Positions 1 through 64,000 of a stretch of 64,000 nt of DNA are shown one piece after another. The notes under the pieces are model-generated. The model was not told the DNA's origin, searched no databases, and was given only the letters and a program-made list of their open reading frames with translations. Numbering within the stretch: position 1 is the first letter of the stretch; the number at the start of each line of letters is the position of its first letter. This stretch comes from Thermoproteus sp. GTDB taxonomy: Archaea; Thermoproteota; Thermoprotei; Thermoproteales; Thermoproteaceae. The stretch covers positions 26,503 to 90,502 of the forward strand of contig JBMFIG010000004.1 of assembly GCA_049976425.1 (NCBI GenBank). The letters run 5' to 3'. The position numbers and the translations under genes were made by a program.

Positions 1-644
1 GAGTTCATGGCGTAGCCCATCAACGGTACCCACGACGCGTTTAGGACCTCCCTCAAATAGCGGCGGAGCGAGCCCGGCGCGTAGTAGCGCGAGGCGTAGT
101 AGAGCCCGTAGAGGGCGGGAGCCGCCGATATGGCCACGGAGCTCCAGAGCACCGCGGACACGGACCATCTGGCCGCGTAGATGGCGCCTACAGCCGCCAG
201 CTTGACGCCGGCCTGTAGCAGATTCGAGACGACGAAGCGCCCTCTGTCCTTGACCATAAGTATCGAGGACGCCACCGACGAGATATACGCCGAGGCCTCG
301 GCGGCTAGGGCGGCGAACGCCACCAACGGCCCGTAGGGCCCCATCTCCTCCCAGACGGCGGCCAGATACGCGGCGGTCAAGCCGGCAGACGCCGTGAAGA
401 AGAGCGTCGAGGCCCCCAAGGCGGACCTTATGTCCAGCCCGCCGTCCCTCGCGGCTATTCTGGGCAGGGCGAATCCCAGGATCGCGTTGGGGAGCAACGA
501 GAAGGCCGTGGACGCGTTGAGGAGCGTGACGAGCCCCAGATCGTTTATGGGCAGTTTGCGCGTTATCGCTATGTTGTACAACAAGCCGACCGCGAGCGTC
601 AAGAGAGACGTCGAGATCCCCAACAGCCTCACGTGTCTAGCCAC
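1..644 (-). CDS. Polytopic membrane protein, Wzx flippase/MATE-like (partial, runs off the window start)
   Basis: Manual translation from GTG 644: VARHVRLLGISTSLLTLAVGLLYNIAITRKLPINDLGLVTLLNA...; many hydrophobic helices; AT-rich TATA-like element at 661-670; absent from the ORF track because the stop lies outside the window. Confidence 0.6.
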   Translation of the reverse strand, partial: MARHVRLLGISTSLLTLAVGLLYNIAITRKLPINDLGLVTLLNASTAFSLLPNAILGFALPRIAARDGGLDIRSALGASTLFFTASAGLTAAYLAAVWEEMGPYGPLVAFAALAAEASAYISSVASSILMVKDRGRFVVSNLLQAGVKLAAVGAIYAARWSVSAVLWSSVAISAAPALYGLYYASRYYAPGSLRRYLREVLNASWVPLMGYAMN

Positions 645-683
645 GCTGTGGAGGCCGCCGGTTAATAAATCCTCAACGCCGGC

Positions 684-2315
684 CTACCTCCTGACGGCCC
701 GCAACAGCTCCTCCCTCAAGCCCATCCTCCCAGGCCTGAAGATCCTCCTGTCCATCTCCTCGAGGCCGCCGACAACGGGCTTGAAGGCCATGCGCGACAA
801 CACGTCGCGCTCCAGATCCACGCCGGGCGCTATCTCGGCCAGCGCGAGGCCGCTGGGCGTCAGCTTGAACACGGCGCGTTCCGTGATGTACACGACCTCC
901 TTGCCCTCCTCCAATGCGTACCTCCCGCTGAACACTACCTTGTAGACCGAGTCCACGAACTTCACTATGTTTCCGTCCGCCTTGATCTTGACGCCGCCGT
1001 CGGCCACCTCGATCGACCTCCTGCCGGCGGTGAACTCGCCTGCGAAGTAGACCCTGGGCGAACCTATGGCTATGACGGGGAAGCCGCCGGGGCCCGTCAT
1101 GCGGCCTGGTATAAACGCGGGGTTTACGTTCCCCTGGGCGTCCACCTCCAAGAACCCGAGCGAGGTTGCGTCTATGGCCCCGCCCTCGTAGAGGAGGAAC
1201 TGGTCGGGCATGGGTATAACCGCGTAGTGGCCCAGCACTGCGCCGAAGTCGGCGCCGGTCAAGGCGTAGCCGCCCCACTGGCCGGACTCCACCGTTATGT
1301 GTATGAACTCCTCCACGTCCTCCTCCCTTATCACGTCCGCCGCGACTGCGGGTATGCCGATGCCTAGGTTGACCACCACGGGCCTGCCCAGCCTCTCGAC
1401 AAGCCCCGCCAGCTCCAGCACGACCCTCCTCGCTATGGCCTTATCCACGTCGAGCGGCCGCGGCTCGTAAGACGCCCTATACGGCGCGTCGCCGCTCACT
1501 ATGGGGTTGTAGTCGAAGCTGTAGGTCTGCCAATGGAACCGCTCCGCCTCGTTTCCCCTCGGCGCCACCACCACGCAGTCCACCAAGGGGCCCGGCACGA
1601 AGACCAACTTCGGGTGTATCTCGCCGGCCGTCACGACGCGGAGCACCTGCGCCGCGACCAGCCCGCCGGGGTGGGCCTTGGCCGCCTGCACCATGGCGAG
1701 GACCGACCCGTACATGGCCTCGCGCTCCATGGAGAGGTTGCCGATCTCGTCAGCCGTCGTGGCTCTGACAAACGCGACGTTGGGCTTAGGGGCCCTATAG
1801 AGCAGGTATTCCTTCCCGTCTATCGTTACCACCTCGACCCTGGCGGTCCTCCTCTCCTTGGCCAGGTCGTTCAACATACCGCCGTCTTGTCTCGGGTCGA
1901 TGAAGGTGCCGAGCCCGACGCGGGATATCACGCCCGGCGCCCCCGCCGCTACGTCTCTGAGCCATCTCGTGACTATCCCGATGGGCCAGGTATATGCCTC
2001 GACCAAATTCCGCGCGGCGGCTGTCTGGAGCGAGGGGGCCCAGCCGTAGAACGGCAGTAGGAATCCCCTGACGAGCCGCTGGTCGGGGTGCTCCAACACG
2101 TAGCGGCCGATCTCGTCTAGCCCGAAGCCGGGGACTGCGGGAAGGGCGTCGGATACTATGAACAGATCCCTCGGTCTGCCGACCTCCTCGTAATGCCTCA
2201 AGAGGGCGTGTATGAGGTAGAAGGGGGCAGTGGCCGCGTTGAAGCCCGATATCGCTACGACGGAGCCGTCTCCGATTCTCTCGAGCACGCGTTCCAGGTC
2301 GAAACACTTAGCCAC
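684..2315 (-). CDS. Family I acyl-CoA:acetate/propionate CoA-transferase (fused alpha/beta, YdiF/Pct-like)
   Basis: SRVGLGTFIDPR, NLGIGIP, TVESG (catalytic Glu) and GPGGF motifs. Confidence 0.9.
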   Translation of the reverse strand: MAKCFDLERVLERIGDGSVVAISGFNAATAPFYLIHALLRHYEEVGRPRDLFIVSDALPAVPGFGLDEIGRYVLEHPDQRLVRGFLLPFYGWAPSLQTAAARNLVEAYTWPIGIVTRWLRDVAAGAPGVISRVGLGTFIDPRQDGGMLNDLAKERRTARVEVVTIDGKEYLLYRAPKPNVAFVRATTADEIGNLSMEREAMYGSVLAMVQAAKAHPGGLVAAQVLRVVTAGEIHPKLVFVPGPLVDCVVVAPRGNEAERFHWQTYSFDYNPIVSGDAPYRASYEPRPLDVDKAIARRVVLELAGLVERLGRPVVVNLGIGIPAVAADVIREEDVEEFIHITVESGQWGGYALTGADFGAVLGHYAVIPMPDQFLLYEGGAIDATSLGFLEVDAQGNVNPAFIPGRMTGPGGFPVIAIGSPRVYFAGEFTAGRRSIEVADGGVKIKADGNIVKFVDSVYKVVFSGRYALEEGKEVVYITERAVFKLTPSGLALAEIAPGVDLERDVLSRMAFKPVVGGLEEMDRRIFRPGRMGLREELLRAVRR

Positions 2316-2414
2316 AGGTTAAAGTATATCGTTATTTTATATATCTTATTTCGTTTCTATGTAAAATATTTTTTCGACAATATAAAAGCTCTATTCGCCG
2401 GAAGCGTGGAATAC

Positions 2415-3572
2415 CTAGCACTTGAGCTTTACCCTCCCCGGCGTCTCCGACATCATGTAGGGCGTCCCGGGCACCAAGATCTTCCTGCCCCTACACTCCA
2501 TCTCGACTATGGCGCCTCTCATACGCCAGTGCGGCTGGGACGCGATCCACTCCACGGACTTGACCACGGCTATCGGCGGCCTCCCCTTCTCCCGACTCGC
2601 CTTGACCAAGTCCTCGGCCTTGTACTTGGCGACCTCGGCAAATACCTCCTTCTCCAGCTCCTTCAACTGTCCCGGATCCTTCTCCCAGACCTCAAGGGCC
2701 TTTTTCCACCTCTCTGCCAGATCGGGCCTCCCGATGATTTCGAAAAACGCCTCGACCTCCGGCCATATCACTGTGGCCAGCGCCACGAAGCCGTCGCTGG
2801 CCCTCGCCGTGGTGTACGTAACCAAGATATTCGCGTCGATTGTGGGAGATCTCTGGCGAGGCGCGCCGAGGACGAAGGGGGCCCCTATCTGGTAGGGGTG
2901 GTCGACCGACAAGACCTCGTTTATGGCCACGTCTATGAACTGCCCCTTGCCGCTCCTCATCCGAGCCCAGTAGGCGGCTAGGGCTGATAGGGCGCCCGCC
3001 GCGCCGGCGAACGCCCAGGCAAGCCATATCCCGGCTCTTATGGGGTAGGAATAGGGCTCGGGAAGCGCCGGGTTCCCCAACATGGCCATGTACCCGTTGT
3101 AGGCCTGGCCCGTCAAGTCGGAGTCGGGCATATCGGCGTACTCCTCGGCCTTCCTCCCGTAGTGCCCGAACTGGGATATGGCCACGTAGATGAGCTTGGG
3201 GTACCTCTCGGCCAACTGCGGGTAGCCCAGGCCTCTTGAGTAGAGCTTCCCCGGCCCAAGCCCGTCTATGAGTATGTCGAGCTCGGGCAACAGCTTCGGC
3301 ACGTCCTCCAACGCCACCTCGCGCTTCCCGCGGCCCTCCACGAAGTAGGGTATCCCGACGCCCTCGATCGTGGCTCCGTGGGGCGTTATCCTTTTGGCGT
3401 CCTCGTCGGGCACCGTGTAGACCTCTGCTCCGAGCTCAGACAAGAGCGACCCCGCGATTCTGCACCCGAAGTTGGTCCCGCATATCTCGACCGCCTTGAC
3501 GCCCTCAAGAGCCTCCGGCTTGGCCTCCCTATCGCCGAACAGCTTCCTGAGGATCTCCTCTCTGTCGCTCAT
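2415..3572 (-). CDS. Family III (CaiB/BaiF) CoA-transferase subunit
   Basis: LEGVKAVE, LSELGAEV, GLGYPQL, ISQFGHYG and GKGQFIDVA motifs. Confidence 0.85.
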   Translation of the reverse strand: MSDREEILRKLFGDREAKPEALEGVKAVEICGTNFGCRIAGSLLSELGAEVYTVPDEDAKRITPHGATIEGVGIPYFVEGRGKREVALEDVPKLLPELDILIDGLGPGKLYSRGLGYPQLAERYPKLIYVAISQFGHYGRKAEEYADMPDSDLTGQAYNGYMAMLGNPALPEPYSYPIRAGIWLAWAFAGAAGALSALAAYWARMRSGKGQFIDVAINEVLSVDHPYQIGAPFVLGAPRQRSPTIDANILVTYTTARASDGFVALATVIWPEVEAFFEIIGRPDLAERWKKALEVWEKDPGQLKELEKEVFAEVAKYKAEDLVKASREKGRPPIAVVKSVEWIASQPHWRMRGAIVEMECRGRKILVPGTPYMMSETPGRVKLKC

Positions 3573-4900
3573 GGCTCCACCTCGTCTTTTTCTCCCCTAA
3601 ACACGGGGTCGCTTTCGGCGCTCCATCCGGGCGGCGGCATGTTGCCGAGCTGTCCATCCCAGTACCCCACCACGCCCTCTCTCTCCAGCCTTTCGACCTC
3701 GGCCGGCGGGAGCCCCAGCTTCCTCGTGAGCACCAGCTTGTTGTGGTAGCCCACGGGCCTAGCCACCCATCTGACGGCCAGCGGCGTCCCGCTCATCTTG
3801 ACTATGGGGCCCGGCACCACGATCTCGCCGTACAGCCTATCCCTTATCTTGAGGACGGACCCCCTCTCGGCCCTCCAGGGATCGTCGAGGACCTCCTTGT
3901 CGTTGAGCACCGGCTGTATCGGGACGCCGGCCTTCTTGCCGAACTCCAGAAGCTCGTCGAGGGTCTTGCCGGAGGCCCACGCCTTCACGGCCTCGTACTT
4001 CCTCCAGAGCGACTCGGCGTCTCTGGCCTCCCTCAGACCTCTGAGGCCCGGCACGACCTCGGCCAAGGCGTCGTACTGACGCTGTGTCATGGCCGCCAGC
4101 GCCGCGAACTTCCCGTCCGCCGTCTTGAAGACCCCCGAGACGTAGGCCGAGGGGTCTATGAAGCCGCTTCTCTTGAGCCTGGACCCGGTCAACGACATGT
4201 AGGTGAAGTGGTACATGAACCGCTGCATGCTCGCCGCCTGAGAGAGGTCTATGTACTGCCCCTTGCCGGTCCTCTCCCTGTATATCAACGCAGCTATTAT
4301 CGCCGATACGGCCATAGTGGACGGGAGCCAGTCGCCGGGATAGTCGGGCAGTCTGTAGGCCTCGTTGACCCCGTCCTCCCATCCGGTTATGTCTATCATG
4401 CCGGACTCCGCCTGGCCTATGATGTCGTAGCTGGGCAACTTAGAGAGAGGCCCCCAGTTGCCATAACCGCTGGCGCTCACATAGATAAGCCTCGGGTTGA
4501 CCTCCCTCAGCTGTAGATAGCCCAGTCCGTACTTGTCGAGGGTGCCCGGCTCCATGTTCTCCACGAACACGTCGGCCCTCTTGGCCAACTCGACCACAAG
4601 CTTCCTGCCCTCCTCCTTCCTGAAGTCGATGCCGACGAAGTACTTGTTAGAGTTCAAGTAGAGGTAGTCTATCCTCATGCCCTTGTAGAAGCCCTTGCCG
4701 CCCCACATGGACGCGTACTTCCACCGATCGCCGCGTGGCGGCGGCTCTATCTTTATCACCTCGGCCCCTAGCTGGGCCAGAAGCCTCGGTATGTTGGGGC
4801 CGAGTATGTAGTGGGAGAACTCGACAACCTTGACCCCCTCCAGCGGCGGCGATCCTCCTGCGTTTTTTATGAGATTTTCTATTATTCCGAAGTAGCTCAT
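3569..4900 (-). CDS. Family III (CaiB/BaiF) CoA-transferase
   Basis: PLEGVKVVEF, LGAEVIKIEPP, ADVFVEN, SGYGNWGP and GKGQYIDLS; stop overlaps the next start (ATGA). Confidence 0.9.
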   Translation of the reverse strand: MSYFGIIENLIKNAGGSPPLEGVKVVEFSHYILGPNIPRLLAQLGAEVIKIEPPPRGDRWKYASMWGGKGFYKGMRIDYLYLNSNKYFVGIDFRKEEGRKLVVELAKRADVFVENMEPGTLDKYGLGYLQLREVNPRLIYVSASGYGNWGPLSKLPSYDIIGQAESGMIDITGWEDGVNEAYRLPDYPGDWLPSTMAVSAIIAALIYRERTGKGQYIDLSQAASMQRFMYHFTYMSLTGSRLKRSGFIDPSAYVSGVFKTADGKFAALAAMTQRQYDALAEVVPGLRGLREARDAESLWRKYEAVKAWASGKTLDELLEFGKKAGVPIQPVLNDKEVLDDPWRAERGSVLKIRDRLYGEIVVPGPIVKMSGTPLAVRWVARPVGYHNKLVLTRKLGLPPAEVERLEREGVVGYWDGQLGNMPPPGWSAESDPVFRGEKDEVEP

Positions 4901-4987
4901 ATAGCTAAGAAAATTTTTATTTTAAAGTATTCACTTTTATAGACAACGTAGGCGGCGCAATACGTTTATACCGGCCATAGATATGAC

Positions 4988-5278
4988 ATGGCCAGCGCGT
5001 TGGGGTACGGCCTGCTGGCGGTCGGGATAATACTGATCGCAACCGCCGTATTCATGGTCTACGCCGCTCTGGCGGGCTACGTGGAGCCGTTCCACATATT
5101 CTCCTTCAGCGACGTCGTGGTGGACTACGGCTCTGCCCATATCAAGGTGCTCGACGGGAGCCAGCTGAGCAAGATGGCCGACCTCTCCTTCTGGGCCCTT
5201 CTGGCCGCCTTCGTCGCATCCGCAGGCGGGAAGTTGGCGGACCTAGGCGTGAGGCTGATAGCCGGCTCTGAGAAGTGA
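4988..5278 (+). CDS. Small two-helix membrane protein, hypothetical
   Basis: 96 aa with two hydrophobic segments; TTTATA about 25 nt upstream. Confidence 0.7.
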   Translation: MASALGYGLLAVGIILIATAVFMVYAALAGYVEPFHIFSFSDVVVDYGSAHIKVLDGSQLSKMADLSFWALLAAFVASAGGKLADLGVRLIAGSEK

Positions 5279-5308
5279 ATACTTATATATGCTAAATAGG
5301 CTGTCGCC

Positions 5309-6550
5309 ATGACTACATGGACGGAACATGTCTTTGCCAAGAAGCTGGGCAGGGCGCCGGCCCCCGGCGAGGTTGTTGAGCTGGTCCCCGATCTGGTAGC
5401 CTTCCACGACCTCACAGGCTACCACGTGCTCGAGATGATGGAGAAGATGGGCGGCGTCGAGGTGTTCGACAAGGACAAGCTGGTTGTGGCGTTCGACCAC
5501 CTGTCGCCCGCCCCCACTGTCAGAGCCGCTGAGATACAGGTCTACATCCGCCGCCACGTGAGGTCCCTCGGCCTAAAGAACTTCCACGACGTGGGGGAGG
5601 GTATAATGCACCAGCTGATCCTCGAGAAATACGCCATGCCGGGGCAGTTCGTCTTCGGCGCCGACTCCCACACGAACATGGCGGGCGCCGTCGGCGCGTT
5701 CGCGCAAGGCATGGGCGCCTCCGACATAGCCGCCATGTTGAAGCTCGGGAGGACTTGGCTAGTTGTGCCCCAGCCCGTGAAGATCGAGATAAGGGGGGAG
5801 CCCCCCAAGGCGGTCACCGGCAAGGACGTGGTGCTCCACCTACTGTCTGTCTACAAGGCGGAGGGGCTCAACGGCTACTCCGCCGACGTATACGTGGAGA
5901 GGCCCTCCGCGTTCCCCATGGACTACAGAGCCACGGTGGCCAACATGTCGACGGAGCTGGGCGCAGACGCGTTGATGTTCGTGCCCGATTCCGAGACGGC
6001 CGCGTTCCTCGAGAAGACCAGAGGCGCCGTCCCCAAGATAGACTTCGCGCCGGGCGGAAAATACTCCGACGAATACGCCGTCGAGCTCGGCAGGCTGGAG
6101 CCCCTAGTCGCCGCGCCGCACAGCGTGGACAACGTCAAGGCCGTGTCGGAGGTCGAGGGCGTCGAGGTCGACCAGGTCTTCATAGGTAGTTGCACCAACG
6201 GGAGGCTCAGCGACATAGAGGCGGCCGCCAAAATACTCAAGAGGGGTAGGGCCAAGGCCCGTTGTATAGCGATACCCGCCTCCTACTCGGTCTTCCGGCA
6301 GGCCTTGGAGGCCGGCTATATAGATATCTTGACCAAGGCAGGCTGTGTGGTGACCTACGGCACCTGCGGCCCTTGTATAGGAGGCCACTTCGGCGTCTTG
6401 GGCCCCGGCGAGGTGGCCGTGTCGACTAGCAACCGCAACTTCGTGGGCAGGATGGGCGCAAACGACTCCAAGGTGTACCTAGCCAACGCCTACACTGCGG
6501 CGGCCGCCGCGTTGGAGGGCAAGATAGTCGACCCGAGGAGGTATCTCTAA
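5309..6550 (+). CDS. leuC: 3-isopropylmalate dehydratase/homoaconitase large subunit
   Basis: [23 protein letters not shown] and STSNRNF aconitase-family motifs. Confidence 0.92.
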
Positions 6551-6564
6551 CGCCGGAAGCCTTT

Positions 6565-6595
6565 TAACTTGGGGTACCCCAAGTTACTTGGGGTA
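6565..6595. promoter_or_regulatory. Perfect 22-bp palindrome TAACTTGGGGTACCCCAAGTTA plus a third half-site ACTTGGGGTA; putative operator
   Basis: Read directly from the sequence; abuts the ATG at 6595. Confidence 0.6.
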
Positions 6596-6645
6596 TGTTG
6601 TTTAGCGTCGAGCCCAAAAGCAGAAGGGTGAATCTATATCAATAG
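6595..6645 (+). pseudogene. 5' remnant of an archaeal ATPase-family gene (MLFSVEPKSRRVNLYQ*)
   Basis: Resembles the MLFxxxPKxxxxDL(F/Y)DRE N-terminus typical of archaeal AAA ATPases; truncated after 16 codons. Confidence 0.45.
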
Positions 6646-6679
6646 CGGATCCCGTCTATAGGCTGGCGGCGTCGCGGCT

Positions 6680-7369
6680 CTAACATATCGCGAGCGCCCT
6701 CGCCGGCCCTCCCTCGCCTCCCCTTATCTTTATGGGAGCGAAGACGAAGAGAGCCTCGCCGCCGCATTCGCGCAACACCGACTCCAAATTAGCCAAGTTC
6801 TCTACGATGATCACGCCGCTCGACAATAGCCTGTGGTGGACGTAGACCACGTCGTCCTTAGAGACCCGCGGTGGGTACGGGAAGCCCTCGACGCCTGCAT
6901 AGCCGGCGACAGACATGCCCTCCACACCCACGGCCGCAACGCCGGCATTTGCTAGGTAGTCCGCCGCGTCTCTGTCCAGATAGGGCCAGTCGTAGAGGAA
7001 CTCCTCAGTGCCGTATTTGGACGAGAAGCCCGTGTATATCATGACGGCCCTCCCCCTAGATATCTTGTCGGAGAATCTCGAGAGGTCCGAGGCCGTTATG
7101 GCCTCGCCGGGCCTCTTCCAGCTGAGGTCCAAAACGTGGCCCCTCACGACGAACCTCTCCAGAGGGATTCTCTCTATGGTGTCGCCGCCGGGCACGAAGT
7201 GGGCAGGGGCGTCTATATGGGTCCCCGTGTGGCTGCCCATCTCGAGCCTGGACAGTGTCACCTCGCCGTACTTCTTGGCCAGGGACACGTACTCGTGCCT
7301 ATACGGCGGATCGCCGGGGTAGGTCTGCATACCGTTGTACAGCTCCCGCGAGAGGTCTATGACCTTCAT
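6680..7369 (-). CDS. Cyclase-family metal hydrolase (kynurenine formamidase KynB-like)
   Basis: HTGTHIDAPAHF motif; IVENL; PIKIRGGEGGPARA. Confidence 0.88.
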   Translation of the reverse strand: MKVIDLSRELYNGMQTYPGDPPYRHEYVSLAKKYGEVTLSRLEMGSHTGTHIDAPAHFVPGGDTIERIPLERFVVRGHVLDLSWKRPGEAITASDLSRFSDKISRGRAVMIYTGFSSKYGTEEFLYDWPYLDRDAADYLANAGVAAVGVEGMSVAGYAGVEGFPYPPRVSKDDVVYVHHRLLSSGVIIVENLANLESVLRECGGEALFVFAPIKIRGGEGGPARALAIC

Positions 7370-7384
7370 GGAGGGAGATGGGAT

Positions 7385-8529
7385 CTATAAAAATACGGGA
7401 ACTCCTCTGAACTCCTCCACAAAGGCCTTGATCGCCTTTTCGTCCACGGGCCTCTTCCTTGCGGCGTAGTCCTTGACGCGCCTCAAGATATAGTCGACGA
7501 GCTCTGGGCTGGGCTCCAGCCCCATCTGCTTCAAGGCCCACTCGACGGAGTGCCTCCCCGAGTGCTTCCCCAGCACTATCCTCCTCCTGTTCCCCACGGC
7601 CTCGGGCATCATGGGCTCGTAGGTGAAGGGGTTGTTGAGGACGCCGTGGACGTGGATGCCGGACTCGTGGCTGAAGGCGTTGTCGCCCACGACTGCTTTG
7701 TTGGGCTGTAGCTGGATCCCGAAGAGCCTAGCCACCAGCCGCGACGTCTCGTAGAGCCGCTCCATCCTAAGGCCGACCTCGCGGCCCAGCAGAAAGCGGG
7801 CGGCGGCGGCCACCTCCTCCAGCGCCGCGTTGCCGCCCCTCTCGCCGAACCCGTTGACAGTGACTTGGGCCACCTCGGCGCCCGCCTCTATCGCGGCGAT
7901 GGTGTTGGCCACCGCCATGCCGAAGTCGTCGTGGCAGTGCACGTGCATGGGGACCGGCGGGAGCTCGGCCTTGAGGTGCTCCACCAGATACCTCATCCTG
8001 CTGGGCGTCATCACGCCGACGGTGTCGGGCACGTTTATCTCGTCGGCGCCTGCCTCTATCGCCGTTCTGAACGCCTCGACGAGGAAGCCCAAATCGCTCC
8101 TGGTGGCGTCCTCGGCGCTGAAGAGAACCCTAACCCCTCTGGACTTGGCGTACTCCACAGACTCAGCGATCCTCCGCAACACCTCGTCCCGCGTCATCCT
8201 CAGCTTGTACTTCATGTGTATATCGCTCGTCGCTATGAAGACGTGGACCATGTCCACATCGGCGTCGACGGCGGCGTCTATGTCGGCCTTGTTGGCCCGC
8301 GCCAGGCTGGCCACCTCTGAATACGCCGCGTCCCGCGCTATTCTCCTCACCGCCTCGGCCTCCTCGGGCGACACGGCCGCGAAGCCGGCCTCTATATAGT
8401 CCACCTTTAGTTCGTCCAACGCCATGCCTATCTGGACCTTCTCTTCGACGGTCAGAGAGATGCCGGGCATCTGTTCGCCGTCTCTGAGGGTGGTGTCGAA
8501 GAACCTCACCCGGTGAGCCCCGAATCCAT
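7385..8529 (-). CDS. leuA: 2-isopropylmalate synthase lacking the C-terminal regulatory domain; proposed start ATG 8529 with a -1 frameshift at about 8521-8518 (in-frame GTG at 8509 is an alternative start)
   Basis: [23 protein letters not shown] and HESGIH motifs; Leu codon in the leader supports the Leu-pathway assignment. Confidence 0.85.
8506..8529 (-). promoter_or_regulatory. leuA leader ORF MDSGLTG* with slip site TCG-GGG-CTC(Leu)
   Basis: ATG GAT TCG GGG CTC ACC GGG TGA; TTTTATATA at 8555-8547; -1 frame reads [17 protein letters not shown]. Confidence 0.8.
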
Positions 8530-8615
8530 ATAGCCCAGAAGCGATCTATATAAAAGGTTTTCGCCCTATATAATAGTTCACATCCGTGCTTATAAATAGA
8601 AGTCGGGTAGGCGTC

Positions 8616-9176
8616 ATGCTGAAGAAGGAAGGAGTCGAAAAGGCGGAGGCCGCCGTAACGTCCTTGTTGATCCACCTCGGCGAGGATCTATCGAGGCCCG
8701 GCGTGGCCAACACGCCGAAGCGCTTCGTCAAGGCCATGGAGGAGCTCACGAGGGGGTTGAGGGAGCCGGCGCCCGAGGTGGTCTTCTTCCCTCTGGAGTA
8801 CGAGGCGGATCCGGGCCCCGTCGTCATCGAGAACATAAGGGCGGTATCCCTCTGCGAACACCACCTGCTCCCCATAGTGCTCAACATATCTGTGGCCTAC
8901 CAGCCCGGCGACGCCGTGCCGGGGCTCAGCAAGGTGATAAGGCTGGTCAAGTGGGCCGCGGCGAGGCCCATAATGCAGGAGAGGTTCACCGAGTGGCTGG
9001 CCGACCTCCTCATGGACAGGCTGAAGGCCAAGGCGGTCAAGGTCAAGGTGTGCGGCGTCCATATGTGCTCCTTCATAAGAGGCGTCAAGGACGAGCACCA
9101 CACGATGATCACCGAGGCCAGGAGGGGCGATCTGGACGTAAGGCTCGACTGCAAACGCCCCCTGGCCTGTAGATGA
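8616..9176 (+). CDS. folE: GTP cyclohydrolase I (type IA)
   Basis: NTPKR, SLCEHHLLP, GLSK, QER and HMC..RGV motifs; TTATAAAT at 8590 supports ATG 8616. Confidence 0.9.
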   Translation: MLKKEGVEKAEAAVTSLLIHLGEDLSRPGVANTPKRFVKAMEELTRGLREPAPEVVFFPLEYEADPGPVVIENIRAVSLCEHHLLPIVLNISVAYQPGDAVPGLSKVIRLVKWAAARPIMQERFTEWLADLLMDRLKAKAVKVKVCGVHMCSFIRGVKDEHHTMITEARRGDLDVRLDCKRPLACR

Positions 9177-9847
9177 GGATAGTCGTAACGGGCGCCAGCG
9201 GCGGCATAGGCAACGCGTTGGTCGAGCTGGCGAAGTCCAGGGGGGATTTCGTCGTCGGCATTTCGAGGAGGCCCTCCAAGGCCGACCTCCACTACGCCTG
9301 CGACGTCCTGGACCTCGAATGCCTCAAGACAGCCGCGGAAAACGTCGGCGCCGTCGACGGCTTGGCGCTACTGCACGGACACGGCGATCCGGCGGTATGG
9401 AACAAGGGCGTGGAGGAGCTAGACGCCCGCGACCTCCTCACAGTCTTCGAGGTGGACGTGGTGGGTAGCCTCAACGTTGTGAAGGCGTTTATGAGGAACC
9501 TCAGAAGCGGCTCCTCCATAGTCTTCGCCGCGTCGACGCCTGCCTTGGTGGGCGACCGCTACGGGATACCCTACGCTGTTGCTAAAGGCGCTCTGGTGGC
9601 CCTCGCCAAGAGCCTTGCCAAGGCCCTAAGCCCCGTGAGGGTCAACGCCGTGGCGCTGGGCCCCATAGCCACCCGGTGGACGGCTTGGATATCGGAGGAG
9701 GAACTCGCAGGCTTTAGGGAAAGGACTCTGTTGAGGAGGCTGGGCGATCCCAGAGAGGCCGCCGAGGCGATCTACTGGCTCCTCTCGCCGGCGTCCAGCT
9801 ACGTCACGGGCCAGGTGCTGGTCGTAGACGGCGGGGAGTCCCTCTAG
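9173..9847 (+). CDS. Short-chain dehydrogenase/reductase
   Basis: TGASGGIG, YAVAK (YxxxK), VRVNAVALG and SSYVTGQVLVVDGG; ATGA overlap with folE. Confidence 0.88.
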   Translation: MRIVVTGASGGIGNALVELAKSRGDFVVGISRRPSKADLHYACDVLDLECLKTAAENVGAVDGLALLHGHGDPAVWNKGVEELDARDLLTVFEVDVVGSLNVVKAFMRNLRSGSSIVFAASTPALVGDRYGIPYAVAKGALVALAKSLAKALSPVRVNAVALGPIATRWTAWISEEELAGFRERTLLRRLGDPREAAEAIYWLLSPASSYVTGQVLVVDGGESL

Positions 9848-10935
9848 GGCCTGTACGACTGGAAGAAGCGCTCCACCTCCGGCGATAGGGCCACGCCGAA
9901 GGTGGGGTCGTTCCAGGCCCAGATGCCGACGTATTTGGGCCGCACCGCCGAGACGAGCTGCGGTATGACTTGTCCGAAGAACTGGATGGTGGCGGAGCAG
10001 TTGCGCTCCTTTATGGGTATGGTCCAGTTCCACGGCTGTATATAGCCCTGGGCGTCGCACACCCTGAAGCCCACCTCGCCAACCATAACCTGCAGACCCG
10101 AGGCCCTCAGAGCCTCCATGTTCTTCACGAAATAGCCGGGCACCTCCAAGACCCCGTTGGAGTATACGTAGTCGTAGATATCCTCGCCCACTAGATTCAA
10201 GCCGGCGGCCTTGGCGAGCGCCAGTATGTCCGAGGGCGACTCCGAGGACGTCCCGTAGTAGAAGAGGGAGGCCTCCGGGAACACCTCCTTCAACTCCCTA
10301 TAGGCCTGGGCCAGCTCCGCCCTGCAAGCAACGTCGGCGACGCATGTGGACATCTCGCTGAAGCCTATGTAGACACCAGATCCGTTTCCCAGATATAGCT
10401 TAAGGGCGTTGAGGAACGTCGAAGCGTAGGAGAGATCCACCTGTCTGAGCTCGCCCCTCCAGCCGGAAGCCGCGCAGAAGAGGTTTACGAAGAGAGGCGA
10501 CGCCGATCTGTACTGCTGTATGAAGGCCAGCGAGAGCTCGAATTGGTTGAAGTCGGCGCCGGTCTCCGGGGTACAGGGGATTACGACAACGATGCCTGGC
10601 GCCGAGCATTTAGGCACGGGCGGCACGTCGGCTCTGCCCCACGGCACAATCCAGAATATCAGCTCGGTCGGCCCTTCTTCGCAGGAGGTCGCGGAGCTAT
10701 TCACGGCCGCCGACGAGGACGTCGTGGTTTCGCGGGAGGTTGTGGATACTGGCGTAGCAGTCGTTGTGGTGGTTGTGGACCTCGATGTGGCGCTCTGCGT
10801 CGTGGACAGCGGCAACTTGCTGGAGCTTGAGGAAGCCGGAGGGGGCGGAGCCCGCGTTTGTTGCAATTCTACTATAGATATAATTACCAGGATAAGGACG
10901 GCTATAAGCAACGCTAGGGCAGGTCCTCTCGACAT
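9844..10935 (-). CDS. Membrane-anchored extracellular protein with Ser/Thr linker and putative glycoside-hydrolase-like TIM barrel
   Basis: N-terminal TM helix, long S/T tract, then a domain with GFSE, DIYDY, MVGEVG and GIWAW; last gene of the ABC operon. Confidence 0.6.
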   Translation of the reverse strand: MSRGPALALLIAVLILVIISIVELQQTRAPPPPASSSSSKLPLSTTQSATSRSTTTTTTATPVSTTSRETTTSSSAAVNSSATSCEEGPTELIFWIVPWGRADVPPVPKCSAPGIVVVIPCTPETGADFNQFELSLAFIQQYRSASPLFVNLFCAASGWRGELRQVDLSYASTFLNALKLYLGNGSGVYIGFSEMSTCVADVACRAELAQAYRELKEVFPEASLFYYGTSSESPSDILALAKAAGLNLVGEDIYDYVYSNGVLEVPGYFVKNMEALRASGLQVMVGEVGFRVCDAQGYIQPWNWTIPIKERNCSATIQFFGQVIPQLVSAVRPKYVGIWAWNDPTFGVALSPEVERFFQSYRP

Positions 10936-10938
10936 GCA

Positions 10939-11885
10939 TCAGCCGTAGAGGTGGCACGCCACTAGGTGTTGCTTCTCGGCCTCCACGATCCTCGGCTTCA
11001 CGTTTCTGCACGTCTCCGTGGCGTATGGACATCTATCGGCGAATGGGCAACCTCTGCCTGCCAGAGAGAACTCTATCGTCACACTGGTTATCCTAGAGCC
11101 CCACCGCTCCTTGACCTTGGGCACGGACGACAGAAGCAGTTGCGTGTATGGATGCAGAGGCTTGCCGAACACGGCGTCCACAGGCCCGTACTCGACCATG
11201 AGGCCCTTGTAGAGGACCAGTATCTTGTCGCCTATATAGGACGCGAGGCCCATGTCGTGCGTTATGAAGAGCACCGTGAGGCCCATCTTCTCCCTTATCT
11301 CGTGGAGGAGGTTCAGCACGGAGACCCTCAGAGAGGCGTCTATCATGGAGACCGGCTCGTCGGCAAGCAACACCTTCGGCTGTATCAACAAGGCCCTCGC
11401 TATGGATATCCTCTGCAGTTGGCCGCCGGAGAACTGATGGGGGTACTTCCCCATCACGTCCCTAGGCGTGAGGCCCACGAAGGTGAGCGTCTCCTCTATC
11501 AGCTTGGTTCTATCGGCCTCTGACAGCTCAGGCCTATATTTCTGCAAGGTCTTGTGGAGTATGCGATCGACCCTATAGAACGGGTTGAAGGACGAGTACG
11601 GATCCTGTAGGACTGCTTGAACCTCGCGCCAGTAGTCCCTAGTCCTCCACTCCCTTAGGGGGCGGCCTCTGTATTTTATCTCGCCCGACGTCGGCTCCAG
11701 CGCCTTCAGAAGTATCCTCAACAGGGTGGTCTTCCCGCTACCCGACTCGCCCACTATGGACAAAATCTCGCCCTCGTTTACGTCGAAGCTCACGCCGTCT
11801 AGCGCCAAGATATTCACAGTCCGCAGAAATCCGGTCGCGAATACCTTTGTCAGATCCCTTACTTCGTATATCCTCTCGCCGGAGC

Positions 11886-11889
<4 letters not shown>
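10939..11889 (-). CDS. Opp/Dpp-type ABC transporter ATP-binding subunit (OppF-like)
   Basis: GESGSGKT, FSGGQLQR, DEPVS, HPYT and C-terminal CPFADRC...ACH. Confidence 0.92.
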
Positions 11890-12872
<983 letters not shown>

Positions 12873-12873
12873 A

Positions 12874-13734
12874 TCACTCCTCCCTCAGCCTCGGGTTGAA
12901 CGCCTTGTCCATGGACATCGCTATCATGGAAAGCGCGGTTGTGGCCAACATGACTATTAGGCCGGGCGGGAGGAACCACCACCACGCGCCGTAGCTAGGC
13001 GCGCTGAACGCAACGGCCCAGAACAACATAAAGCCTATCGTCATCGTCTTGTAGGGCAGTAGGCCCAAGGCTTCCAAGCCTATATCGGCCACTATGGCGC
13101 CGCTGAACTGGAGCACGAAGACGAGGAATATATAGGCCAACATCTGCGGCATGACCTCGGTGAAGGCCACCTCTATGGGGGTCTCGCCGCTCAACTTAGC
13201 GACGAGTATGAACTCGCGCCCCCTTATGCTCATGGCTATGGCCCTCACTGCTCTGGCCGACCAAGGCCAGGAGAAGAGACCTATTAAGAGGCCTAGAGTC
13301 GTCGTGGTGATCCAGCTACGGGGCATGTATATGGCTATTAGAAGAATTATCACCACGTTGGGTATCGTGAGGATGGTGTTGGTCAAGAAGTTGAGGACGA
13401 CGTCCGCCTTCCCTCCGAAGTAGCCCGCTATAAGGCCTATGGAGACGCCTATTGCAGTGGCCAAGAGGCCCGCCACCAAGGCTATGTATAGGCTGTTGCC
13501 GAGCCCGTAGACCAGCTGGGAGTAGACACTTCGGCCGAACGCGTCGGTTCCGAGCCATAGTTGCCAATTAGGCGGCCCGTAGGCCTGCCCGACTACGTCG
13601 AAGGGGCCGTACTTGGTGGTGAACGGCCCCACTATGGCGAACACGACGAGAGCCGCCAAGATGGCCAAGCCCGCCTTGAAGTAGCCCTCTCTGAATAGGC
13701 TTAGGAAGAGTTCCTTGTAGAGGGGGGCGCTCAT
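12874..13734 (-). CDS. ABC transporter permease (OppC-like)
   Basis: LGTDAFGR, EAA-like loop, WWWFLPPG and NPRL. Confidence 0.92.
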   Translation of the reverse strand: MSAPLYKELFLSLFREGYFKAGLAILAALVVFAIVGPFTTKYGPFDVVGQAYGPPNWQLWLGTDAFGRSVYSQLVYGLGNSLYIALVAGLLATAIGVSIGLIAGYFGGKADVVLNFLTNTILTIPNVVIILLIAIYMPRSWITTTTLGLLIGLFSWPWSARAVRAIAMSIRGREFILVAKLSGETPIEVAFTEVMPQMLAYIFLVFVLQFSGAIVADIGLEALGLLPYKTMTIGFMLFWAVAFSAPSYGAWWWFLPPGLIVMLATTALSMIAMSMDKAFNPRLREE

Positions 13735-14741
13735 GATACGGCGGCTCTAATCCTCGGGTCTATGAACGCATATACCACCTCAATTATGAAGTTCATTATC
13801 AGTATCATCGTCACCACAAAGAAGAACACGCCCTGTATCAGGAAATAGTCGTAGTTGCCTATGGCGTTGCCCAATATGAGGCCGACGCCGGGGTACTGGA
13901 AGGTGAACTCGAGCACGGCGTTTCCGGCGACTATGTAGCCGAGGCTTATCGCGAGGCCCGTGATCTGCGGAAGTATCGCGTTCTTGTAGGCGTACCTCCT
14001 CAATACGCTCCGCGTGAGGCCGAGCGCCTCGCCGTACGCCATGTAGTTGCTCCTGACTTCGCCGAGCATGTTCTGCCTCATGCCGATGGCCCAGCCCCCG
14101 AGGGACACAATGAAGAGGGACAGGAACGGGAGGGCCATATGCCTTAAGAAATCCGAAATATAGGACCAGGACAGCGACGGTATCATGGAATACGGAGTGC
14201 CCGTCGGCGGGAATATCGGTATGTACGACGCGAATATGAGTATCAGGAGAAGCGCGAACCAGAAGTACGGCGCGTTGTTTAGGGCGTAGAAGGCGGGGAG
14301 GGCTACCTTGTCAGTCAAGGCACCTCTCTTGTCGAAACCCAAGTAGGCGCCGAGCTTATTGCCCACATACCAAGACAACAATATTGCGGGGACGAGTAAG
14401 ACTATGTCGTAGGGAAGAACCCTAAGTATTATCTCCGATACAGGGGTGCCGAATAGCCAGACGGAGACCCCGAGATCTAGATGGAGGGCGTTCCAGATAA
14501 AGAGGAGGTACTGCATGTAGAGCGGCTGGTTGAGGCCGAACATGGCCTCGATATGGTTCACGAGCTCCTGCAACGCCTGGGGCGTCATATAGCCCGTTCC
14601 CGCCGACATTATCCTGGACACCATGACCTTGACAGGATCTATAGGCAGTAGCCTAGGCAGTATAAAATCTAGGCTTATAGCTACATACCAAGTAATGATA
14701 TATTCTACTGCTCTCCTACCGATATACTTCCAAATAGTCAT
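13731..14741 (-). CDS. ABC transporter permease (OppB-like)
   Basis: FGLNQPLYMQY, DLGVS, KNAILP, YPGVG and DPRI. Confidence 0.92.
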   Translation of the reverse strand: MTIWKYIGRRAVEYIITWYVAISLDFILPRLLPIDPVKVMVSRIMSAGTGYMTPQALQELVNHIEAMFGLNQPLYMQYLLFIWNALHLDLGVSVWLFGTPVSEIILRVLPYDIVLLVPAILLSWYVGNKLGAYLGFDKRGALTDKVALPAFYALNNAPYFWFALLLILIFASYIPIFPPTGTPYSMIPSLSWSYISDFLRHMALPFLSLFIVSLGGWAIGMRQNMLGEVRSNYMAYGEALGLTRSVLRRYAYKNAILPQITGLAISLGYIVAGNAVLEFTFQYPGVGLILGNAIGNYDYFLIQGVFFFVVTMILIMNFIIEVVYAFIDPRIRAAVS

Positions 14742-14773
14742 AAGAAATAAGAAAAATCTTATTTAAAAATTTA

Positions 14774-17281
14774 TCACCTACGCCTCAGAGCCAGTACCGC
14801 CACTACTATTATGACTACTATTAGGAGGCCTACTACGCCCCATACCCAAGACGGCACTGCAGAGACGGTGGTAGTGGCTACGGAGGTGACCACGCTAGTC
14901 ACAGGCACGGAGGTAGTCACAGTGACAGGCACAGTCGTCGTGGTGCCCGATATCACAGTAGTCGAATAAGTAGTGGTGACGGTCGTCGAGTATGTTGTGG
15001 TCACGGTCGACACAGCCAACGAGGCCGGTTTGAGGTGCAACACGACTAGTATGTCGTCGGGCGGCGACCAGGCAGGTACAAACACCGGAGCTGGGTTGCT
15101 CGCATTAGGCCAGCCCGTCCAGTAGGTGGTGTCGTAGGCATACCAGTAGGCGCCGGAGAGCAGAGGTATCGCTGGAGCGCACTCGAAATACGCCTTAATC
15201 AGCTCTGTGTAGTATTTCTGCAGAGTCTGGTAGTCGGTGATCGGGGTGGCCATTATCTTCAAGAATATGTCGTATATCCCGGACTTGTAGAACCTCTCGT
15301 AGTCTCCCCACGTCGCCTGGCCCGGCGGAACAGGTGCGCCGTTAGTGCCTGTCGGATACATAACCTCCTGGAAGTACGGGAACGGAGTGAAGCCGGTCCA
15401 GCTCCACATAATTACGGCGGAGAAAGTGCCTTGCTGGACGTTGGTCCACCACGCGCTGAACTGTGGCGCGGCCATCTCGGCCTTTATTCCGAAGGCGCTC
15501 AGCTGATCTGCCAACATCTGCGCCATCTGCATCCAGTCGGTCCAGCCATAGGGAACGGCTATGGTCAGGCTGAGGATCGTCCCGTTAGGCGTACGCCAGT
15601 AGCCGTCGGAGCCCTTGTAGAAGCCGAGGCTCTGCAGTATCTGGGCGGCCTTCTGCGGGTTGTAGCTCCAGCCGTATTGCTGTACGTCAGTCCAGTTTAT
15701 GTAGGGAGCCCAGGAGTTCTCGAATACAGTGCCGGTAATACAGAGCGGATCCTTGCACGGCAGTTCGTATCCGAACTCGGCTACCTGGGACAGCGGCGTC
15801 GCGTTTATCACCATCGCGACGGCGCGACGCACAGCGCAGATATTCCACGGATAGGTATTATTAGCTATCATCAACATGACGGAAGGATACTGGAGGAAGT
15901 AAGGCGGATTCGGCAGATATGTATACATTCTATATTTGGTGAAGGTCTGTATGTTAGGCACGAAGAAGCTGTTCCAGTCTAGCATATGTTGCTGGATCAT
16001 TGTCGGGACCAACGCATTGGACGTCACGTAGAGCTGGACGAGGTACTTGGGCGGATAAGCGGGGTTCAGCCCGAACAACTTCCAGCCCCACCAGTTATCC
16101 CACTTGATAAAGACAACCTCTGTCTGGCCTAGGTAGAAGGCCTTGTAGGGACCGCTACCGACCGGGTTGGGGTTAGTCCAAGTCAACGGCGTTGACACGT
16201 TGTACCATATATGTTGCGGCAGTATCGGGTAGTATCTGAGCTGAGTCGCTAGCCAGTTGTCCATGTTGGGCGTGCCGTTGAATACGAATATCGCGGTCGT
16301 GGTGTTGTAGGGCAACACCGAGATTAAGTTGCCGCCGAACGAAGATGGACCCCATATCCAAGAGTTGCCCAGCTCGGGGTGCTGTAGCTCGTAGTAGAAC
16401 GAGAAGGCTACATCTTGGCTGGTTATGGGCTGGCCGTCCTGCCAGTACTCGCCCGGCCAGAGAGTCACTACGAGGAACGCTCTATCGAAGCTCAACGTCA
16501 CTGGCAGAGTGGTCTGGGTCACGCCCGTTAGATTCATCACTATGAACTTGGACGCGGTGACTTTGAATGGGGCGGTGAACACGGGCAGGCCGGTGCGGGG
16601 CACCGGCGTTATCTTGAACACGTCGCCGGGTGCGTAGTAGGCCAGCAGGGTGTACTCGTTGCTGACCTGCAACTGGGTTGGGTAGACAACCGTCACGTTG
16701 AAGAAGACGGGGTTCGATGCGCTGACCGTCACGGTCTTGGTAGACGTAGAGCCGACCACGGCGGTTATGTTGACCACGGTGATAGTGACGTTACCTCTGG
16801 TGGTTATCCCTATGAACTGCGGCGATCCGCCCTTGATATTGCCTATATATTTATACGCCGGCCAGTTAACCGTCGGCACGTTCGCCAAGTTTATCCGCGT
16901 GGTGTACACCTGAACGTTGGTCGCATTGACGGTTATCGTCGCCGACCCTCCGCTGACCGATATCTGTATCGGGACGTTGGCCGAGTACGAGGAGAACTGC
17001 CACCCGTACCACTTGCCCAGCGCCGGGAGCAGGAGGCCTTGATACGGATTCCAGAAGAACAAGGGCCAGTAGACGTAACCGAATACCCCGTAGGCGGCAC
17101 CGGAGGCCCAGAGCTGGGCGAGCGGGTTCCAGTTGGTCGGCGTGTACCACATAGCGCCGCCGGCGTACAGAGTTTCGTTCCTGGGGAGGGAGATCGCCGT
17201 AGTTGTGGTCGTGGTCTGGGCGTATAGGTTAATCGCCAACAGCCCGAGCACCAACAGGAGTGTGGTGTATACCTTGTGCAT
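14774..17281 (-). CDS. Family 5 solute-binding protein (likely oligosaccharide-binding) with signal peptide, large insertion, S/T linker and C-terminal TM anchor
   Basis: LPRNETLY, WQDGQPITSQDV, PVGSGPY and VPYGWTDW motifs typical of carbohydrate-binding family 5 proteins; start 17281 chosen from TATA spacing. Confidence 0.88.
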   Translation of the reverse strand: MHKVYTTLLLVLGLLAINLYAQTTTTTTAISLPRNETLYAGGAMWYTPTNWNPLAQLWASGAAYGVFGYVYWPLFFWNPYQGLLLPALGKWYGWQFSSYSANVPIQISVSGGSATITVNATNVQVYTTRINLANVPTVNWPAYKYIGNIKGGSPQFIGITTRGNVTITVVNITAVVGSTSTKTVTVSASNPVFFNVTVVYPTQLQVSNEYTLLAYYAPGDVFKITPVPRTGLPVFTAPFKVTASKFIVMNLTGVTQTTLPVTLSFDRAFLVVTLWPGEYWQDGQPITSQDVAFSFYYELQHPELGNSWIWGPSSFGGNLISVLPYNTTTAIFVFNGTPNMDNWLATQLRYYPILPQHIWYNVSTPLTWTNPNPVGSGPYKAFYLGQTEVVFIKWDNWWGWKLFGLNPAYPPKYLVQLYVTSNALVPTMIQQHMLDWNSFFVPNIQTFTKYRMYTYLPNPPYFLQYPSVMLMIANNTYPWNICAVRRAVAMVINATPLSQVAEFGYELPCKDPLCITGTVFENSWAPYINWTDVQQYGWSYNPQKAAQILQSLGFYKGSDGYWRTPNGTILSLTIAVPYGWTDWMQMAQMLADQLSAFGIKAEMAAPQFSAWWTNVQQGTFSAVIMWSWTGFTPFPYFQEVMYPTGTNGAPVPPGQATWGDYERFYKSGIYDIFLKIMATPITDYQTLQKYYTELIKAYFECAPAIPLLSGAYWYAYDTTYWTGWPNASNPAPVFVPAWSPPDDILVVLHLKPASLAVSTVTTTYSTTVTTTYSTTVISGTTTTVPVTVTTSVPVTSVVTSVATTTVSAVPSWVWGVVGLLIVVIIVVAVLALRRR

Positions 17282-17299
17282 ATACATGAGAAGTACTGA

Positions 17300-17515
17300 G
17301 TATATAAGCATTGTTCCTAATATATGTAAAGTTAAAATATATTAAAGTAAAGGGAATCCTAAATTATTCAAAATAATTTATTTATATATTTATAATAGAT
17401 TTTTTAAATTCTAAGACAGCTATTGTTTTTATCATGATATATTTAGTGTCAGATAAACTGCATTTGCTGATGTTTTTATCGTTGGAATAATGATATACCT
17501 AATGTATATAACCGG
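17300..17515. promoter_or_regulatory. Very AT-rich divergent promoter region between the ABC operon and the beta-glycosidase
   Basis: Extreme AT content against the GC-rich surroundings; TATA-like boxes near 17302-17308 (-) and 17505-17510 (+). Confidence 0.6.
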
Positions 17516-17531
17516 GTGTAGTTCAACATGT

Positions 17532-19013
17532 ATGCGGAAGTTCCCAAGTGGATTCAGATGGGGCTGGTCGGGCGCCGGCTTCCAGTTCGAGATGGGCCTC
17601 CCCGGGTCGGAGGATCCCAACACGGACTGGTTCGCGTGGGTGCACGATCCCGAAAACATAGCAGCTGGCCTCGTAAGCGGCGACTTCCCGGAGAACGGAG
17701 TGGCCTACTGGCACCTCTACAAGCAGTTCCACGACGACACGGTCAAAATGGGGCTCAACACGATCCGCTTCAACACCGAGTGGTCGAGGATATTCCCTAA
17801 GCCGACCTTCGACGTCAGGGTCCACTACGAGGTTAGAGAGGGCAGAGTAGTGTCGATAGACATTACGGAGAAGGCGCTGGAGGAGCTCGACAAGCTGGCC
17901 AACAAGGACGCCGTGGCCCACTACAGGGAGATTTTCTCCGATATAAAATCGCGGGGGCTGTACTTCATACTGAACCTATACCACTGGCCTATGCCGTTGT
18001 GGGTGCACGACCCCATAAAGGTGAGGCGAGGCGATCTCTCGGGGAGGAACGTGGGCTGGGTCGCCGAGACGACGGTGGTGGAGTTCGCGAAGTACGCGGC
18101 ATACGTTGCGTGGAAGTTCGGCGACCTGGCCGACGAGTTCTCGACGTTTAATGAGCCCAACGTGACGTATAACCTGGGGTTCATAGCCGTCAAGGCGGGC
18201 TTCCCTCCGGGCTACCTCAGCTTCCAGATGGCGAGGAGGGCCGCGGTGAATCTGATAACTGCGCACGCCAGGGCGTATGACGCAATTAGGCTGACCTCCA
18301 AGAAGCCCGTCGGCGTCATATACGCGGCGTCGCCCGTATATCCCCTCACCGAGGCCGACAAGGCCGCGGCCGAGAGGGCGGCGTACGACGGGCTGTGGTT
18401 CTTCCTCGACGCGGTGGCAAAAGGCGTCTTGGACGGAGCTACCCAGGACGATCTGAAGGGCAGGCTGGACTGGCTCGGCATAAACTACTACAGCAGGTCC
18501 GTTGTGGTCAAGCGCGGCGACGGCTACGCCGGGGTGCCCGGCTACGGCTTCGCCTGCGAGCCCAACTCGGTGAGCAGAGACGGCAGGCCCACCAGCGACT
18601 TCGGCTGGGAGATATACCCGGAGGGCCTCTACGATATATTGACCTGGGCCTGGCGGCGTTATGGGTTGCCTCTCTATGTGACCGAGAACGGCATAGCCGA
18701 CCAACACGACAGATGGAGGCCGTACTACCTCGTCTCGCATCTGGCCCAGCTACACAGGGCCATACAAGATGGGGTCAACGTCAAGGGCTATCTGCACTGG
18801 TCGCTGACCGACAACTACGAGTGGGCGTCCGGCTTCTCGAAGAAGTTCGGCCTCATATATGTGGACCTCTCAACCAAGAGGCATTACTGGAGGCCCAGCG
18901 CGTACATATACAGAGAGATAGCCGCGTCGAACGGCATACCCGACGAGCTGGAGCACCTAGAAAAAGTGCCGGTTGCCTCCCCCGAGGTCTTGAGGGGCCT
19001 CAGATCGCTTTAA
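17532..19013 (+). CDS. GH1 beta-glycosidase (Sulfolobus LacS/Pyrococcus CelB type)
   Basis: GFQFEMG, EWSRIFP, TFNEP (acid/base), VTENG (nucleophile) and DNYEWASG. Confidence 0.95.
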
Positions 19014-20062
19014 CCGGACCACCTCATTTTTAGAGTCCACCTAAAGGCGGCCTCCGTGGTGAACGGACTGCCGAACTCCGAGCCCAGCTCCACGTCGTTG
19101 AGCCACATGTCGGGGTAGTTGGACAAGGCGGTGTAGGCCGCGGCGGCCCTTATGAAGTCGGCCAGTCTGAAAGACACAGAGCCCGATCTCATGGGCTTGC
19201 TCAATACGAAGGCGATATACTCCCAAGGCATGCCCTCCTTCCTGTACACGTGGAAGACGGCCTCCACGGGCGATCCGTTAACCACGAGGGGTATGCGGAC
19301 CTCGCCGACTTTCTCGCCGGCGGGTATCAGTTGCTGGTAGTAGAGCCATATCATTATCTCTTGCTCCCCCTGTCCCACCGACCTCTCGCCGGTCGATTTC
19401 GTTACCCAGAGATCGAACGCGAAGTCGAAGGGCAGAGTAGGATCGGGCACCTCCACGCTGTACTCCACAGATATGGTGAAGTTCGACGACTCGGCGGCAG
19501 ATATCTTGATAGGGAACGGCGAGTTCGGGGACGCCGCGCCTGCCCAGGGCTTGTACCCCAGCCATATCTCGGGATATCCGGCTACCCACGCGTTGGGATC
19601 GGCCTCGGCTATGTCCTTGAGGGCTTGTTCGTAGTAGAAGACGCCGTCGCAGTAACGCATGGTGGCCGTGCCCGATGCGGACTTGATGTTCCACATATTG
19701 ATCTGCATTATGTAGCCGCCGACGCTGGCCGTCGGGTACTGGGACGGGCCCGTCCACGTCAGCACTACGCAACCGCCGGAGGTCTGCGTTGCGGACGCGG
19801 AGGTAGTGGCTGTGGCTGAGCTATTCACGGACGTCTGGTTGCTCTGAGTTATAGTCGTTACGGCTGTGGAGCTCGGCCCGACCGACGTGGTGTTTTGATT
19901 TGGAACAACAGACGTGGAGCTCTCTGTGGAGATCTGCGGCGCAACCGAGGCGTTTGTCCGCGGCTCGACGGGCGGCGCCGTCGATCTATAGATTACTAAT
20001 AGCATAACTAGGACGGCGGCCGCGGCTAATACGATGACAGCGGCTAGAGCCTTCGGCATCAT
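19010..20062 (-). CDS. GH12 endo-beta-1,4-glucanase, membrane-anchored with S/T linker
   Basis: [24 protein letters not shown] and ELGSEFG GH12 motifs. Confidence 0.9.
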
Positions 20063-20101
20063 GGGTATGCATGACGATATACAAAAACGTTTTCGGCAAG
20101 G

Positions 20102-20989
20102 TTAGTAGACGGGGGTCAGCCAAGCTAGGTACTTCTCCTCCTTGCCCAGCACAATCCGCCTATACGTCTCGGCTATCTTCTGCGTTATGGGGCCCTTCTG
20201 CAACACCCTTCCGTCTATTTCTATTATCGGCGTGATCTCGGCGGCTGTCCCGACGAAGAACGCCTCGTCGGCCGCGTAGAGCTCCTCCCTCGTTATGCTC
20301 TTCTCCAGGAGCGGTATCCCCAGATCGCCCGCTATCGAGATGACCGTCTCCCTAGTTATGCCCTCGAGGATGCCGTCCTCCAGAGGAGGCGTCATGAGGA
20401 CCCCGCGGCGCACTATAAATATATTCTCGCCGGACCCCTCCACGACCTTGCCCTCGGCGTTCAGCATTATGGCCTCGTCGTATCCCCTGGCCCTCGCCTC
20501 GACGGCCGCCATTATGGAGTTGAGGTATATGCCGGTCGCCTTGGCCATGACGGGCATCATGGAGGTGTGGACCCTCCTCCAGCTCACCACGGCCGCCCTC
20601 ACGCCCTCGACCTTCAGGTACTTGCCGAAGGGTATAGCCGCTATGGCCACAGACGCCTGTAGCCCCCTAACGTCTAGGCTGATCTGGGGCTTGGATATGT
20701 ACGCCACCGGCCTTATGTAGAGGTCCTCCTTGAACCCGTTGGCCCTCACAGTCTCGACGACGGCCTTGGAGAGCTCCTCAGCCGTGTAGGGCACGTCGAG
20801 GCCTATTATCTTGGCGGATCTCAGAAGCCTCTCCATGTGGTCCCTCAGCCTGAAGACGTAGAGGTTCTCGCCGTTCCAGTAGGCCCGGATCCCCTCGAAC
20901 ACGCCGAAGCCGTAGTTGAGGCTCGGCGAGAGCACCGTCACCTTGGCCTCCTCCTCATCCACAAGCCTCCCGTCCAGCCAGACCTTCAT
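20102..20989 (-). CDS. ilvE: Branched-chain amino acid aminotransferase (fold type IV)
   Basis: [38 protein letters not shown] and GTAAEI. Confidence 0.95.
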
Positions 20990-21972
20990 CTCCCTCCGAA
21001 CATCAACCTCCTTATCTCCTCGCCGACCTTCTCGGCGGGATGTCCCCTAATCTCCTCGAGCATCCTCTTGAGGTTGGGCGCGCCTCTGGAGTACTCCTCG
21101 ACCCACTCCCGGGCGAACGACCCGTCTCTGACCCTGGCCGCCGCCTCCTTCATCCTCTGCTTCACTGAGTCGTCTATCACCTTGGGCCCGACGGTCAGCC
21201 CTCCGTATCTGGCCGTCTCGCTCACGCCGGTCAACATGCCGTAGAAGCCCCTCTGCCAGATGAGGTCCATGATGAGCTTGGCCTCGTTTATGGCCTCGAA
21301 ATACGCCACCTCGGGCTGGTAGCCCAGCTCCACCAACACCTCGAAGCCCTTCCTCAGAAGCTCCAGGAGGCCTCCGACGAGGACGTTCTGCTCCCCTATG
21401 AGGTCCGTCTCGGTCTCCTCCTTGAACGTCGTCTCTATCACGCCGGCTCTGGTGGCCCCTATGCCTTTGGCTATCGCCAAGGCGTACTCCATGGCCCTCC
21501 CCGAGTAGTTCTGGTGGACCGCGACCAAGGCGGGGACGCCGCGGCCCGCCAAGAACTCGTCGCGGACCAGCCGCCCCGGCCCCTTGGGCGCCACCATCAC
21601 TACGTCGACGTTGGCGGGCGGCTTTATCAAGCCGAAGTGTATGTTGAAGCCGTGTGCGAAGTCGACCACCGCGCCGGGCTTCAGATTGGGCTCTATCTGC
21701 TCGCGCCAGATCTTGGGCTGCTCCATGTCGGGCAGTAGGACCAGCAACACGTCCGCCCTCTTTACCGCCTCGCCCACCTCGTACACCTCGAACCCCTCCG
21801 CCTTGGCTTGGTCCCAGGACTTCCCCCTCCTGACGCCCACCACGACGTTCAGCCCCGAGTCTCTGAGGTTCAAGGCCTGCGCCCTTCCCTGGATACCGTA
21901 GCCGAGAACCGCTATGGTCTTGCCCTTGAGCGGCTCGAGGGAGGCGTCCTTGTCCGTATATATCCTCGCCAT
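20986..21972 (-). CDS. ilvC: Ketol-acid reductoisomerase
   Basis: [26 protein letters not shown] and [10 protein letters not shown]; own TATA-like box near 21998. Confidence 0.95.
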
Positions 21973-22000
21973 GGCCCTCAATAGGCTATGTTTTTAACAG

Positions 22001-22264
22001 TCATCGCCTCTCCCTCAACGCCACGGCCATCGCGGGCGCAGTCTGTAGCTTGCCTATCTCGAGGACCTCCGGCAGTTTGTCCAGCTTGGCCACCAGCCAG
22101 TTTATCTCGTCGGCCGGGCCCTCCACGTCCATAACTATGTGGTACGTCGAGTCCCTCGCCTCTATCTCCATGCGCCTCACGAACACCTTCGCCCTCCTCA
22201 CTATGCTGACGACCCTCCCGACGTAGTCCATCGAGGAGGGTATCCTTATGCTAATGGCGCTCAT
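22001..22264 (-). CDS. ilvN: ACT-domain acetolactate synthase small subunit
   Basis: 87 aa ACT-like protein (KLDKLPEV); overlaps the ilvB stop. Confidence 0.75.
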   Translation of the reverse strand: MSAISIRIPSSMDYVGRVVSIVRRAKVFVRRMEIEARDSTYHIVMDVEGPADEINWLVAKLDKLPEVLEIGKLQTAPAMAVALRERR

Positions 22265-24025
22265 ACCTCAACGACACGTCCTCCATCCCCTCGGGCAGAA
22301 TTGCTTGGGTTAGCCAATCGCCGGGCTTCACCCAAGGCAACACGATGTCCTTGTCCTCGTCTATGGTCACGTCTATCACTATAGGCTCGTTGTTCCTCAC
22401 AGCCCACGACACGGCCCTCTCCAGCTCCTCGTAGGTCGACGGCTTGACGCCCTCTATCCCGTAGGCCTCCGCTATCTTCAAGAAGTCGGGGTTCCTCGCG
22501 AACCTCACGGCGATCTGCCTATTGCCGTACATGTAGACCTGCCACTGCTTGACCAGCTGTAAGGACGCGTTGTCGAATATCACCTCGACAAAGGGCAGAT
22601 CGTACTCCCTCACCAGCGCGAGGTTGTTGAAGGTCATCTGGAACGACCCGTCGCCGTCTATACACACGACGGGCCTAGAGCGGTCGGCGAGCTTGGCGCC
22701 GAGAGCCGCAGGTATGCCGAAGCCCATCGTGCCCAGGCCGGCCGACGTTATGAAGGTCCCCGGCTCGTACACCTCCCACCAGATCTCCGACCACATCTGG
22801 TGTCCCCCCACGCCCGTCACGGTGACGGCGTTCGGCGGCGTGGCCCTCCTCACCGCCTTTAGCACCTTCCAGGGCGCGAAGTACTTGAACTTGCCGGCGG
22901 CCTTCTCCATGGCCTCTTCGTACCTCCTCCTGATCTCGTAAAGCCAGGCGAGGAACTTGGGGCTCCTCGCGGCGGCCGACGGCATTAGGTCCAGCATCTC
23001 CCTAAGAGCCTCCTTGGCGTCCGCTATTATGCCGACGGTGGGCTTCACGTTCTTCCCCACCTCGCTTCGGTCGATATCTATATGGATCAGCTTGACCTCG
23101 CCCGACCTAACCATCTCCTGGAGCTCCTTGAACCTCCCCCAAGTCCTGTCGCTGAACCTGGTCCCCACGGCCACCACCACGTCGGCGTTTGCCAAAGCCG
23201 CGTCCGCCTCGGCCCTCCCGTGCATCCCGGCCGGCCCCATATACAGCGGGTGGTTGTGGGGGATGGCGGCCTTCCCGGGCAAGGTCGACACGATGGGCGC
23301 ATTGAGCCTCTCGGCGAGCTCCAGCACCTCCTTGGTGGCGCCCGACCACAACACTCCGCCTCCCGCCAGCACCACCGGCCTCTCCGCCTCCAAGATCATC
23401 TTGACGGCCTTCGCCACGTCCTCCTCCCTGGGCTTGGGAGGTATGAACTTTGCCGCGTTTATCTGTATCTTGGCCTCGCCCCTATACTCCATCAGCTGGA
23501 GATCCCTCGGCAGATCCACCAAGGTCGGTCCGGGCCTCCCCAGCATCGAGATCTCGTAGGCGATCTTGACGGCGGCCGTGGCCTCCTCCGGCCTCTTCAC
23601 CTGGTACACCCACTTGGTTATAGGCGTCGCCACCCCCAATATGTCGGTCTCCTGGAACCCATCCCTCCCGAACACCCACGTGGCTACCTGCCCCGTTATC
23701 GCCGCGACGGGCACCGAGTCCATGTAGGCGTCGGTCAAGCCAGTCACCAAGTTCGTGGCGCCGGGGCCGCTCGTAGCGGCCACCACGGCGGGCCTCCCCG
23801 CTACTCTGGCGTAGCCCTCGGCTGCGTGCACGGCGCCCTGCTCGTGGCGGAACATGACCACCTCTATGTCGTCTACGAAATACGCCGCGTCGAATAGGGC
23901 CATTATAGAGCCGCCCGTTATTCCGAGGATGTGCCTTACCTTGAGCTCCCTAAGCGTGTCGATTATTCTGTCGACGACTCTATTGGGGCGATCCCCTCGA
24001 GCCCCGAAGCGACCCCCGAATCCAT
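22251..24025 (-). CDS. ilvB: Acetolactate synthase large subunit; proposed start ATG 24025 with a -1 frameshift in the leader
   Basis: [32 protein letters not shown] and DGDGSF; the only in-frame start (TTG 24032) lies upstream of the expected transcription start. Confidence 0.92.
23963..24025 (-). promoter_or_regulatory. ilvB leader [23 protein letters not shown] with three slip sites G-GGG-GTC(Val), G-GGG-CTC(Leu), G-GGG-ATC(Ile)
   Basis: ATG GAT TCG GGG GTC GCT TCG GGG CTC GAG GGG ATC ... TAA; TTTAAATA at 24052-24045. Confidence 0.85.
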
Positions 24026-24128
24026 ACGGCAACTATTTAACCTATATTTAAAGATTGTCTTCCTACATAAAAGGCGGAGGAGGCGCCGTACGAGCGGAAT
24101 GCTTAAAAGCTATATAGATACCTGCGCC

Positions 24129-24617
24129 ATGGAGATAAGAGGTCGGGCACTGGTCTACGGCGATAAGATAGACACCGATATAATCATACCGGCCCGCTAT
24201 CTGGTATACACCGACCCCAAGATCTTGGGCGAACACGCCATGGAGCCTCTGGACCCCGACTTCCCCAAGAAGGCCAAAGGCGCCATACTGGTGGCCGGCA
24301 GGGCCTTCGGGATGGGCAGCAGCCGCGAGCAGGCGGCGACGGCCCTCAAGGGCGCCGGCGTCTTAGCCGTCGTGGCCGAGTCCTTCGCCCGCATATTCTT
24401 CCGCAACGCCGTCAACGTAGGCCTTCCCGTCCTTCAAGCCCCCGCCAGGAGCAGAGTGAGAGAGGGCGACGAGCTCCTCGTGAGGCTGGACGCGGGCGAG
24501 GTGGTGAACCTCACCACTGGCGAGGTCATCAAGGGGAAGCCGCTCTCCGGCTTGGTCCTCGACATAATAAAAGCGGGCGGCCTCGTGGAGTACCTAAAGG
24601 CCAGGCCCCGTATATAG
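24129..24617 (+). CDS. leuD: 3-isopropylmalate dehydratase/homoaconitase small subunit
   Basis: [38 protein letters not shown] and GGL. Confidence 0.92.
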
Positions 24618-24666
24618 AGCGAATATAGTCGGCGCTAGGCTTAAATATCCCGCGGCCTCTGCCGCC

Positions 24667-24687
24667 ATGCGTTCGGGGAAAACGTAA
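24667..24687 (+). promoter_or_regulatory. Homocitrate synthase leader ORF MRSGKT* with slip site TCG-GGG-AAA(Lys)
   Basis: ATG CGT TCG GGG AAA ACG TAA; CTTAAATA at 24640-24647; -1 frame reads GENVKILDSTLREGEQ. Confidence 0.85.
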
Positions 24688-26060
24688 AGATCCTCGACTC
24701 GACGCTGAGGGAAGGCGAGCAGACCCCCGGCGTCGTCTTCTCCGAAGATTGGAGGATTAGGATCGCCAAGGCCCTCTCAGATGCCGGCGTCCACATGATA
24801 GAGGTGGGCGATCCCAACGTGGCGCCCGACATAAGGTCGGCCATAGCGAAGATAGTGGCCATGAAGAGAGACGGCGAGATAGCCGGCGAGATCGTGGCCC
24901 ACAGCAGATCGGTCAAGGCAGATATAGAGAACGCCGCGTCGCTCGAGCCCGACAGGGTGGCTATATTCTACGGCGTGAGCGACATACACTTGAAGCACAA
25001 GCACAGGAAGTCGAGGGAGGAGGCCCTGTCCATAATTGCGGAGCACGTGGAGTTCGCGAGGAGCCACGGAGTGCGCGTGAGGTTCACTGCCGAGGACGCC
25101 ACGCGGGCCGACCCCGACTACTTAATACAGGTGGTCAAGACGGCGAGGGATGCGGGAGCCGACAGGGTGAGCATCGCCGACACCGTGGGTATCTTGACGC
25201 CCGAGAAGGCGCGGCGGCTGTTCGCCGAGGTCAAGGAGGCCGTGCCCGACGTGGGGCTCGACATACACGCCCACAACGACCTCGGCATGGCGGTGGCCAA
25301 CTCCTTGGCGGCCGTCGAGGGGGGAGCCGACGTGGTCCACACGACGGTGAACGGCCTCGGCGAGAGGGCAGGGATAACGCCGCTCCAGACGTTCGCCGCG
25401 GCGTACTACTACCACAGGGGGGTGAAGCTGATAGATCTGACTAAGTTGCCCTACCTGGCCTCCTTGGTGGAGGCGGCCAGCGGCATAGCGCAGATGCCCA
25501 CGTTCCCCGTGACCGGCGACAACGCCTTCACGCACAAGGCCGGGGTCCACCAGGCCGGCGTGTTGGCGAGCCCCGAGACCTACGAGCCGTTCCCTCCCGA
25601 GGTGGTGGGCCGCACGAGGGACTTCTCGTTGGACAAATACAGCGGGAGGAAGGCCGTCGCCCACAGGCTCGAGAGGCTCGGCGTCAAGGTCGACGAGGAG
25701 GTCTTGGGGAAGCTCGTGGAGGAGCTGAAGTCCACCAACGCGCGGAGGCTACGCGACGAGGATCTCCTCGAGATGTTGGAGAAGATAACCGGGATGAGGT
25801 ACAGGGCGCAGGTCAACAAGCACATAGAGGCGTACGTCTGGGTGAAAGTCGACGAGAACGTCTACACGACGTCGGTGGCCAGGAGGATCATGGCGATAAG
25901 GGGCGTGACCGGCGTCGGCGAGGTGACGGGCGAGTTCGACATAGTGGCCAAGATATCGGCCGAGAACGCCGAGGAGCTGAACAGGATAATCGAGGAGGTG
26001 AGGGCCGTCAAGGGCGTCAAGTCGACGCTCACCAATATAGTCCTGAAACAGCTTTCATAA
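24667..26060 (+). CDS. Homocitrate synthase with C-terminal Lrp/AsnC (RAM) domain; start ATG 24667 requires a -1 frameshift at 24675-24678
   Basis: DSTLREGEQ motif lies upstream of the first in-frame ATG (24795); HAHNDLG, GLGERAG and HKAGVH; C-terminal VTGEFDIVAKI RAM domain as in Sulfolobus HCS. Confidence 0.88.
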
Positions 26061-26080
26061 ACCCCTCCGTCCCGCATCGA

Positions 26081-26755
26081 GTGCCCCTGGTTTCTTGGGA
26101 CGAGGTTACGCCGGAGGAGCTCAAGCGTAGATATAGGGGAGGGCCTCTGCTGATACTGACCCACTGCACCAAGACCAAGAACGTCGAGTGGCGCGCCGTC
26201 GCTGACGCGTTGGCGTCCGCCGGGCTCCCCACGCCCGGCATGGATCTAGAGAGGGAGGAGCTCTATAGATCCGCCTTGAGGGATTTCGTCAAGCCCGCGG
26301 CTGAAATGTATGGGGGCTCCTTCAAGAGGGTCAGGGAAATCGCCGAGGCGGTCGCCAGATGCCTCCCCGTCGACCTCTATATACTGAGCGCGAGATACGG
26401 CTTGATAAGGGCCGACGAGATCGTGGTGCCCTACGAAGCCACGCTGAACGGACTGAGCGCGGCTGAGCTGGAGCGGTGGGCCGAGGCCAGAGGCGTCTGG
26501 GACAAGGCGGTCGAGCTTCTGGAAAAGGGGTACGGGATGGCCGTGGCCTTCCTCCCCGGCAATTATGCCAGAGCCCTCGGGCCGGCTCTAGGCAAGATGC
26601 TGGCCTCGGAGAACGCCCTTCTGTTGATCCCCCAGAGGCTGGCAGGACGTAGCCCCAGAGCGCTTGTGGTGAAGAACAGAGGGATTTTCAGCAGATACGG
26701 CGATCTGTCCAACGCCAGACGCCTTCTAGAGAAAGCCCTCTGCGATCAATATTAA
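26081..26755 (+). CDS. Hypothetical protein, DUF6884/YaaA-like
   Basis: PAAEMYGG...LYILSARYGLI...PYEATL motif. Confidence 0.6.
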   Translation: MPLVSWDEVTPEELKRRYRGGPLLILTHCTKTKNVEWRAVADALASAGLPTPGMDLEREELYRSALRDFVKPAAEMYGGSFKRVREIAEAVARCLPVDLYILSARYGLIRADEIVVPYEATLNGLSAAELERWAEARGVWDKAVELLEKGYGMAVAFLPGNYARALGPALGKMLASENALLLIPQRLAGRSPRALVVKNRGIFSRYGDLSNARRLLEKALCDQY

Positions 26756-26774
26756 AAGGGGGCTTTACCGATAC

Positions 26775-27755
26775 ATGAAGCTCGCGGTCATCCCAGGCGA
26801 CGGCATAGGGCCCGAGGTGGTGTCGGCCGCGATGAGGGTCGTCGAGGCCGCGGCTAGGAGGTTCTCCATAGACATAGAGGCCAAATACGTCGAGGCGGGA
26901 GACGCGGCGTTGAGGAAGTACGGCAGAGCCATGCCCGACGACGCCTGGCGCGTCGTGGACTCGGCCGACGCCGTCCTCAAAGGCCCCGTCGGCGAGATCG
27001 CATACGACGTCACCTCGGCTATAAGGATGAAGTACGTCCTCTACGCCAACATAAGGCCGGCCAAAAGCCTTCCGGGGGTGCCCTCGGTGAAGCCCATAGA
27101 CTGCGTCTTCATTAGAGAGAACGTCGAGGACGTATACGTGGGGGCCGAGTACAAGGTCGGCGACGTGGCCATCGCGCTCAAGGTCATCACGGGGCAGGGC
27201 ACCAGGAGAGTCGCCAGGATGGCCAGACGCTACGCGGAGATGAGGAGGAGGAAGGTCACCATAGTCACCAAGTCCAACGTGTTGAGGGTGGTGGACGCCT
27301 TCTTCAGAGATGTGGCGAAGGAGGAGCTCAAGGGGCTTGAGGTCGAGGAGATGTACGTGGACGCGGCTGCCATGGAGCTCGTGAGGAACCCCGCCCGCTT
27401 CGACGTGGTGCTCACGACCAACCAATACGGCGATATACTCACCGACCTCGCGGCGCAGGTGGCCGGAAGCCTCGGGCTGGCGCCGTCGGCAAATATAGGG
27501 GACTCCAAGGCCATGTTCGAGCCGGTCCACGGAGCCGCGTTCGACATAGCCGGCAAGGGCATAGCGAATCCCGTGGCGACCATACTCTCGACGGCTTTGA
27601 TGTTCGAGTGGATGGGGCGCAACGACGCGGCGGCGGCCGTGAGGAGGGCTGTGGAGGAGGCTCTGAGGCGCGGCGTCGCTACGCCGGACGTGGGAGGCCG
27701 CTCCACCACCGAGGAGGTGGGCAAATATATAGCATCCCTCGTCGAAAATATATAA
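26775..27755 (+). CDS. leuB: 3-isopropylmalate/homoisocitrate dehydrogenase family
   Basis: PGDGIGPEV, RENVED, NQYGDILTD, FEPVHGAAFDIAGKGIANP. Confidence 0.9.
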   Translation: MKLAVIPGDGIGPEVVSAAMRVVEAAARRFSIDIEAKYVEAGDAALRKYGRAMPDDAWRVVDSADAVLKGPVGEIAYDVTSAIRMKYVLYANIRPAKSLPGVPSVKPIDCVFIRENVEDVYVGAEYKVGDVAIALKVITGQGTRRVARMARRYAEMRRRKVTIVTKSNVLRVVDAFFRDVAKEELKGLEVEEMYVDAAAMELVRNPARFDVVLTTNQYGDILTDLAAQVAGSLGLAPSANIGDSKAMFEPVHGAAFDIAGKGIANPVATILSTALMFEWMGRNDAAAAVRRAVEEALRRGVATPDVGGRSTTEEVGKYIASLVENI

Positions 27756-27775
27756 CTCGGCGTAGGACATATAGA

Positions 27776-28048
27776 ATGGACTGCGCGTCTATCTGCGGCG
27801 TCTCCTTCTCCGCAGATTTCGGCGAGGACGAGGCCTCGTTGTTGAGGGCCATCTATGCCGCCGCGATCCGCCTCGGCCCTCCGGGCGCTTGCTACGTGAT
27901 ATGCAAGTCCGTCGAGAGGCTGTGCGGGATCTCGGGCGACTGCAACGCAGCCCTTAGGGAATTCGTCAAGAAATACCCCAAGGCGGCCGAGCTCTACCGG
28001 TCCGAGCTCCTACGTATCGCCGCTGGCGTGCGGGAGAAGCCGGCTTAA
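27776..28048 (+). CDS. Small Cys-rich hypothetical protein (90 aa)
   Basis: ATG 27776 downstream of ATATATAA; genome-typical codon usage. Confidence 0.55.
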   Translation: MDCASICGVSFSADFGEDEASLLRAIYAAAIRLGPPGACYVICKSVERLCGISGDCNAALREFVKKYPKAAELYRSELLRIAAGVREKPA

Positions 28049-28558
28049 CGCCTGCGAGAAGTAGTCGACGAAGCCCTCCTGTTCGAATAGAGGAGGCAGA
28101 AGCTTTCCGCGGCAACCGGCGTCCCGCCAAGCCGCCTCGATCCTGTCGTATATGATACCCCTCGTCAGAACCACCGGGGCCGCCAAATCTCTACAAGAGG
28201 ACTGCTGTATAGACGGCTCGCCTTCTAGGAATACGTAGGGAAGGCCTAGGGACTTCACATCGGATATGTACTCCTCGTCGTCGCCGCCGTGGAATATGTA
28301 GAGATAGGCGCCCAAGCTCCTCAGATAGTCGCCGAACCCCGGCCAGCGCGCGAGAGGCGGTATGGAGGACCCCGCCAACGCCGCCGCCCTCTTGTAATCC
28401 CCGCCGCCCGCCACGAACACGGGCACGTAGAGCGCTCCCGACGGCTTCGTGGGCTCGTTAAGGAAGGCGTATCTGACGCCGAGCCTCTCGGCGAAGGCCT
28501 TTACCGACTCCTTATATCTGGGATCGCGCGATCCGTGGAGAAGGAGGACGATATCCAC
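28010..28558 (-). CDS. CbiX/SirB-like chelatase family protein
   Basis: VLLLHGSRDP N-terminal motif; second FHG repeat; GEPS. Confidence 0.6.
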   Translation of the reverse strand: MDIVLLLHGSRDPRYKESVKAFAERLGVRYAFLNEPTKPSGALYVPVFVAGGGDYKRAAALAGSSIPPLARWPGFGDYLRSLGAYLYIFHGGDDEEYISDVKSLGLPYVFLEGEPSIQQSSCRDLAAPVVLTRGIIYDRIEAAWRDAGCRGKLLPPLFEQEGFVDYFSQALSRLLPHASGDT

Positions 28559-28630
28559 GCGGCTTTCCCGACTGATCTTGAAAAGCCTTAATGTCATGGT
28601 GGACAGGAATCTATATACTAGGCGGGGAAG

Positions 28631-28795
28631 TTATGTAACTTCTATATGTTCGGTGAGCAACTCCGTGCCGCAACGGGGACAGCAATAGGTCACCAGTATG
28701 TACCTTTTGGATAGGGATTTCCTGCTACATTCTTTGGGCTTCACCGGACGTTTGCAGTTCGGGCATACGACCGTGGAGAGTCTGCGTTCCCCCAT
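28631..28795 (-). CDS. Small zinc-ribbon protein (54 aa), not in the ORF track
   Basis: MGERRLSTVVCPNCKRPVKPKECSRKSLSKRYILVTYCCPRCGTELLTEHIEVT; two CPxC knuckles; TATATAAA upstream. Confidence 0.7.
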   Translation of the reverse strand: MGERRLSTVVCPNCKRPVKPKECSRKSLSKRYILVTYCCPRCGTELLTEHIEVT

Positions 28796-28936
28796 CGACG
28801 TCTAGAGAGCCTCCCTTTATATAGCTTTTTATCCCTTTTTCTAGAGTAATATCGATCTCTATATAGAGACTCTCAAAGAAAATTATAAGCAATTTTCAAA
28901 GTTAATACTATAATAAATAACTTTATTATTAGAGTT

Positions 28937-30159
28937 TTATTTCTTATCCATAGATCTTTTACTTAACGCCGTCAAGCTATGTAGCGACCACATCTCTATG
29001 AACCCCCTCGCCTCCTCGTCGGTCGGGTACCACCCCTTGGAGTAGTCCGCCAGCTCCTTGCTGTAGGTGCCGTATTTGGAGTCCCTGGCGACTATCTGCA
29101 CAGATCCCTTGTAGAGCTTCGCCTTCACCCACCCGTCGACCCACCTCTCCATCTCGCCGGCGGCCGCCTCGATGGCGAGCCTGAGCGGCTCCACCCACAG
29201 CCCCTGGTAGACTAGGTCTGCCCAGTAGGGGTCGAGGACGTTGTGCTTGAACCTGAGCTCCCTCGGCGTGAGGACCAGCTTCTCGAGATCCCTATGCGAC
29301 TCGAAGAGTATGACCGCGGCGGGGGCCTCGTACACCTCTCTGCTCTTGAAGCCCACCAGCCTGCTCTCGATGTGGTCTATCCTCCCGACCCCCGCGGCTC
29401 CGCCTATCTGGTTAAGCGCCTTCACGAGGGAGAGCATGTCCATGCGCTCGCCGTTGATAGCCCTAGGCAGGCCCCCCTCGAACTCTATCTCCACGTAGGT
29501 TGGCTGGTCGGGCGCCTTCTCGGGCTGGACGGTCCACTTGAAGGCGTCCTCGGGCGGCTCGAGCCTCTGGTCGTCGACGGGCCCTCCCTCTATGGAGCGG
29601 CTCCAGAGGTTCTCGTCTATGCTGTACTTCTTGTGGGCCTCCGGCACAGGTATGCCGTGCTTCTTGGCGTACTCGATCTCCTGCTCCCTGCCCATGCCCC
29701 AAACCCTCGCGGGGGCCAACACCTCCAAGTCGGGCGCAAGGGCCTTTGCGGTGACGTCGAAACGGACCTGGTCGTTTCCCTTGCTGGTGCTCCCGTGGGC
29801 TATGGCGTCAGCCCCCTCGCGCCTCGCCACCTCGACGGTCTTCGCGACAATCAGCGGCCTGGCCAACGCAGTGCCTAGGGGGTACTTCCCCTCGTACATG
29901 GCGTTCATGAGGACGGCCCTGCCGACGTACTCCTCGGCGAATTCCCTCTTGGCGTCTATGGTGTAGTGCTTGACCGCGCCGGCCTTATAGGCCCTCGCCT
30001 CGACCTCCGAGAAGTCCTCCTCCTGCCCTACGTCGACCGTGACCGTGATAACCTCGGCGTTGTACTTCTCCGAGAGCCACTTGATGGCGACCGTGGTGTC
30101 GAGCCCGCCCGAGTAGGCGAGCGCGATCCTGCTTATTCTCGCCCCGACTTACTCGCCAT
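28937..30159 (-). CDS. argG: Argininosuccinate synthase; proposed start ATG 30159 with a -1 frameshift at about 30145-30142
   Basis: N-terminal LAYSGGLDT motif is in frame but has no ATG/GTG/TTG before it; YPLGTALARP, HGSTSKGNDQVRF and KSREVYEAP. Confidence 0.92.
30133..30159 (-). promoter_or_regulatory. argG leader ORF MASKSGRE* with slip site TCG-GGG-CGA(Arg)
   Basis: ATG GCG AGT AAG TCG GGG CGA GAA TAA; ATG overlaps the lysW 3' end after a purine-rich tract; -1 frame reads GARISRIALAYSGGLDT. Confidence 0.85.
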
Positions 30160-30334
30160 AGTCCTCCACATCCCCCTTGAACTCCTCTAGGGTTACCGAG
30201 CCGCCCTTGAGCCTCACAATATACCGGGTCCCGCACGTGGGGCAACTGGCTATCTCGCCGTCCATCACGTCCTCCGGCAACTCGAACTCCGTGCCGCAGA
30301 CCTTGCACTGGACCACCAGCTTTTGGGTTGCCAT
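30149..30334 (-). CDS. lysW: Amino-group carrier protein LysW
   Basis: 61 aa; CKVCG...GEIASCPTCG zinc ribbon; C-terminal EDYGE (canonical EDWGE). Confidence 0.92.
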   Translation of the reverse strand: MATQKLVVQCKVCGTEFELPEDVMDGEIASCPTCGTRYIVRLKGGSVTLEEFKGDVEDYGE

Positions 30335-30404
30335 ATGGGCGAGTTCTGGGGTATATAAAACCTTTACCGACAAGGCCGGGCGGCCTCGCCGCGGGCGGCC
30401 AGCC

Positions 30405-31388
30405 TCAGCCGGTCCGCCTCAACGCCAGCTTGACCAGCTCGCGGTGGAGCGGCGTCTGCCACGCGTAGTCCTTCCCCACCCCGAGATCCTTACCTCCCTC
30501 GATCGGGGCTAGGGGATCCACGATCTTTACCACTAAGTTTTTCGAGACCAGATATCTAATGAGCTCTCTGGGGGCATCCAGCAGAACGTCGGGGTCGGCC
30601 AGCGCCTCCTCGACGACCTTTCTATACTTCGCCAGCAACTGCACGTCGATACCCCTAACCTTATACATCTTCTCCACAAGCCTCTCGACCGACCAGCCCT
30701 CCCCGGCGAGCAGCTCAACTAATCTAGGGTTGCCGCCCGCGGCGCTCCAGAGCCGCTCCGCGTCTTGGCCTGCATCGGGTATCTGCCCCACCAGCTCCTT
30801 GAAGCCCGCCTTGTTGAGGTTCCAGATAGTCCTCACGTCGGCCCACAGATGCCGGCCGATGGCCTCGAGGCTTTCTCCCTCAGACGAGGCCAAGATCACG
30901 AATATCTTCCCCACCTCCACGGGCGGGTGCTCGGCTAAGTTGAGAGCCTTCTTTACGTATAGCTCTGCGTTGCTTACTGACTGAAATACGTCGTCTAGGA
31001 GCAATGCGAGGCTGTCTATCCTCCTCACGCCTAGCCTTCTGGCGAATATCTCGCCGATCGCCAACACGGCCTCGGCCACGGCCGAGGCGAGTTCTCCTCC
31101 AACGGCGCGGGCGAGGGACGTGACGGCCTTCTTTACGTCGTCTGGCGCCGTCAGCCCCTCCTCGGGGCCGTATAGCGGGGAGTAGTAGATCACGTAGTCG
31201 TAGGACCCGGAAAGCCTCTTGTGCAAGTACCTCAGAAGGGAGGTCTTGCCGCACCCCTCGGGGCCGTATATGACCAGAGGCACCGAGCGGCCGCGCTGGG
31301 CGAGGTCCAACAGCCTCTCTGTCTCGTCGCCGCGGTCGGCGAAACAGACGTAACGCCCCAAGAACTTCACCCTAAAGCCGCAGTCCAC
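30405..31388 (-). CDS. Archaeal ATPase (Thermoproteaceae-expanded family)
   Basis: FADR, YGPEGCGKT, LDDVFQ, SSEG, GGNPR and GVGKDYAWQTP; GTG 31388 lies 26 nt from TTTATA. Confidence 0.85.
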   Translation of the reverse strand: MDCGFRVKFLGRYVCFADRGDETERLLDLAQRGRSVPLVIYGPEGCGKTSLLRYLHKRLSGSYDYVIYYSPLYGPEEGLTAPDDVKKAVTSLARAVGGELASAVAEAVLAIGEIFARRLGVRRIDSLALLLDDVFQSVSNAELYVKKALNLAEHPPVEVGKIFVILASSEGESLEAIGRHLWADVRTIWNLNKAGFKELVGQIPDAGQDAERLWSAAGGNPRLVELLAGEGWSVERLVEKMYKVRGIDVQLLAKYRKVVEEALADPDVLLDAPRELIRYLVSKNLVVKIVDPLAPIEGGKDLGVGKDYAWQTPLHRELVKLALRRTG

Positions 31389-31444
31389 CGGCGTAGAGGG
31401 GACAACGATATAAATCTTTGGCGGGACCTTCGGCAGGCCGCGCG

Positions 31445-32224
31445 CTACCCGACCACGTGGGTCCCCGCGCCGTTGAGGGCAACATCTATGGGGGCCTCCA
31501 CCAAGCCGCTGGATATTATCACCTCGATCCCGGCCTTGGCGGCCTCTGCGGCCATCAACAGCTTCCTCTTCATGCCGCCTTTGACCTCCTCGTTCTGGAC
31601 AAGCCGCTCCGCCTCTTCGGCCGTGAGGCGCGGCACCACCCTCCCGCCGATATAGAGGCCCTCGACGTCGCTGAGGAGCACCAGCTTCTCGGCGCCTGTC
31701 CTTTTGGCCACGTCGAACGCCAGCTGGTCGCCGTCTATGTTCAGGAGCTCGCCCCTCTCCGACACGGCGATGGGGGCCAGCACCCTCAACGGCGGCGGCG
31801 CCAGCTTGGAGGCGTCTATCTCTGTTATACGGCCCACGTAGCCCCCGTCCACGACCCTCTGCCTCCCCCTCTCGTCGACCACCAGCACCTTCTCCTTGCG
31901 CTTGGCCCTCACCACGCCTAGATCGGCCCCGGTTAGGCCCAGCGCCGGCACGCCCATGCCGTGTAGCGAGGCGACTATGGACTTGTTTATCCAGCTCATG
32001 GCCATGACGAAGGCCTTTAAGGTCTCCCAGTCCGTGTAGCGGCTTACGAGCCCGCCGGGGTGCGTGAGGAATTTCGGCTCTATCCCCATCCTCTTCATCA
32101 ACTCGTTGACAAGACACCCCCCGCCGTGGACCACGACCGCCTTGTCGGCGTATTTGGGCAGGTTGCGGATCGCCATCGAGGCGTCCTTGCAGATAACGGA
32201 TCCTCCTATCTTGATCACGATCAT
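31445..32224 (-). CDS. lysZ: [LysW]-aminoadipate/[LysW]-glutamate kinase
   Basis: [32 protein letters not shown] and GGMKRKL. Confidence 0.92.
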
Positions 32225-33276
32225 ATGGGGTGGGGAGGTATGTACCTAAGCCCTTGATCCTCGGGGAACCCCGCCGCTATGTTGAACGCCTGCACGGCCT
32301 GCCCGGCGGCCCCGCGCACCAAGTTGTCTATGGCCGAGAACGCGACGACCCTCCTCATCCTGGGATCTATCTCGAAGCCCACGTCGACTATGTTGGTGCC
32401 CAGTACATATTTTATATTTGGATAGCGCGCTAGGCCCAGCTTGTCCTTCACGATCCTCACGAACTTCGAGTCGCCGTACATGGCCCTATACGCCTTCCAC
32501 AACGTCGGCTCGTCCACGTCGCGTTCGGTGAACACGTGCGCCGTGGAGAGTATGCCCCTCACGGCGTCGACGGCGTGCGGCGTGTAGGCCACCCTCACCT
32601 CCCTCCCCGCAAGCCGCGAGAGCTCCTGCTCCACCTCCGCCGCGTGTCTGTGGTGAACCGGCTCGTAGGGCCTTATGACGTAGGTGCGGTGGCTGTGCAT
32701 GTCGAGGACCGACCCCTCGGCCCCGGCGCCTGAGGAGCCCATCTTCACGTCGATTACCGGCGGGAGGGGGCCTAGAAGCCCGTATTTGGCCAGAGGCGCG
32801 AGCGCCATTATGGATGCAGTGGCGGTGCACCCGGGAGACGCTATGAGCTTGGCGCCGGGTAGCTCGTCCTTGTGCAGTTCGGGGAGGCCGTAAACCGCCT
32901 TCTTCAAGAGATCGGGGTAGGGATGCGGCTGCGGCCACTTATACCACTCCACGTAGGCGTTGGGATCCTTCAGCCTGAAGTCGGCCGACAGGTCGACCAC
33001 CATGAGGCCGTGCTCGTACAGCTGGGGGACCCACTTGACCGACTCGCCGTGGGGAAGCGCCAGGAAGACCACGTCGGCCTTCAACGCGGCGTCGATGCTG
33101 GGCTCCACGAACTTGAGGTTTGTGAATCCCCTGAGGTTTGGGTGGATCCTGTAGACGTACTCCCCCTTGAACTTCCTAGAGGTGGCGCAGACTATCTCGA
33201 CCCCTCCGTGCTGTAGCAAGATGCGCAACAGCTCTCCGCCGGTGAATCCGGAGGCCCCCACTACGCAAGCCTTCAT
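32221..33276 (-). CDS. lysY: [LysW]-aminoadipyl/glutamyl-phosphate reductase (ArgC family)
   Basis: [34 protein letters not shown] and [12 protein letters not shown]. Confidence 0.93.
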
Positions 33277-33958
33277 GCCTCCTCCAGCCCGACCTCGGCC
33301 AGGAGCCTCGCCCTAGCCTCGTCCAGCTCCGGCACGGGGTCTACGTCTATCACGCGCTCCCCGTCGTCGTAGACGCCGAGCGTGATCTCAGCGTACTTGA
33401 GGCCCAGCGACCTCAACACCTCGCCCGCTATCCCGTCGATCCCGGGCACGGCGAACACCTTCCTGACCTCTCTGGGCTTGGGCATGGCGATGCTACCCTT
33501 GGCCAGGGGGTTCCTCATGTAGTTGCGGTGCTCCACGACGCTTTTGGCCCCCTCTACGCTAGTCACCGACACGTCTAGGCCCAGGCGCCAGACGGTCGCG
33601 AGGAGCCACGGCGGCTTGAAGTCCACCTTCTCCACGGCCTCCTCGTCGGAGAACACGAAGAAGTGGGGGCCGTATTTGGGCAACCAGTACAGCCTATTGA
33701 GCGCGTTGTATATGGCGTATGAGGGGTTTATCGATCTGCGGAACAGGGAGGCGTACACAGCGCCGAGGTACTGGTTCCTCGTCCTTATGAAGACGGTGAA
33801 GTCCCCGCCCTCGACATGTCCCTGGGATATATCGAGGATATCGGCATGCGCGCCGCGGGCCGATAGGAGCTTGGCGAGAAGCCTCTCGCCTAGCTCGGGC
33901 TTCTCGGATAGTATGAGTATCCTCGCCCCGTTGGCCCCGCTTTCCCCGCAAGGTCCAT
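33273..33958 (-). CDS. Degenerate LysX/ArgX (RimK ATP-grasp)-like protein, about 228 aa; start ATG 33958 requires a -1 frameshift
   Basis: Open frame RILILSEKPELGERLL...FIRT...SINPSYAI..ALNR...IDVDPVPEL parallels LysX (IN...I...D; EVN.VPEF); first gene of the lysY-lysZ operon with ATGA overlap. Confidence 0.6.
33890..33958 (-). promoter_or_regulatory. Leader ORF MDLAGKAGPTGRGYSYYPRSPS* with three slip sites G-GGG-AAA(Lys), G-GGG-CCA(Pro), G-GGG-CGA(Arg)
   Basis: ATG GAC CTT GCG GGG AAA GCG GGG CCA ACG GGG CGA ... TAG; TTTATATA at 33986-33979. Confidence 0.85.
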
Positions 33959-34017
33959 ATAGGCTGGGCTGGGGACTATATATAAACTTAACGGGCTATT
34001 ACGCAAAAACCGATTTC

Positions 34018-34284
34018 TCAGTTGCCTATCGCCTTTCTCTGTAGCCACTTGGCGTACATTATCATGAATACGTCTGCGTTGTGTTTTCCTACGGCTTTGG
34101 ATAGGGCTTGGTAAATCTCGTCGGGTTTTTCTAGGGCTATCTCCTCGAAGGTCTTCCCCAAGACTCTAGCCAGCCTCACGTCCAGCACAGCCCTATAGCT
34201 GTTATCCAGAGAGCTGTAGAACTCCAACAACCTCCCTCTAGACATCCTCACATCACCAGCCCAAGTCCTCACAACCGCCGTCAT
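34018..34284 (-). CDS. Small helical hypothetical protein
   Basis: 88 aa ORF with an upstream TTTTTAAA box. Confidence 0.6.
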   Translation of the reverse strand: MTAVVRTWAGDVRMSRGRLLEFYSSLDNSYRAVLDVRLARVLGKTFEEIALEKPDEIYQALSKAVGKHNADVFMIMYAKWLQRKAIGN

Positions 34285-34351
34285 GCCTCCACTTTACCTT
34301 TAAAAATAAAAACTTGCGAAGCGCCGAGAGAACACATCCCACATATAAAAA

Positions 34352-34978
34352 TTACGGAGTTGCGCGCCGGCACGCGCTCGGGTCTGCGCCCGATATTGAG
34401 AACCAGAAGGAGCATTCGTACGTCTGTATAGCCCGCGCCACGAATAGATAGCGCTGGCGGTCGTAGTACCTCTCGGCTATGCGCTCCGCTACGGCCTCCA
34501 TGTCCTCGTAGGGCCGCGAGAAGAGGTCGAGGAACTCGGTCGACTTGAACCCGTTGGATTTAAGCCAGGCCGAGAGCCGGGCGCATGCGCGGCCCCAGAC
34601 GGGCAGATTCACCGTCATGGCGACGGCCAGATCGCCCATGGTGCCGTTCAGGGCCAGCCAAGAGAGGAAGTGCGTGTACGCTACGGCAAATGGGTCGAGC
34701 GCATCCCAGCTGAACGCGACGCCGAGCTCTCTCGCCATCTCGCCGAGGGCCTTAAGGGCGGCGTAGTCGCCGTCCACGAGCGCCTTCAAGAAGGCCAGCT
34801 CGACGCCGTCGCCGGCCCTCCCCATGGCGGCCGAGAGCGCCCTCAAGTCGTACTGCACTATATAGAGCTGGTTCGCCACAAACCTCTTCACAGAAGCCGT
34901 GTCGGGGCTCCGCAACGCCGGCGCCTCGAAGATCCTCTCGTTCAACGCCGCCAGCTCCCGCCTAAGCTCCTCGATCAT
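34352..34978 (-). CDS. TenA/THI-4 family protein lacking the catalytic Cys
   Basis: FVANQLYIV..D, AYTHFL, NLPVWG and YECSFW; ATGA overlap with the upstream tenA. Confidence 0.75.
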   Translation of the reverse strand: MIEELRRELAALNERIFEAPALRSPDTASVKRFVANQLYIVQYDLRALSAAMGRAGDGVELAFLKALVDGDYAALKALGEMARELGVAFSWDALDPFAVAYTHFLSWLALNGTMGDLAVAMTVNLPVWGRACARLSAWLKSNGFKSTEFLDLFSRPYEDMEAVAERIAERYYDRQRYLFVARAIQTYECSFWFSISGADPSACRRATP

Positions 34979-35628
34979 GCCGGCCATGCCTCCCCCGAAT
35001 AGGCGGCGTTCCAGAAGGCCAGCTCGTAGAGCGAGGCGGTCTTGAAGGGCCCCCACACCTCGTCGAACGGCGGGGAGAGCGCATCGAGGAGATCTCTGAG
35101 CTTTTTGACAAGCGATCTGTACCCCTCCGAGAGGTAGACAGAGGCCCACCTCCTATATACGGAGACGGGGTTCTCAGCGAGGAGGCCGCGGTGGGCCTCC
35201 GCGATCTCCATATACGTCCAGAAACACGGGAGAAGCGCCGAGAGGCATTGGGCGAAGGTCCCCAGAGCGCAGGTCGAGGCGAGGTAGGACATATAGCCGA
35301 CGTTGGTGGGGCTCGGGCGGGCCCTCGCGGCGTCCTCCAGCGACAGGCCCAGCTCCCCCAGTAGCGCCTCGTAGCTCGCCAGCTCGCCCGTCAACTCGCC
35401 GTAGGCCAGCTCGGCCATGGCCCTCATCGACCTCACGTCGGGCGCTCTGGCCGCGGCCAAGGCGAGAGCCCGGGAGAACCCGACCAAGTAGCTGTAGTCC
35501 TGGAGGACGTAGTTCTTGAACTTCTCCAGAGGGAGATCGCCTCTGTAGAGGCCGACCACGAACGGGTGGCGCAGTATGGCGGACCATATATCGTCTGCGG
35601 ATCGCCTCAGCCTCTCGGTAAGAGACAT
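34975..35628 (-). CDS. tenA: Thiaminase II / aminopyrimidine aminohydrolase
   Basis: HPFV, YVLQDY, LLPCFWTY (catalytic Cys) and YELAFW. Confidence 0.88.
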   Translation of the reverse strand: MSLTERLRRSADDIWSAILRHPFVVGLYRGDLPLEKFKNYVLQDYSYLVGFSRALALAAARAPDVRSMRAMAELAYGELTGELASYEALLGELGLSLEDAARARPSPTNVGYMSYLASTCALGTFAQCLSALLPCFWTYMEIAEAHRGLLAENPVSVYRRWASVYLSEGYRSLVKKLRDLLDALSPPFDEVWGPFKTASLYELAFWNAAYSGEAWPA

Positions 35629-35680
35629 ATAACTTATCGTAAGTCAATTAATAAATTTTTGGCGTCGCAAGCCTTTAAGC

Positions 35681-36604
35681 ATGGCCGTGACGCCGTCTGT
35701 GGGATACCTCGGCTCCCTCCTCCTCCGCGAGCTGGAGCGTATGGGGCTCGGCAGGCCGGCGGTCCCGAGGAGGCTTAGGTGCAGATACGAGCCGGAGCAG
35801 TGCGCGGCTGTGAGGATACTCCTCGGGGGGTACCGGCTCTGCAGGTTCCCCGACGGCGTCGCGTTGGTGCGGGAGGGCCGGCCGTGTCCGGAGCCCGTCG
35901 AGGTGCGGCTGGAGCCTCCGGAGACGCCGAGGATATACATAGACCTGGGGCTTTGGGATATCCACACCGACTCCGAGAAGAACGAGCTGGTGGAGCAAGT
36001 CGTGGCCTCCATAGCGGCTGTGAGGAGGCAGCTGTGGGACGGCAACCTCTATCTGTCTAGGGCGCCTCCCGAGTTCTTGGAGAGGTTCCGGAGGGCGGCC
36101 CGCGGCATGAGGCACGCCGTGAGGTTCCAGGAAGGCCCCCCTCCGCCTACCAGCCTCGTGCTGGATCCCGAGGGGCCGTGCGCCGCCGACGAGGAGGTCT
36201 TGAGGAGCGCCTCGGACATAGTCCTGGGCGGGATAGTCGACAAGGAGCGGGTCTACAAGGGCGCGACGGCCCGCCTAGCGGCGTCTATAGGAGTCCCCGA
36301 CCGGCGCCGTTGCAGGATAGAGCTGAGGGGCTCCACGGTGGGCGTGCCGGACAGGATAAACAAGATCGTGGAGATAGTCCTGTCGGTGAGATTTGCCGGA
36401 GTCTCTCTAGAGGACGCCATAATAGGTGCCCAGGCCAAGAGGGACAAGGTGTATAGGCTGATGCGGGAGTTCCAGAAGGCGGGCAGGTGCGTGGACCCGG
36501 CGCTGGCCGACGAGCTGGCCAGGTGGCTGAAGGCGGATCGCAAGGCGGTGGAGCTGGCCGCCGCCAAGGCCCACGTGAAGATCGGTTGCAATCTATATAA
36601 ATAG
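35681..36604 (+). CDS. trm10: tRNA (purine-9-N1) methyltransferase, SPOUT Trm10 family
   Basis: VLDP, LGGIVDK and GVPDRINKIVEI motifs of archaeal Trm10. Confidence 0.75.
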   Translation: MAVTPSVGYLGSLLLRELERMGLGRPAVPRRLRCRYEPEQCAAVRILLGGYRLCRFPDGVALVREGRPCPEPVEVRLEPPETPRIYIDLGLWDIHTDSEKNELVEQVVASIAAVRRQLWDGNLYLSRAPPEFLERFRRAARGMRHAVRFQEGPPPPTSLVLDPEGPCAADEEVLRSASDIVLGGIVDKERVYKGATARLAASIGVPDRRRCRIELRGSTVGVPDRINKIVEIVLSVRFAGVSLEDAIIGAQAKRDKVYRLMREFQKAGRCVDPALADELARWLKADRKAVELAAAKAHVKIGCNLYK

Positions 36605-36621
36605 CCGCCGCGGCTATGCAT

Positions 36622-37428
36622 ATGAAGCTGGCGATATTGGTGGACAACTACCTCACACAGCCCTCCTCCCTCCGCCTGAGGCTCCTCGGCGAGTGGGGCT
36701 TCTCCGCCTACGTCTACGACTGGAGGATACTCTACGACACCGGCCTCTCGGGCACCGCCCTCCTCAACAACATGAAGGCCCTCGGTATATCCCCCGACGA
36801 CCCCGACGTCTTGGTAATCAGCCATAGGCATATAGACCACACGGGCGGAGTTAAGGCGTTGCTCTCGGCGAGGTCTAGACCCCTCACCGTGGTGGCCCAC
36901 GAGAACCTCTTCGCCAAGGCGTACGCCAAGGACGAGATGGGGGAGGTGGAGATAGGGGTCGACTTCACCCGCGACTTCCTCGAGTCGAGGGGCGCCAGGC
37001 TTGTGCTGATAAGGGAGCCCTACAAGATCGCCGAGGGGGTCTGGGCCTCCGGCGAGATCCCGCGGAGGTGGGGCCCGTCGCACACCGGCGCCGTCTCCGA
37101 CCTTGTGCCTGACGACATGGCCCTCTACATAAGACATCCCAAGGGCTTGGTGGCCCTCACCGGTTGCGGACACGCAGGCGTGGAGAACATAGTGGAGTAC
37201 GGGCTACAGGTGACCGGCGCCGATAGGCTCTACGCGATTATCGGCGGGCTACACTTCATGGGGTTGCCCGAGGCTAGGGTGAGGGAGGCCGCCGGCTATT
37301 TGAGGTCGAAGAGCCCCGGACTCGTCGTGGGGACCCACTGCACCGGCGTGGCCGGCATCGCGGCGTTGCAAGCCGCTCTGCCGGACGTAGCCAAGGCAGG
37401 AGGGGCCGGCGCTGTCTTCGAGATATAG
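36622..37428 (+). CDS. Metallo-beta-lactamase fold hydrolase (MJ0301/dihydropteroate synthase-like subgroup)
   Basis: EWGFS, LYDTG, SHRHIDHTGG, TGCGHAG, GGLH and HCTG. Confidence 0.82.
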   Translation: MKLAILVDNYLTQPSSLRLRLLGEWGFSAYVYDWRILYDTGLSGTALLNNMKALGISPDDPDVLVISHRHIDHTGGVKALLSARSRPLTVVAHENLFAKAYAKDEMGEVEIGVDFTRDFLESRGARLVLIREPYKIAEGVWASGEIPRRWGPSHTGAVSDLVPDDMALYIRHPKGLVALTGCGHAGVENIVEYGLQVTGADRLYAIIGGLHFMGLPEARVREAAGYLRSKSPGLVVGTHCTGVAGIAALQAALPDVAKAGGAGAVFEI

Positions 37429-37455
37429 CCCTTTAAGGGATGTCTTTTTCCCTTC

Positions 37456-37884
37456 ATGTACCCGCTCGACGTAGAGAGGGCCAACTCGGTTATCTGGGAG
37501 ACGGAGCCCATAATGGCGTTTATAGGCTATAGGGTGGTCGAGATATCGCATGGGCGGGCATGCGCCGAGTTCGGCCACGGCAAGAACGTCCAGAGGATAG
37601 GCGGCGTGCTGCACGGCGGGGTCATCGCGGCTGTGCTGGACGAGACCTTGGGGATGGCTGTACTCACGGTCAACGACGGCGCCGATCAAGTCACCGTGGA
37701 GCTCAAGGTGAACTTCTTGGAGGCCGGGAGGGAGGGGCCGTATAGGGTCTGCGGACAGGTCGTGAGGAGGGGAGGGAGGATCGTGGTAGCTGAGGGCGAG
37801 GTCCGGGACGCCTCCGGGAGGCTGGTGGCCAAGGCCCTGGGCACTTGGTACATCTTGAGGAGGGAGGTCGGCGCCGGGCGATGA
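37456..37884 (+). CDS. PaaI-family hotdog thioesterase
   Basis: [14 protein letters not shown] and TVELKVNFL. Confidence 0.88.
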
Positions 37885-38420
37885 AGGCCACGATAGGCAT
37901 ACTCTTGATAACCGCCGCCGGCTTCGCCGTCGGCGCGGCCGTCTACTCCTCGAACCCCTATCTGCTCCCCTACCTGGTATTGTACAACAAGGCCGTCCTT
38001 TCCGGATACTACTACGAGCTCGTGACAGGCATGTTGGTGACGCCGTCGCTCGCCGACTTTCTCCTCAACGCCGTGTCTCTATACGCCATATACGTCATAT
38101 TCGGCGGCGAGGCCGGTAGGTACGAATACGCCGTCTTCTTCGCCTCCGGGATCTTGGGGAATGTGCTGACGGTGCTCCTCTACCCTCCGAACATAATGTC
38201 GGCGGGGGCGTCCGGCGGCATATTCGGGCTGTTGTCCTTCTACGTAGCCAGAGGGATGGCCCTATCCCGCGACTTCAGCTGGGTGGGGCCGGCCCTCCTG
38301 GCCGCGGTCTTCCTGGCGTCGTCGATATTGCCCAACGTGAACTACGTAGCCCACGTGGGAGGGATAATAGGGGGCGTAGTTATGGGGCTTCTAGAACCCC
38401 GTAGACTCAGCCGTGGATGA
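37881..38420 (+). CDS. Rhomboid intramembrane serine protease
   Basis: GASGGIFG (catalytic Ser) and AHVGG (catalytic His). Confidence 0.85.
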
Positions 38421-40596
38421 GCTTGTATATCTCCTCGGGAGTCACCGGGGTCGACCTAAGCCTCACCCTCCTCCCCGTGGCCCTCCTAATGGCGTCCTCA
38501 AGGGCCTTTATGGCGGCGGCCGCGGAGGCGACCGTGGGGGCCTCGCCGACTCCCTTAGTGCCCGTCGGGTGGTCCGACCTATGGGGCGTCTCGGCCAGAC
38601 GCGGCTCGTACCGCGGAGCCTCCGTGGCCTTGGGCACGTGGTAGAAGGCGAAGTTCGGCGTGGCCAGATTGCCGTCTTGGTCGTAGACCACCTGCTCGTA
38701 GAGCACTTGGGAGATGCCCTGTAGCGCCCCTCCGTGTATCTGGCCCTCCACGAGCAACGGGTTGACGACGACCCCGATGTCGTCGTAGGACCTGTACAGC
38801 AGAGGCCTCGCGAGGCCCGTCTCGGGGTCGAGCTCGACAACGACCACGCCGACGCCGTAGGGGAACGTGGCCCTCGCCTTATACACCTCCATGGCCTCCA
38901 GCTGGGCCCTCACCTTGCCCCTATAGACGGCCTCGACGACCTCTCCTATGGTCACGGACTTTTCGCCGGACTTGAACGTCCCGTCCGAGTAGGTCGCGGG
39001 GCCTCCCAACAGCTCCTCGGCGGCCTTCTTGAGCTCCTCGAGCAGGCGCCTGGCGGCCAGAAGAGCGGCCGAGCCGCCCGCGGTGATGGACCTGCTCCCG
39101 TCTGTGCCTATCCCGTCGGGGACCACGTCGGTGTCGCCCCACACAACCCTCACTCGCTCTATCGGCACCTGGAGCTCGTCGGCGACCAGCTGGGCTATGC
39201 CCGTGGCGTCTCCCTGGCCGTGCGGCGCGATGCCCACGGCGACCGTGAAGCTCCCGTCCCTCTCCGCCCTGACTATAGCCACCTCGTGCCCGTAGGTGGT
39301 TATCTCTATGTAGAAAGACATGCCCACGCCCAGCACTCTGCCCCTGGCCTTCTCCGCCTCGGCGTTTCTAACTAGATCGTAGTAGCCCGTGGCGGCGATG
39401 CCCCTCTCTAATGTGGCCAGATACTCGCCGGAGTCGTAGTGGAGGCCCAACGGGTTGTCGTAGGGGCCGGCCGGCACCAGGTTCCTCCTCCTCACCTCGA
39501 CGGGGTCGAGGCCTGTCTCGTCGGCTATCAAGTCCATGATCCTCTCGATGAAGAACGTCGCCTCGGGCCTCCCGGCGCCTCTATAGGGCCCCAACGGCGG
39601 CTTGTTCGTCAACACGGACACGGCGTCTATGTCGAGGTCCCTCACCTTGTAGGCGGCGGGCAACATGGTGGCGGCAGTCGCGGCCAAGTCGAAGCCGAAC
39701 CAGTCGTAGGCGCCCGCGTCGGCTATCACCTCGCCCTTGATGGCCTTGAGCACGCCGTCTCTAGTGAAGCCCGCCTTGTACCTAAGCACCAGCCCTCTGC
39801 CGTACGTCGTCATCTTGAAGTCCTCGCTCCTGGTTGCTACCCACTTGACCGGCCTCCTCAACGCCACGGCCGCCGCGGCCACCCTGATCTCCTCGGGGTA
39901 GACCTGTATCTTAGAGCCGAAGCCGCCGCCGACGTCGGGCTGGATCACGCGGACGGCGGCCAGCGGCACGTCGAGGCTCCTCGCCACCTCGCGCCGCACT
40001 ATATGGGGCTTCTGCGTCGAGTCGTATATGAGGAGGGTCTTGCCGTCGTGGGACGCCAACACTCCGTGGGGCTCCATGGCCGAGGGCACCACTCTGTTGG
40101 TGGCGAGCTCCTCCTCCACCACCTTGTCCGAGGACGCCAGGGCCCTCTCGGCGTCTCCAGAGGCGTACTTCTCCCTGCGCGATACGTTGGTGCCCAGCGA
40201 CTCGTCCACGAGAGGCGCGCCGGGCTCCATGGCCTTCACGGGATCCACGACGGCCGGGAGAGGCTCGTAGTCCACGTACACCTTCTCCAAGGCGTCGTAG
40301 AGGGCGTATCTGTCGACGGCCACCACCATGGCGACCGCCTCGCCTTGGTATCTGACCTTGCCGCCGGGCGCGAAGTCGAACGGCTTGCCCGACTGCGGCG
40401 TGAAGACGGCCACGACGCCCGGCATCGAGAGCGCCTCCGACGCGTCTACTCTTCTAACTCTGGCGTGGGCGTACGGCGATCTGACGAAGCCCGCATAGAG
40501 CATCCCGGGCAACTCTATATCGTCGACGTAGCGGGCCTGCCCGTAGAGCAGGTGGTAGTCCTCCAGCCTGGGCAGGGGCTTTCCTACGTACCTCAT
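38407..40596 (-). CDS. Xanthine dehydrogenase-family molybdopterin subunit (CoxL/CutA-like aldehyde oxidoreductase)
   Basis: GGGFGSK, YRGAGR active-site loop, GQIHGG and KGVGE. Confidence 0.9.
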   Translation of the reverse strand: MRYVGKPLPRLEDYHLLYGQARYVDDIELPGMLYAGFVRSPYAHARVRRVDASEALSMPGVVAVFTPQSGKPFDFAPGGKVRYQGEAVAMVVAVDRYALYDALEKVYVDYEPLPAVVDPVKAMEPGAPLVDESLGTNVSRREKYASGDAERALASSDKVVEEELATNRVVPSAMEPHGVLASHDGKTLLIYDSTQKPHIVRREVARSLDVPLAAVRVIQPDVGGGFGSKIQVYPEEIRVAAAAVALRRPVKWVATRSEDFKMTTYGRGLVLRYKAGFTRDGVLKAIKGEVIADAGAYDWFGFDLAATAATMLPAAYKVRDLDIDAVSVLTNKPPLGPYRGAGRPEATFFIERIMDLIADETGLDPVEVRRRNLVPAGPYDNPLGLHYDSGEYLATLERGIAATGYYDLVRNAEAEKARGRVLGVGMSFYIEITTYGHEVAIVRAERDGSFTVAVGIAPHGQGDATGIAQLVADELQVPIERVRVVWGDTDVVPDGIGTDGSRSITAGGSAALLAARRLLEELKKAAEELLGGPATYSDGTFKSGEKSVTIGEVVEAVYRGKVRAQLEAMEVYKARATFPYGVGVVVVELDPETGLARPLLYRSYDDIGVVVNPLLVEGQIHGGALQGISQVLYEQVVYDQDGNLATPNFAFYHVPKATEAPRYEPRLAETPHRSDHPTGTKGVGEAPTVASAAAAIKALEDAIRRATGRRVRLRSTPVTPEEIYKLIHG

Positions 40597-41039
40597 AGCG
40601 CCGCCGACTTAACAGCCTCTACTATGTTCTGGTACCCCGTACATCTGCAGAGGACGCCGCTGATGCCCTCGCGTATCTCCTCCTCTGTGGGCTTGGGCTT
40701 GTTCTTGAGGAGGGCGTAGGAGGCGAGCAGCATGCCAGAGGTGCAGAAGCCGCATTGGAGCGCGTGGCGTTCGTGGAAGGCCCGCTTGAGCCTCTCCATG
40801 AGCTCGTCGCTGTAGTCGGCGGTTATTATCTCGGAGCCGTCAGCCTGGACCGCGAGCAGGTTGCAGCTCTTGACGGGCTTCCCGTCCAGCAACACGGTGC
40901 AGGCTCCGCAGTTGCCCGTGTCGCATCCGACCCTCACGCTCTTTATGCCCAAGTCGTCCCTCAAGAAGTGGACTAGAAGCTTCCGGGGCTCCACGTCGCG
41001 CTCGTACCACACCCCGTTGACCTTGACCCTGATCCTCAT
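40593..41039 (-). CDS. 2x[2Fe-2S] small subunit (CoxS/CutC-like)
   Basis: GCDTGNCGACTV, QCGFCTSG and CRCTGY. Confidence 0.92.
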   Translation of the reverse strand: MRIRVKVNGVWYERDVEPRKLLVHFLRDDLGIKSVRVGCDTGNCGACTVLLDGKPVKSCNLLAVQADGSEIITADYSDELMERLKRAFHERHALQCGFCTSGMLLASYALLKNKPKPTEEEIREGISGVLCRCTGYQNIVEAVKSAAL

Positions 41040-41875
41040 AGCCCCAACGCCCTCCTAACAGCCCTCCTAGCCGCGACGCCGGCCATAGCCCTCCGGTATT
41101 CCGCCGAAGCCCTCACGTCGGATACGGGCTCCACCTCCTTGGAGGCGGCCTCGGCCACCTCCGCCAGGAGATCCCCGGAGATTTTCCTGCCCCTAACGGC
41201 CTCCTCGGCCTTCCTGAGCCTGACCGGCCTGAGCCCCACGCCTGTGGCGGCCAGCCTCACGTCCTCCACGGCGCCGTCCTTGACCCACACAGCCGCGGCG
41301 ACTCCGGCTATGGCGAAGTCGTTGTAGGCCCGGGCTATCTTGACATATGATGCCTTGGGGGGACATCGGGGTATGGAGATCTCGACGACGATCTCGCCTT
41401 GTTGTAGGGCGGTGGAATAGGGCCCTTGGAAGAACTCCTCGGCCGGTATCTCGCGGACGCCTGAGGGGCCTCTCGCCTTCACGACCGCGTCTAGGGCCAA
41501 CACGACGGCGGGCCAGTCGGCGGCCGGATCGGCGTGCGCGAGGCTGCCGCCTATGGTGCCCACAGACCTTATCTGGGGATCGCCTATCTGCCTAGCCGCC
41601 TCGGGGAGGACCCCGCAGGGGCCCGACCACCTCTCCAGCTCGGCGTGTGTGGCCAAAGCGCCGATGGCCAAGCCGTCCCCTGTCTGCCTGACGTAGCGGA
41701 GCTCCTTGAGCCGGCCTATGTCCACGAGCTTGCTGGGAGCGACCGCGCGGAGCTTCAGCAAAGGGATCAAGCTCTGCCCGCCTGCGAGGACCTTGGCGTT
41801 GGGGTCCTCGGACAGCGCCTTGACGGCCTCGTCTATAGAAGAGGCCCGGACGTAGTCGAACGGGGGCGGAATCAT
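41036..41875 (-). CDS. FAD-binding medium subunit (CoxM/CutB-like)
   Basis: LAGGQSL, GTIGGSLAHADPAAD and SAEYRR. Confidence 0.92.
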   Translation of the reverse strand: MIPPPFDYVRASSIDEAVKALSEDPNAKVLAGGQSLIPLLKLRAVAPSKLVDIGRLKELRYVRQTGDGLAIGALATHAELERWSGPCGVLPEAARQIGDPQIRSVGTIGGSLAHADPAADWPAVVLALDAVVKARGPSGVREIPAEEFFQGPYSTALQQGEIVVEISIPRCPPKASYVKIARAYNDFAIAGVAAAVWVKDGAVEDVRLAATGVGLRPVRLRKAEEAVRGRKISGDLLAEVAEAASKEVEPVSDVRASAEYRRAMAGVAARRAVRRALGL

Positions 41876-41912
41876 TAGAATTCAGCCGGCCTCCTTGCTT
41901 TTAAGCGTTTCG

Positions 41913-42953
41913 CTATTCTATGGACAGCACCGTCTTTATATCGTCGTGCGTCCAGCTGTAGGCCTCCTGGTAGTTCTCCAAGGTCGCCGTCTTCGTTATG
42001 AGCTTCTTGGGCCAGCCGCCGAAGCGGTCGTCCGCCTCCTTCAAATGCCTCAAAGCCGCCTCGAAGTGCCTAAGCCCGGCGTTGACGGAGCCCACCACGA
42101 GCTTGTTGTTGAGGACGGCGTCTGTGAGGAGCTTCCCCACGTCGTCGAGCCGCCCGCCGGGCGGGTAGACGCCAAGGAGGACCTCGACGCCGCCGGGGCC
42201 GAGCCTTTCGAGCCCCTCCAGCGCCACCGCCGACGCGCCGGTCGCCTCGACCACTAGGTCGTAGGTCCCCGAGATCCTCTCGTGCGCCGCGTCCACGTAC
42301 GCGCCGCCGAGCTCCTTGACGAGCCTCGCCTTCAAGCTGTCGGGGGGCCTCGTCGCCACGGCTGTGACGGACAGGCCCATGAGCCTCAAGACCATGGCCG
42401 CGAGAAGGCCCACGGGCCCGGCGCCGAGCACCAACGCTGTCTCCGGCCTTCTGCCGAGCCTGGACTGGTAGAGGTTGAGCCCCAGCTCCACGCCCTTCTC
42501 GACCACCGAGAGGGGCTCTGTCAAGACAGCTATGTCGGCGATCTCCTTGGGGACCTTGACCAGATACGCGGCGTCGGTGACCGAGTACTCGGCCGCGTGT
42601 CCGTGGAGTCCCCATATGCCGTGCTCCAGATATCTCCCCACGGGGCAGTAGTCTACGGGGAGGCCGCAGTTGAGGGGCCTCCTGACCGTGGGGACCACGA
42701 GGTCGCCCGGCGACACGTTGTCCACGCCCGGCCCCAGCTCCGCGACCTCGGCCAAGGCCTCGTGGCCCAGAATCAAGTAGTCGCTACCCTCGGGGGCCTT
42801 GCCGTACTTCCCCTCTATTATCTCCTTGTCGGTGCCGCAGACCCCCACCTTGAGAGGTCTGAGGAGGACCTGCCCCGGCCCTGGAGACGGCTTGGGGACA
42901 TCCCTAAGCCTCAGAGACTCGGGAACTCCCGGCATCACGGTCACCGCCTTCAT
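41913..42953 (-). CDS. gdh: Zn-dependent glucose 1-dehydrogenase (archaeal Entner-Doudoroff pathway)
   Basis: GVCGTD, LGHE, VPTVRR, GAGPVG, GSVNA and DIKTV. Confidence 0.88.
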   Translation of the reverse strand: MKAVTVMPGVPESLRLRDVPKPSPGPGQVLLRPLKVGVCGTDKEIIEGKYGKAPEGSDYLILGHEALAEVAELGPGVDNVSPGDLVVPTVRRPLNCGLPVDYCPVGRYLEHGIWGLHGHAAEYSVTDAAYLVKVPKEIADIAVLTEPLSVVEKGVELGLNLYQSRLGRRPETALVLGAGPVGLLAAMVLRLMGLSVTAVATRPPDSLKARLVKELGGAYVDAAHERISGTYDLVVEATGASAVALEGLERLGPGGVEVLLGVYPPGGRLDDVGKLLTDAVLNNKLVVGSVNAGLRHFEAALRHLKEADDRFGGWPKKLITKTATLENYQEAYSWTHDDIKTVLSIE

Positions 42954-43025
42954 GGCCCCTCCACCTCCCCAATATAAATTGTGCCCCGCCGCGTCACCTT
43001 CTTATAGGCGTGTGCGGGTTGGGCA

Positions 43026-45248
43026 GTGCGCCTCATCGTAGTGTCGAACAGACTGCCGGTGACCGTCGCCGTAAAGGACGGCGAGGTTTCCGTGAGGGAG
43101 TCAGTCGGCGGCCTGGCGACCGCCATGAAGACGCTCCTCGCCGCCACCGACGGGGGCAGAGCCTTGGGCTTCGACGGTGTCCTCTGGGTCGGCTGGCCCG
43201 GTCTGGCGGGCGATGCTCTGGATCCCAAGATCTCTGAGGCGCTCAGATCGCAGGGGCTAGAGCCAGTGCCGTTGGGGAGGGACGAGGTGGAGAAGTTCTA
43301 CGAGGGGTTCTGCAACTCCACGCTCTGGCCCCTCTTCCACGGCTTCACGACCTACACGGTCTATAGGGACGATTTCTGGGACTCCTACGTCTCGGTCAAC
43401 AAGAAGTTCGCCGACGTCCTCGCGTCCGTAGCCAAGCCGGACGACTACGTCTGGGTCCACGACTACCACTTCATGCTCCTCCCCCTCTACTTGAGAGGCC
43501 AGATGCCCGACCTGGGCGTCGGCTTCTTCCTCCACATACCGTTCCCCCCTCCCGAGATACTCCAGCTGATGCCGTCGTCTTGGCGGAACGAGATACTCGA
43601 CGGGCTCCTCGCCTCGGACCTCGTGGGGTTCCACACCCACGAGTACTCCTACAACTTCGTGAGGAGCGTCGTGAGGTTTTTGGGCTACGGCGTGGAGCTC
43701 GACGTAGTAAAGTCGAGGCACGGCTACACCAAGGTCGGGGTCTTCCCCATAGGCATAGACTACGAGAGGTTCCACAACTCCGGCGCCGATCCGCAGGTGG
43801 CGAAGGAGATAGAGGAGGTGAGGCGTCTCCTGAGAGGCCTCAAGGTGGTCTTCTCCATAGACAGGCTGGACTACACCAAGGGCGTCATAAACAGGGTATA
43901 CGCCTGGGAGAGGTTCTTGAAGTCCAGGCCGGAGTGGCGGAGGAAGGCCTCCTTCGTCCTCGTCGTGGTGCCGTCGAGGGCCGGAGTGCCGCAGTACGAG
44001 GCGATGAAGAGGCAGATAGACATGGAGGTGGGCAGGATAAACGGCGAGCTGGGCGAGCTGGATTGGGTCCCCATAATATACCTCTACAGGTTCCTCCCGA
44101 CGCCCACGTTGCTGGCCATGTACAATCTGGCCGACGTCGCGTTGATAACGCCCTTGAAGGACGGCATGAACCTCGTCTCCAAGGAGTACGTCGCGTCGCG
44201 GAGGGACTGCCGCGGCGTCTTGATACTGAGCGAGACGGCGGGGGCCGCCAAGGAGTTGACCGAGGCCATCATCGTCAACCCCAACGACGTGGAGGGGATG
44301 GCCAAGGCCATAGAGAAGGCCTTGACCATGCCGGAGGAGGAGCAGTGCAGGAGGATCCAGGAGATGCAGAGGAAGCTAAAGGCGCAGGACGTGGTGAAGT
44401 GGGGCGTCGACTTCATACAGAGCTTGATGGGGGCAAGGCTGGAGAGGGCCGAGAGGGAGAGGAGGCTGGCGACGGCCATACCGCTGGAAGGCGAGGAGCT
44501 CGACCGCATGGCCGCCGCGTACCGGTCCGCCTCCGTCCGCCTGCTGTTCCTCGACTACGACGGCACCCTCGTCCCCCTCTACCCCTACGCCTACCAGGCG
44601 GTGCCCGACGAGGAGCTCCTGCACCTCCTCGCCGAGCTTGCGCGGCAGGGAGGGACCTACGTCGTTGTGGTGAGCGGGAGGCCCAAGGACTTCCTGGACA
44701 GCTGGTTCGGGAAACTGCCCGTATACCTCATCGCCGAGCACGGGTTCTGGCTCAAGGAGCCGGGCGGCGGCTGGGCCCCCACGGCTAGAGTCGACCTATC
44801 CTGGAAGCTGAAGGTCAGGAAGGTGATGGAGGAGTTCGTGGAGAGGGTGCCGGGGACGTACATAGAGGAGAAGGAGTCGTCGATAGCCTGGCACTACAGA
44901 AACGCCGAGCTGGAGGCCGGCGAGAGGGCCGCGCTGGAGCTCGCCGACAGCTTGACCGCGATGTTGACCGGTAGCGGCGTGGTGGTTATGAGGGGGAAGA
45001 AGGTGGTTGAGGTGAAGCCGGCGGGCGTGAGCAAGGGCACCGCCGCCAGGTCGTTGGTGGAGCTGAAGAGGCCCGACTTCGTCCTCGCCGCAGGAGACGA
45101 CGAGACGGACGAGACCATGTTCGCCGCCCTCCCGCAGACGGCCTACACAGTCAAGGTAGGGCCAGGCAGATCTCTGGCGAAGTACTACCTCCCCAACTAC
45201 AAGGCCTTGAGATCTGTCCTCAGGCGGCTCGTCGAGAGCCAGCACTGA
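43026..45248 (+). CDS. tpsp: Bifunctional trehalose-6-phosphate synthase/phosphatase
   Basis: [33 protein letters not shown], plus HAD motifs DYDGTL and GDDETDE. Confidence 0.93.
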
Positions 45249-45316
45249 TCTGCGGCCGGCCCGCCGCTCTGTCGGGGCCGGACGAGTTGCTTTTAATCCG
45301 GGGTCCGGAGAGTTCC

Positions 45317-46519
45317 ATGGCCTACCTCCCCCTGGAGGGCGTCCGGGTTGTCGACCTCACCTCGGCCATGGCGGGTCCGTTCGCCACCATGTTGCTGGCG
45401 GATCTCGGCGCCGAGGTGATCAAGGTGGAGCCGCCCGAGGGCGACCAGTCTAGGGACTGGGGCCCGCCGTTCTACGGGGAGAAGTACAGCGCCTACTTCG
45501 CCAGCGTCAATAGGGGGAAGAAGTCGGTGGTGGTGAACCTCAAGAACGAGGACGGGAGGCGCGTCGTCTATAGACTGGCCGAGAGGGCCGACGTCTTCCT
45601 CGAAAACTTTAGGCCCGGCACGGCGGCTAGGCTCGGCGTGGACTACCAGACCCTCCGCAAGTTGAACCCCAGACTGATCTACTGCTCCATATCGGGCTTC
45701 GGGCAGTACGGCAGATATAGGGACCAGCCCGGCTACGACCTCATCGCGTTGGCTATGAGCGGCTTGATGGACCTCACGGGGGAGCCCGACGGGCCTCCCG
45801 TCAAGTTCGCCGTGCCTATAGCCGATATAGTCACCGGCATGTACTGCGCGGTCGCGGTGCTCGCGGCGTTGAGGGCCAGGGAGAGGACGGGCGAGGGGGC
45901 TTACATAGACATGGCTCTCCTGGACAGCGCCTTGGGCATATCCACGCACCAATCCGCCTCCTATCTGGCCAGCGGGAGGGTGCCGCGGAGGCTGGGCAGC
46001 GCCCACTCCAGCATAGCGCCCTATCAAGCCTTCAAGGCGGGTGACGGGAGGTACTTCATCGTGGCGGTCGGCACCGAGAAGCTGTGGAGGGACTTCTGCA
46101 GGGCCATAGGGAGGGAGGATCTCGCCGACGACCCCCGCTTCGAGACTAACGACAAGAGGGTGATTAATAGAGGACTACTCGAGAAGGAGCTTGAGAGGGT
46201 CTTCTCCCAGAGGCCTGCGTCCCACTGGGTCGAGATCCTCAGAGCGGCGGGGATCCCCGCCGCGCCTATATACAACATCGCCGAGGCCCTCAGCGACGAG
46301 AACACTAGGGAGAGGGGCATGTTGCTGGAGTACGCCACCGCTCTAGGCGCCGTGAGGGTGGTGGGGAGCCCTATAAAGATCGACGGCAAGCCGCTGGCGG
46401 CCTCGGCCCCGCCGCCGCTCCTCGGCCAACACACCGTCGAGGTGTTGAGGGAGCTGGGCTACTCGGACGAGGAGATAGAAAGGTTAATAAGGGAGGGGGC
46501 GGTGGGGACATGGCGGTGA
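45317..46519 (+). CDS. Family III (CaiB/BaiF) CoA-transferase
   Basis: [29 protein letters not shown] and PLLGQHT. Confidence 0.92.
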
Positions 46520-47235
46520 TAAAGGAGAGGGTAGGCGACGTGTTGGTGGTCAAGCTGAGCCGGCCCGAGAAGAGGAACGCGTTCAACCTCGACATGGCCC
46601 GCCGCGTCTTGGAGGCCCTAGACGAGGGGTGCGCCGCGGGCGGCGTCGTCATAACGGGGTCGGGGGGCTTCTTCTCCTCGGGCCTCGACCTCGCCGAGAT
46701 ATACGGGCTTAGGAGCTTGGAGAGCTCCCTCGAGTTCTTCGGGACGGTCAACAGGGTCTCCAAGAGGATCGTCGAGTGCCCTAAGCCCGTGGCGGCCTTC
46801 GTCAACGGGCCGGCCTTGGGCTACGGCACCGAGATGCTGTACTTCGTGGACTACGCCGTGGCCGTGAAGTCGGCCTACTTCTCGCTCCCCGGCGTTAGGT
46901 ACGGCCTCATGACGGCGACTCCAGTAGTGGCGCCGCTCTTGCTGGGGCCGAGGGCCCGGTCCTTCCTCGACTGGGAGTTCAAGCTGACGGCCGAGGAGGC
47001 GCTGGAGTGGGGCCTGGTTCAGAGGCTTGTCGACGACGAGAGGCAGGGCGTGGAGGTTGCCGTAAACATGGTTAAGAAAATAGGCGAGGTCCCCAACTCC
47101 TCGGCGATAAAGAGGTACTTCAAGGCCGTCCTCAAGCTGGTGGAGAGAGACTGGGCGGAGTTCGAGAGGTTCGTCGCCGAGGCCGCCGTGAACCGCGAGG
47201 TGAAGTCCAAGATAGAGCTCTTCCTAAGGCGATGA
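46510..47235 (+). CDS. Enoyl-CoA hydratase/isomerase family protein
   Basis: [24 protein letters not shown] and [10 protein letters not shown]. Confidence 0.88.
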
Positions 47236-48584
47236 TAGACGAGAGAAAGATCCTGGATCTGTTGACCGAGCCTAGCTTCCGGCCCGGCCTCGTCAGGGTA
47301 GTCGACGATGTGCGTAGAGGCGTCGCGGACCCCGTCGAGGTCGTGTCTAGGTCTCTCGACGCCGCTAGGCGCTACTCCCACTTGAACGCCTACATAACGC
47401 TCCTGGACGACGTCGCGATGGAGAGGGCCGAAAGCCTCAGAAAGGCGCTGAGACGGGGCCTCGATAGGGGGCGTCTCTTCGGGGCGCCCGTGTCTCTGAA
47501 GGACAACATATTGACCCGTGGAGTGAGGACCACTATGGGTTCCCGCATATTCCAGAGCTATGTGCCGGCCATCAACGCCAGCATAGTCGACGTACTCGAG
47601 TCCCAGGGCGCCGTGGTGGTGGGCAAAGCTAATCTCCACGAGTTCGCCTCTGGCGTCTCTAACAAGAGCTCCGCGGCAGGCCCGGCCCGCAACCCCCACG
47701 ACCCCTCCCGTATATCCGGCGGCTCCAGTGGCGGCTCCGCCGTGTCCGTGGCAGTCGGCTCCGCGTATGTCTCGGTCGGGACGGATACGTCAGGCTCCGT
47801 GAGGATTCCCGCAGCCCTATGCGGCATAGTGGGCTATAAGCCCACATACGGCTTGATAGATATTTGGGGAGTGTTCCCTCTGGCGTGGACACTCGATACG
47901 ATCGGCGTGTTGGCGAGGAGCATCTCCGACGTTGCCTATTTTCTATACGCCGTCACCGGCGATCCCGACTACGTGCTCCGTATCTCCACCGATTTAGATA
48001 CGAGGAAGATCGCTATAGGCTATTTGGAGCTCGACGAGAATAACAAAGTTGAAAAATATATTATGGATATTATCTCAAAAATAAATAGTGAAGGCTATAA
48101 TATAAGAAAAATTTCTATAAATGTTGAAAAATATATTGAGACGCAGAGAGTGATAAGGCTCGCCGAGGCCTCCGCCGTACATAGAGAGCTCTATAGGGAA
48201 TATAGGGACCTCTACTCGCCCGATGTGGCAAACCTCATAGAGCAAGGCTTTAGATATTCGGCTGTGGACTACCTCACGGCGCAGAGAAACCGCAACAATC
48301 TGACGCAGAGCTACAAGAGGGTATTTAAGTCCGTGGACGCCGTCGTGACGCCCACAGTCCCCGCAGTGGCTCCGCCCGTAGAGCAACTAGACGAGATGGC
48401 GTTTAGGGCCCTCGCGACTAAATACACCACCGTGGCCAACCTAGTCGGCTCCCCTGCACTCTCCTTGCCTGTAGGCTTTGTAGAGGGGTTGCCCGTGGGT
48501 CTCCAGCTCCTAGGCGATATAGGCCATGACGGCGAGCTCCTTGCGATAGCCAGGTCGATAGAGGCCGTGGTCTCCAAGACGTAG
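47232..48584 (+). CDS. Amidase signature family enzyme
   Basis: LKDN, GGSSGGS, GTDTSGSVRIPA and GLPVGLQL. Confidence 0.9.
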   Translation: MIDERKILDLLTEPSFRPGLVRVVDDVRRGVADPVEVVSRSLDAARRYSHLNAYITLLDDVAMERAESLRKALRRGLDRGRLFGAPVSLKDNILTRGVRTTMGSRIFQSYVPAINASIVDVLESQGAVVVGKANLHEFASGVSNKSSAAGPARNPHDPSRISGGSSGGSAVSVAVGSAYVSVGTDTSGSVRIPAALCGIVGYKPTYGLIDIWGVFPLAWTLDTIGVLARSISDVAYFLYAVTGDPDYVLRISTDLDTRKIAIGYLELDENNKVEKYIMDIISKINSEGYNIRKISINVEKYIETQRVIRLAEASAVHRELYREYRDLYSPDVANLIEQGFRYSAVDYLTAQRNRNNLTQSYKRVFKSVDAVVTPTVPAVAPPVEQLDEMAFRALATKYTTVANLVGSPALSLPVGFVEGLPVGLQLLGDIGHDGELLAIARSIEAVVSKT

Positions 48585-48626
48585 CGGTCTTAAACAGATG
48601 GCGGCTATCGCGTCGCCTGCCTTTGA

Positions 48627-49796
48627 TCACTGCGCCGCGACTTCGACGAACCCTCCGAAGGCGTCAACGCTCACTTTCACCACCCCCTTGCCGCCCGGCT
48701 TGTTCTGGGGCAACTTGACGTAGCCGCCCGCCGAGTTGCTCGATGTCAAGAGGCCGACCTCCTCGGGCAGCTTGAGGGCTATCTTGGCCATCCCGCCCGA
48801 CACCTTCAAGCCCACCGACGCCTCGCCCTCGAAGGGCCTGTAGCCGAGCTCTGCCGAGAGGAGGCCTCCCTCCACGTCCGCAACGACCTCCGACTTGCCC
48901 AGCTCCGCCTTGAGCTCGACGACGCCCCCCTCCACGTCTAGGTCGGCCTTGCCGAACTGGATCCCCTCGACCTCCACCTTGCCTCCCTCGACCACTATCT
49001 TGAGCTCGTCGAGCTCGCCCACCTCCAGGACGACCTCGCACCCGTCCGCCTCGACGCGGCCGGGCCCTATCTCGAAGTCCTCCTCGTCTCCGCAGAGGGC
49101 CCTCGCCCGGCCGGCCCCAGGCCTTATCTCGATCTTGGACCCCTCCGCCTCGACGGCGAGCGACCTGCCGTGGGCGAAAGGCCCGTCGTAGACCACCTTC
49201 TCGGCTTTCCGGATCCCCTTGAAGGCCCCCAGCCGGAGCACCGACCCCAAGAGGCTTACACCCTCCGTCAGCAGATGCGCCAGTCCCCCCTCGCCGATTA
49301 GCCCGACGTCTTTGGCCTTCAGCTCCACGTACGGCCTAAGGCCCTTGGGCGCCTTGACGAGCGCCACGTCTCTGATGGACTCGACGACGTCCATGAAAAG
49401 CCCGGGATCCACGTCGTCTGCTATCTCGACTATCGCAGAGTCCTGCACCACGAGCTTCCTGCCCTGTCTCTTGGCGTATTCCAGGAGCTCCTTGTTTATC
49501 TTGGCTACCATCCTGTCTCCGAGGACTAGAGGCGGCTCGGGCCCCTTCGCCTGCCCGCCGCCCTCCGCCTGGAGCGATCTCACTACCTCGAGCGCTCTGG
49601 CCCCCATCTGGGTCAGCCTGTAGAAGCCCTTCTCGTCCTTCTCCACGAGGCCGTCGAGCCTCTTGAGGTGGAAGGCCAGCGTCGGGCTGTCCACCGACAG
49701 CGCGTCCATCAGCTCCGAGTAGAGGCGCGGCCTATCGGCCAACAGCTCCAGTATCCTGCGCCTTAGGGGATTCGCGAGGGCCTCGAAGATGTCCAT
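48627..49796 (-). CDS. ArsR-type winged-helix regulator fused to a C-terminal beta-repeat domain
   Basis: FEALANPLRRRIL...LAFHLKRL...YRLT; C-terminal repeats of VEGGxV. Confidence 0.75.
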   Translation of the reverse strand: MDIFEALANPLRRRILELLADRPRLYSELMDALSVDSPTLAFHLKRLDGLVEKDEKGFYRLTQMGARALEVVRSLQAEGGGQAKGPEPPLVLGDRMVAKINKELLEYAKRQGRKLVVQDSAIVEIADDVDPGLFMDVVESIRDVALVKAPKGLRPYVELKAKDVGLIGEGGLAHLLTEGVSLLGSVLRLGAFKGIRKAEKVVYDGPFAHGRSLAVEAEGSKIEIRPGAGRARALCGDEEDFEIGPGRVEADGCEVVLEVGELDELKIVVEGGKVEVEGIQFGKADLDVEGGVVELKAELGKSEVVADVEGGLLSAELGYRPFEGEASVGLKVSGGMAKIALKLPEEVGLLTSSNSAGGYVKLPQNKPGGKGVVKVSVDAFGGFVEVAAQ

Positions 49797-49928
49797 GGAA
49801 GGCTGAACGCGGAGGGAAAAGAGTTTTTCCGTAAAGTCGGCTGGACATCGCCGGGTCGGAGCGCCGGCCTTTTGTCGAGAAGAATAGACAAAGGCGCGAA
49901 GCATATAAACGCGCCTTTACGTATCTAC

Positions 49929-50462
49929 ATGCGCGCGTTGTTCCCGGGCAGGTTCCAGCCGCCGCATTGGGGCCACGTCAAGGCCGTGAAGGCGATACTG
50001 GAGGAGGTCGACGAGGTCGTCGTGTCTGTGGGATCGGCGCAGTTCAACTACATACTCAAGGATCCCTTCACCGCCGGCGAGAGGATCTGGATGTTGAGGG
50101 AGGGGTTGAGGGAGGGCGGCGTCGATCTGTCCAGGGTGATCATAATCCCCATACCCAACGTGGAGAACAACCTGGAGTGGCTGGGCCGCGTGCGGTCCTA
50201 CGCGCCTCCCTTCGAGGTGGTCTACACGGGCAACCCCTTCGTGGCCAGGCTGTTCAGAGACGCGGGGTACGAGGTGAGGCAACAGCCCATGTTCGAGAGG
50301 GATCGCTACGTCTCCACGCGCGTCCGCGAGCTTATGCTGGCCGGCGACCCGAGGTGGGAGGAGCTCGTGCCGAGGTCGGTCGCCGAGATCGTGAAGAGGA
50401 TCGGCGGGGTCGAGAGGTTGAGGATAGCGGCTGGGGGAGAGGCGGAGCCCCACATGTGGTGA
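49929..50462 (+). CDS. nadM: Nicotinamide-nucleotide adenylyltransferase
   Basis: GRFQPPHWGH, GSAQ, PFTAGER and STRVR. Confidence 0.92.
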   Translation: MRALFPGRFQPPHWGHVKAVKAILEEVDEVVVSVGSAQFNYILKDPFTAGERIWMLREGLREGGVDLSRVIIIPIPNVENNLEWLGRVRSYAPPFEVVYTGNPFVARLFRDAGYEVRQQPMFERDRYVSTRVRELMLAGDPRWEELVPRSVAEIVKRIGGVERLRIAAGGEAEPHMW

Positions 50463-51997
50463 TGAGGCCCGTCCTCGCGCTCCTGGCTCTGGCCGCGCTG
50501 GCACTCGCGACGGCGACGCCCATATCGCACGTGGTGATAGTGGTCGAGGAGAATAGGGCGTTCGACAACCTCTTCGGCCTCTACCCCTTCGGCTGTCCCC
50601 CCATCGTGAACAACATAACGCTATCCGTCATGTGGCCCTACGGCCTATACGACAACTACAGCCAGCTGGAGCGCAGTTGCGCCGAGATCCCGTGGATATC
50701 GGTGCCGGAGGTCCCCTGGGCTCCTTGGCTGGGCCAGAGACATCCCCGCTACGCGGGATCGGCGGTCGAGGATAACCCCGCCGAGGGCTGGACGCAGTAC
50801 CACGGCGACTACTGGTTCGGCAAGCCTGTGGGCTTCGTCCTCTACTCCGGCCCGCAGTCCCTCGAATACCTCTCCTATCAACAAGTCTGGCCTCTCTGGG
50901 ATCTCGCCGAGGAGTACGTCCTGGCCGACGCGTTCTTCGCCCCCGTCCTGGGCCTCACGGAGCCCAACAGGGTGGCCGACCTCATAGGGAGGCCGCCCGG
51001 CTTCTACACCGACAGCGCCGTCGGCGTCGTGCCGTTCGAGCAGTCTGTGATGTACCAGCTCGAGAAAGCCGGCGTGTCTTGGGGCTACTACGTCTACGGC
51101 TACCGAGGAGGGGTGCCGTATCCCCTCACGGCCTTCTCCGGCGCCGAGAGGTATATAGGCCACTACGGAGACTACGGCGACTTCCTGGCGAGGCTCGGCA
51201 ACTGCTCCATACCGGCGGTCTCCTGGGTCATGTTCTTCGGCGGCTCCAGCGACGAGTACGACATGCACCCGCCGCACAACGCAACCGCCGGCGCCCTCGC
51301 CGTCTTGAGGCTCGTGGAGGCGGTGGAGCGCAGCCCTTGCTGGAACTCCACGGCCGTGTTCATAACCTTCGACGAGGGCGGGGGCTTCTACGACCAGGTG
51401 GCGCCGCCCGCCGTGGACCCCTTCGGGCTGGGCCAGAGAGTGCCTCTCATAATAGTGTCGCCGTACGCCAAGGAGGGCTACGTGGACAACCACACCATGA
51501 GCGACTACACCATCCTCGCCTTCATAGACTACAACTGGGGCCTGCCCTACCTGACGCCCGAGGTCGCCGACAGCGATCTGCAAGGCCTCCTAGACGCCTT
51601 TAACTTCTCCGCGCCGCCGCGGCCCCCGCTCGAGCCGTCCAACTGGACCTACCCGTTGCCTCTCCAGTACCCAGTCCACTACGGCTATATAGCCGCCGTG
51701 CCGAAATACGCCACCTACGCCGACGTCTACAGAGCCCCCGGCCTAGACGCGTTGCCGTGGCTCACAGCCGCCTTGCTGGCCCTCCTCGCGGCCTGGGCCG
51801 TCTCGCGGAGGAGGCCTCTCGCCTACGCCGCCGCGGCCATCTCGGCGGTCGAGGCGCCGCTCTCGGCCTATATCTACTACGCCTGGCCCATGTACCAGTT
51901 CGTCGCGCAGTACTACGTCGCCGTCTCCGGCCTGGCGCTGGGCGGATTCGCCCTATGGACGCTGGGCCGGATAGCCAGAAGGCCCCGGCGCGGCTAG
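50462..51997 (+). CDS. Secreted, C-terminally anchored phosphoesterase (phospholipase C/AcpA family)
   Basis: Signal peptide; ENRAFDNLFG, TEPNR, DMHPP, TFDEGGGFYD and GQRVP; C-terminal TM helices. Confidence 0.85.
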   Translation: MRPVLALLALAALALATATPISHVVIVVEENRAFDNLFGLYPFGCPPIVNNITLSVMWPYGLYDNYSQLERSCAEIPWISVPEVPWAPWLGQRHPRYAGSAVEDNPAEGWTQYHGDYWFGKPVGFVLYSGPQSLEYLSYQQVWPLWDLAEEYVLADAFFAPVLGLTEPNRVADLIGRPPGFYTDSAVGVVPFEQSVMYQLEKAGVSWGYYVYGYRGGVPYPLTAFSGAERYIGHYGDYGDFLARLGNCSIPAVSWVMFFGGSSDEYDMHPPHNATAGALAVLRLVEAVERSPCWNSTAVFITFDEGGGFYDQVAPPAVDPFGLGQRVPLIIVSPYAKEGYVDNHTMSDYTILAFIDYNWGLPYLTPEVADSDLQGLLDAFNFSAPPRPPLEPSNWTYPLPLQYPVHYGYIAAVPKYATYADVYRAPGLDALPWLTAALLALLAAWAVSRRRPLAYAAAAISAVEAPLSAYIYYAWPMYQFVAQYYVAVSGLALGGFALWTLGRIARRPRRG

Positions 51998-53160
51998 ACC
52001 ACGCCGTACCTCCTGGCAATATCCCTCGCCATCTCGACGAGCTCGCGAGGCCCTAGAGAGAGATCGGCGACGTCCGGCGGAGTCTCGGCCAGGCTGACGA
52101 GCCCGGCCTTTTCTGCCACCTTCCTCAGCCTGGACGCGGCCTCCTTCGCCTCGCCCGCGGTGAACGGGCCCATCTTGACCTCGAAGGCCCATATACGCCT
52201 CCTCCCCCTGGTCAAGACCACGTCTACGTCCTCGCGGGGCGAGTACCTCTGCGTGGCGCCGAAGTGCTCGGCCAGCATCTCGCCGACGGTGAACTGGGCC
52301 TCCCTCCCCAGAGGGAGCTCCGGCGGGGTCGAGCCCAGATCGCTCACGTTGTATTTGGCCTCGGCGTAGAGGATCAGAGACAGAGCCGGCGATCTGACAG
52401 CGTAGTACCGCTCCCTCCCCAGCGTGGGGATCGCCCTCAACACGCCCATCTTGGCGAGCCGCGCCAAGATCGATGAGGCCGAGGCGAGGCCGCCCCTCAG
52501 CCCGAGCGCCCCGGCCACGTCGGAGCTCTTCCAGTACCCCGCCGCGACAAGCAAGATAGCCCTCCAGTAGATCTCGGTCAACTCCCTATCCTCCTCTGCG
52601 AAGACCTCGCCCACAAGCCCTCTCGCGGCCAGCGCGAGGTCCCGCGCCCTCGCCTTCAACTCCTCGGCGCTCCCGATATGCGGTATCAACCAAGGATCTC
52701 TCCACAACATGGAGAGGACGGGGTCCCCAACCTGGGGCAGGATGTCGCTGTAGGCTATGATATCGACGTGGAAAGGCGCGAAGAGGCCCAAGAGGGGGCT
52801 CGAGCGGTCGAAGACCTTGCCGAGGACGCCGTGGCTGGAGCCGCTGGCCACGAGCACCCCGTTGGGCGCCCAGCTGGCCAGAAGATCCCAAAACCTCGCG
52901 GGGAGGCGCTGGAACTCGTCCACCACGGCTACGCCGCCCCGCCGCAGAGCTACGCCGACCTCTCTGAGGGCCGACTCCACCGGCACCAGCTCCCCGCCCA
53001 ACACCGCGGCGCCGCCGCCTTGGCCGACCAACATATAGACGTCGTGGCGGACGCAGTTCTTGACCAAAGTGGTCTTCCCGACCTTGCGCCTGCCGTACAG
53101 CAGAACCCAGCCTGAGAGCTTGGAGAGCGCGGCGCACTCCCTCCGTTTAATTAGTCTCAT
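51994..53160 (-). CDS. Archaeal ATPase with winged HTH and C-terminal PD-(D/E)xK nuclease-like domain
   Basis: YGRRKVGKT, VVDEFQ, SGS; HTH segment SSDVAGAL...LARLAKMG; EDVDVV...FEVK. Confidence 0.82.
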   Translation of the reverse strand: MRLIKRRECAALSKLSGWVLLYGRRKVGKTTLVKNCVRHDVYMLVGQGGGAAVLGGELVPVESALREVGVALRRGGVAVVDEFQRLPARFWDLLASWAPNGVLVASGSSHGVLGKVFDRSSPLLGLFAPFHVDIIAYSDILPQVGDPVLSMLWRDPWLIPHIGSAEELKARARDLALAARGLVGEVFAEEDRELTEIYWRAILLVAAGYWKSSDVAGALGLRGGLASASSILARLAKMGVLRAIPTLGRERYYAVRSPALSLILYAEAKYNVSDLGSTPPELPLGREAQFTVGEMLAEHFGATQRYSPREDVDVVLTRGRRRIWAFEVKMGPFTAGEAKEAASRLRKVAEKAGLVSLAETPPDVADLSLGPRELVEMARDIARRYGVV

Positions 53161-53186
53161 CAGACTAGTCCAAATAGACTAGTCTA
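53150..53186. promoter_or_regulatory. Three phased GACTAGTC-type palindromes overlapping the ATPase start; putative operator
   Basis: TAGACTAGTCTA (53175-53186), GACTAGTC (53163-53170) and half-site TAGTCT (53152-53157); centres 14 bp apart. Confidence 0.6.
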
Positions 53187-53202
53187 AAAAGTTTAGTGAC
53201 GG

Positions 53203-53541
53203 CTAGAACCTCCTCTCGTTCTTCTCCAGCTTCTCGAAGTAGGCCTTCTCGAGGTCCATCCCCAGAAGCCCCGCTATGGTGAGGACGTAGATGAAGACGT
53301 CGGTTATCTCCTCCTCGACATCCCGCCGCACGTCCTCCAGCCTCAAGGTGCCGTGGCCGTAGACCGTGCTCCTGACGACCTTCTTCACCAGATTAGCCGC
53401 CTCGCCCACCTCCCCCGCCAAGGCGTTTGTCAGATACTCCAGGCGGAGGGCCAGCTCCCGCTCGTCTCCGATCTCCCAAAAACGGGGGAACTTCCTCCGC
53501 GAAAACTCGGTCTGGATCTCCACTAGCTTTTTGAGATCCAC
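53203..53541 (-). CDS. MazG-like nucleotide pyrophosphohydrolase
   Basis: LAGEVGEAAN...EEEITDVFIY...KLEKNERRF. Confidence 0.85.
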   Translation of the reverse strand: MDLKKLVEIQTEFSRRKFPRFWEIGDERELALRLEYLTNALAGEVGEAANLVKKVVRSTVYGHGTLRLEDVRRDVEEEITDVFIYVLTIAGLLGMDLEKAYFEKLEKNERRF

Positions 53542-53685
53542 GTGTCCGGCGGATGCCGTAGCTATAACGCCTATTCGTAAAACTGTGCCGAGAGATAGCG
53601 AGCGCAGAACTCGCGGTGCAATTAAGGGATTATATACTCTTAATAAAATTTCGTAAAATATAAATAGTCTGACTATTGGTGTTCT

Positions 53686-54984
53686 ATGTTACAGAGGGAG
53701 GTTGTGCTGTCAAAGAAGTGGAAATATATACTGCCAATAATATGGGTTGCATACCTCCTCGCCTTCATCGACAGAGTGAACATAGGTATCGCGAGTTTGG
53801 GGATGAAACAGAGCTTGGGCCTCACAGACGCCGATCTAGGGTTCGCCGCCGGCATCTTCTTCATAGGGTACTTCATACTTGAGATCCCGGGCACATATAT
53901 CGTCGAGAGGTACAGCGCCAGGAAGTGGATCGCCAGAATCCTCATAAGCTGGGGCTTAATCGCCTCGCTCACGGGCTTAGTCCAGGACAAATTCCAGCTG
54001 TACGCCGCCAGATTCGCGTTGGGCCTCGCCGAGGCCAGCTTCTTTCCCGGCATCATAGTCTACCTAACCCACTGGTATCTGGAAGACGAGAGGAGCAGGG
54101 CCGTCGGGCTCTTCATGAGCGCCATAGCTGTGGCGAACATAATCCTTTCCCCTATCTCGGGTCTCCTCCTCACGGTAAATTGGCTGGGGCTGGAGGGCTG
54201 GCGGTGGGTGCTGATACTGGAAGGCATACCGGCGGTCCTGTGGGGCTTCGTCGTGTTGTTCCTCCTGCCCGACTGGCCTAGAGAGGCCAACTGGCTGACT
54301 CCCGAGGAGAAGGCGTGGTTGGAGGAGGAGTTGAGGAAAGAGCGCGAGTCGCATCCGCCCGAACGGGTCGTCTCGTGGATAGCCGGCCTCAAGATACCTG
54401 AGGCTTGGCTCCTCGCCTTGATCTACTTCACTGCGACGAGCGGCCTTTACGGCATCACGTTCTGGTCGCCGCAAGTTCTCAAGGCTCTAACCGGCGGAAA
54501 CTCTGTCGTCATAGGCTTGCTCAACGCGGTCGTGTACCTAGTCGCGTTTGCCGCCATGGTATTCGTAGGCAGATCCTCGGACAAGAGCGGCGAGCGGTTT
54601 CTCCATTCTGCTGTACCGCTGTTGGTGGGGGCCCTCGGGCTAATCGCCGTGGCTCCCCTTGCTCATACGCCCTCGCTGGCCTTCGCCGCTCTAGTGCTCG
54701 CCGCGGCCGGGATATACGGATTCTATCCGCCGTTCTGGCCAATACCGCAACGGATGTTGGCTGGTGTGGCGAGGGCCGTGGCGATTGGCCTTATAAACTC
54801 GGTAGGCAACTTGGGCGGCTTTGTGGGGCCTTACATAGTCGGCTATCTCAACACGTTGGCCAACTCCAGCTACGCAGGTCTGGTCTACCTCGCAGGTTCG
54901 GCCGTCGCGTCAAGCGTCTTGTTGATAGTCGCACGGCGTGTGTTGCTACGCAGATTGAGTAGCCCCGCCAAAGTTTTCGGCTAG
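53686..54984 (+). CDS. MFS transporter, anion:cation symporter type (TtuB/HpaX-like)
   Basis: FIDRVNIG, EIPG, RFALGLAEASFFPG, GWRW...EGIP and INSVGNLGGFVGP. Confidence 0.9.
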   Translation: MLQREVVLSKKWKYILPIIWVAYLLAFIDRVNIGIASLGMKQSLGLTDADLGFAAGIFFIGYFILEIPGTYIVERYSARKWIARILISWGLIASLTGLVQDKFQLYAARFALGLAEASFFPGIIVYLTHWYLEDERSRAVGLFMSAIAVANIILSPISGLLLTVNWLGLEGWRWVLILEGIPAVLWGFVVLFLLPDWPREANWLTPEEKAWLEEELRKERESHPPERVVSWIAGLKIPEAWLLALIYFTATSGLYGITFWSPQVLKALTGGNSVVIGLLNAVVYLVAFAAMVFVGRSSDKSGERFLHSAVPLLVGALGLIAVAPLAHTPSLAFAALVLAAAGIYGFYPPFWPIPQRMLAGVARAVAIGLINSVGNLGGFVGPYIVGYLNTLANSSYAGLVYLAGSAVASSVLLIVARRVLLRRLSSPAKVFG

Positions 54985-55099
54985 CGCAGTCGCTGGATCG
55001 GCGAACCCTGCTCTAGAGAGAACTATTTACTGTGTTAAAGTTGTTTTCGATAGATTATCCGATAGATAAACTTTTTATAGTAACAGTGTTAATTGGCAC

Positions 55100-56797
55100 A
55101 TGGCGAGGAGGATGGCGCTCGTCGGTCCGCCCAACGTCGGGAAGTCGACGCTGTTCTACGCCTTGACCGGGCGGTACGTCAAGACGGCTAACTACCCCGG
55201 AAAGACTCTGGAGATGAACGTGGGGAGGATCAGAGGGACGGAGGTGGATCTCGTGGATCTCCCAGGCGTCTTCAACCCCCAGAGCCCCAAGGACGAGGAC
55301 GAGGCGCTGGCTCTGCGGGAGGCGCTCGAGGGGCCCTACGACGGCGTCGTGGTGGTCGGCGCGCCCCACGCGATCAAGGAGGCGCTTGCTCTGGCCGAGT
55401 ACATAGGCAGAAGCCGGCCGGTCGCCCTCGTCGTAAACATGGTCGACCTCGGCGCTCCGGAGATCCCCTCAGAGGAGCTGTCGGCGAAGATGGGAATCCC
55501 GGTCTTCTATACGTCTGCAATAAAGGGCCTCGGAATCCCCCAGCTCCGGCGCTTCCTGGCCAGTTGGGCCCCCGCTGGGCCGACTCCCGTGAAGGCCGTG
55601 GACATCCCAGTAAGGCCCTCAGCCAGGCTGGCCGGGGCCTTGTTCTCCCGCCCGTCCCTAGCGCTCGCCGGCGCCCTCGCGCTGTCGATAGCCACAGTCG
55701 TCGCCCTCTTCGCCGCCTTGGAGGGGGCCGGGCCTTGGCCGGGCATCCTCTCGTATATAGAGCCGGCGCTCGACGGCGTGTCGGACGCGATAACGTCGGC
55801 TGGGTTGCCGCCGGCGCTCGCCTCCTTCCTGGCCGACGGGCTGTGGCTAGGCGTGTCGGCGTTCGTGGGTTTCCTGCCCTATATACTCATCGCCCTGTCG
55901 CTCGTAGTGCTTTACGAGGAGACGGGCATCATAGGGCTGCTCGGCAGAATGCTGGAGGCCAAGATGGTGTCCCTCGGCGTCCCCGGCCGGGGGCTCCTCT
56001 GTCTGATGGTCGCCTCGGCGTGCAACGTGCCGGCGCTCTCCACCGTGAGGGTCATGTGGGGCAGGGGCAACAGGCTCATGTCGGCTCTACTGGTGCCCTA
56101 CGTGCCGTGCGCCGCCAGGCTCTCCCTCTTCGTGGCCGTGTCCGCCGCCGTCTTTTCGGCCAGGCCCTACTTGGTGCCTCTCGCGGTCTTCGTCCCATAC
56201 GGCGTCGCCGCCCTCGCCGTATTGGCCGCCTCGCTGATCTACAGAAAGGCCTTCCGCGTGGTCCCCCGCGTGGAGGGGCTCCCGCCGACGCCTCTCATGG
56301 TCCCCAACTTGAGGATATACGCGTTGAAGGTGTGGACGGGCTTCAAGGACTTCCTAGTCAAGGCGGGCCTCTTGATAGCGCTGTTCCCCGCAGTTATATG
56401 GCCCCTCACGCACTTCGGGCCGTCGGGCTTCGTCTCGGATATCTCGGAGAGCTGGCTCGCCGAGGCCGGGAAGGCCTTCGGCGCCCTCCTCGCGCCCGCG
56501 GGCATCCCCTGGCAGATATCGACGTCGTTGATAGCGGGGTATATCTTCAAGGAGGTGGTGTGGGGCTTCATGGCCGCCCTCGGCGCCGATGCCCTCCTGC
56601 CCAGCCTGTCTATCCCCGCCGCGCTCGCCCTCATGGCGTTTATGGCTATCTACTCCGCATGCGTCGCCACGGTGGGGGCCATGGTCAGGCTAGTCGGCTG
56701 GAGGCTGACCGCCCTCTCCTTGGCGATCCAACTCGCCGTGGCCTTGGCGGCGGCCTACGCGGTGTACGCGGCGGCCTCGGCGTTGATGTATATTTAG
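55100..56797 (+). CDS. feoB: Ferrous iron transporter B
   Basis: GPPNVGKS, NYPGKT, DLPG and NMVD G-domain motifs; CNVPA, PCAARL and KEVV membrane motifs. Confidence 0.88.
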   Translation: MARRMALVGPPNVGKSTLFYALTGRYVKTANYPGKTLEMNVGRIRGTEVDLVDLPGVFNPQSPKDEDEALALREALEGPYDGVVVVGAPHAIKEALALAEYIGRSRPVALVVNMVDLGAPEIPSEELSAKMGIPVFYTSAIKGLGIPQLRRFLASWAPAGPTPVKAVDIPVRPSARLAGALFSRPSLALAGALALSIATVVALFAALEGAGPWPGILSYIEPALDGVSDAITSAGLPPALASFLADGLWLGVSAFVGFLPYILIALSLVVLYEETGIIGLLGRMLEAKMVSLGVPGRGLLCLMVASACNVPALSTVRVMWGRGNRLMSALLVPYVPCAARLSLFVAVSAAVFSARPYLVPLAVFVPYGVAALAVLAASLIYRKAFRVVPRVEGLPPTPLMVPNLRIYALKVWTGFKDFLVKAGLLIALFPAVIWPLTHFGPSGFVSDISESWLAEAGKAFGALLAPAGIPWQISTSLIAGYIFKEVVWGFMAALGADALLPSLSIPAALALMAFMAIYSACVATVGAMVRLVGWRLTALSLAIQLAVALAAAYAVYAAASALMYI

Positions 56798-56813
56798 GCG
56801 ATTCGGGAGGTGC

Positions 56814-57737
56814 GTGAGGTATAGGCACTACGGCGACTTGAGGGTGTCGGAGATAGGGTTCGGCGCTTGGGTGCTCGGCGGGATGTACGGCGAGTTGGGG
56901 GAAGGCGAGGCCAGGAGGCTTGTGGAGAAGGCCTTGGACCTCGGCATAAACTTCTTCGATACCGCAGACGTCTACGGCAGAGGGAAGTCGGAGGAGCTTC
57001 TGGGCAAGCTCCTGGCCGGGAGGGACGGCGTCTACGTCGCGACCAAGGTGGGGTACGACTTCTACTCGAGCCCGGAGAGGCCGGCCCGCCGCTACGACGC
57101 CGAGTATCTGGAGCTCGCCTTGAGGAGATCCGCGGAGAGGCTGGGCAGGAGGCCCGACCTCGTCCAGCTCCACAACCCGCCCAGAGAGGAGGTGGAGAGG
57201 GCGGCGGCGCACTTACTCAAGATGAGGGGGGTGTGGGCCAGATACGTGGGCGCCGCGCTGGGGCCGGAGGTGCAGGTTCTGGAGGAGGGGAGGGCGGCTC
57301 TTAGGGCCGGCTACGACTCCATAATGTTCGTCTTCAACATACTGGAGCAGGAGCCCGGGAGGATCTTGATAGAGGAGGGGCGGGGGAGGATGCTCTTGGC
57401 GCGTGTCCCCCACGCCAGCGAGGTGTTGACGGATAGATTCAAGCCGTCGTTCCCCCAAGGCGACCACCGCTCGTTGAGGCGCGCCGAGTGGCTGAGGAGG
57501 GCTAGGGAAATCGCCGAGAGGGAGGTGGCGCCGCTGGCCAGAGAGCTCGGGCTGACGCTGGGCCAATACGCTCTCAAGTTCGTCCTCTCGTTCCCCGTCA
57601 CGTCAGTCCTAGTCACGGCGACCTCGGTGGAGGAGCTTGAGGAATACGCCGAGGCCAGCGACGGCAAGCCGCTCCCGGAGCACCACCTGGAGGCCCTCGC
57701 CGAGCTGTGGAGGAGGCACGGAAAGGAGCTGGCGTAG
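56814..57737 (+). CDS. Aldo/keto reductase
   Basis: VSEIGFGAW, GINFFDTADVYG, ATKVG and QLHNP. Confidence 0.9.
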   Translation: MRYRHYGDLRVSEIGFGAWVLGGMYGELGEGEARRLVEKALDLGINFFDTADVYGRGKSEELLGKLLAGRDGVYVATKVGYDFYSSPERPARRYDAEYLELALRRSAERLGRRPDLVQLHNPPREEVERAAAHLLKMRGVWARYVGAALGPEVQVLEEGRAALRAGYDSIMFVFNILEQEPGRILIEEGRGRMLLARVPHASEVLTDRFKPSFPQGDHRSLRRAEWLRRAREIAEREVAPLARELGLTLGQYALKFVLSFPVTSVLVTATSVEELEEYAEASDGKPLPEHHLEALAELWRRHGKELA

Positions 57738-57864
57738 ACACACTTTCCATGCTCTGGGCGTCCCGGGGGCCCGTGCGAGTGCGGAGATTAAGGGGAAAGG
57801 GGTCGGTTCTGATCCAGCCCCTCAGATAAATCAATTACCCATATACAAGGGCCGCAACGGAGCG

Positions 57865-58356
57865 CTACGTCTTAATTCTCTGGAGCACTTCTCTACACCT
57901 GGCCAAGAAAAGCTTGAGATCTTCGACCGCCAGCTCTAGGGAGGTGTACCTGCTGAGCAGAGCCTCTCTATCCACGCCGTTGTACTGAAATTCGTGGAGA
58001 TTCAAGGCGAGGTCTGTTAGAGACACCACGTCGAAGTCTACTGCGTCTCTGAGCCTCTGGGCAACCTCCCGCAATTTACTGGACGGCATGTAGGCTATTA
58101 GCCAATCCACTCTGGCCACCGCCCGGCCGTCGCGCGTCTTGACAACTCCGGGGTAGTGCCTGGCCAACGCCTCTCTGTGTACAGCCGCCAGAGCCGCCAT
58201 CAACGACTTCCAAGCCTGAAACGCCTTGCCAGCCGCGTTTCTGTACATCTCCTCTCCAACAAACTTCTCGGCAAGCTCAAGCTCGTACCTCGCCTCCTCA
58301 AGCCTAATCTCCACATACCTCCCCAAATCCCTCCAAGGGTGGACTAACAAAGTCAC
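57865..58356 (-). CDS. PaREP1 family (HEPN-like) protein
   Basis: RNAAGKAFQAWKS and ALNLHEFQYNG motifs. Confidence 0.8.
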   Translation of the reverse strand: MTLLVHPWRDLGRYVEIRLEEARYELELAEKFVGEEMYRNAAGKAFQAWKSLMAALAAVHREALARHYPGVVKTRDGRAVARVDWLIAYMPSSKLREVAQRLRDAVDFDVVSLTDLALNLHEFQYNGVDREALLSRYTSLELAVEDLKLFLARCREVLQRIKT

Positions 58357-58514
58357 AGATGAGAAGGCCTCCCCTTTTTAAAAATCCTTAAACGGCCAGT
58401 AATTGTGCCAGAAAGCGTAGGAGAAGATTAGATGGGCTAGCGGCCGCTTGAGAAGTAGAGCTGTAGGTGGCTGGGCTGCGGGAGGCGCGGTTCGGGCCAC
58501 GGTCGGCGTGGCTG

Positions 58515-58700
58515 TGGGACTAGGAGATGTTCGTGGAGGCCGGCACCCCCGCCAGGACCTCGCCCATATGGCCACAGGTCTAGAGGCCCCTAAACGAGAT
58601 AATTGCAAAATACTTCATGAATCAGATCACCGCGGAGGCGGCTGTAAAGGAGATGCATAAGCTACTAGTGACCCACAGCAAAGAGGCTGGCTTAATTAGG
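58515..58700 (+). pseudogene. Possible degraded fragment of a solute-binding protein C-terminus
   Basis: Frame with internal stops: ...PIWPQV*RPLNEIIAKYFMNQITAEAAVKEMHKLL; lower GC than flanks. Confidence 0.3.
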
Positions 58701-58828
58701 TTTACATCTACGGACAGATTTGATTTTTGTCTTCCTAGTGTTCGCACTGCGATCCCCAAACCACGGCCATGACGCGTAGCGGACAGAGCCCGAGAATTCT
58801 TAAAACCGAGAGGCCGCTCTAAATTGGA

Positions 58829-59851
58829 ATGAAGAAGGTAAAGTTGAGCTTGACGAGGGGGCTTTCAGTCGATTTTATAGACCGCGAAGTAGCCCTCAAG
58901 CGCGTGGAGGAGTGGGCTGAGAGGGGCATGGTGGTCGTCCACATGGTTTTCGGGCCGGAGGGTTGTGGGAAGTCGGCTTGGCTTAGGCAGTCTGCGGAGC
59001 TTCTTAGGGAGTTGGGCTTCGACGTCCTATACGTAAATCCCCTCCAGAGGGAGTACATCGCCTACATAGATCTTAAGGAGGTAGTCAAGAGGTTTGCCGA
59101 AGCCGCCGCGGCCAGGACAGGCATAGCCGAGATCAAGCTGGCCGATCTAGCTGTGCAGATGGCGATATACGCCATAAAGAAACGCAGGAGAAAGATTGCG
59201 GTGTTGGCAGACGACGTATTCCAAGCCATCGGCCTCGACAAGGCGGCTAGCTACGTCAAGTGGATGCTCGGCGTGATCGAGTACCCGCCCGGCGAGTACG
59301 AGAGGATCGTCGCAGTGGCCGCGACCAGCGAAGGCCTCACCAGAAGGGAGATCGGGAGGCATATGTGGGCAGACCACTACCCTATGTGGAATATGTCGAG
59401 AGAAGGCTTCAGACAACTGTACGACCAGATACCCGGCCACAAGCCCCCATTCGAGGACGTCTGGAGGCTGACCGGAGGAAACCCCAGATTGCTAGGTCAG
59501 CTGTACGAGGCGGGGTGGGACGTGGATAAGGTTGTCGAGATGTTTATGAGGGGGAAGGAGCTGAACTCCCCGGATTTGTCTAGGTGGAGGGGTTGGCTTG
59601 AGAAGGCCCTCGAGGACCCCGACGTGCTCTGGACGGTCGAGGCGCCTGAGGGGCTCCTCGACAGACTCGTCGAGAGGAATCTGGTGGTCCACAACCTACA
59701 CGACAGAGATCCCAGCTTCTGGGTCGACGCGCCTCCGCCGGAGAGGGACCCCGAGCTGGGCGTGGGGAAGTACGTCGCGTGGCAGACGCCGCTCCACAGA
59801 GAGGCCGTCAGGAGGGCGCTGGGGTCTAGCTCCCCGCCACGGCTTTCTTGA
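58829..59851 (+). CDS. Archaeal ATPase (paralogue of 30405-31388)
   Basis: FIDRE, FGPEGCGKS, DDVFQAIG, TSEG, GGNPR and GVGKYVAWQTP. Confidence 0.88.
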   Translation: MKKVKLSLTRGLSVDFIDREVALKRVEEWAERGMVVVHMVFGPEGCGKSAWLRQSAELLRELGFDVLYVNPLQREYIAYIDLKEVVKRFAEAAAARTGIAEIKLADLAVQMAIYAIKKRRRKIAVLADDVFQAIGLDKAASYVKWMLGVIEYPPGEYERIVAVAATSEGLTRREIGRHMWADHYPMWNMSREGFRQLYDQIPGHKPPFEDVWRLTGGNPRLLGQLYEAGWDVDKVVEMFMRGKELNSPDLSRWRGWLEKALEDPDVLWTVEAPEGLLDRLVERNLVVHNLHDRDPSFWVDAPPPERDPELGVGKYVAWQTPLHREAVRRALGSSSPPRLS

Positions 59852-61736
59852 GCTCCTCCACGCTCTCCTCGTCCTCTATCGTGCTGAGGTCGCCCGGCGG
59901 CTGTCCGGCCGCCATGGCTCTCAGAACCCTCCTCATGACCTTGCCCGTCCTCGTCTTGGGCAGTCTGCTCAATATGGCTATCTTCCCCACGACAGCTACG
60001 GGGCCTAGAGCCCTCTTGAGGTGCGCCGCGACCTCCTCCTCGGTTATCTTGGCCCCGTCCTTGGGCACTACGAAGACGCCCAACACCTCGCCGCGGACGG
60101 GGTCGGGGATGCCGACGACTGCGGCCTCGGCGATGGCCGGATGCGACGTCAGGAGGTCCTCGACCTCCCTCGTCGAGAGCCTGTGGCCCGCCACCTTTAT
60201 CACGTCGTCGGAGCGGCCCAGTATGTGGAGGTGCCCCTCCTCGTCTATGTAGCCCACGTCGCCTGTGTGGTAGTAGCCGGGGAACCTCGACCAGTAGGAG
60301 CGGACGTATCTGTCGGGGTCGCCCCAGAGGCTGTGGAGGAAGGCGGGGGGTAGCGGCGGCTTCGCGACCACGTGCCCCTTCTGCCCCGGCGGGAGCGGCC
60401 TCCCCTCGTCGTCCAATATCTCTATCCTCAGAGTCGGGTAGGGCAACCCCACAGACCCGTACTTGTATCTGAACCCCCCTAGGTTCATGGAGCCCGGCGC
60501 CGTGACGAAGCAAGCGGTCTCGGTCTGGCCCCAGATATCGGCTATCTGGCAGCTGGGCCTCCCCCCGCAGACCACGTCCCTCAGCCACTTGTACGCCTCC
60601 TCGTTTAGGACCTCGCCGGTGGGGTACAGAGCCATCAGACGGCTCAAGTCGTACCTCCTGGGCCACTCGTCCCCGTACTTCATCAAGAGCCTCACGGCGG
60701 TGGGCGAGAAGAGCATGTGGGTCGCGCCGTAGGCCTCCGCCAGCTCCCACCATATGCCTGGGCGGGGGTAGTCCGGCGCGTCCTCGTACCAGAGCACCGT
60801 CAGCCCGTTCAAGAGCGGGCCGTGGACCCCGTAGTGGTGGCCCGATATCCAGCCTATATCGGCCGTGGAGAAGAAGACTATGTCGTCTCTGAACTCCCTC
60901 TCGGCCCCCACCAGGTGGTTGAAGGCGTACCATATCCAGACCATGTAGGAGCCGTGCAGGTGCAGTATCCCCTTGGGCTTCCCCGTGGTGCCCGACGTGT
61001 AGAGGATGAAGAGGGGGGCGTCCCCGCCGACCCATTCAGGCTCCGCGTAGGCGCCGGGGGGTATACGCCTCAGCGCCTCGTGCCACCAGAGATCCCTCCC
61101 CTCCCTCATGGCCACGTCCATCCCCAGCCTTCTGTAGACCAAGACCGCCGCGTCGGCTCCGGCTATCCCCAGCGCCTCGTCCACCACCGGCTTTAGGGGG
61201 ATCGCCCTCCCCCTCCTCGTCATGCCGTCGGCCGTTATCACCAGAGAGGCCTTGGCGTCAGATATTCTGTCGGCCAGCGCCCGCGCGCCGAAGCCCGAGA
61301 AGACGACGGTGTGGACCGCGCCTATTCTGTTGACGGCCAGCATGGCGATCATGGCCTCCGGCACCATGGGCATATATATGGCGACCCTATCGCCCCTCCC
61401 CACGCCGAGGCTCCTCAAGAGGGCGGCCAGCCTGTTGACCTCCCTGTAGAGATCCCAGTAGCGGAGCACTCTGTACTCGCCAGACGCCGAGGCCCATATC
61501 AACGCGGCCTTGTTGCCTCTGCCCGACTTCACGTGTCTGTCGAGGGCGTTGTAGGATATGTTCGTCCTCCCGCCGACGAACCATTTATAGAACGGCGGGT
61601 TGGAGTCGTCGTACGTCCTCTCCCACCGCTCCCTCCAGTACAGCCTCCCGGCTTGCTCCTCCCAGAACCCCACTGGGTCCTCCAACGACTTCCTATACAC
61701 CTCCAAGAATTCCGAAGACATAAAGACAAATTTCAT
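59826..61736 (-). CDS. acs: AMP-forming acetyl-CoA synthetase
   Basis: YTSGTTGKPKG, ADIGW, WGQTE, GRSDDVIKVAGHR and PKTRTGK. Confidence 0.92.
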   Translation of the reverse strand: MKFVFMSSEFLEVYRKSLEDPVGFWEEQAGRLYWRERWERTYDDSNPPFYKWFVGGRTNISYNALDRHVKSGRGNKAALIWASASGEYRVLRYWDLYREVNRLAALLRSLGVGRGDRVAIYMPMVPEAMIAMLAVNRIGAVHTVVFSGFGARALADRISDAKASLVITADGMTRRGRAIPLKPVVDEALGIAGADAAVLVYRRLGMDVAMREGRDLWWHEALRRIPPGAYAEPEWVGGDAPLFILYTSGTTGKPKGILHLHGSYMVWIWYAFNHLVGAEREFRDDIVFFSTADIGWISGHHYGVHGPLLNGLTVLWYEDAPDYPRPGIWWELAEAYGATHMLFSPTAVRLLMKYGDEWPRRYDLSRLMALYPTGEVLNEEAYKWLRDVVCGGRPSCQIADIWGQTETACFVTAPGSMNLGGFRYKYGSVGLPYPTLRIEILDDEGRPLPPGQKGHVVAKPPLPPAFLHSLWGDPDRYVRSYWSRFPGYYHTGDVGYIDEEGHLHILGRSDDVIKVAGHRLSTREVEDLLTSHPAIAEAAVVGIPDPVRGEVLGVFVVPKDGAKITEEEVAAHLKRALGPVAVVGKIAILSRLPKTRTGKVMRRVLRAMAAGQPPGDLSTIEDEESVEELKKAVAGS

Positions 61737-61959
61737 AATAATTAAAAATTTTTCTCTAATTTATTTAAATATAGAATCATTATAGTTTAATATAATGATA
61801 AATAAATAGAGAGGAAGCAATGCGGCAGATCCGGCGGCCGCGGGGAGGCGGGCTTCGCTTAACGCCGCGGCTCTCGAAGACGCCCGTCCCTGTCCGCGAG
61901 CCGTGGAAAACCTCCGGTCGGGCGATCGGCGTAGGTCAACGGCCCGCGGCGCTTCAACA

Positions 61960-62167
61960 CTGCGGGTCCGGCCGCCAGTAGGTTGGGGGACCGCCGCCAT
62001 GACGATAGCCACGGCGACGGGGCGAGGCGCTACATGGCCGACTGGAGGGAGGTGGAGGGCTAGATAGAGGCGGCCGGGCTCCGGCCGGCGAGGAGCGTCC
62101 CGAGGAACCTCCGCATCGCGGTTAGGCGGAACGGGACCTATATAGGCCTCTTCGAGCCACGCGGATA
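61960..62167 (+). pseudogene. Degraded fragment resembling the C-terminus of the neighbouring methyltransferase-like gene
   Basis: GARRYMADWREVEG*IEAAGL aligns by eye with GAKHVFRWKDVESLLEAAGF of 62453-63412. Confidence 0.35.
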
Positions 62168-62212
62168 GATCCCCGCTGCGTAAGTTTTTTAAGTACATAC
62201 GCACGGAGTTGC

Positions 62213-62422
62213 ATGTCCTTCCAGGAAAGGGTAAGGAAGGAGGCCGCGGCGGTCCAATCGGTCGCCGACTGCGAGGTCAGCGACTTCGATGCCTTCTCGT
62301 CCTTGGTGCCGCCGACTCTCCAGAACGCCGTGCTCGACGCCTTGAGGGCCGGCTCGATCCCGCCGGAGCTCCAGCCGCTCTTCAGAAGGCTGAGGGAAGC
62401 CGGGATCCTCGTCTGCACCTGA
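62213..62422 (+). CDS. Small hypothetical protein (69 aa)
   Basis: ATG about 26 nt after TTTTTAAG; typical codon usage. Confidence 0.55.
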   Translation: MSFQERVRKEAAAVQSVADCEVSDFDAFSSLVPPTLQNAVLDALRAGSIPPELQPLFRRLREAGILVCT

Positions 62423-62452
62423 CATGGCGCCGGCCCGCAGGCGGGGACCGCC

Positions 62453-63412
62453 ATGAGCTTCTCCCTAGACGACATCAACGCCCTTAGGCACTACGGCCGT
62501 TTCATAAAGGCGGGGGGCGGGATAGGCGAGGTGAGGAAGGCGCTGGCCTGGAGCCTCTGGTACGCCGTCAAGTGGTGGGACGAGCTGAGGCACGAGTTCG
62601 GCGTAGACGCCGGCAAAAGCATCTTCGGCAGAGCCCTCTACATGGCGTTGAGGGCCAGAGGCGTCGTGGACGACGAGGGGAAGATAGTCAAGAGGGTGGA
62701 GAGGCCGGAGAGGCCCGTCAACCCCTACGCGGCTGAGTTCGTGGAGCTGCACGAGGCCTTCGACGCGCTCGGGGCCGCGAGCGTGGCCAGAGGGACCGTC
62801 GACCGCGAGAAGCTGAGGATCCTCTACTCCTCCATGCTGGCCCAGGGCTGGTACAACATCATGAGGGACACGTTCCTGGACGTCGTCAAGATAGAGAGGT
62901 TCGGCAAGATAGTGGAGCCCCACTGCAAGGAGGGGCAGATGGCCTACGCGGTGCTGAGGCGCCACTCGCCCGACAAGTACTTCGCCTACGACCCCGAGCC
63001 CGACGACGCGGAGGCCGCCGCGGCTCTGCTCGGCGCCTCCCCCAACGCGTGCGGCGAGAGGATATGCGTGGTCCAGACGCCCACCATCTGCGACCCCTAC
63101 GCCGCCGAGACGGCGAGGAAGTTCGCCGGCCAGTTCGACGCCGCGCTGGTCTTCCACACGCTGTACTGGATGCCCGACCCCCTCACGGAGCTCTCCTGCC
63201 TCAAGAAGACCTTGAAGCCCGGCGCCGCGGTCCTCGTAGGCCAGCAGGTGGTCGAGTCGACGCCGGGCCTCCTCGCCATAGTGGTCTCCTTCGGCGCCAA
63301 GCACGTATTCCGCTGGAAGGACGTGGAGTCCCTGCTGGAGGCCGCCGGCTTCAAGAAAGAAAAGAGGTACACGAGGTACTCGCCCTACTACATCGCGGTC
63401 TGGCGGGCCTAG
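62453..63412 (+). CDS. Class I SAM-dependent methyltransferase-like protein with a degenerate motif I
   Basis: FDAALVFHTLYWMPDP...LKPGA; motif I region reads VEPHCKEG. Confidence 0.65.
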   Translation: MSFSLDDINALRHYGRFIKAGGGIGEVRKALAWSLWYAVKWWDELRHEFGVDAGKSIFGRALYMALRARGVVDDEGKIVKRVERPERPVNPYAAEFVELHEAFDALGAASVARGTVDREKLRILYSSMLAQGWYNIMRDTFLDVVKIERFGKIVEPHCKEGQMAYAVLRRHSPDKYFAYDPEPDDAEAAAALLGASPNACGERICVVQTPTICDPYAAETARKFAGQFDAALVFHTLYWMPDPLTELSCLKKTLKPGAAVLVGQQVVESTPGLLAIVVSFGAKHVFRWKDVESLLEAAGFKKEKRYTRYSPYYIAVWRA

Positions 63413-64000
63413 TACAGCCCGTCGTCGGCTAGGCGGTACTGTATCTTGACGTCGGGAGGCATGCCGGGCACGTCGAGAGGCCACATGTGGCCTTCCGGCT
63501 TCTGCTTGGAGGGCCTCGCCATCATGAAGCGGGCGTTCACGGCGTGGGCCAGCACGTTCCCCCCGGCAGGCCTCTTGAGGCCCGTCATGAAGGCCTCGGG
63601 GACGTCCATCACCTGGTTCGTGAAGACCACTAGGGCGTTGAAGACCCTGGCGTGCCTCCTGAACCAGTCCACGAGGTAGTGGAGCCTCTGCTGCCTCTCG
63701 GCGAGGCTCTCCCTCCCCACGAACTCCGCCCTGTAGAGCGCCGTTATGGTGTCCACCACGACCGTCCTGGCCCCCTCCTTGAGGTGCGCCGGGAGCTCGG
63801 ACTTGACGAAGGCCTCTAGGGCCGACACGTTGTCCGGCACGTAGACCGATATCCTGTCCAGGACCGCGGCCGGATCGGCCCCGAACCTCCTCGCCATCCT
63901 CTCGGCGAGGGCGGGGCTGAAGGTGCCCTCGGTGTCTATGTAGACGACGTCGCCGAAGCCCTCGGCGATGGATTTTACGGATATCTGGTGGGCCAGCATG
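63409..64000 (-). CDS. RadA-family recombinase or paralogue (partial, 5' end outside the window)
   Basis: YIDTEGTF, LYRAEFVGRESLAERQQ, TNQV and GGNVLAHA. Confidence 0.85.
   Translation of the reverse strand, partial: MLAHQISVKSIAEGFGDVVYIDTEGTFSPALAERMARRFGADPAAVLDRISVYVPDNVSALEAFVKSELPAHLKEGARTVVVDTITALYRAEFVGRESLAERQQRLHYLVDWFRRHARVFNALVVFTNQVMDVPEAFMTGLKRPAGGNVLAHAVNARFMMARPSKQKPEGHMWPLDVPGMPPDVKIQYRLADDGLY

Follow-up and report, generated by a model that had tools for sequence, protein, structure and literature searches.

The window, that is, the whole 64,000-nt stretch of Thermoproteus DNA analysed here, carries on its forward strand a gene for homocitrate synthase (HCS) that appears to begin in one reading frame and to continue in another. 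A leader ORF of six codons, ATG CGT TCG GGG AAA ACG TAA (24667–24687, + strand; M R S G K T and a stop), is found in frame 0, and a TATA-like box, TTAAATAT (24642–24649, +), lies 18 nt 5′ of its ATG; the enzyme itself is encoded in the −1 frame by an ORF extending from 24675 to 26060 (+; 461 codons, with the stop at 26058–26060). The two frames meet at the sequence G_GGG (24675–24678, +), in which a glycine codon can be read at 24676–24678 in frame 0 and at 24675–24677 in the −1 frame. In frame 0 this putative slip site is followed by the lysine codon AAA (24679–24681, +), hereafter the sensor codon, which would occupy the A site while Gly-tRNA is in the P site, and then by the TAA (24685–24687, +) that ends translation by non-shifting ribosomes. 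Read from the GGG at 24675 and the GAA at 24678, the −1 frame yields G E N V K I L D S T L R E G E Q, so that the predicted trans-frame product would consist of M-R-S followed by 461 residues, 464 in all.

On its 5′ side the enzyme frame is closed by a TAA (24642–24644) located inside TTAAATAT, and its earliest ATG, GTG or TTG is the ATG at 24795–24797 (+), 40 codons past the slip site. The ORF that begins there (24795–26060, 421 aa, starting with MIEVGD) lies entirely after DSTLREGEQ and would drop the catalytic motif. An earlier note on this DNA had described precisely this arrangement, with the six-codon leader, HCS in the −1 frame and no standard start codon before 24795, and its description proved exact. 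The leader starts ~26 nt past the TATA-like box, a distance suggesting that the transcript begins at the same place and that the mRNA is leaderless; an A/T-rich box is likewise present, at crudely determined positions ~26–33 nt 5′ of the leader ATG, in the inspected HCS orthologues of the same family.

The −1 ORF matches the NCBIfam model TIGR02146 (LysS_fung_arch homocitrate synthase) over residues 6–353 with 514.5 bits (cutoff 413.55) and has as its best PDB match the homocitrate synthase 6ktq_A (E = 3.2e-147). The HMGL-like catalytic (DRE-TIM) domain (PF00682; 24684–25469, +; residues 4–265, E = 1.2e-75) is covered from position 2 to position 260 of the 260 of the profile and includes the motif LDSTLREGEQ, which is intact and found in the −1 frame only. 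At the C-terminus there is, as the earlier note had maintained, a RAM (Lrp/AsnC ligand-binding) domain (PF01037; 25836–26051, +; residues 388–459, E = 1.3e-15), in a region that also matches the LysM regulator model NF040947 (residues 376–459, E = 3.1e-19). The RAM domain of the Sulfolobus homocitrate synthase reportedly binds lysine and gives feedback, and by analogy the domain found here would add an allosteric lysine feedback on the finished enzyme. The specificity of the enzyme for 2-oxoglutarate is indirectly supported by the existence in the genome of separate paralogues endowed with sensors of their own, namely an isopropylmalate synthase (window 7385–8521) with a Leu sensor and, on another contig, a citramalate synthase with an Ile sensor, and by the presence of neighbouring genes of the LeuD/HacB type and of the isopropylmalate/homoisocitrate dehydrogenase type.

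Conservation of the two-frame arrangement

A DNA search of 31 relatives produced 19 matches, in all of which ATG..GGGGA is out of frame with the enzyme, and an order-level protein search of 61 genomes identified the HCS gene in 28/28 relatives belonging to the family that includes Thermoproteus and Pyrobaculum, of which three genera were compared. Counting the window's own, this family contributes 29 loci, 28 of them readable and one having a 100-N gap over the start. All 28 conform to the pattern ATG-(1–3 codons)-NNG GGG AAA with the enzyme in the −1 frame; the codons between ATG and NNG GGG number one, two or three in 1, 23 and 4 loci, respectively, and in every locus the spacing from ATG to GGGG keeps the frame. 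The base 5′ of GGG is G in 28/28, while the first two bases of the codon to which it belongs vary (TCG 18, CAG 5, GCG 2, CCG 1, GAG 1, GTG 1); the sensor codon is AAA without exception (28/28) and the frame-0 stop follows 2–11 codons past it.

The situation is different in the sister family, whose HCS orthologues (58–62% identity) have in 8/8 cases an ATG in frame with the enzyme and no GGGGAAA. When 91 genomes of the class were examined, an HCS orthologue at E ≤ 1e-140 occurred only in these two families (22/22 and 4/15, respectively), and in the sister family the G_GGG leader is absent also from IlvB (4 loci) and CarA (5 loci). The contrast between 28/28 and 0/8 indicates, on comparative grounds, that the two-frame architecture is conserved and that the shift site is under purifying selection; the −1 shift on G_GGG postulated in the earlier note thus gains comparative support from all 28 orthologues.

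The same comparison disposes of the suspicion that the G4A4 was misread or misassembled, or that HCS is a recently inactivated pseudogene, a reading that can be given practically no credence. It is true that G4A4 is a pair of homopolymers and that the genome is a 96-contig assembly, but the out-of-frame layout recurs in 28/28 readable loci that were independently sequenced, come from three genera and in many cases derive from single-contig genomes; furthermore, a second assembly, made from a DNA run that is possibly the source sample, covers 24451–24950 at a depth of 16.8 with no inserted or deleted letter. Being conserved among orthologues and confirmed in the second assembly, the frame break is not a sequencing error, and the homopolymer error against which the earlier note had argued is ruled out; as to inactivation, the HCS ORF is unbroken for 461 codons.

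A different possibility is that MRSGKT constitutes a separate sensor uORF and that translation of the enzyme has a start of its own in the −1 frame, reached by termination–reinitiation or provided by a non-canonical GTA, ATC, ATA or CTC just before LDSTL. In favour of such starts, Ile or Leu codons have been picked by annotation pipelines (MILDSTL, MLDSTL). Moreover, a GTG or ATG is present in the enzyme frame between the site and LDSTL in 4/28 HCS orthologues, and in several of the leaders described below (LeuA, IleRS, TrpE) an enzyme-frame start codon overlaps or adjoins the frame-0 stop, the overlap with GTG being GTGA in LeuA and IleRS and GGTGGTAA in TrpE, so that termination–reinitiation is possible in these cases. 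Against this, the other 24/28 HCS orthologues have no ATG, GTG or TTG in that interval and the codon before the L of LDSTL varies (ATC, ATT, ATA, TTG, GTA); in 12/28 the frame-0 stop is located at or past this very L, which excludes reinitiation there. An independent start would also leave unexplained why G_GGG is constantly found before the sensor and why the enzyme is always in the −1 and never in the +1 frame; finally, if reinitiation followed translation of the full leader, an ample supply of the amino acid would increase expression, the opposite of what feedback requires. Taken together, these data make an independent start improbable.

Leaders with matching sensor codons

Because plain ORF listings of a genome with 60% GC contain thousands of spurious open frames, promoter-anchored scans were preferred in the search for similar leaders. 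A promoter-filtered scan of the genome for G_GGG with a long −1 ORF returned 28 matches, compared with 8 for the +1 control and with 5, 11 and 3 for the control runs C_CCC, A_AAA and T_TTT, respectively. Amino-acid and aminoacyl-tRNA synthetase genes account for 16 of the 28 and two more (ArgG and AroD) were added from an unfiltered scan, the G_GGG-codon leaders of the genome, including that of HCS, being about 18. The other 12 matches, none of which pairs an amino-acid gene with a wrong sensor, were treated as noise: ten of them were compared with Pfam, yielding no family in seven cases and Big_3_5, an internal ABC_tran fragment and a metallo-β-lactamase fold (whose own frame has a start 11 codons in) in one case each; for the remaining two, a proteasome-like ORF and one encoding a CDF transporter, an in-frame start is available 2 and 6 codons in, respectively.

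The first sensor codon corresponds to the amino acid that is product or substrate of the encoded enzyme in 17/17 functionally assigned leaders, so that what the earlier note had remarked for HCS, where the codon after G_GGG specifies Lys, the product of the pathway, has its counterpart in the other assigned leaders. The sensor is Lys for HCS, LysX and the operon of a 224-aa ORF and ArgC; Leu for LeuA; Ile for CimA and IleRS; Thr for ThrC; Trp for TrpE, a TrpB-like protein and TrpRS; Arg for CarA and ArgG; Cys for CysRS; Tyr for AroD; and Phe for PheA, while IlvB (acetolactate synthase) has Val+Leu+Ile and transketolase-N has Tyr+Trp. Against a null built from the codons found next to in-frame G_GGG within 591 long ORFs, the joint chance of a 17/17 match is ~1e-22, a value that is illustrative only, since the pattern was already known when the genes of the regulon were identified.

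The four parallel cases that the earlier note had pointed out in the window, with leaders starting at 24025, 8529, 33958 and 30159 on the − strand, are all real. The leader of IlvB, the divergent neighbour of HCS (23963–24025, −; enzyme in the −1 frame from 24017; identity by TIGR00118, 594.6 bits), has three G_GGG sites in frame, after which come GTC (Val), CTC (Leu) and ATC (Ile), respectively. The leader of 2-isopropylmalate synthase, ATG GAT TCG GGG CTC ACC GGG TGA (8506–8529, −), has a Leu sensor with the enzyme in the −1 frame; that of the 224-aa ORF located 5′ of an ArgC/LysY-like gene (33890–33958, −) contains G_GGG AAA (Lys), G_GGG CCA (Pro) and G_GGG CGA (Arg); and that of argininosuccinate synthase, ATG GCG AGT AAG TCG GGG CGA GAA TAA (30133–30159, −), has an Arg sensor, no TATA-like box being seen 5′ of it.

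The leaders of HCS, IleRS, ThrC, CarA, IlvB and the 224-aa operon were compared among genomes. Among 27 IleRS orthologues the sensor is ATT in 18 and ATC in 4; in ThrC it is ACA in 13 and ACG in 1, another 12 orthologues having tandem Ile+Thr sites that lead into the same −1 frame; in CarA it is CGA in 29/29 (28 by script and one by eye). The IlvB leader is kept in 28/28 orthologues, with the composition V+L+I in 14, V+L in 12, V+L+V in 1 and L in 1, and its sensors vary synonymously (Val GTC, GTT or GTA; Leu CTC or CTT; Ile ATC or ATT). The leader of the 224-aa operon is found in 27/27 orthologues, its sites being in the order K-P-R in one genus and P-K-R in another. Both the synonymous variation and the order permuted between genera indicate, at the level of the comparison, that selection acts on the sensor codon as read in frame 0.

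These regularities bear on two further explanations. According to the first, RNA polymerase would add one G (or A) in GGGGAAAA near the transcript start, thereby generating an in-frame mRNA. The tract spans +9 to +16 counted from the presumed transcript start, a region in which the RNA–DNA hybrid is short, and the resulting M R S G E N V K would not differ from what a ribosomal shift yields; however, in most other leaders GGGG precedes a non-repetitive codon, and slippage of the polymerase offers no reason for the amino-acid match in 17/17 genes, for the synonymous variation or for the tandem sensors. Furthermore, the tracts known for transcriptional slippage are far longer than four G. A dependence of this type of slippage on poly-A length is mentioned in a passage of PMC3711429. 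Transcriptional slippage is accordingly regarded as very improbable.

The second explanation, which appears just as improbable, holds that the −1 shift is constitutive or that a different signal is sensed, such as a nascent M-x-S-G peptide together with the free amino acid, in the style of TnaC or of the arginine attenuator peptide. In the short leaders the sensor does come after a common S-G or x-G, but the residue preceding Gly varies (TCG, CAG, GCG, CCG, GAG, GTG), the spacing between the ATG and the slip site ranges from 0 to 4 codons across the leaders compared, and what is repeated in leaders with two or three sensors is only the G_GGG-codon unit. In addition, the presence of IleRS, TrpRS and CysRS in the set fits a response to tRNA charging better than one to the free amino acid.

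A candidate sensor of aminoacyl-tRNA supply

The sequence G_GGG_AAA does not fit the classical tandem-slippage heptamer X_XXY_YYZ; re-pairing of the P-site tRNA at −1 is nevertheless allowed by G_GGG in 28/28 orthologues and in every leader of the regulon. By contrast, most sensor codons would not permit the A-site tRNA to re-pair at −1 (ATT to GAT, TGG to GTG, CGA to GCG, and CTC likewise), a circumstance that fits a slip of the P-site tRNA only, with the A site vacant. Inside long ORFs in-frame NNG GGG pairs are not avoided (observed/expected 1.10), so that G_GGG alone cannot be strongly slippery. A single-sequence fold of 24667–24790 gave no stimulatory structure (z-score +0.48, with 133/200 shuffles folding equally well or better) and no Rfam match (T-box, lysine riboswitch or others) was obtained at E ≤ 1 within 24400–24900. 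With G_GGG and no detectable stimulator, either a structure 3′ of the site or a Shine–Dalgarno-like element 5′ of it, a high efficiency would have to depend on the vacant A site alone, and the absence of structure and of Rfam matches is what is expected for “hungry-codon” shifts.

Within the set of 591 long ORFs some of the sensor codons are rare (Lys AAA 15%, Ile ATT 6%, Thr ACA 9%, Arg CGA 3%) and others are common (Leu CTC 35%, Val GTC 41%, Tyr TAC 76%, Phe TTC 89%). A natural in-frame variant of the IleRS leader, with the sequence M S R G D F K L, favours a product in which G is followed by the −1 codon. A frame change at the start of HCS also fits the disagreement among public annotations, in which the orthologues have been given at least six different N-termini, some beginning at MIEVGD... 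(421–426 aa), and one protein is named “with possible unusual start codon”.

What is observed is a gene laid out over two frames, the strict conservation of this layout and, across ~18 leaders, a sensor that matches the product; the interpretation placed on these observations is that HCS is probably made through a programmed −1 ribosomal frameshift of peptidyl-tRNA-Gly, which would act as a lysine sensor and translational attenuator. The shift would be ribosomal rather than transcriptional, and its frequency would rise when the aminoacyl-tRNA is scarce, i.e., upon lysine starvation. Transcription starting ~26 nt past the TATA-like box would produce the leaderless mRNA AUG CGU UCG GGG AAA ACG UAA..., on which the ribosome would initiate at the 5′ AUG and, three steps on, would hold Met-Arg-Ser-Gly-tRNA(Gly) on GGG in the P site, the A site displaying the rare AAA. 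With Lys-tRNA in good supply, AAA and ACG would be decoded and translation would terminate at UAA, yielding no HCS; when Lys-tRNA is scarce, the A site would stay empty and peptidyl-tRNA(Gly) would re-pair one base upstream, on an identical GGG. The slip would bring GAA (Glu) into the A site and the rest of HCS would then be translated in the −1 frame (M R S G E N V K I L D S T L R E G E Q ...), so that the N-terminal peptide predicted for HCS is M-R-S-G-E-N-V-K.

The wider proposal, held with only slightly less confidence, is that in the taxonomic family including Thermoproteus and Pyrobaculum HCS belongs to a genome-wide regulon of at least 17 operons and aminoacyl-tRNA synthetase genes, each likely to be switched on by a −1 slip at G_GGG near the 5′ end of a leaderless mRNA when the aminoacyl-tRNA for the following codon is in short supply, with one to three sensors per leader for single or multivalent control.

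Relation to known systems and biological meaning

To our knowledge neither attenuation nor an equivalent of the T-box has been described in archaea, and translational sensing of amino acids in these organisms is largely unknown. A literature search, whose coverage excluded most subscription journals so that a prior report is possible, likewise returned no description of a G_GGG sensor-leader mechanism.

Among the systems that are known, bacterial attenuators such as trpL, thrL, ilvL, leuL, pheL and hisL resemble the G_GGG leaders in having a leader ORF that contains codons for the regulating amino acid, in controlling the same classes of operons and in their multivalent logic, as seen in Val+Leu+Ile ahead of acetolactate synthase and in Thr+Ile ahead of threonine synthase. 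The G_GGG leaders differ in having a single sensor codon for each amino acid and, as a readout, a change of frame into the enzyme ORF; terminator/antiterminator hairpins were not found after the HCS leader, where the fold gave no significant structure and where the enzyme ORF itself overlaps the leader. With the T-box riboswitches of Firmicutes the leaders would have in common the regulation of both synthetase and biosynthesis genes, the single specifier codon for each and the response to tRNA charging; however, T-boxes are structured RNAs of ~200 nt that bind uncharged tRNA, whereas the HCS leader is unstructured and the ribosome itself would be the sensor.

The autoregulation of prfB, the gene for bacterial release factor 2, relies on a +1 frameshift at an early stop codon, stimulated by an internal Shine–Dalgarno sequence. 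The HCS leader, as interpreted here, would resemble it in that a short frame-0 ORF is cut off early in the absence of a shift, that the speed of A-site reading decides the outcome and that the gene product feeds back on that speed, but in prfB the direction of the shift is opposite, what serves as sensor is a stop codon that release factor 2 itself reads, there is a Shine–Dalgarno stimulator and a single gene is involved; a passage of PMC5009743 deals with this frameshift.

A close mechanistic relative would be the “hungry-codon” −1 shift, in which, according to passages of PMC8211752, PMC5009743, PMC6547452 and PMC6771820, a single tRNA slips in the P site when the A-site aminoacyl-tRNA is limiting. 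As far as these passages describe the cases studied (Gallant and Lindsley; HIV-1, dnaX), the likeness to the G_GGG leaders would consist in the perfect re-pairing in the P site one base upstream and in an outcome that is set by aminoacyl-tRNA supply and needs no stimulatory RNA element (PMC8211752). Yet the cases in those passages concern laboratory starvation or the modulation of viral sites, whereas the G_GGG leaders appear to be a dedicated and conserved on-switch, located at the 5′ end of presumably leaderless cellular mRNAs, equipped with a pathway-specific sensor codon and distributed over ~18 operons.

Short leaderless ORFs rich in cysteine codons are described in mycobacteria, in bioRxiv 10.1101/834739, as cysteine-responsive attenuators controlling downstream biosynthetic genes from a 5′ sensor-codon ORF; these polycysteine ORFs resemble the G_GGG leaders in this respect but are bacterial, consist of runs of Cys codons and, as presented there, do not involve a frameshift into the enzyme ORF. 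In Archaea, fucA1 of Saccharolobus solfataricus is, according to a passage of a 2021 review (PMC8211752), the sole −1 programmed frameshift reported. What is stated there allows a likeness to be drawn, in that fucA1 is an archaeal cellular gene requiring a −1 shift for production of the full-length enzyme. It is a single gene with no known amino-acid sensing, in which it differs from the G_GGG leaders. Its shift reportedly takes place mid-gene at the heptamer A_AAA_AAT.

If the proposed mechanism is correct, the number of archaeal genes using a −1 frameshift would rise from one to dozens per genome, and hungry-codon frameshifting would find in these leaders its first natural use as a dedicated regulator, passing from laboratory curiosity to physiology. 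A four-base slip site and one codon would represent a minimal programmable sensor of tRNA charging, on which compact synthetic switches responding to amino acids and working at 90–100 °C could be modelled. The truncated, extended or “unusual” start annotations of dozens of essential biosynthetic and synthetase genes would be both explained and corrected, and the inputs of an operon (Val+Leu+Ile, Thr+Ile, Lys+Pro+Arg, Tyr+Trp) could be read directly from its sequence. For the organisms of this family, the G_GGG leaders would then constitute a third independent solution to the problem of amino-acid sensing, beside bacterial attenuation and the T-boxes.

The homocitrate synthase leader in the window and its relatives

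The earlier note proposed that homocitrate synthase (HCS) can be made only by a shift at a lysine codon within a short leader, ATG CGT TCG GGG AAA ACG TAA (24667–24687, + strand), which is read exactly so in the window. The enzyme occupies the −1 frame relative to the leader ATG (frame 0), reading from the GGG at 24675 G E N V K I L D S T L R E G E Q and continuing for 461 codons without interruption to the stop at 26058–26060. The placement of the catalytic DSTLREGEQ motif in this frame, the stop at 24642 and the lack of a standard start were likewise borne out: the frame is shut upstream by TAA (24642–24644), and the earliest ATG, GTG or TTG available to the enzyme is at 24795, where initiation would remove 40 N-terminal residues and with them the catalytic motif. 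The TAA lies inside TTAAATAT (24642–24649, + strand), a TATA-like box of the typical archaeal kind located 18 nt 5′ of the leader ATG.

With 514.5 bits the −1 ORF exceeds the curated cut-off (413.55) of TIGR02146, the NCBIfam equivalog for homocitrate synthase, and among solved structures its best match is PDB 6ktq_A (E 3.2e-147), named homocitrate synthase; distinct isopropylmalate synthase and citramalate synthase paralogues are both present in the same genome. Pfam places an HMGL-like domain at residues 4–265, an HCS post-HMGL domain at 279–357 and, as the earlier note had stated, a RAM (Lrp/AsnC ligand-binding) domain at 388–459, through which the Sulfolobus enzyme is reportedly subject to lysine feedback. 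The neighbours of HCS are a LeuD/HacB-type small subunit (24129–24614), an isopropylmalate/homoisocitrate dehydrogenase-type gene (26775–27752) and, between HCS and the latter, a 224-aa ORF (26081–26752, + strand) with no NCBIfam family at E ≤ 1e-20.

Searched at the DNA level, 31 relatives yielded 19 matches, all of whose aligned starts (19/19) consist of an out-of-frame ATG followed by GGGGA. Among 61 genomes of the order searched at the protein level, an HCS orthologue is present in 28/28 relatives of the family that includes Thermoproteus and Pyrobaculum (hereafter f1; three genera). Counting the window's own, 29 f1 loci were compared, one (L049) being left out because a scaffold gap of 100 N covers its start; all 28 readable loci have ATG, one to three codons (1 in one locus, 2 in 23, 3 in four) and then NNG GGG AAA, with the enzyme in −1, and the ATG-to-GGGG spacing preserves the ATG frame in every one of them. 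The codon 5′ of GGG varies (TCG 18, CAG 5, GCG 2, CCG 1, GAG 1, GTG 1), but its third base is G throughout. The comparison of orthologues that the earlier note had put forward as a check thus finds the −1 layout kept throughout f1 and absent from the sister family (f2), whose fetched HCS orthologues (58–62% identity) have an ordinary in-frame ATG in 8/8 cases and GGGGAAA in 0/8. In the protein database, the S. acidocaldarius homologue begins with MKVGILDSTLREGEQ.

This conservation excludes a sequencing error or a pseudogene at HCS, the homopolymer error considered in the earlier note included. A contig independently assembled from one DNA run spans the site with no indel and gives weak support against a sequencing error, because the source sample may itself be what was sequenced in that run. 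Another explanation, in which the leader peptide is a product by itself and the enzyme is initiated independently, does not hold for most HCS orthologues; ATG, GTG or TTG is absent from the enzyme frame between the slip site and LDSTL in 24/28 f1 loci, and in 12/28 the frame-0 stop is located at or past the L of LDSTL, so that termination followed by reinitiation cannot yield an intact enzyme there. It accounts, moreover, neither for G_GGG nor for the universal −1 phase, and is possible for the few genes in which a GTG overlaps the frame-0 stop. As judged from sequence, the reading of HCS as dependent on a shift at the lysine codon is supported.

G_GGG leaders and their putative sensor codons

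In the whole genome of the window ATG..GGGGAAA has 12 matches, three of which, those of HCS, LysX and a 224-aa ORF preceding an ArgC/LysY-like gene, are accompanied by a TATA-like box and a long −1 ORF. A promoter-anchored scan (A/T-rich box 24–36 nt upstream of ATG, in-frame slip motif within 7 codons, frame-0 ORF of ≤30 further codons, alternative frame open for ≥120 codons) returned 28 matches in the −1 and 8 in the +1 frame for G_GGG, the corresponding numbers being 5 and 2 for C_CCC, 11 and 1 for A_AAA, and 3 and 5 for T_TTT. Amino-acid biosynthesis or aminoacyl-tRNA synthetase genes make up 16/28 G_GGG/−1 matches, and to these were added the ArgG and AroD leaders, taken from the scan list without the promoter filter. 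The remaining 12 are family-less ORFs, gene-internal fragments and genes with a nearby in-frame start, and none of them is an amino-acid gene with a wrong sensor. At position 20595 (+ strand) of contig C5 of genome G000, ATG TGG GGG TGA has a stop codon directly after G_GGG and, in −1, a hydrophobic ORF of 437 codons that belongs to no known family; this may be an ordinary start, since a GTG in the −1 frame overlaps the site.

The sensors, read from the full frame-0 leaders as the codons 3′ of each in-frame G_GGG, are AAA (Lys) for HCS and LysX; AAA (Lys), CCA (Pro) and CGA (Arg) for the 224-aa/ArgC operon (33890–33958, − strand); GTC (Val), CTC (Leu) and ATC (Ile) for the acetolactate synthase large subunit (23963–24025, − strand); CTC (Leu) for isopropylmalate synthase (IPMS; leader MDSGLTG followed by a stop, 8506–8529, − strand); ATC (Ile) for citramalate synthase and ATT (Ile) for IleRS; ACA (Thr) for threonine synthase; TGG (Trp) for TrpE, TrpB-like and TrpRS; CGA (Arg) for CarA and for ArgG, the argininosuccinate synthase (30133–30159, − strand); TGT (Cys) for CysRS and TGC (Cys) for a PLP enzyme without assigned function; TAC (Tyr) for AroD; TAC (Tyr) and TGG (Trp) for the transketolase-N gene of the aro operon; and TTC (Phe) for prephenate dehydratase. 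In 17/17 functionally assigned genes the first sensor encodes the pathway product or the synthetase substrate; under a null built from the codons 3′ of in-frame G_GGG within 591 long ORFs the joint chance is ~1e-22, a figure only illustrative, as the pattern was already known when the genes were recognised. Transcriptional slippage on the four G cannot explain the sensor codon, whose identity it leaves unaccounted for, and a nascent-peptide sensor is unlikely since the leader residues vary.

Some leaders have features of their own. Acetolactate synthase, the divergent neighbour of HCS, has a frame-0 leader of 20 codons that includes three G_GGG sites, with the enzyme in −1, and ORF finders place a TTG start at 24032 instead. 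The 224-aa ORF preceding the ArgC/LysY-like gene matches no Pfam or NCBIfam family. The 36 nt upstream of the ArgG leader contain no TATA-like box, so the leader may be internal to an operon and not the 5′ end of a transcript. The stop of the IPMS leader overlaps an enzyme-frame GTG (GTGA), which makes reinitiation a live alternative for this gene.

Variation of the putative sensors among orthologues

The IleRS, threonine synthase (ThrC), CarA, acetolactate synthase and 224-aa operon leaders were compared over 29 f1 genomes. The IleRS site is present in 22/27 orthologues, with ATT (18) or ATC (4) as sensor, and the other five have a plain in-frame ATG without a GGGG slip site to be used. One of these (L094, genome G015) reads ATG TCC CGT GGG GAT TTT..., in frame M S R G D F K L, G-D-F-K-L being what the −1 frame gives in other IleRS orthologues; it retains GGGGAT yet needs no shift, the site being fully lost in the four other genomes. 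Threonine synthase has the site in 26/28, with a single sensor ACA in 13 and ACG in one, whereas the 12 genomes of one genus (g3; loci L108–L122) carry tandem frame-0 sites, G_GGG ATT TCG GGG ACA/ACG, that place an Ile and a Thr sensor in one leader and lead to one shared −1 frame, in the manner of the Thr+Ile OR-logic of the E. coli thr operon leader. The CarA sensor is CGA in 29/29 (28 by script, one by eye). Acetolactate synthase leaders (28/28) have the sensors V+L+I in 14 genomes, V+L in 12, V+L+V in one and L only in one, with synonymous alternatives for Val (GTC/GTT/GTA), Leu (CTC/CTT) and Ile (ATC/ATT). The 224-aa operon leaders (27/27) have the order Lys-Pro-Arg at nine loci of one genus and Pro-Lys-Arg at 15 of another, with reduced forms in three; in genus g2 this query found the 224-aa ORF in 0/2.

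If frame 0 is read as far as the sensor and the identity of the amino acid matters, the G_GGG-codon unit is expected to undergo synonymous change, duplication and permutation, and the pattern indicates that selection acts on the frame-0 sensor codon. In one f2 genome (G021, L217) CarA lacks a canonical start ahead of its conserved N-terminus, and the sole ATGs 5′ of the gene (ATG CGA ATG ATT CGG...) are out of frame by +1. A recoding site of another kind or initiation at a non-canonical codon could lie behind this.

Proposed mechanism and consequences for annotation

Upon a −1 move the P-site tRNA-Gly would re-pair perfectly, GGG to GGG, while for most sensors (ATT to GAT, TGG to GTG, CGA to GCG) the A-site tRNA could not, so that the shift would most plausibly occur with an empty A site, i.e., when the cognate aminoacyl-tRNA is scarce. 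The slip would then take the route of “hungry-codon” frameshifting, which, as reviews describe it (PMC8211752; PMC5009743), needs no stimulatory RNA. Consistent with this, no fold better than shuffles was found in the 124 nt from the HCS ATG (z +0.48) and no Rfam family matched the HCS leader. With plentiful Lys-tRNA translation would terminate after six codons and with scarce Lys-tRNA the enzyme would be made, a direction right for feedback; the same logic would fit the three synthetase genes. Two weak points are that G_GGG is not avoided within ordinary genes (observed/expected 1.10), which bears on the slip, and that rare codons are only some of the sensors, which bears on the hungry-codon route. 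All considered, obligatory recoding at G_GGG very probably exists, and the leaders are likely to sense amino acids.

The 2021 review of archaeal recoding (PMC8211752) gives fucA1 as the sole −1 frameshifting case reported in Archaea, and the accessible part of the 2013 GeneTack survey mentions neither these genera nor these genes; in the full-text literature, a coverage outside which fall most subscription journals and supplements, no description of a G_GGG-sensor mechanism was found. Public records of HCS orthologues (P0002–P0065) have at least six different N-termini: some are cut at MIEVGD (421–426 aa), others start inside the domain (445 and 448 aa) or at Leu or Ile codons (459 and 464 aa), or are extended through the promoter (475 and 489 aa), and the P. 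aerophilum record is named “with possible unusual start codon”. One orthologue record is annotated as an AsnC-family regulator. The 5′-end annotation of the whole regulon in f1 is probably wrong, and the G_GGG leaders would represent a new form of programmed frameshifting that shares the regulatory logic of bacterial attenuation and T-boxes, a reading of amino-acid sensing that is directly testable.

Follow-up and report, generated by a model that had tools for sequence, protein, structure and literature searches.

The frameshift of RF2 (prfB) is autoregulatory, and its slip site is sensor and effector in one. Frameshifts of this RF2 type, in which sensing and effect coincide, have been described as a class (PMC5009743). 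Leftward frameshifting at 'hungry codons', which Gallant and Lindsley provoked by starvation in E. coli constructs, is an error seen in test genes, and the attenuators of trp, his and ilv as well as the bacterial T-box leaders use the codons of end products to set the expression of biosynthetic or synthetase genes. To our knowledge, it is little understood how archaea adjust amino-acid synthesis and tRNA charging to supply, and nothing equivalent to attenuation or T-box control has been reported from them. The archaeal gene fucA1 is reportedly made of two long ORFs joined at an A-rich heptamer in mid-gene, and amino-acid sensing is said not to have been claimed for it. According to a 2021 review, this -1 shift in Saccharolobus solfataricus is the only reported archaeal cellular case (PMC8211752).

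We compare with these systems a leader that heads a lysX-like/lysY/lysZ operon on the minus strand of the window, i.e., the whole 64-kb stretch of Thermoproteus sp. DNA that was analysed. In the leader as in prfB, the one start codon sits in a short first frame, and the functional protein is encoded in another frame that has none; we propose that, again as in prfB, a scarce decoder would leave the A-site codon waiting and the P-site tRNA would slip to a triplet of the same sequence. Our best reading is a starvation-triggered -1 slip of the P-site tRNA-Gly, built like RF2 autoregulation. The leader differs from prfB in that the waiting codon is a sense codon for an aminoacyl-tRNA instead of a stop codon for RF2, the direction would be -1 on G_GGG instead of +1 (in proC and perhaps hisG it would be +1, on CCC_C), there can be as many as three sensors in a row, and the device appears common to about twenty operons. 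Unlike the hungry-codon errors, the site is conserved and stands in front of biosynthetic genes, whose expression apparently requires it. The logic of attenuation and of T-boxes is shared, and one related leader, on ilvB, lists Val, Leu and Ile as the bacterial ilv leaders do, but there is neither a terminator or antiterminator nor a separate structural start, single codons are used, and the read-out would be a change of frame. With fucA1 the leader would share the expression of an archaeal cellular gene through a -1 shift, whereas the present sites lie on G_GGG and within the first 11 codons. We are fairly confident that the leader acts as a programmed -1 ribosomal frameshift, a Lys/Pro/Arg sensor that gates the lysX-like/lysY/lysZ operon.

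Anatomy of the leader and its proposed slip sites

The TATA box of the promoter (TTTATATATA) lies at 33977..33986 on the minus strand, and its first T stands 28 nt 5' of the ATG at 33958. The TATA-ATG distance is 25-28 nt in 27/27 related Thermoproteus and Pyrobaculum loci; since this is the usual archaeal spacing between a TATA box and the start of transcription, the sequence fits a leaderless message that would start at or beside ATG 33958. Leaderless transcripts are the rule in Pyrobaculum (as cited in PMC6028130). The leader frame runs from this ATG (33958-33956) through 22 codons to a TAG at 33892-33890 (33890..33958, minus strand), translates as MDLAGKAGPTGRGYSYYPRSPS, and is the only frame of the locus with a start codon. 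The sequence-only reading had marked 33890-33958, which turns out to be exactly this 22-codon small ORF. It had also quoted 27 nt as a 9-nt periodic repeat, and the repeat is real: the quoted letters are the minus strand from 33949 to 33923 (33949..33923), in the frame of ATG 33958-33956.

Each 9-nt unit consists of three codons, NNG, GGG and then AAA (Lys), CCA (Pro) or CGA (Arg). Module 1 (GCG GGG AAA, 33941..33949) joins the slip site G_GGG to a Lys codon that would stand in the A site, and module 2 (GCG GGG CCA, 33932..33940) and module 3 (ACG GGG CGA, 33923..33931), likewise on the minus strand, would place there a Pro and an Arg codon, respectively. The GGG is preceded by a G in all three modules, a feature kept in the relatives, and perfect re-pairing in the P site would be possible in the new frame. 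The classical heptamer for -1 frameshifting, X_XXY_YYZ, was considered and rejected, because a -1 move would set the A-site tRNAs of AAA, CCA and CGA opposite GAA, GCC and GCG, with a mismatch in the first position. Classical sites also have a stable structure 5-9 nt downstream; in the fold of 109 nt computed here (z -1.72), the hairpin begins ~25 nt after module 3. Tandem Repeats Finder reported no array between 33700 and 34100 (0 rows, minimum score 30), because the units are short and loose, with only 6/9 bases in common. GGGG-N5-GGGG-N5-GGGG has a single match in the 64-kb window, where 0.04 would be expected, and 3/100 shuffles contained at least one match.

From this anatomy we infer a slip, its dependence on tRNA charging and a coupling to lysY and lysZ, which may work as follows. 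On a leaderless message, ATG 33958 would be the sole entry of ribosomes, which would then meet the three back-to-back modules in the leader frame. If the matching Lys-, Pro- or Arg-tRNA were scarce when the P site holds tRNA-Gly on GGG, the A site would stay empty, and the peptidyl-tRNA-Gly could slip one base back onto the identical G-GG triplet and so enter the -1 frame, from which the LysX/ArgX-fold protein and then, through overlapping stops and starts, lysY and lysZ would be translated. If all three amino acids were plentiful, the frame would be kept and translation would end after 22 codons. The three modules would thereby act as an OR gate whose inputs are lysine, proline and arginine, products that would depend on LysZ/LysY. 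Alternatively, RNA polymerase might lengthen a GGGG run by one G, so that the ATG comes into frame with the enzyme just as it would through a -1 slip. A look for sequencing runs gave two DNA metagenome runs from a single study, of which one contains the stretch, and no RNA run for the window. Known sites of such transcriptional slippage (reviewed in PMC5009743) are much longer homopolymer runs than GGGG, however, and the cognate codons found on other genes (see below) would be left unexplained, so we regard this alternative as very improbable.

Operon context and conservation

The enzyme frame is the -1 frame of the leader, in agreement with the sequence-only reading: it is open from 33995 to the TGA stop at 33275-33273 and contains no ATG, GTG or TTG from 33995 down to GTG 33758. 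The LysX/ArgX-fold protein is assigned to 33273..33947 (minus strand); its conserved body of ~217 aa extends from 33926 onward and is present in 29/29 genomes of the family. A profile of the 217 aa gave only chance-level matches to PDB sequences (LysX at E 1.4), and an hhalign comparison with the genome's own LysX was collinear but weak (probability 12%, E 0.0024), two stretches of LysX having no counterpart when the alignment was inspected by eye. The AlphaFold model (pLDDT 94.7) gave as its top Foldseek matches the LysX/ArgX structures 5k2m, 3vpb, 3vpc and 3vpd, with a TM on the query of 0.80-0.85 across the top matches and of 0.83-0.85 (E ~1e-14) for the best, 5k2m and 3vpb. The predicted fold is therefore that of LysX/ArgX (RimK-type ATP-grasp), while the sequence falls outside the known families (0 in Pfam and NCBIfam). 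What the protein shares with the LysX/ArgX ATP-grasp ligases of the LysW pathway (5k2m, 3vpb, 3vpd) is the predicted fold and the lysY/lysZ neighbourhood; it differs from them in being ~60 residues shorter, in an identity of only 14-18% and in lacking such a family match.

Downstream on the same strand lie lysY (argC family; 32221..33276; TIGR01850, 407.9 bits at a cut-off of 233.6) and lysZ, the [LysW]-aminoadipate/[LysW]-glutamate kinase (31445..32224; NF010662, 270.9 bits at a cut-off of 194). The stop of the enzyme frame overlaps the ATG of lysY, and the stop of lysY the ATG of lysZ, each as ATGA, and the leader frame heads this lysX-like/lysY/lysZ operon, as the sequence-only reading had said. 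A whole-genome search for lysW with TIGR01206 returned nothing at E 0.001, and a regular expression was likewise empty. After these profile searches had come up empty, lysW was recognised by eye upstream of argG (30334..30152), where it scores 35.9 with PF21344 (cut-off 27) and 63.8 with NF041070, under the cut-off of 75. The LysW-dependent Lys/Arg pathway is thus represented by the carrier LysW and the bifunctional kinase and reductase LysZ/LysY.

The locus was compared among 27 Thermoproteus and Pyrobaculum loci and two loci of a third genus. All 27 keep both the out-of-frame ATG (+1 relative to the enzyme frame) and the modules, which, in two genera, is more than chance would give. G_GGG is followed by AAA in 25/27 loci, by CGA in 26/27 and by CCA in 26/27, the 27th having GGA and then CCA, so that the proline unit, whose loss in relatives would have spoken against the earlier claim about proline, is conserved in 27/27 loci with GGG or GGA. 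No locus among the 27 has a synonym in place of AAA, CCA or CGA. The order of the modules varies with the units intact, being K-P-R in 9 loci of one genus and P-K-R in 15 of the other. Both loci of the third genus begin with a normal in-frame ATG and lack the repeat, so the protein can do without the N-terminal extension. An assembly error would be conceivable in an assembly of 96 contigs, as some sequencing chemistries are prone to errors in G runs, but the equal frame offset recurs in 27 independent genomes, single-contig ones included; as to a decaying gene, the downstream frame is intact and conserved. Either explanation is barely credible.

No in-frame start is found upstream of the last module in 20/27 loci. 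In the other seven (7/27), an in-frame ATG, GTG or TTG precedes the modules. These starts lie in the TATA region, directly behind it or still farther upstream, and would be untranscribed or unused if our reading holds. They could also be taken to mean that there is no frameshift, that the enzyme starts at a non-canonical or unrecognised codon, that the GGGG repeat is an operator or a ribosome-binding element, and that the small ORF is incidental. We give this explanation little credence: it must accommodate the 20 loci without an in-frame start and an out-of-frame ATG that stands at leaderless distance in all 27, and further evidence on it comes from ileS, hisG and argG below.

Bacterial-type leader-peptide attenuation, in which stalling changes the RNA structure and thereby ends transcription or masks a start, would be suggested by a short leader with end-product codons and by a hairpin that starts ~25 nt after module 3 in the fold of a single sequence. 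The structural gene, however, lacks a separate start and shares sequence with the leader, one codon and not a run stands for each amino acid, the fold of the 109 nt is not unusual (z -1.72), and Rfam gave 0 matches between 33600 and 34150 at E up to 1. On these grounds the leader was not placed in the class of leader-peptide transcription attenuators, the chance of which we consider very small, and our reading of the sequence is that the mechanism, which the sequence-only reading had left open, would be a -1 ribosomal frameshift rather than attenuation of the bacterial type.

Cognate leaders on other amino-acid genes

A strict scan of the genome for G_GGG/-1 leaders without an in-frame start gave 11 matches, compared with 0-5 in each of seven control combinations. 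A relaxed scan gave 34 TATA-preceded matches, 16 of which, the lysX-like locus included, are amino-acid biosynthesis or tRNA-synthetase genes with a cognate codon after G_GGG; the identities of these were confirmed with NCBIfam, and the other 17 of the 34 lie outside the family annotation. One of these 17 is an MBL-fold hydrolase with CCT, whose layout seems real and which has no known link to an amino acid. The gene argG is a 17th with a cognate G_GGG leader, which makes 16 besides the lysX-like locus. Sensor codons for aromatic amino acids stand on trpE, trpB-like and trpS (TGG, Trp), on pheA (TTC, Phe) and on transketolase-N (TAC and TGG); those on ileS (ATT, Ile), cimA (ATC), IPMS (CTC) and ilvB (GTC, CTC and ATC, for Val/Leu/Ile) concern branched-chain ones; and the remainder are thrC (ACA, Thr), cysS (TGT, Cys), cysK/M-like (TGC), carA and argG (both CGA, Arg), and lysX and homocitrate synthase (both AAA, Lys). 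The joint chance of a cognate first sensor in these 16 other genes is ~10^-22.7, a figure whose acceptance sets were picked with the data already known. The idea that AAA, CCA and CGA behave as sensor codons is supported, indirectly, by these cognate codons in 16 other genes.

These leaders are themselves conserved. The ilvB leader keeps Leu in 28/28 loci and Val and Leu in 27/28, across all three genera, and that of ileS is kept in 22/27. For argG, G_GGG-CGA is found in 26/26 loci of two genera, and the leader ATG lies either inside lysW or behind a TATA box of its own. Some genes deviate in detail: ileS of Thermoproteus has a GTG three codons after the GGGG, and hisG of Pyrobaculum has an in-frame ATG that overlaps the marked codon. 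Both of these could be claimed for a start without frameshift, but in argG the region of an essential N-terminal motif lies in a frame that has no start after the lysW stop, and an operator would give no reason for the match between a gene's amino acid and the codon that follows GGGG.

Not every related gene would be under such control, because argS and proS have ordinary starts and no sensor. No sensor was seen on the two OCD-family genes or on three further RimK-family genes, and the lysS_arch family query gave no match. Outside the family, the layout was found in none of the ileS starts sampled from 20 genomes of other families of the class, and nothing recognisable was seen in the one Desulfurococcales ilvB locus sampled. 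ARAGORN reported 16 tRNA genes without introns and 29 with introns allowed, an inventory that is clearly incomplete and includes odd calls.

Ordinary genes show no avoidance of in-frame G_GGG (3592 observed vs 3225 expected in 955 long ORFs, ratio 1.11), which argues that the site is not strongly slippery alone; slippage must then need something more, such as starvation or a place within the first 11 codons. A shift of fixed ratio at G_GGG, in which rare codons merely slow the ribosome and report nothing about amino-acid supply, would fit the codon usage of the lysX-like leader: AAA makes up 16% of the Lys codons of the genome, and CCA (5% of Pro codons) and CGA (3% of Arg codons) are the rarest synonyms of their sets, so that a pause might be expected even in replete cells. 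A pause site, however, need not match the pathway or synthetase, yet all 16 other genes carry a cognate codon behind G_GGG, and several of their sensor codons are common ones, such as CTC with 35% of the Leu codons. A fixed ratio therefore seems unlikely to us, though of the alternatives considered it deserves the most attention.

Taken across genes, the sequences make it likely that a regulon of Thermoproteus and Pyrobaculum uses the ribosome to gauge the supply of individual aminoacyl-tRNAs, by means of NNG-GGG-sensor modules within the first 11 codons of mostly leaderless messages. The -1 slip would occur only when the cognate tRNA is short (in proC, and perhaps in hisG, the slip would be +1 on CCC_C), and the lists of sensor codons would name the products that depend on the gene, here proline like lysine and arginine via LysZ/LysY.

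Proline supply and meaning for the family

The sequence-only reading had predicted from the Lys/Pro/Arg list that proline is made from LysW-derived ornithine, and had suggested looking for proA, proB and an ornithine cyclodeaminase. Neither proA nor proB scores above its family cut-off in the genome, and two OCD-family genes are present. The formation of proline from ornithine by OCD is not new, since it has already been proposed from the genome of Thermoproteus tenax according to PMC3189178. A gene of the P5C-reductase family (proC-like; P5CR_dimer 63.4 bits) carries its own proline mark, CCC then CCA in a +1 layout, in 22/23 genomes. Because this gene has a conserved Pro mark and the OCD-family genes have none, the logic of the sensors favours a route by glutamate semialdehyde/P5C and ProC no less than one by ornithine cyclodeaminase. 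The prediction is thus partly supported: proline would depend on the operon, with its conserved Pro module, but the second proline sensor sits on proC and not on an ornithine cyclodeaminase gene.

A literature search, with subscription journals outside its scope, returned no account of such leaders or of amino-acid-sensing frameshifts in archaea. If our reading is true, one small and easily recognised element would explain the control of about twenty operons across the family and would be an archaeal counterpart of bacterial attenuation and T-box control that works on a different principle. Archaeal cellular -1 frameshifts would rise from the one case reported in the 2021 review (PMC8211752) to dozens, and hungry-codon slippage, known as a laboratory error, would have been turned into a regular switch. 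Gene starts mis-set by annotation pipelines would also be corrected, for example in the lysX-like homologues, whose annotated starts in the databases are scattered over 80 residues, and in argG, which is 80 codons too short in a plain ORF list. Finally, the lists of sensor codons would offer a way to read metabolic wiring from sequence, and the Lys/Pro/Arg list on lysY-lysZ together with the proline mark on proC would amount to a testable statement on the missing ProB/ProA steps in these archaea.

The leader at 33890-33958 and the frame behind it

The lysX-like gene, lysY and lysZ are headed on the minus strand by a leader frame of 22 codons, MDLAGKAGPTGRGYSYYPRSPS, which was read from the sequence and runs from an ATG at 33958 to a TAG at 33892-33890; a strong TATA box (33986-33977, minus strand) lies upstream, the ATG following 28 nt further on. 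Codons 4 to 12 (33949-33923) form three modules, each composed of NNG, GGG and a putative sensor codon (AAA, CCA or CGA), and the GGG preceded by G (G_GGG) is the proposed slip site. Three GGGG runs spaced by nine bases occur once in the window, with 0.04 occurrences expected, and Tandem Repeats Finder made no call on this 9-nt repeat. In this genome, AAA accounts for 16% of Lys codons, CCA for 5% of Pro codons and CGA for 3% of Arg codons. The enzyme frame, i.e., the -1 frame relative to the leader ATG, is open from 33995 to a TGA at 33275-33273 (minus strand) and holds no ATG, GTG or TTG upstream of 33758. It is followed on the same strand by lysY (TIGR01850, 407.9 bits) and lysZ, the [LysW]-aminoadipate/[LysW]-glutamate kinase gene (NF010662, 270.9 bits), both of which start in an ATGA overlapping the preceding stop. 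An inverted repeat at about 33868-33897 (minus strand), at the very end of the leader frame, is predicted to fold into an RNA hairpin (z -1.72 for the whole fold).

All 27 loci of Thermoproteus and Pyrobaculum have an ATG 25-28 nt after the TATA start, in each case at +1 to the frame of the conserved protein, and the modules downstream of it are likewise present, with exceptions in three loci (the Lys unit is missing from one, GGA replaces GGG before CCA in another, and the third has a Pro unit only). The order is Lys-Pro-Arg in 9 loci and Pro-Lys-Arg in 15, and the sensor codons are AAA in 25, CCA in 26 and CGA in 26, never their synonyms. In-frame starts upstream of the last module are absent in 20 of the 27 loci; the other seven have an in-frame ATG, GTG or TTG within or near the promoter. 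In both genomes of the third genus of the Thermoproteaceae the repeat is absent and a plain in-frame ATG directly precedes the conserved body. This comparison excludes an assembly error at the leader. It further shows that the N-terminal extension exists for its nucleotides and not for the protein.

The protein of the enzyme frame (33273-33926, minus strand) matched no Pfam or NCBIfam model, and a search of 5.8 billion proteins returned 21 relatives, of which those named are "hypothetical protein" from Thermoproteus or Pyrobaculum with called starts spread over about 80 residues. Its gene is present in all 29 family genomes. An AlphaFold model built from 23 family sequences was confident (pLDDT 94.7), and its top structural matches were LysX/ArgX of the LysW pathway (5k2m, 3vpb, 3vpd; TM 0.80-0.85 on the query), which bears out, as far as the fold is concerned, the lysX-like label assigned by the sequence-only reading. 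Profile alignment to the LysX encoded elsewhere in this genome was collinear but weak; the protein is about 60 residues shorter and has no counterparts of two LysX stretches, and it may be a non-catalytic LysX relative. Four other RimK-family genes above cut-off are found in the same genome.

Cognate codons in other amino-acid genes

A genome-wide scan looked for short frames that contain G_GGG, open at an ATG preceded by a TATA-like box, and have a long open frame at -1. Under strict settings it returned 11 G_GGG/-1 cases without an in-frame start, against 0-5 for each of seven control base/direction combinations; relaxed settings yielded 34 TATA-preceded rows. According to family searches, 16 of these 34, counting the lysY-lysZ locus, encode amino-acid biosynthesis enzymes or tRNA synthetases, and G_GGG is followed in all 16 by a codon for the cognate amino acid. 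Twelve of them show the -1 layout on contigs C2, C3, C7, C8, C9, C10, C14, C15, C18, C30 and C36 (loci L041-L052): thrC (ACA, Thr), the transketolase N-terminal subunit (TAC and TGG, Tyr and Trp), trpE, the trpB-like gene and trpS (TGG, Trp), pheA (TTC, Phe), ileS (ATT, Ile), the citramalate synthase gene cimA (ATC, Ile), cysS (TGT, Cys), a cysteine-synthase-like gene (TGC, Cys), carA (CGA, Arg) and lysX (AAA, Lys). Three more lie in the window. Isopropylmalate synthase (8521..7385, minus strand; TIGR02090, 512 bits) has a 7-codon leader from 8529 with G_GGG and CTC (Leu), and homocitrate synthase (24675..26060, plus strand; TIGR02146, 514.5 bits) has a 6-codon leader from 24667 with G_GGG and AAA (Lys). 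Divergent from the latter, which carries a LysM/RAM-like C-terminal domain, ilvB for the acetolactate synthase large subunit (23996..22251, minus strand) has a leaderless ATG frame from 24025 with three G_GGG modules ending in GTC, CTC and ATC (Val, Leu and Ile). Across the three genera, all 28 ilvB loci keep the Leu codon of this leader, 27 of them keep Val as well, and 14 have Ile; the Ile mark of ileS is found in 22 of 27 loci.

The argG gene (30148..28937, minus strand; 403 aa; NF001770, 541.7 bits) lies downstream of lysW (30334..30152, minus strand), and its full-length frame, which has no start codon, begins immediately after lysW terminates. Its leader (30133-30159) is a 9-codon frame whose ATG lies within the last lysW codons and which contains G_GGG followed by CGA (Arg). 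This G_GGG-CGA is kept in 26 of 26 Thermoproteus and Pyrobaculum loci, both those whose leader overlaps lysW and those where a separate TATA box precedes argG; in the third genus argG starts at a plain ATG. Counting only the first sensor per gene, the joint chance of a cognate codon in all 16 other genes, argG included, is about 10^-22.7, with accepted amino-acid sets that were defined post hoc. The other 17 TATA-preceded rows, outside the family-search annotation, look like chance, most of them having a site distant from the ATG or a short target frame. One of them, an MBL-fold hydrolase gene (C52:4012-5009, L053) with no known amino-acid link, shows the complete G_GGG/-1 layout: CCT (Pro) follows G_GGG, and an in-frame start is lacking.

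A candidate starvation-type frameshift

The simplest model for the leader, which fits all observations and which we consider probable on wholly comparative evidence, is a starvation-type -1 frameshift. While the A site awaits a scarce aminoacyl-tRNA, peptidyl-tRNA-Gly would slip from GGG to the identical triplet one base upstream; each nine-base unit would simply be a module of three codons, and together the modules would act as an OR gate for Lys, Pro and Arg. With all three sufficient, the ribosome would terminate after 22 codons, and with any one of them short it would enter the enzyme frame and probably continue into lysY and lysZ by way of the ATGA overlaps. When an aminoacyl-tRNA is limiting, this one-tRNA "hungry" route to a -1 shift is established (PMC8211752). 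As in RF2 autoregulation, a short first frame holds the only start, the functional frame has none, and the P-site tRNA would re-pair at a slow A-site codon. A point that tells against the model is that in-frame G_GGG is not depleted in 955 long ORFs of this genome (3592 observed vs 3225 expected, ratio 1.11); since it is not avoided in ordinary genes, the site alone is not very slippery. The position of all sensors within the first 11 codons may matter for slipping, and the RNA fold, predicted for this leader region only, established no conserved stimulatory structure.

Spread in the family and proline supply

A related layout is found at hisG (C45:3876-4746; L117, L118), where the leader ATG frame contains CCC then CAT (His) and the enzyme lies at +1. 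It recurs in 26 of 29 genomes. Frameshifting has a rival at this gene in internal initiation, since an in-frame ATG overlaps CAT in Pyrobaculum and the third genus and 7 of 9 Thermoproteus loci have a TTG further on. At the ileS start, 20 genomes from other families of the class showed no such layout, and as far as sampled the device is confined to the Thermoproteaceae. In a sister family of the same order (L186-L199), ileS starts at an in-frame GTG, roughly 25-30 nt downstream of a TATA box and followed by conserved TCT, a variable codon, ATT and GAT, with an Ile codon at position 4 and no frame change. No prior description of these leaders was found in the literature searched, whose coverage excludes most subscription journals, and the 2021 review of archaeal recoding lists no reported archaeal -1 case besides fucA1 (PMC8211752). 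The leaders would belong to a known kind, sensor-effector frameshifting, in a form that is apparently undescribed.

The sequence-only reading proposed that proline is made from LysW-derived ornithine, with ornithine cyclodeaminase (OCD) as the enzyme to look for and the absence of proA and proB as a check. Neither proA nor proB was found in the genome above family cut-offs, the best proB match being lysZ itself, and two OCD-family genes are present, both with ordinary starts and no sensors. A P5C-reductase-family (proC-like) gene (C5:77163-77877, L040; TIGR00112 128 bits, below cut-off; P5CR_dimer 63.4 bits) has a leaderless ATG frame with CCC then CCA, which would permit a +1 slip on CCC_C into the enzyme frame. 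This layout occurs in 22 of 23 genomes, several without an in-frame start and others with a nearby GTG. The OCD route has already been proposed for T. tenax (PMC3189178); it is not specifically indicated by our data. The two genes with a proline mark are the lysY-lysZ operon and proC, which supports the main inference of the sequence-only reading, the production of proline through LysZ/LysY, and points to glutamate semialdehyde/P5C, either set free from LysW or derived from ornithine, as the link to proline.
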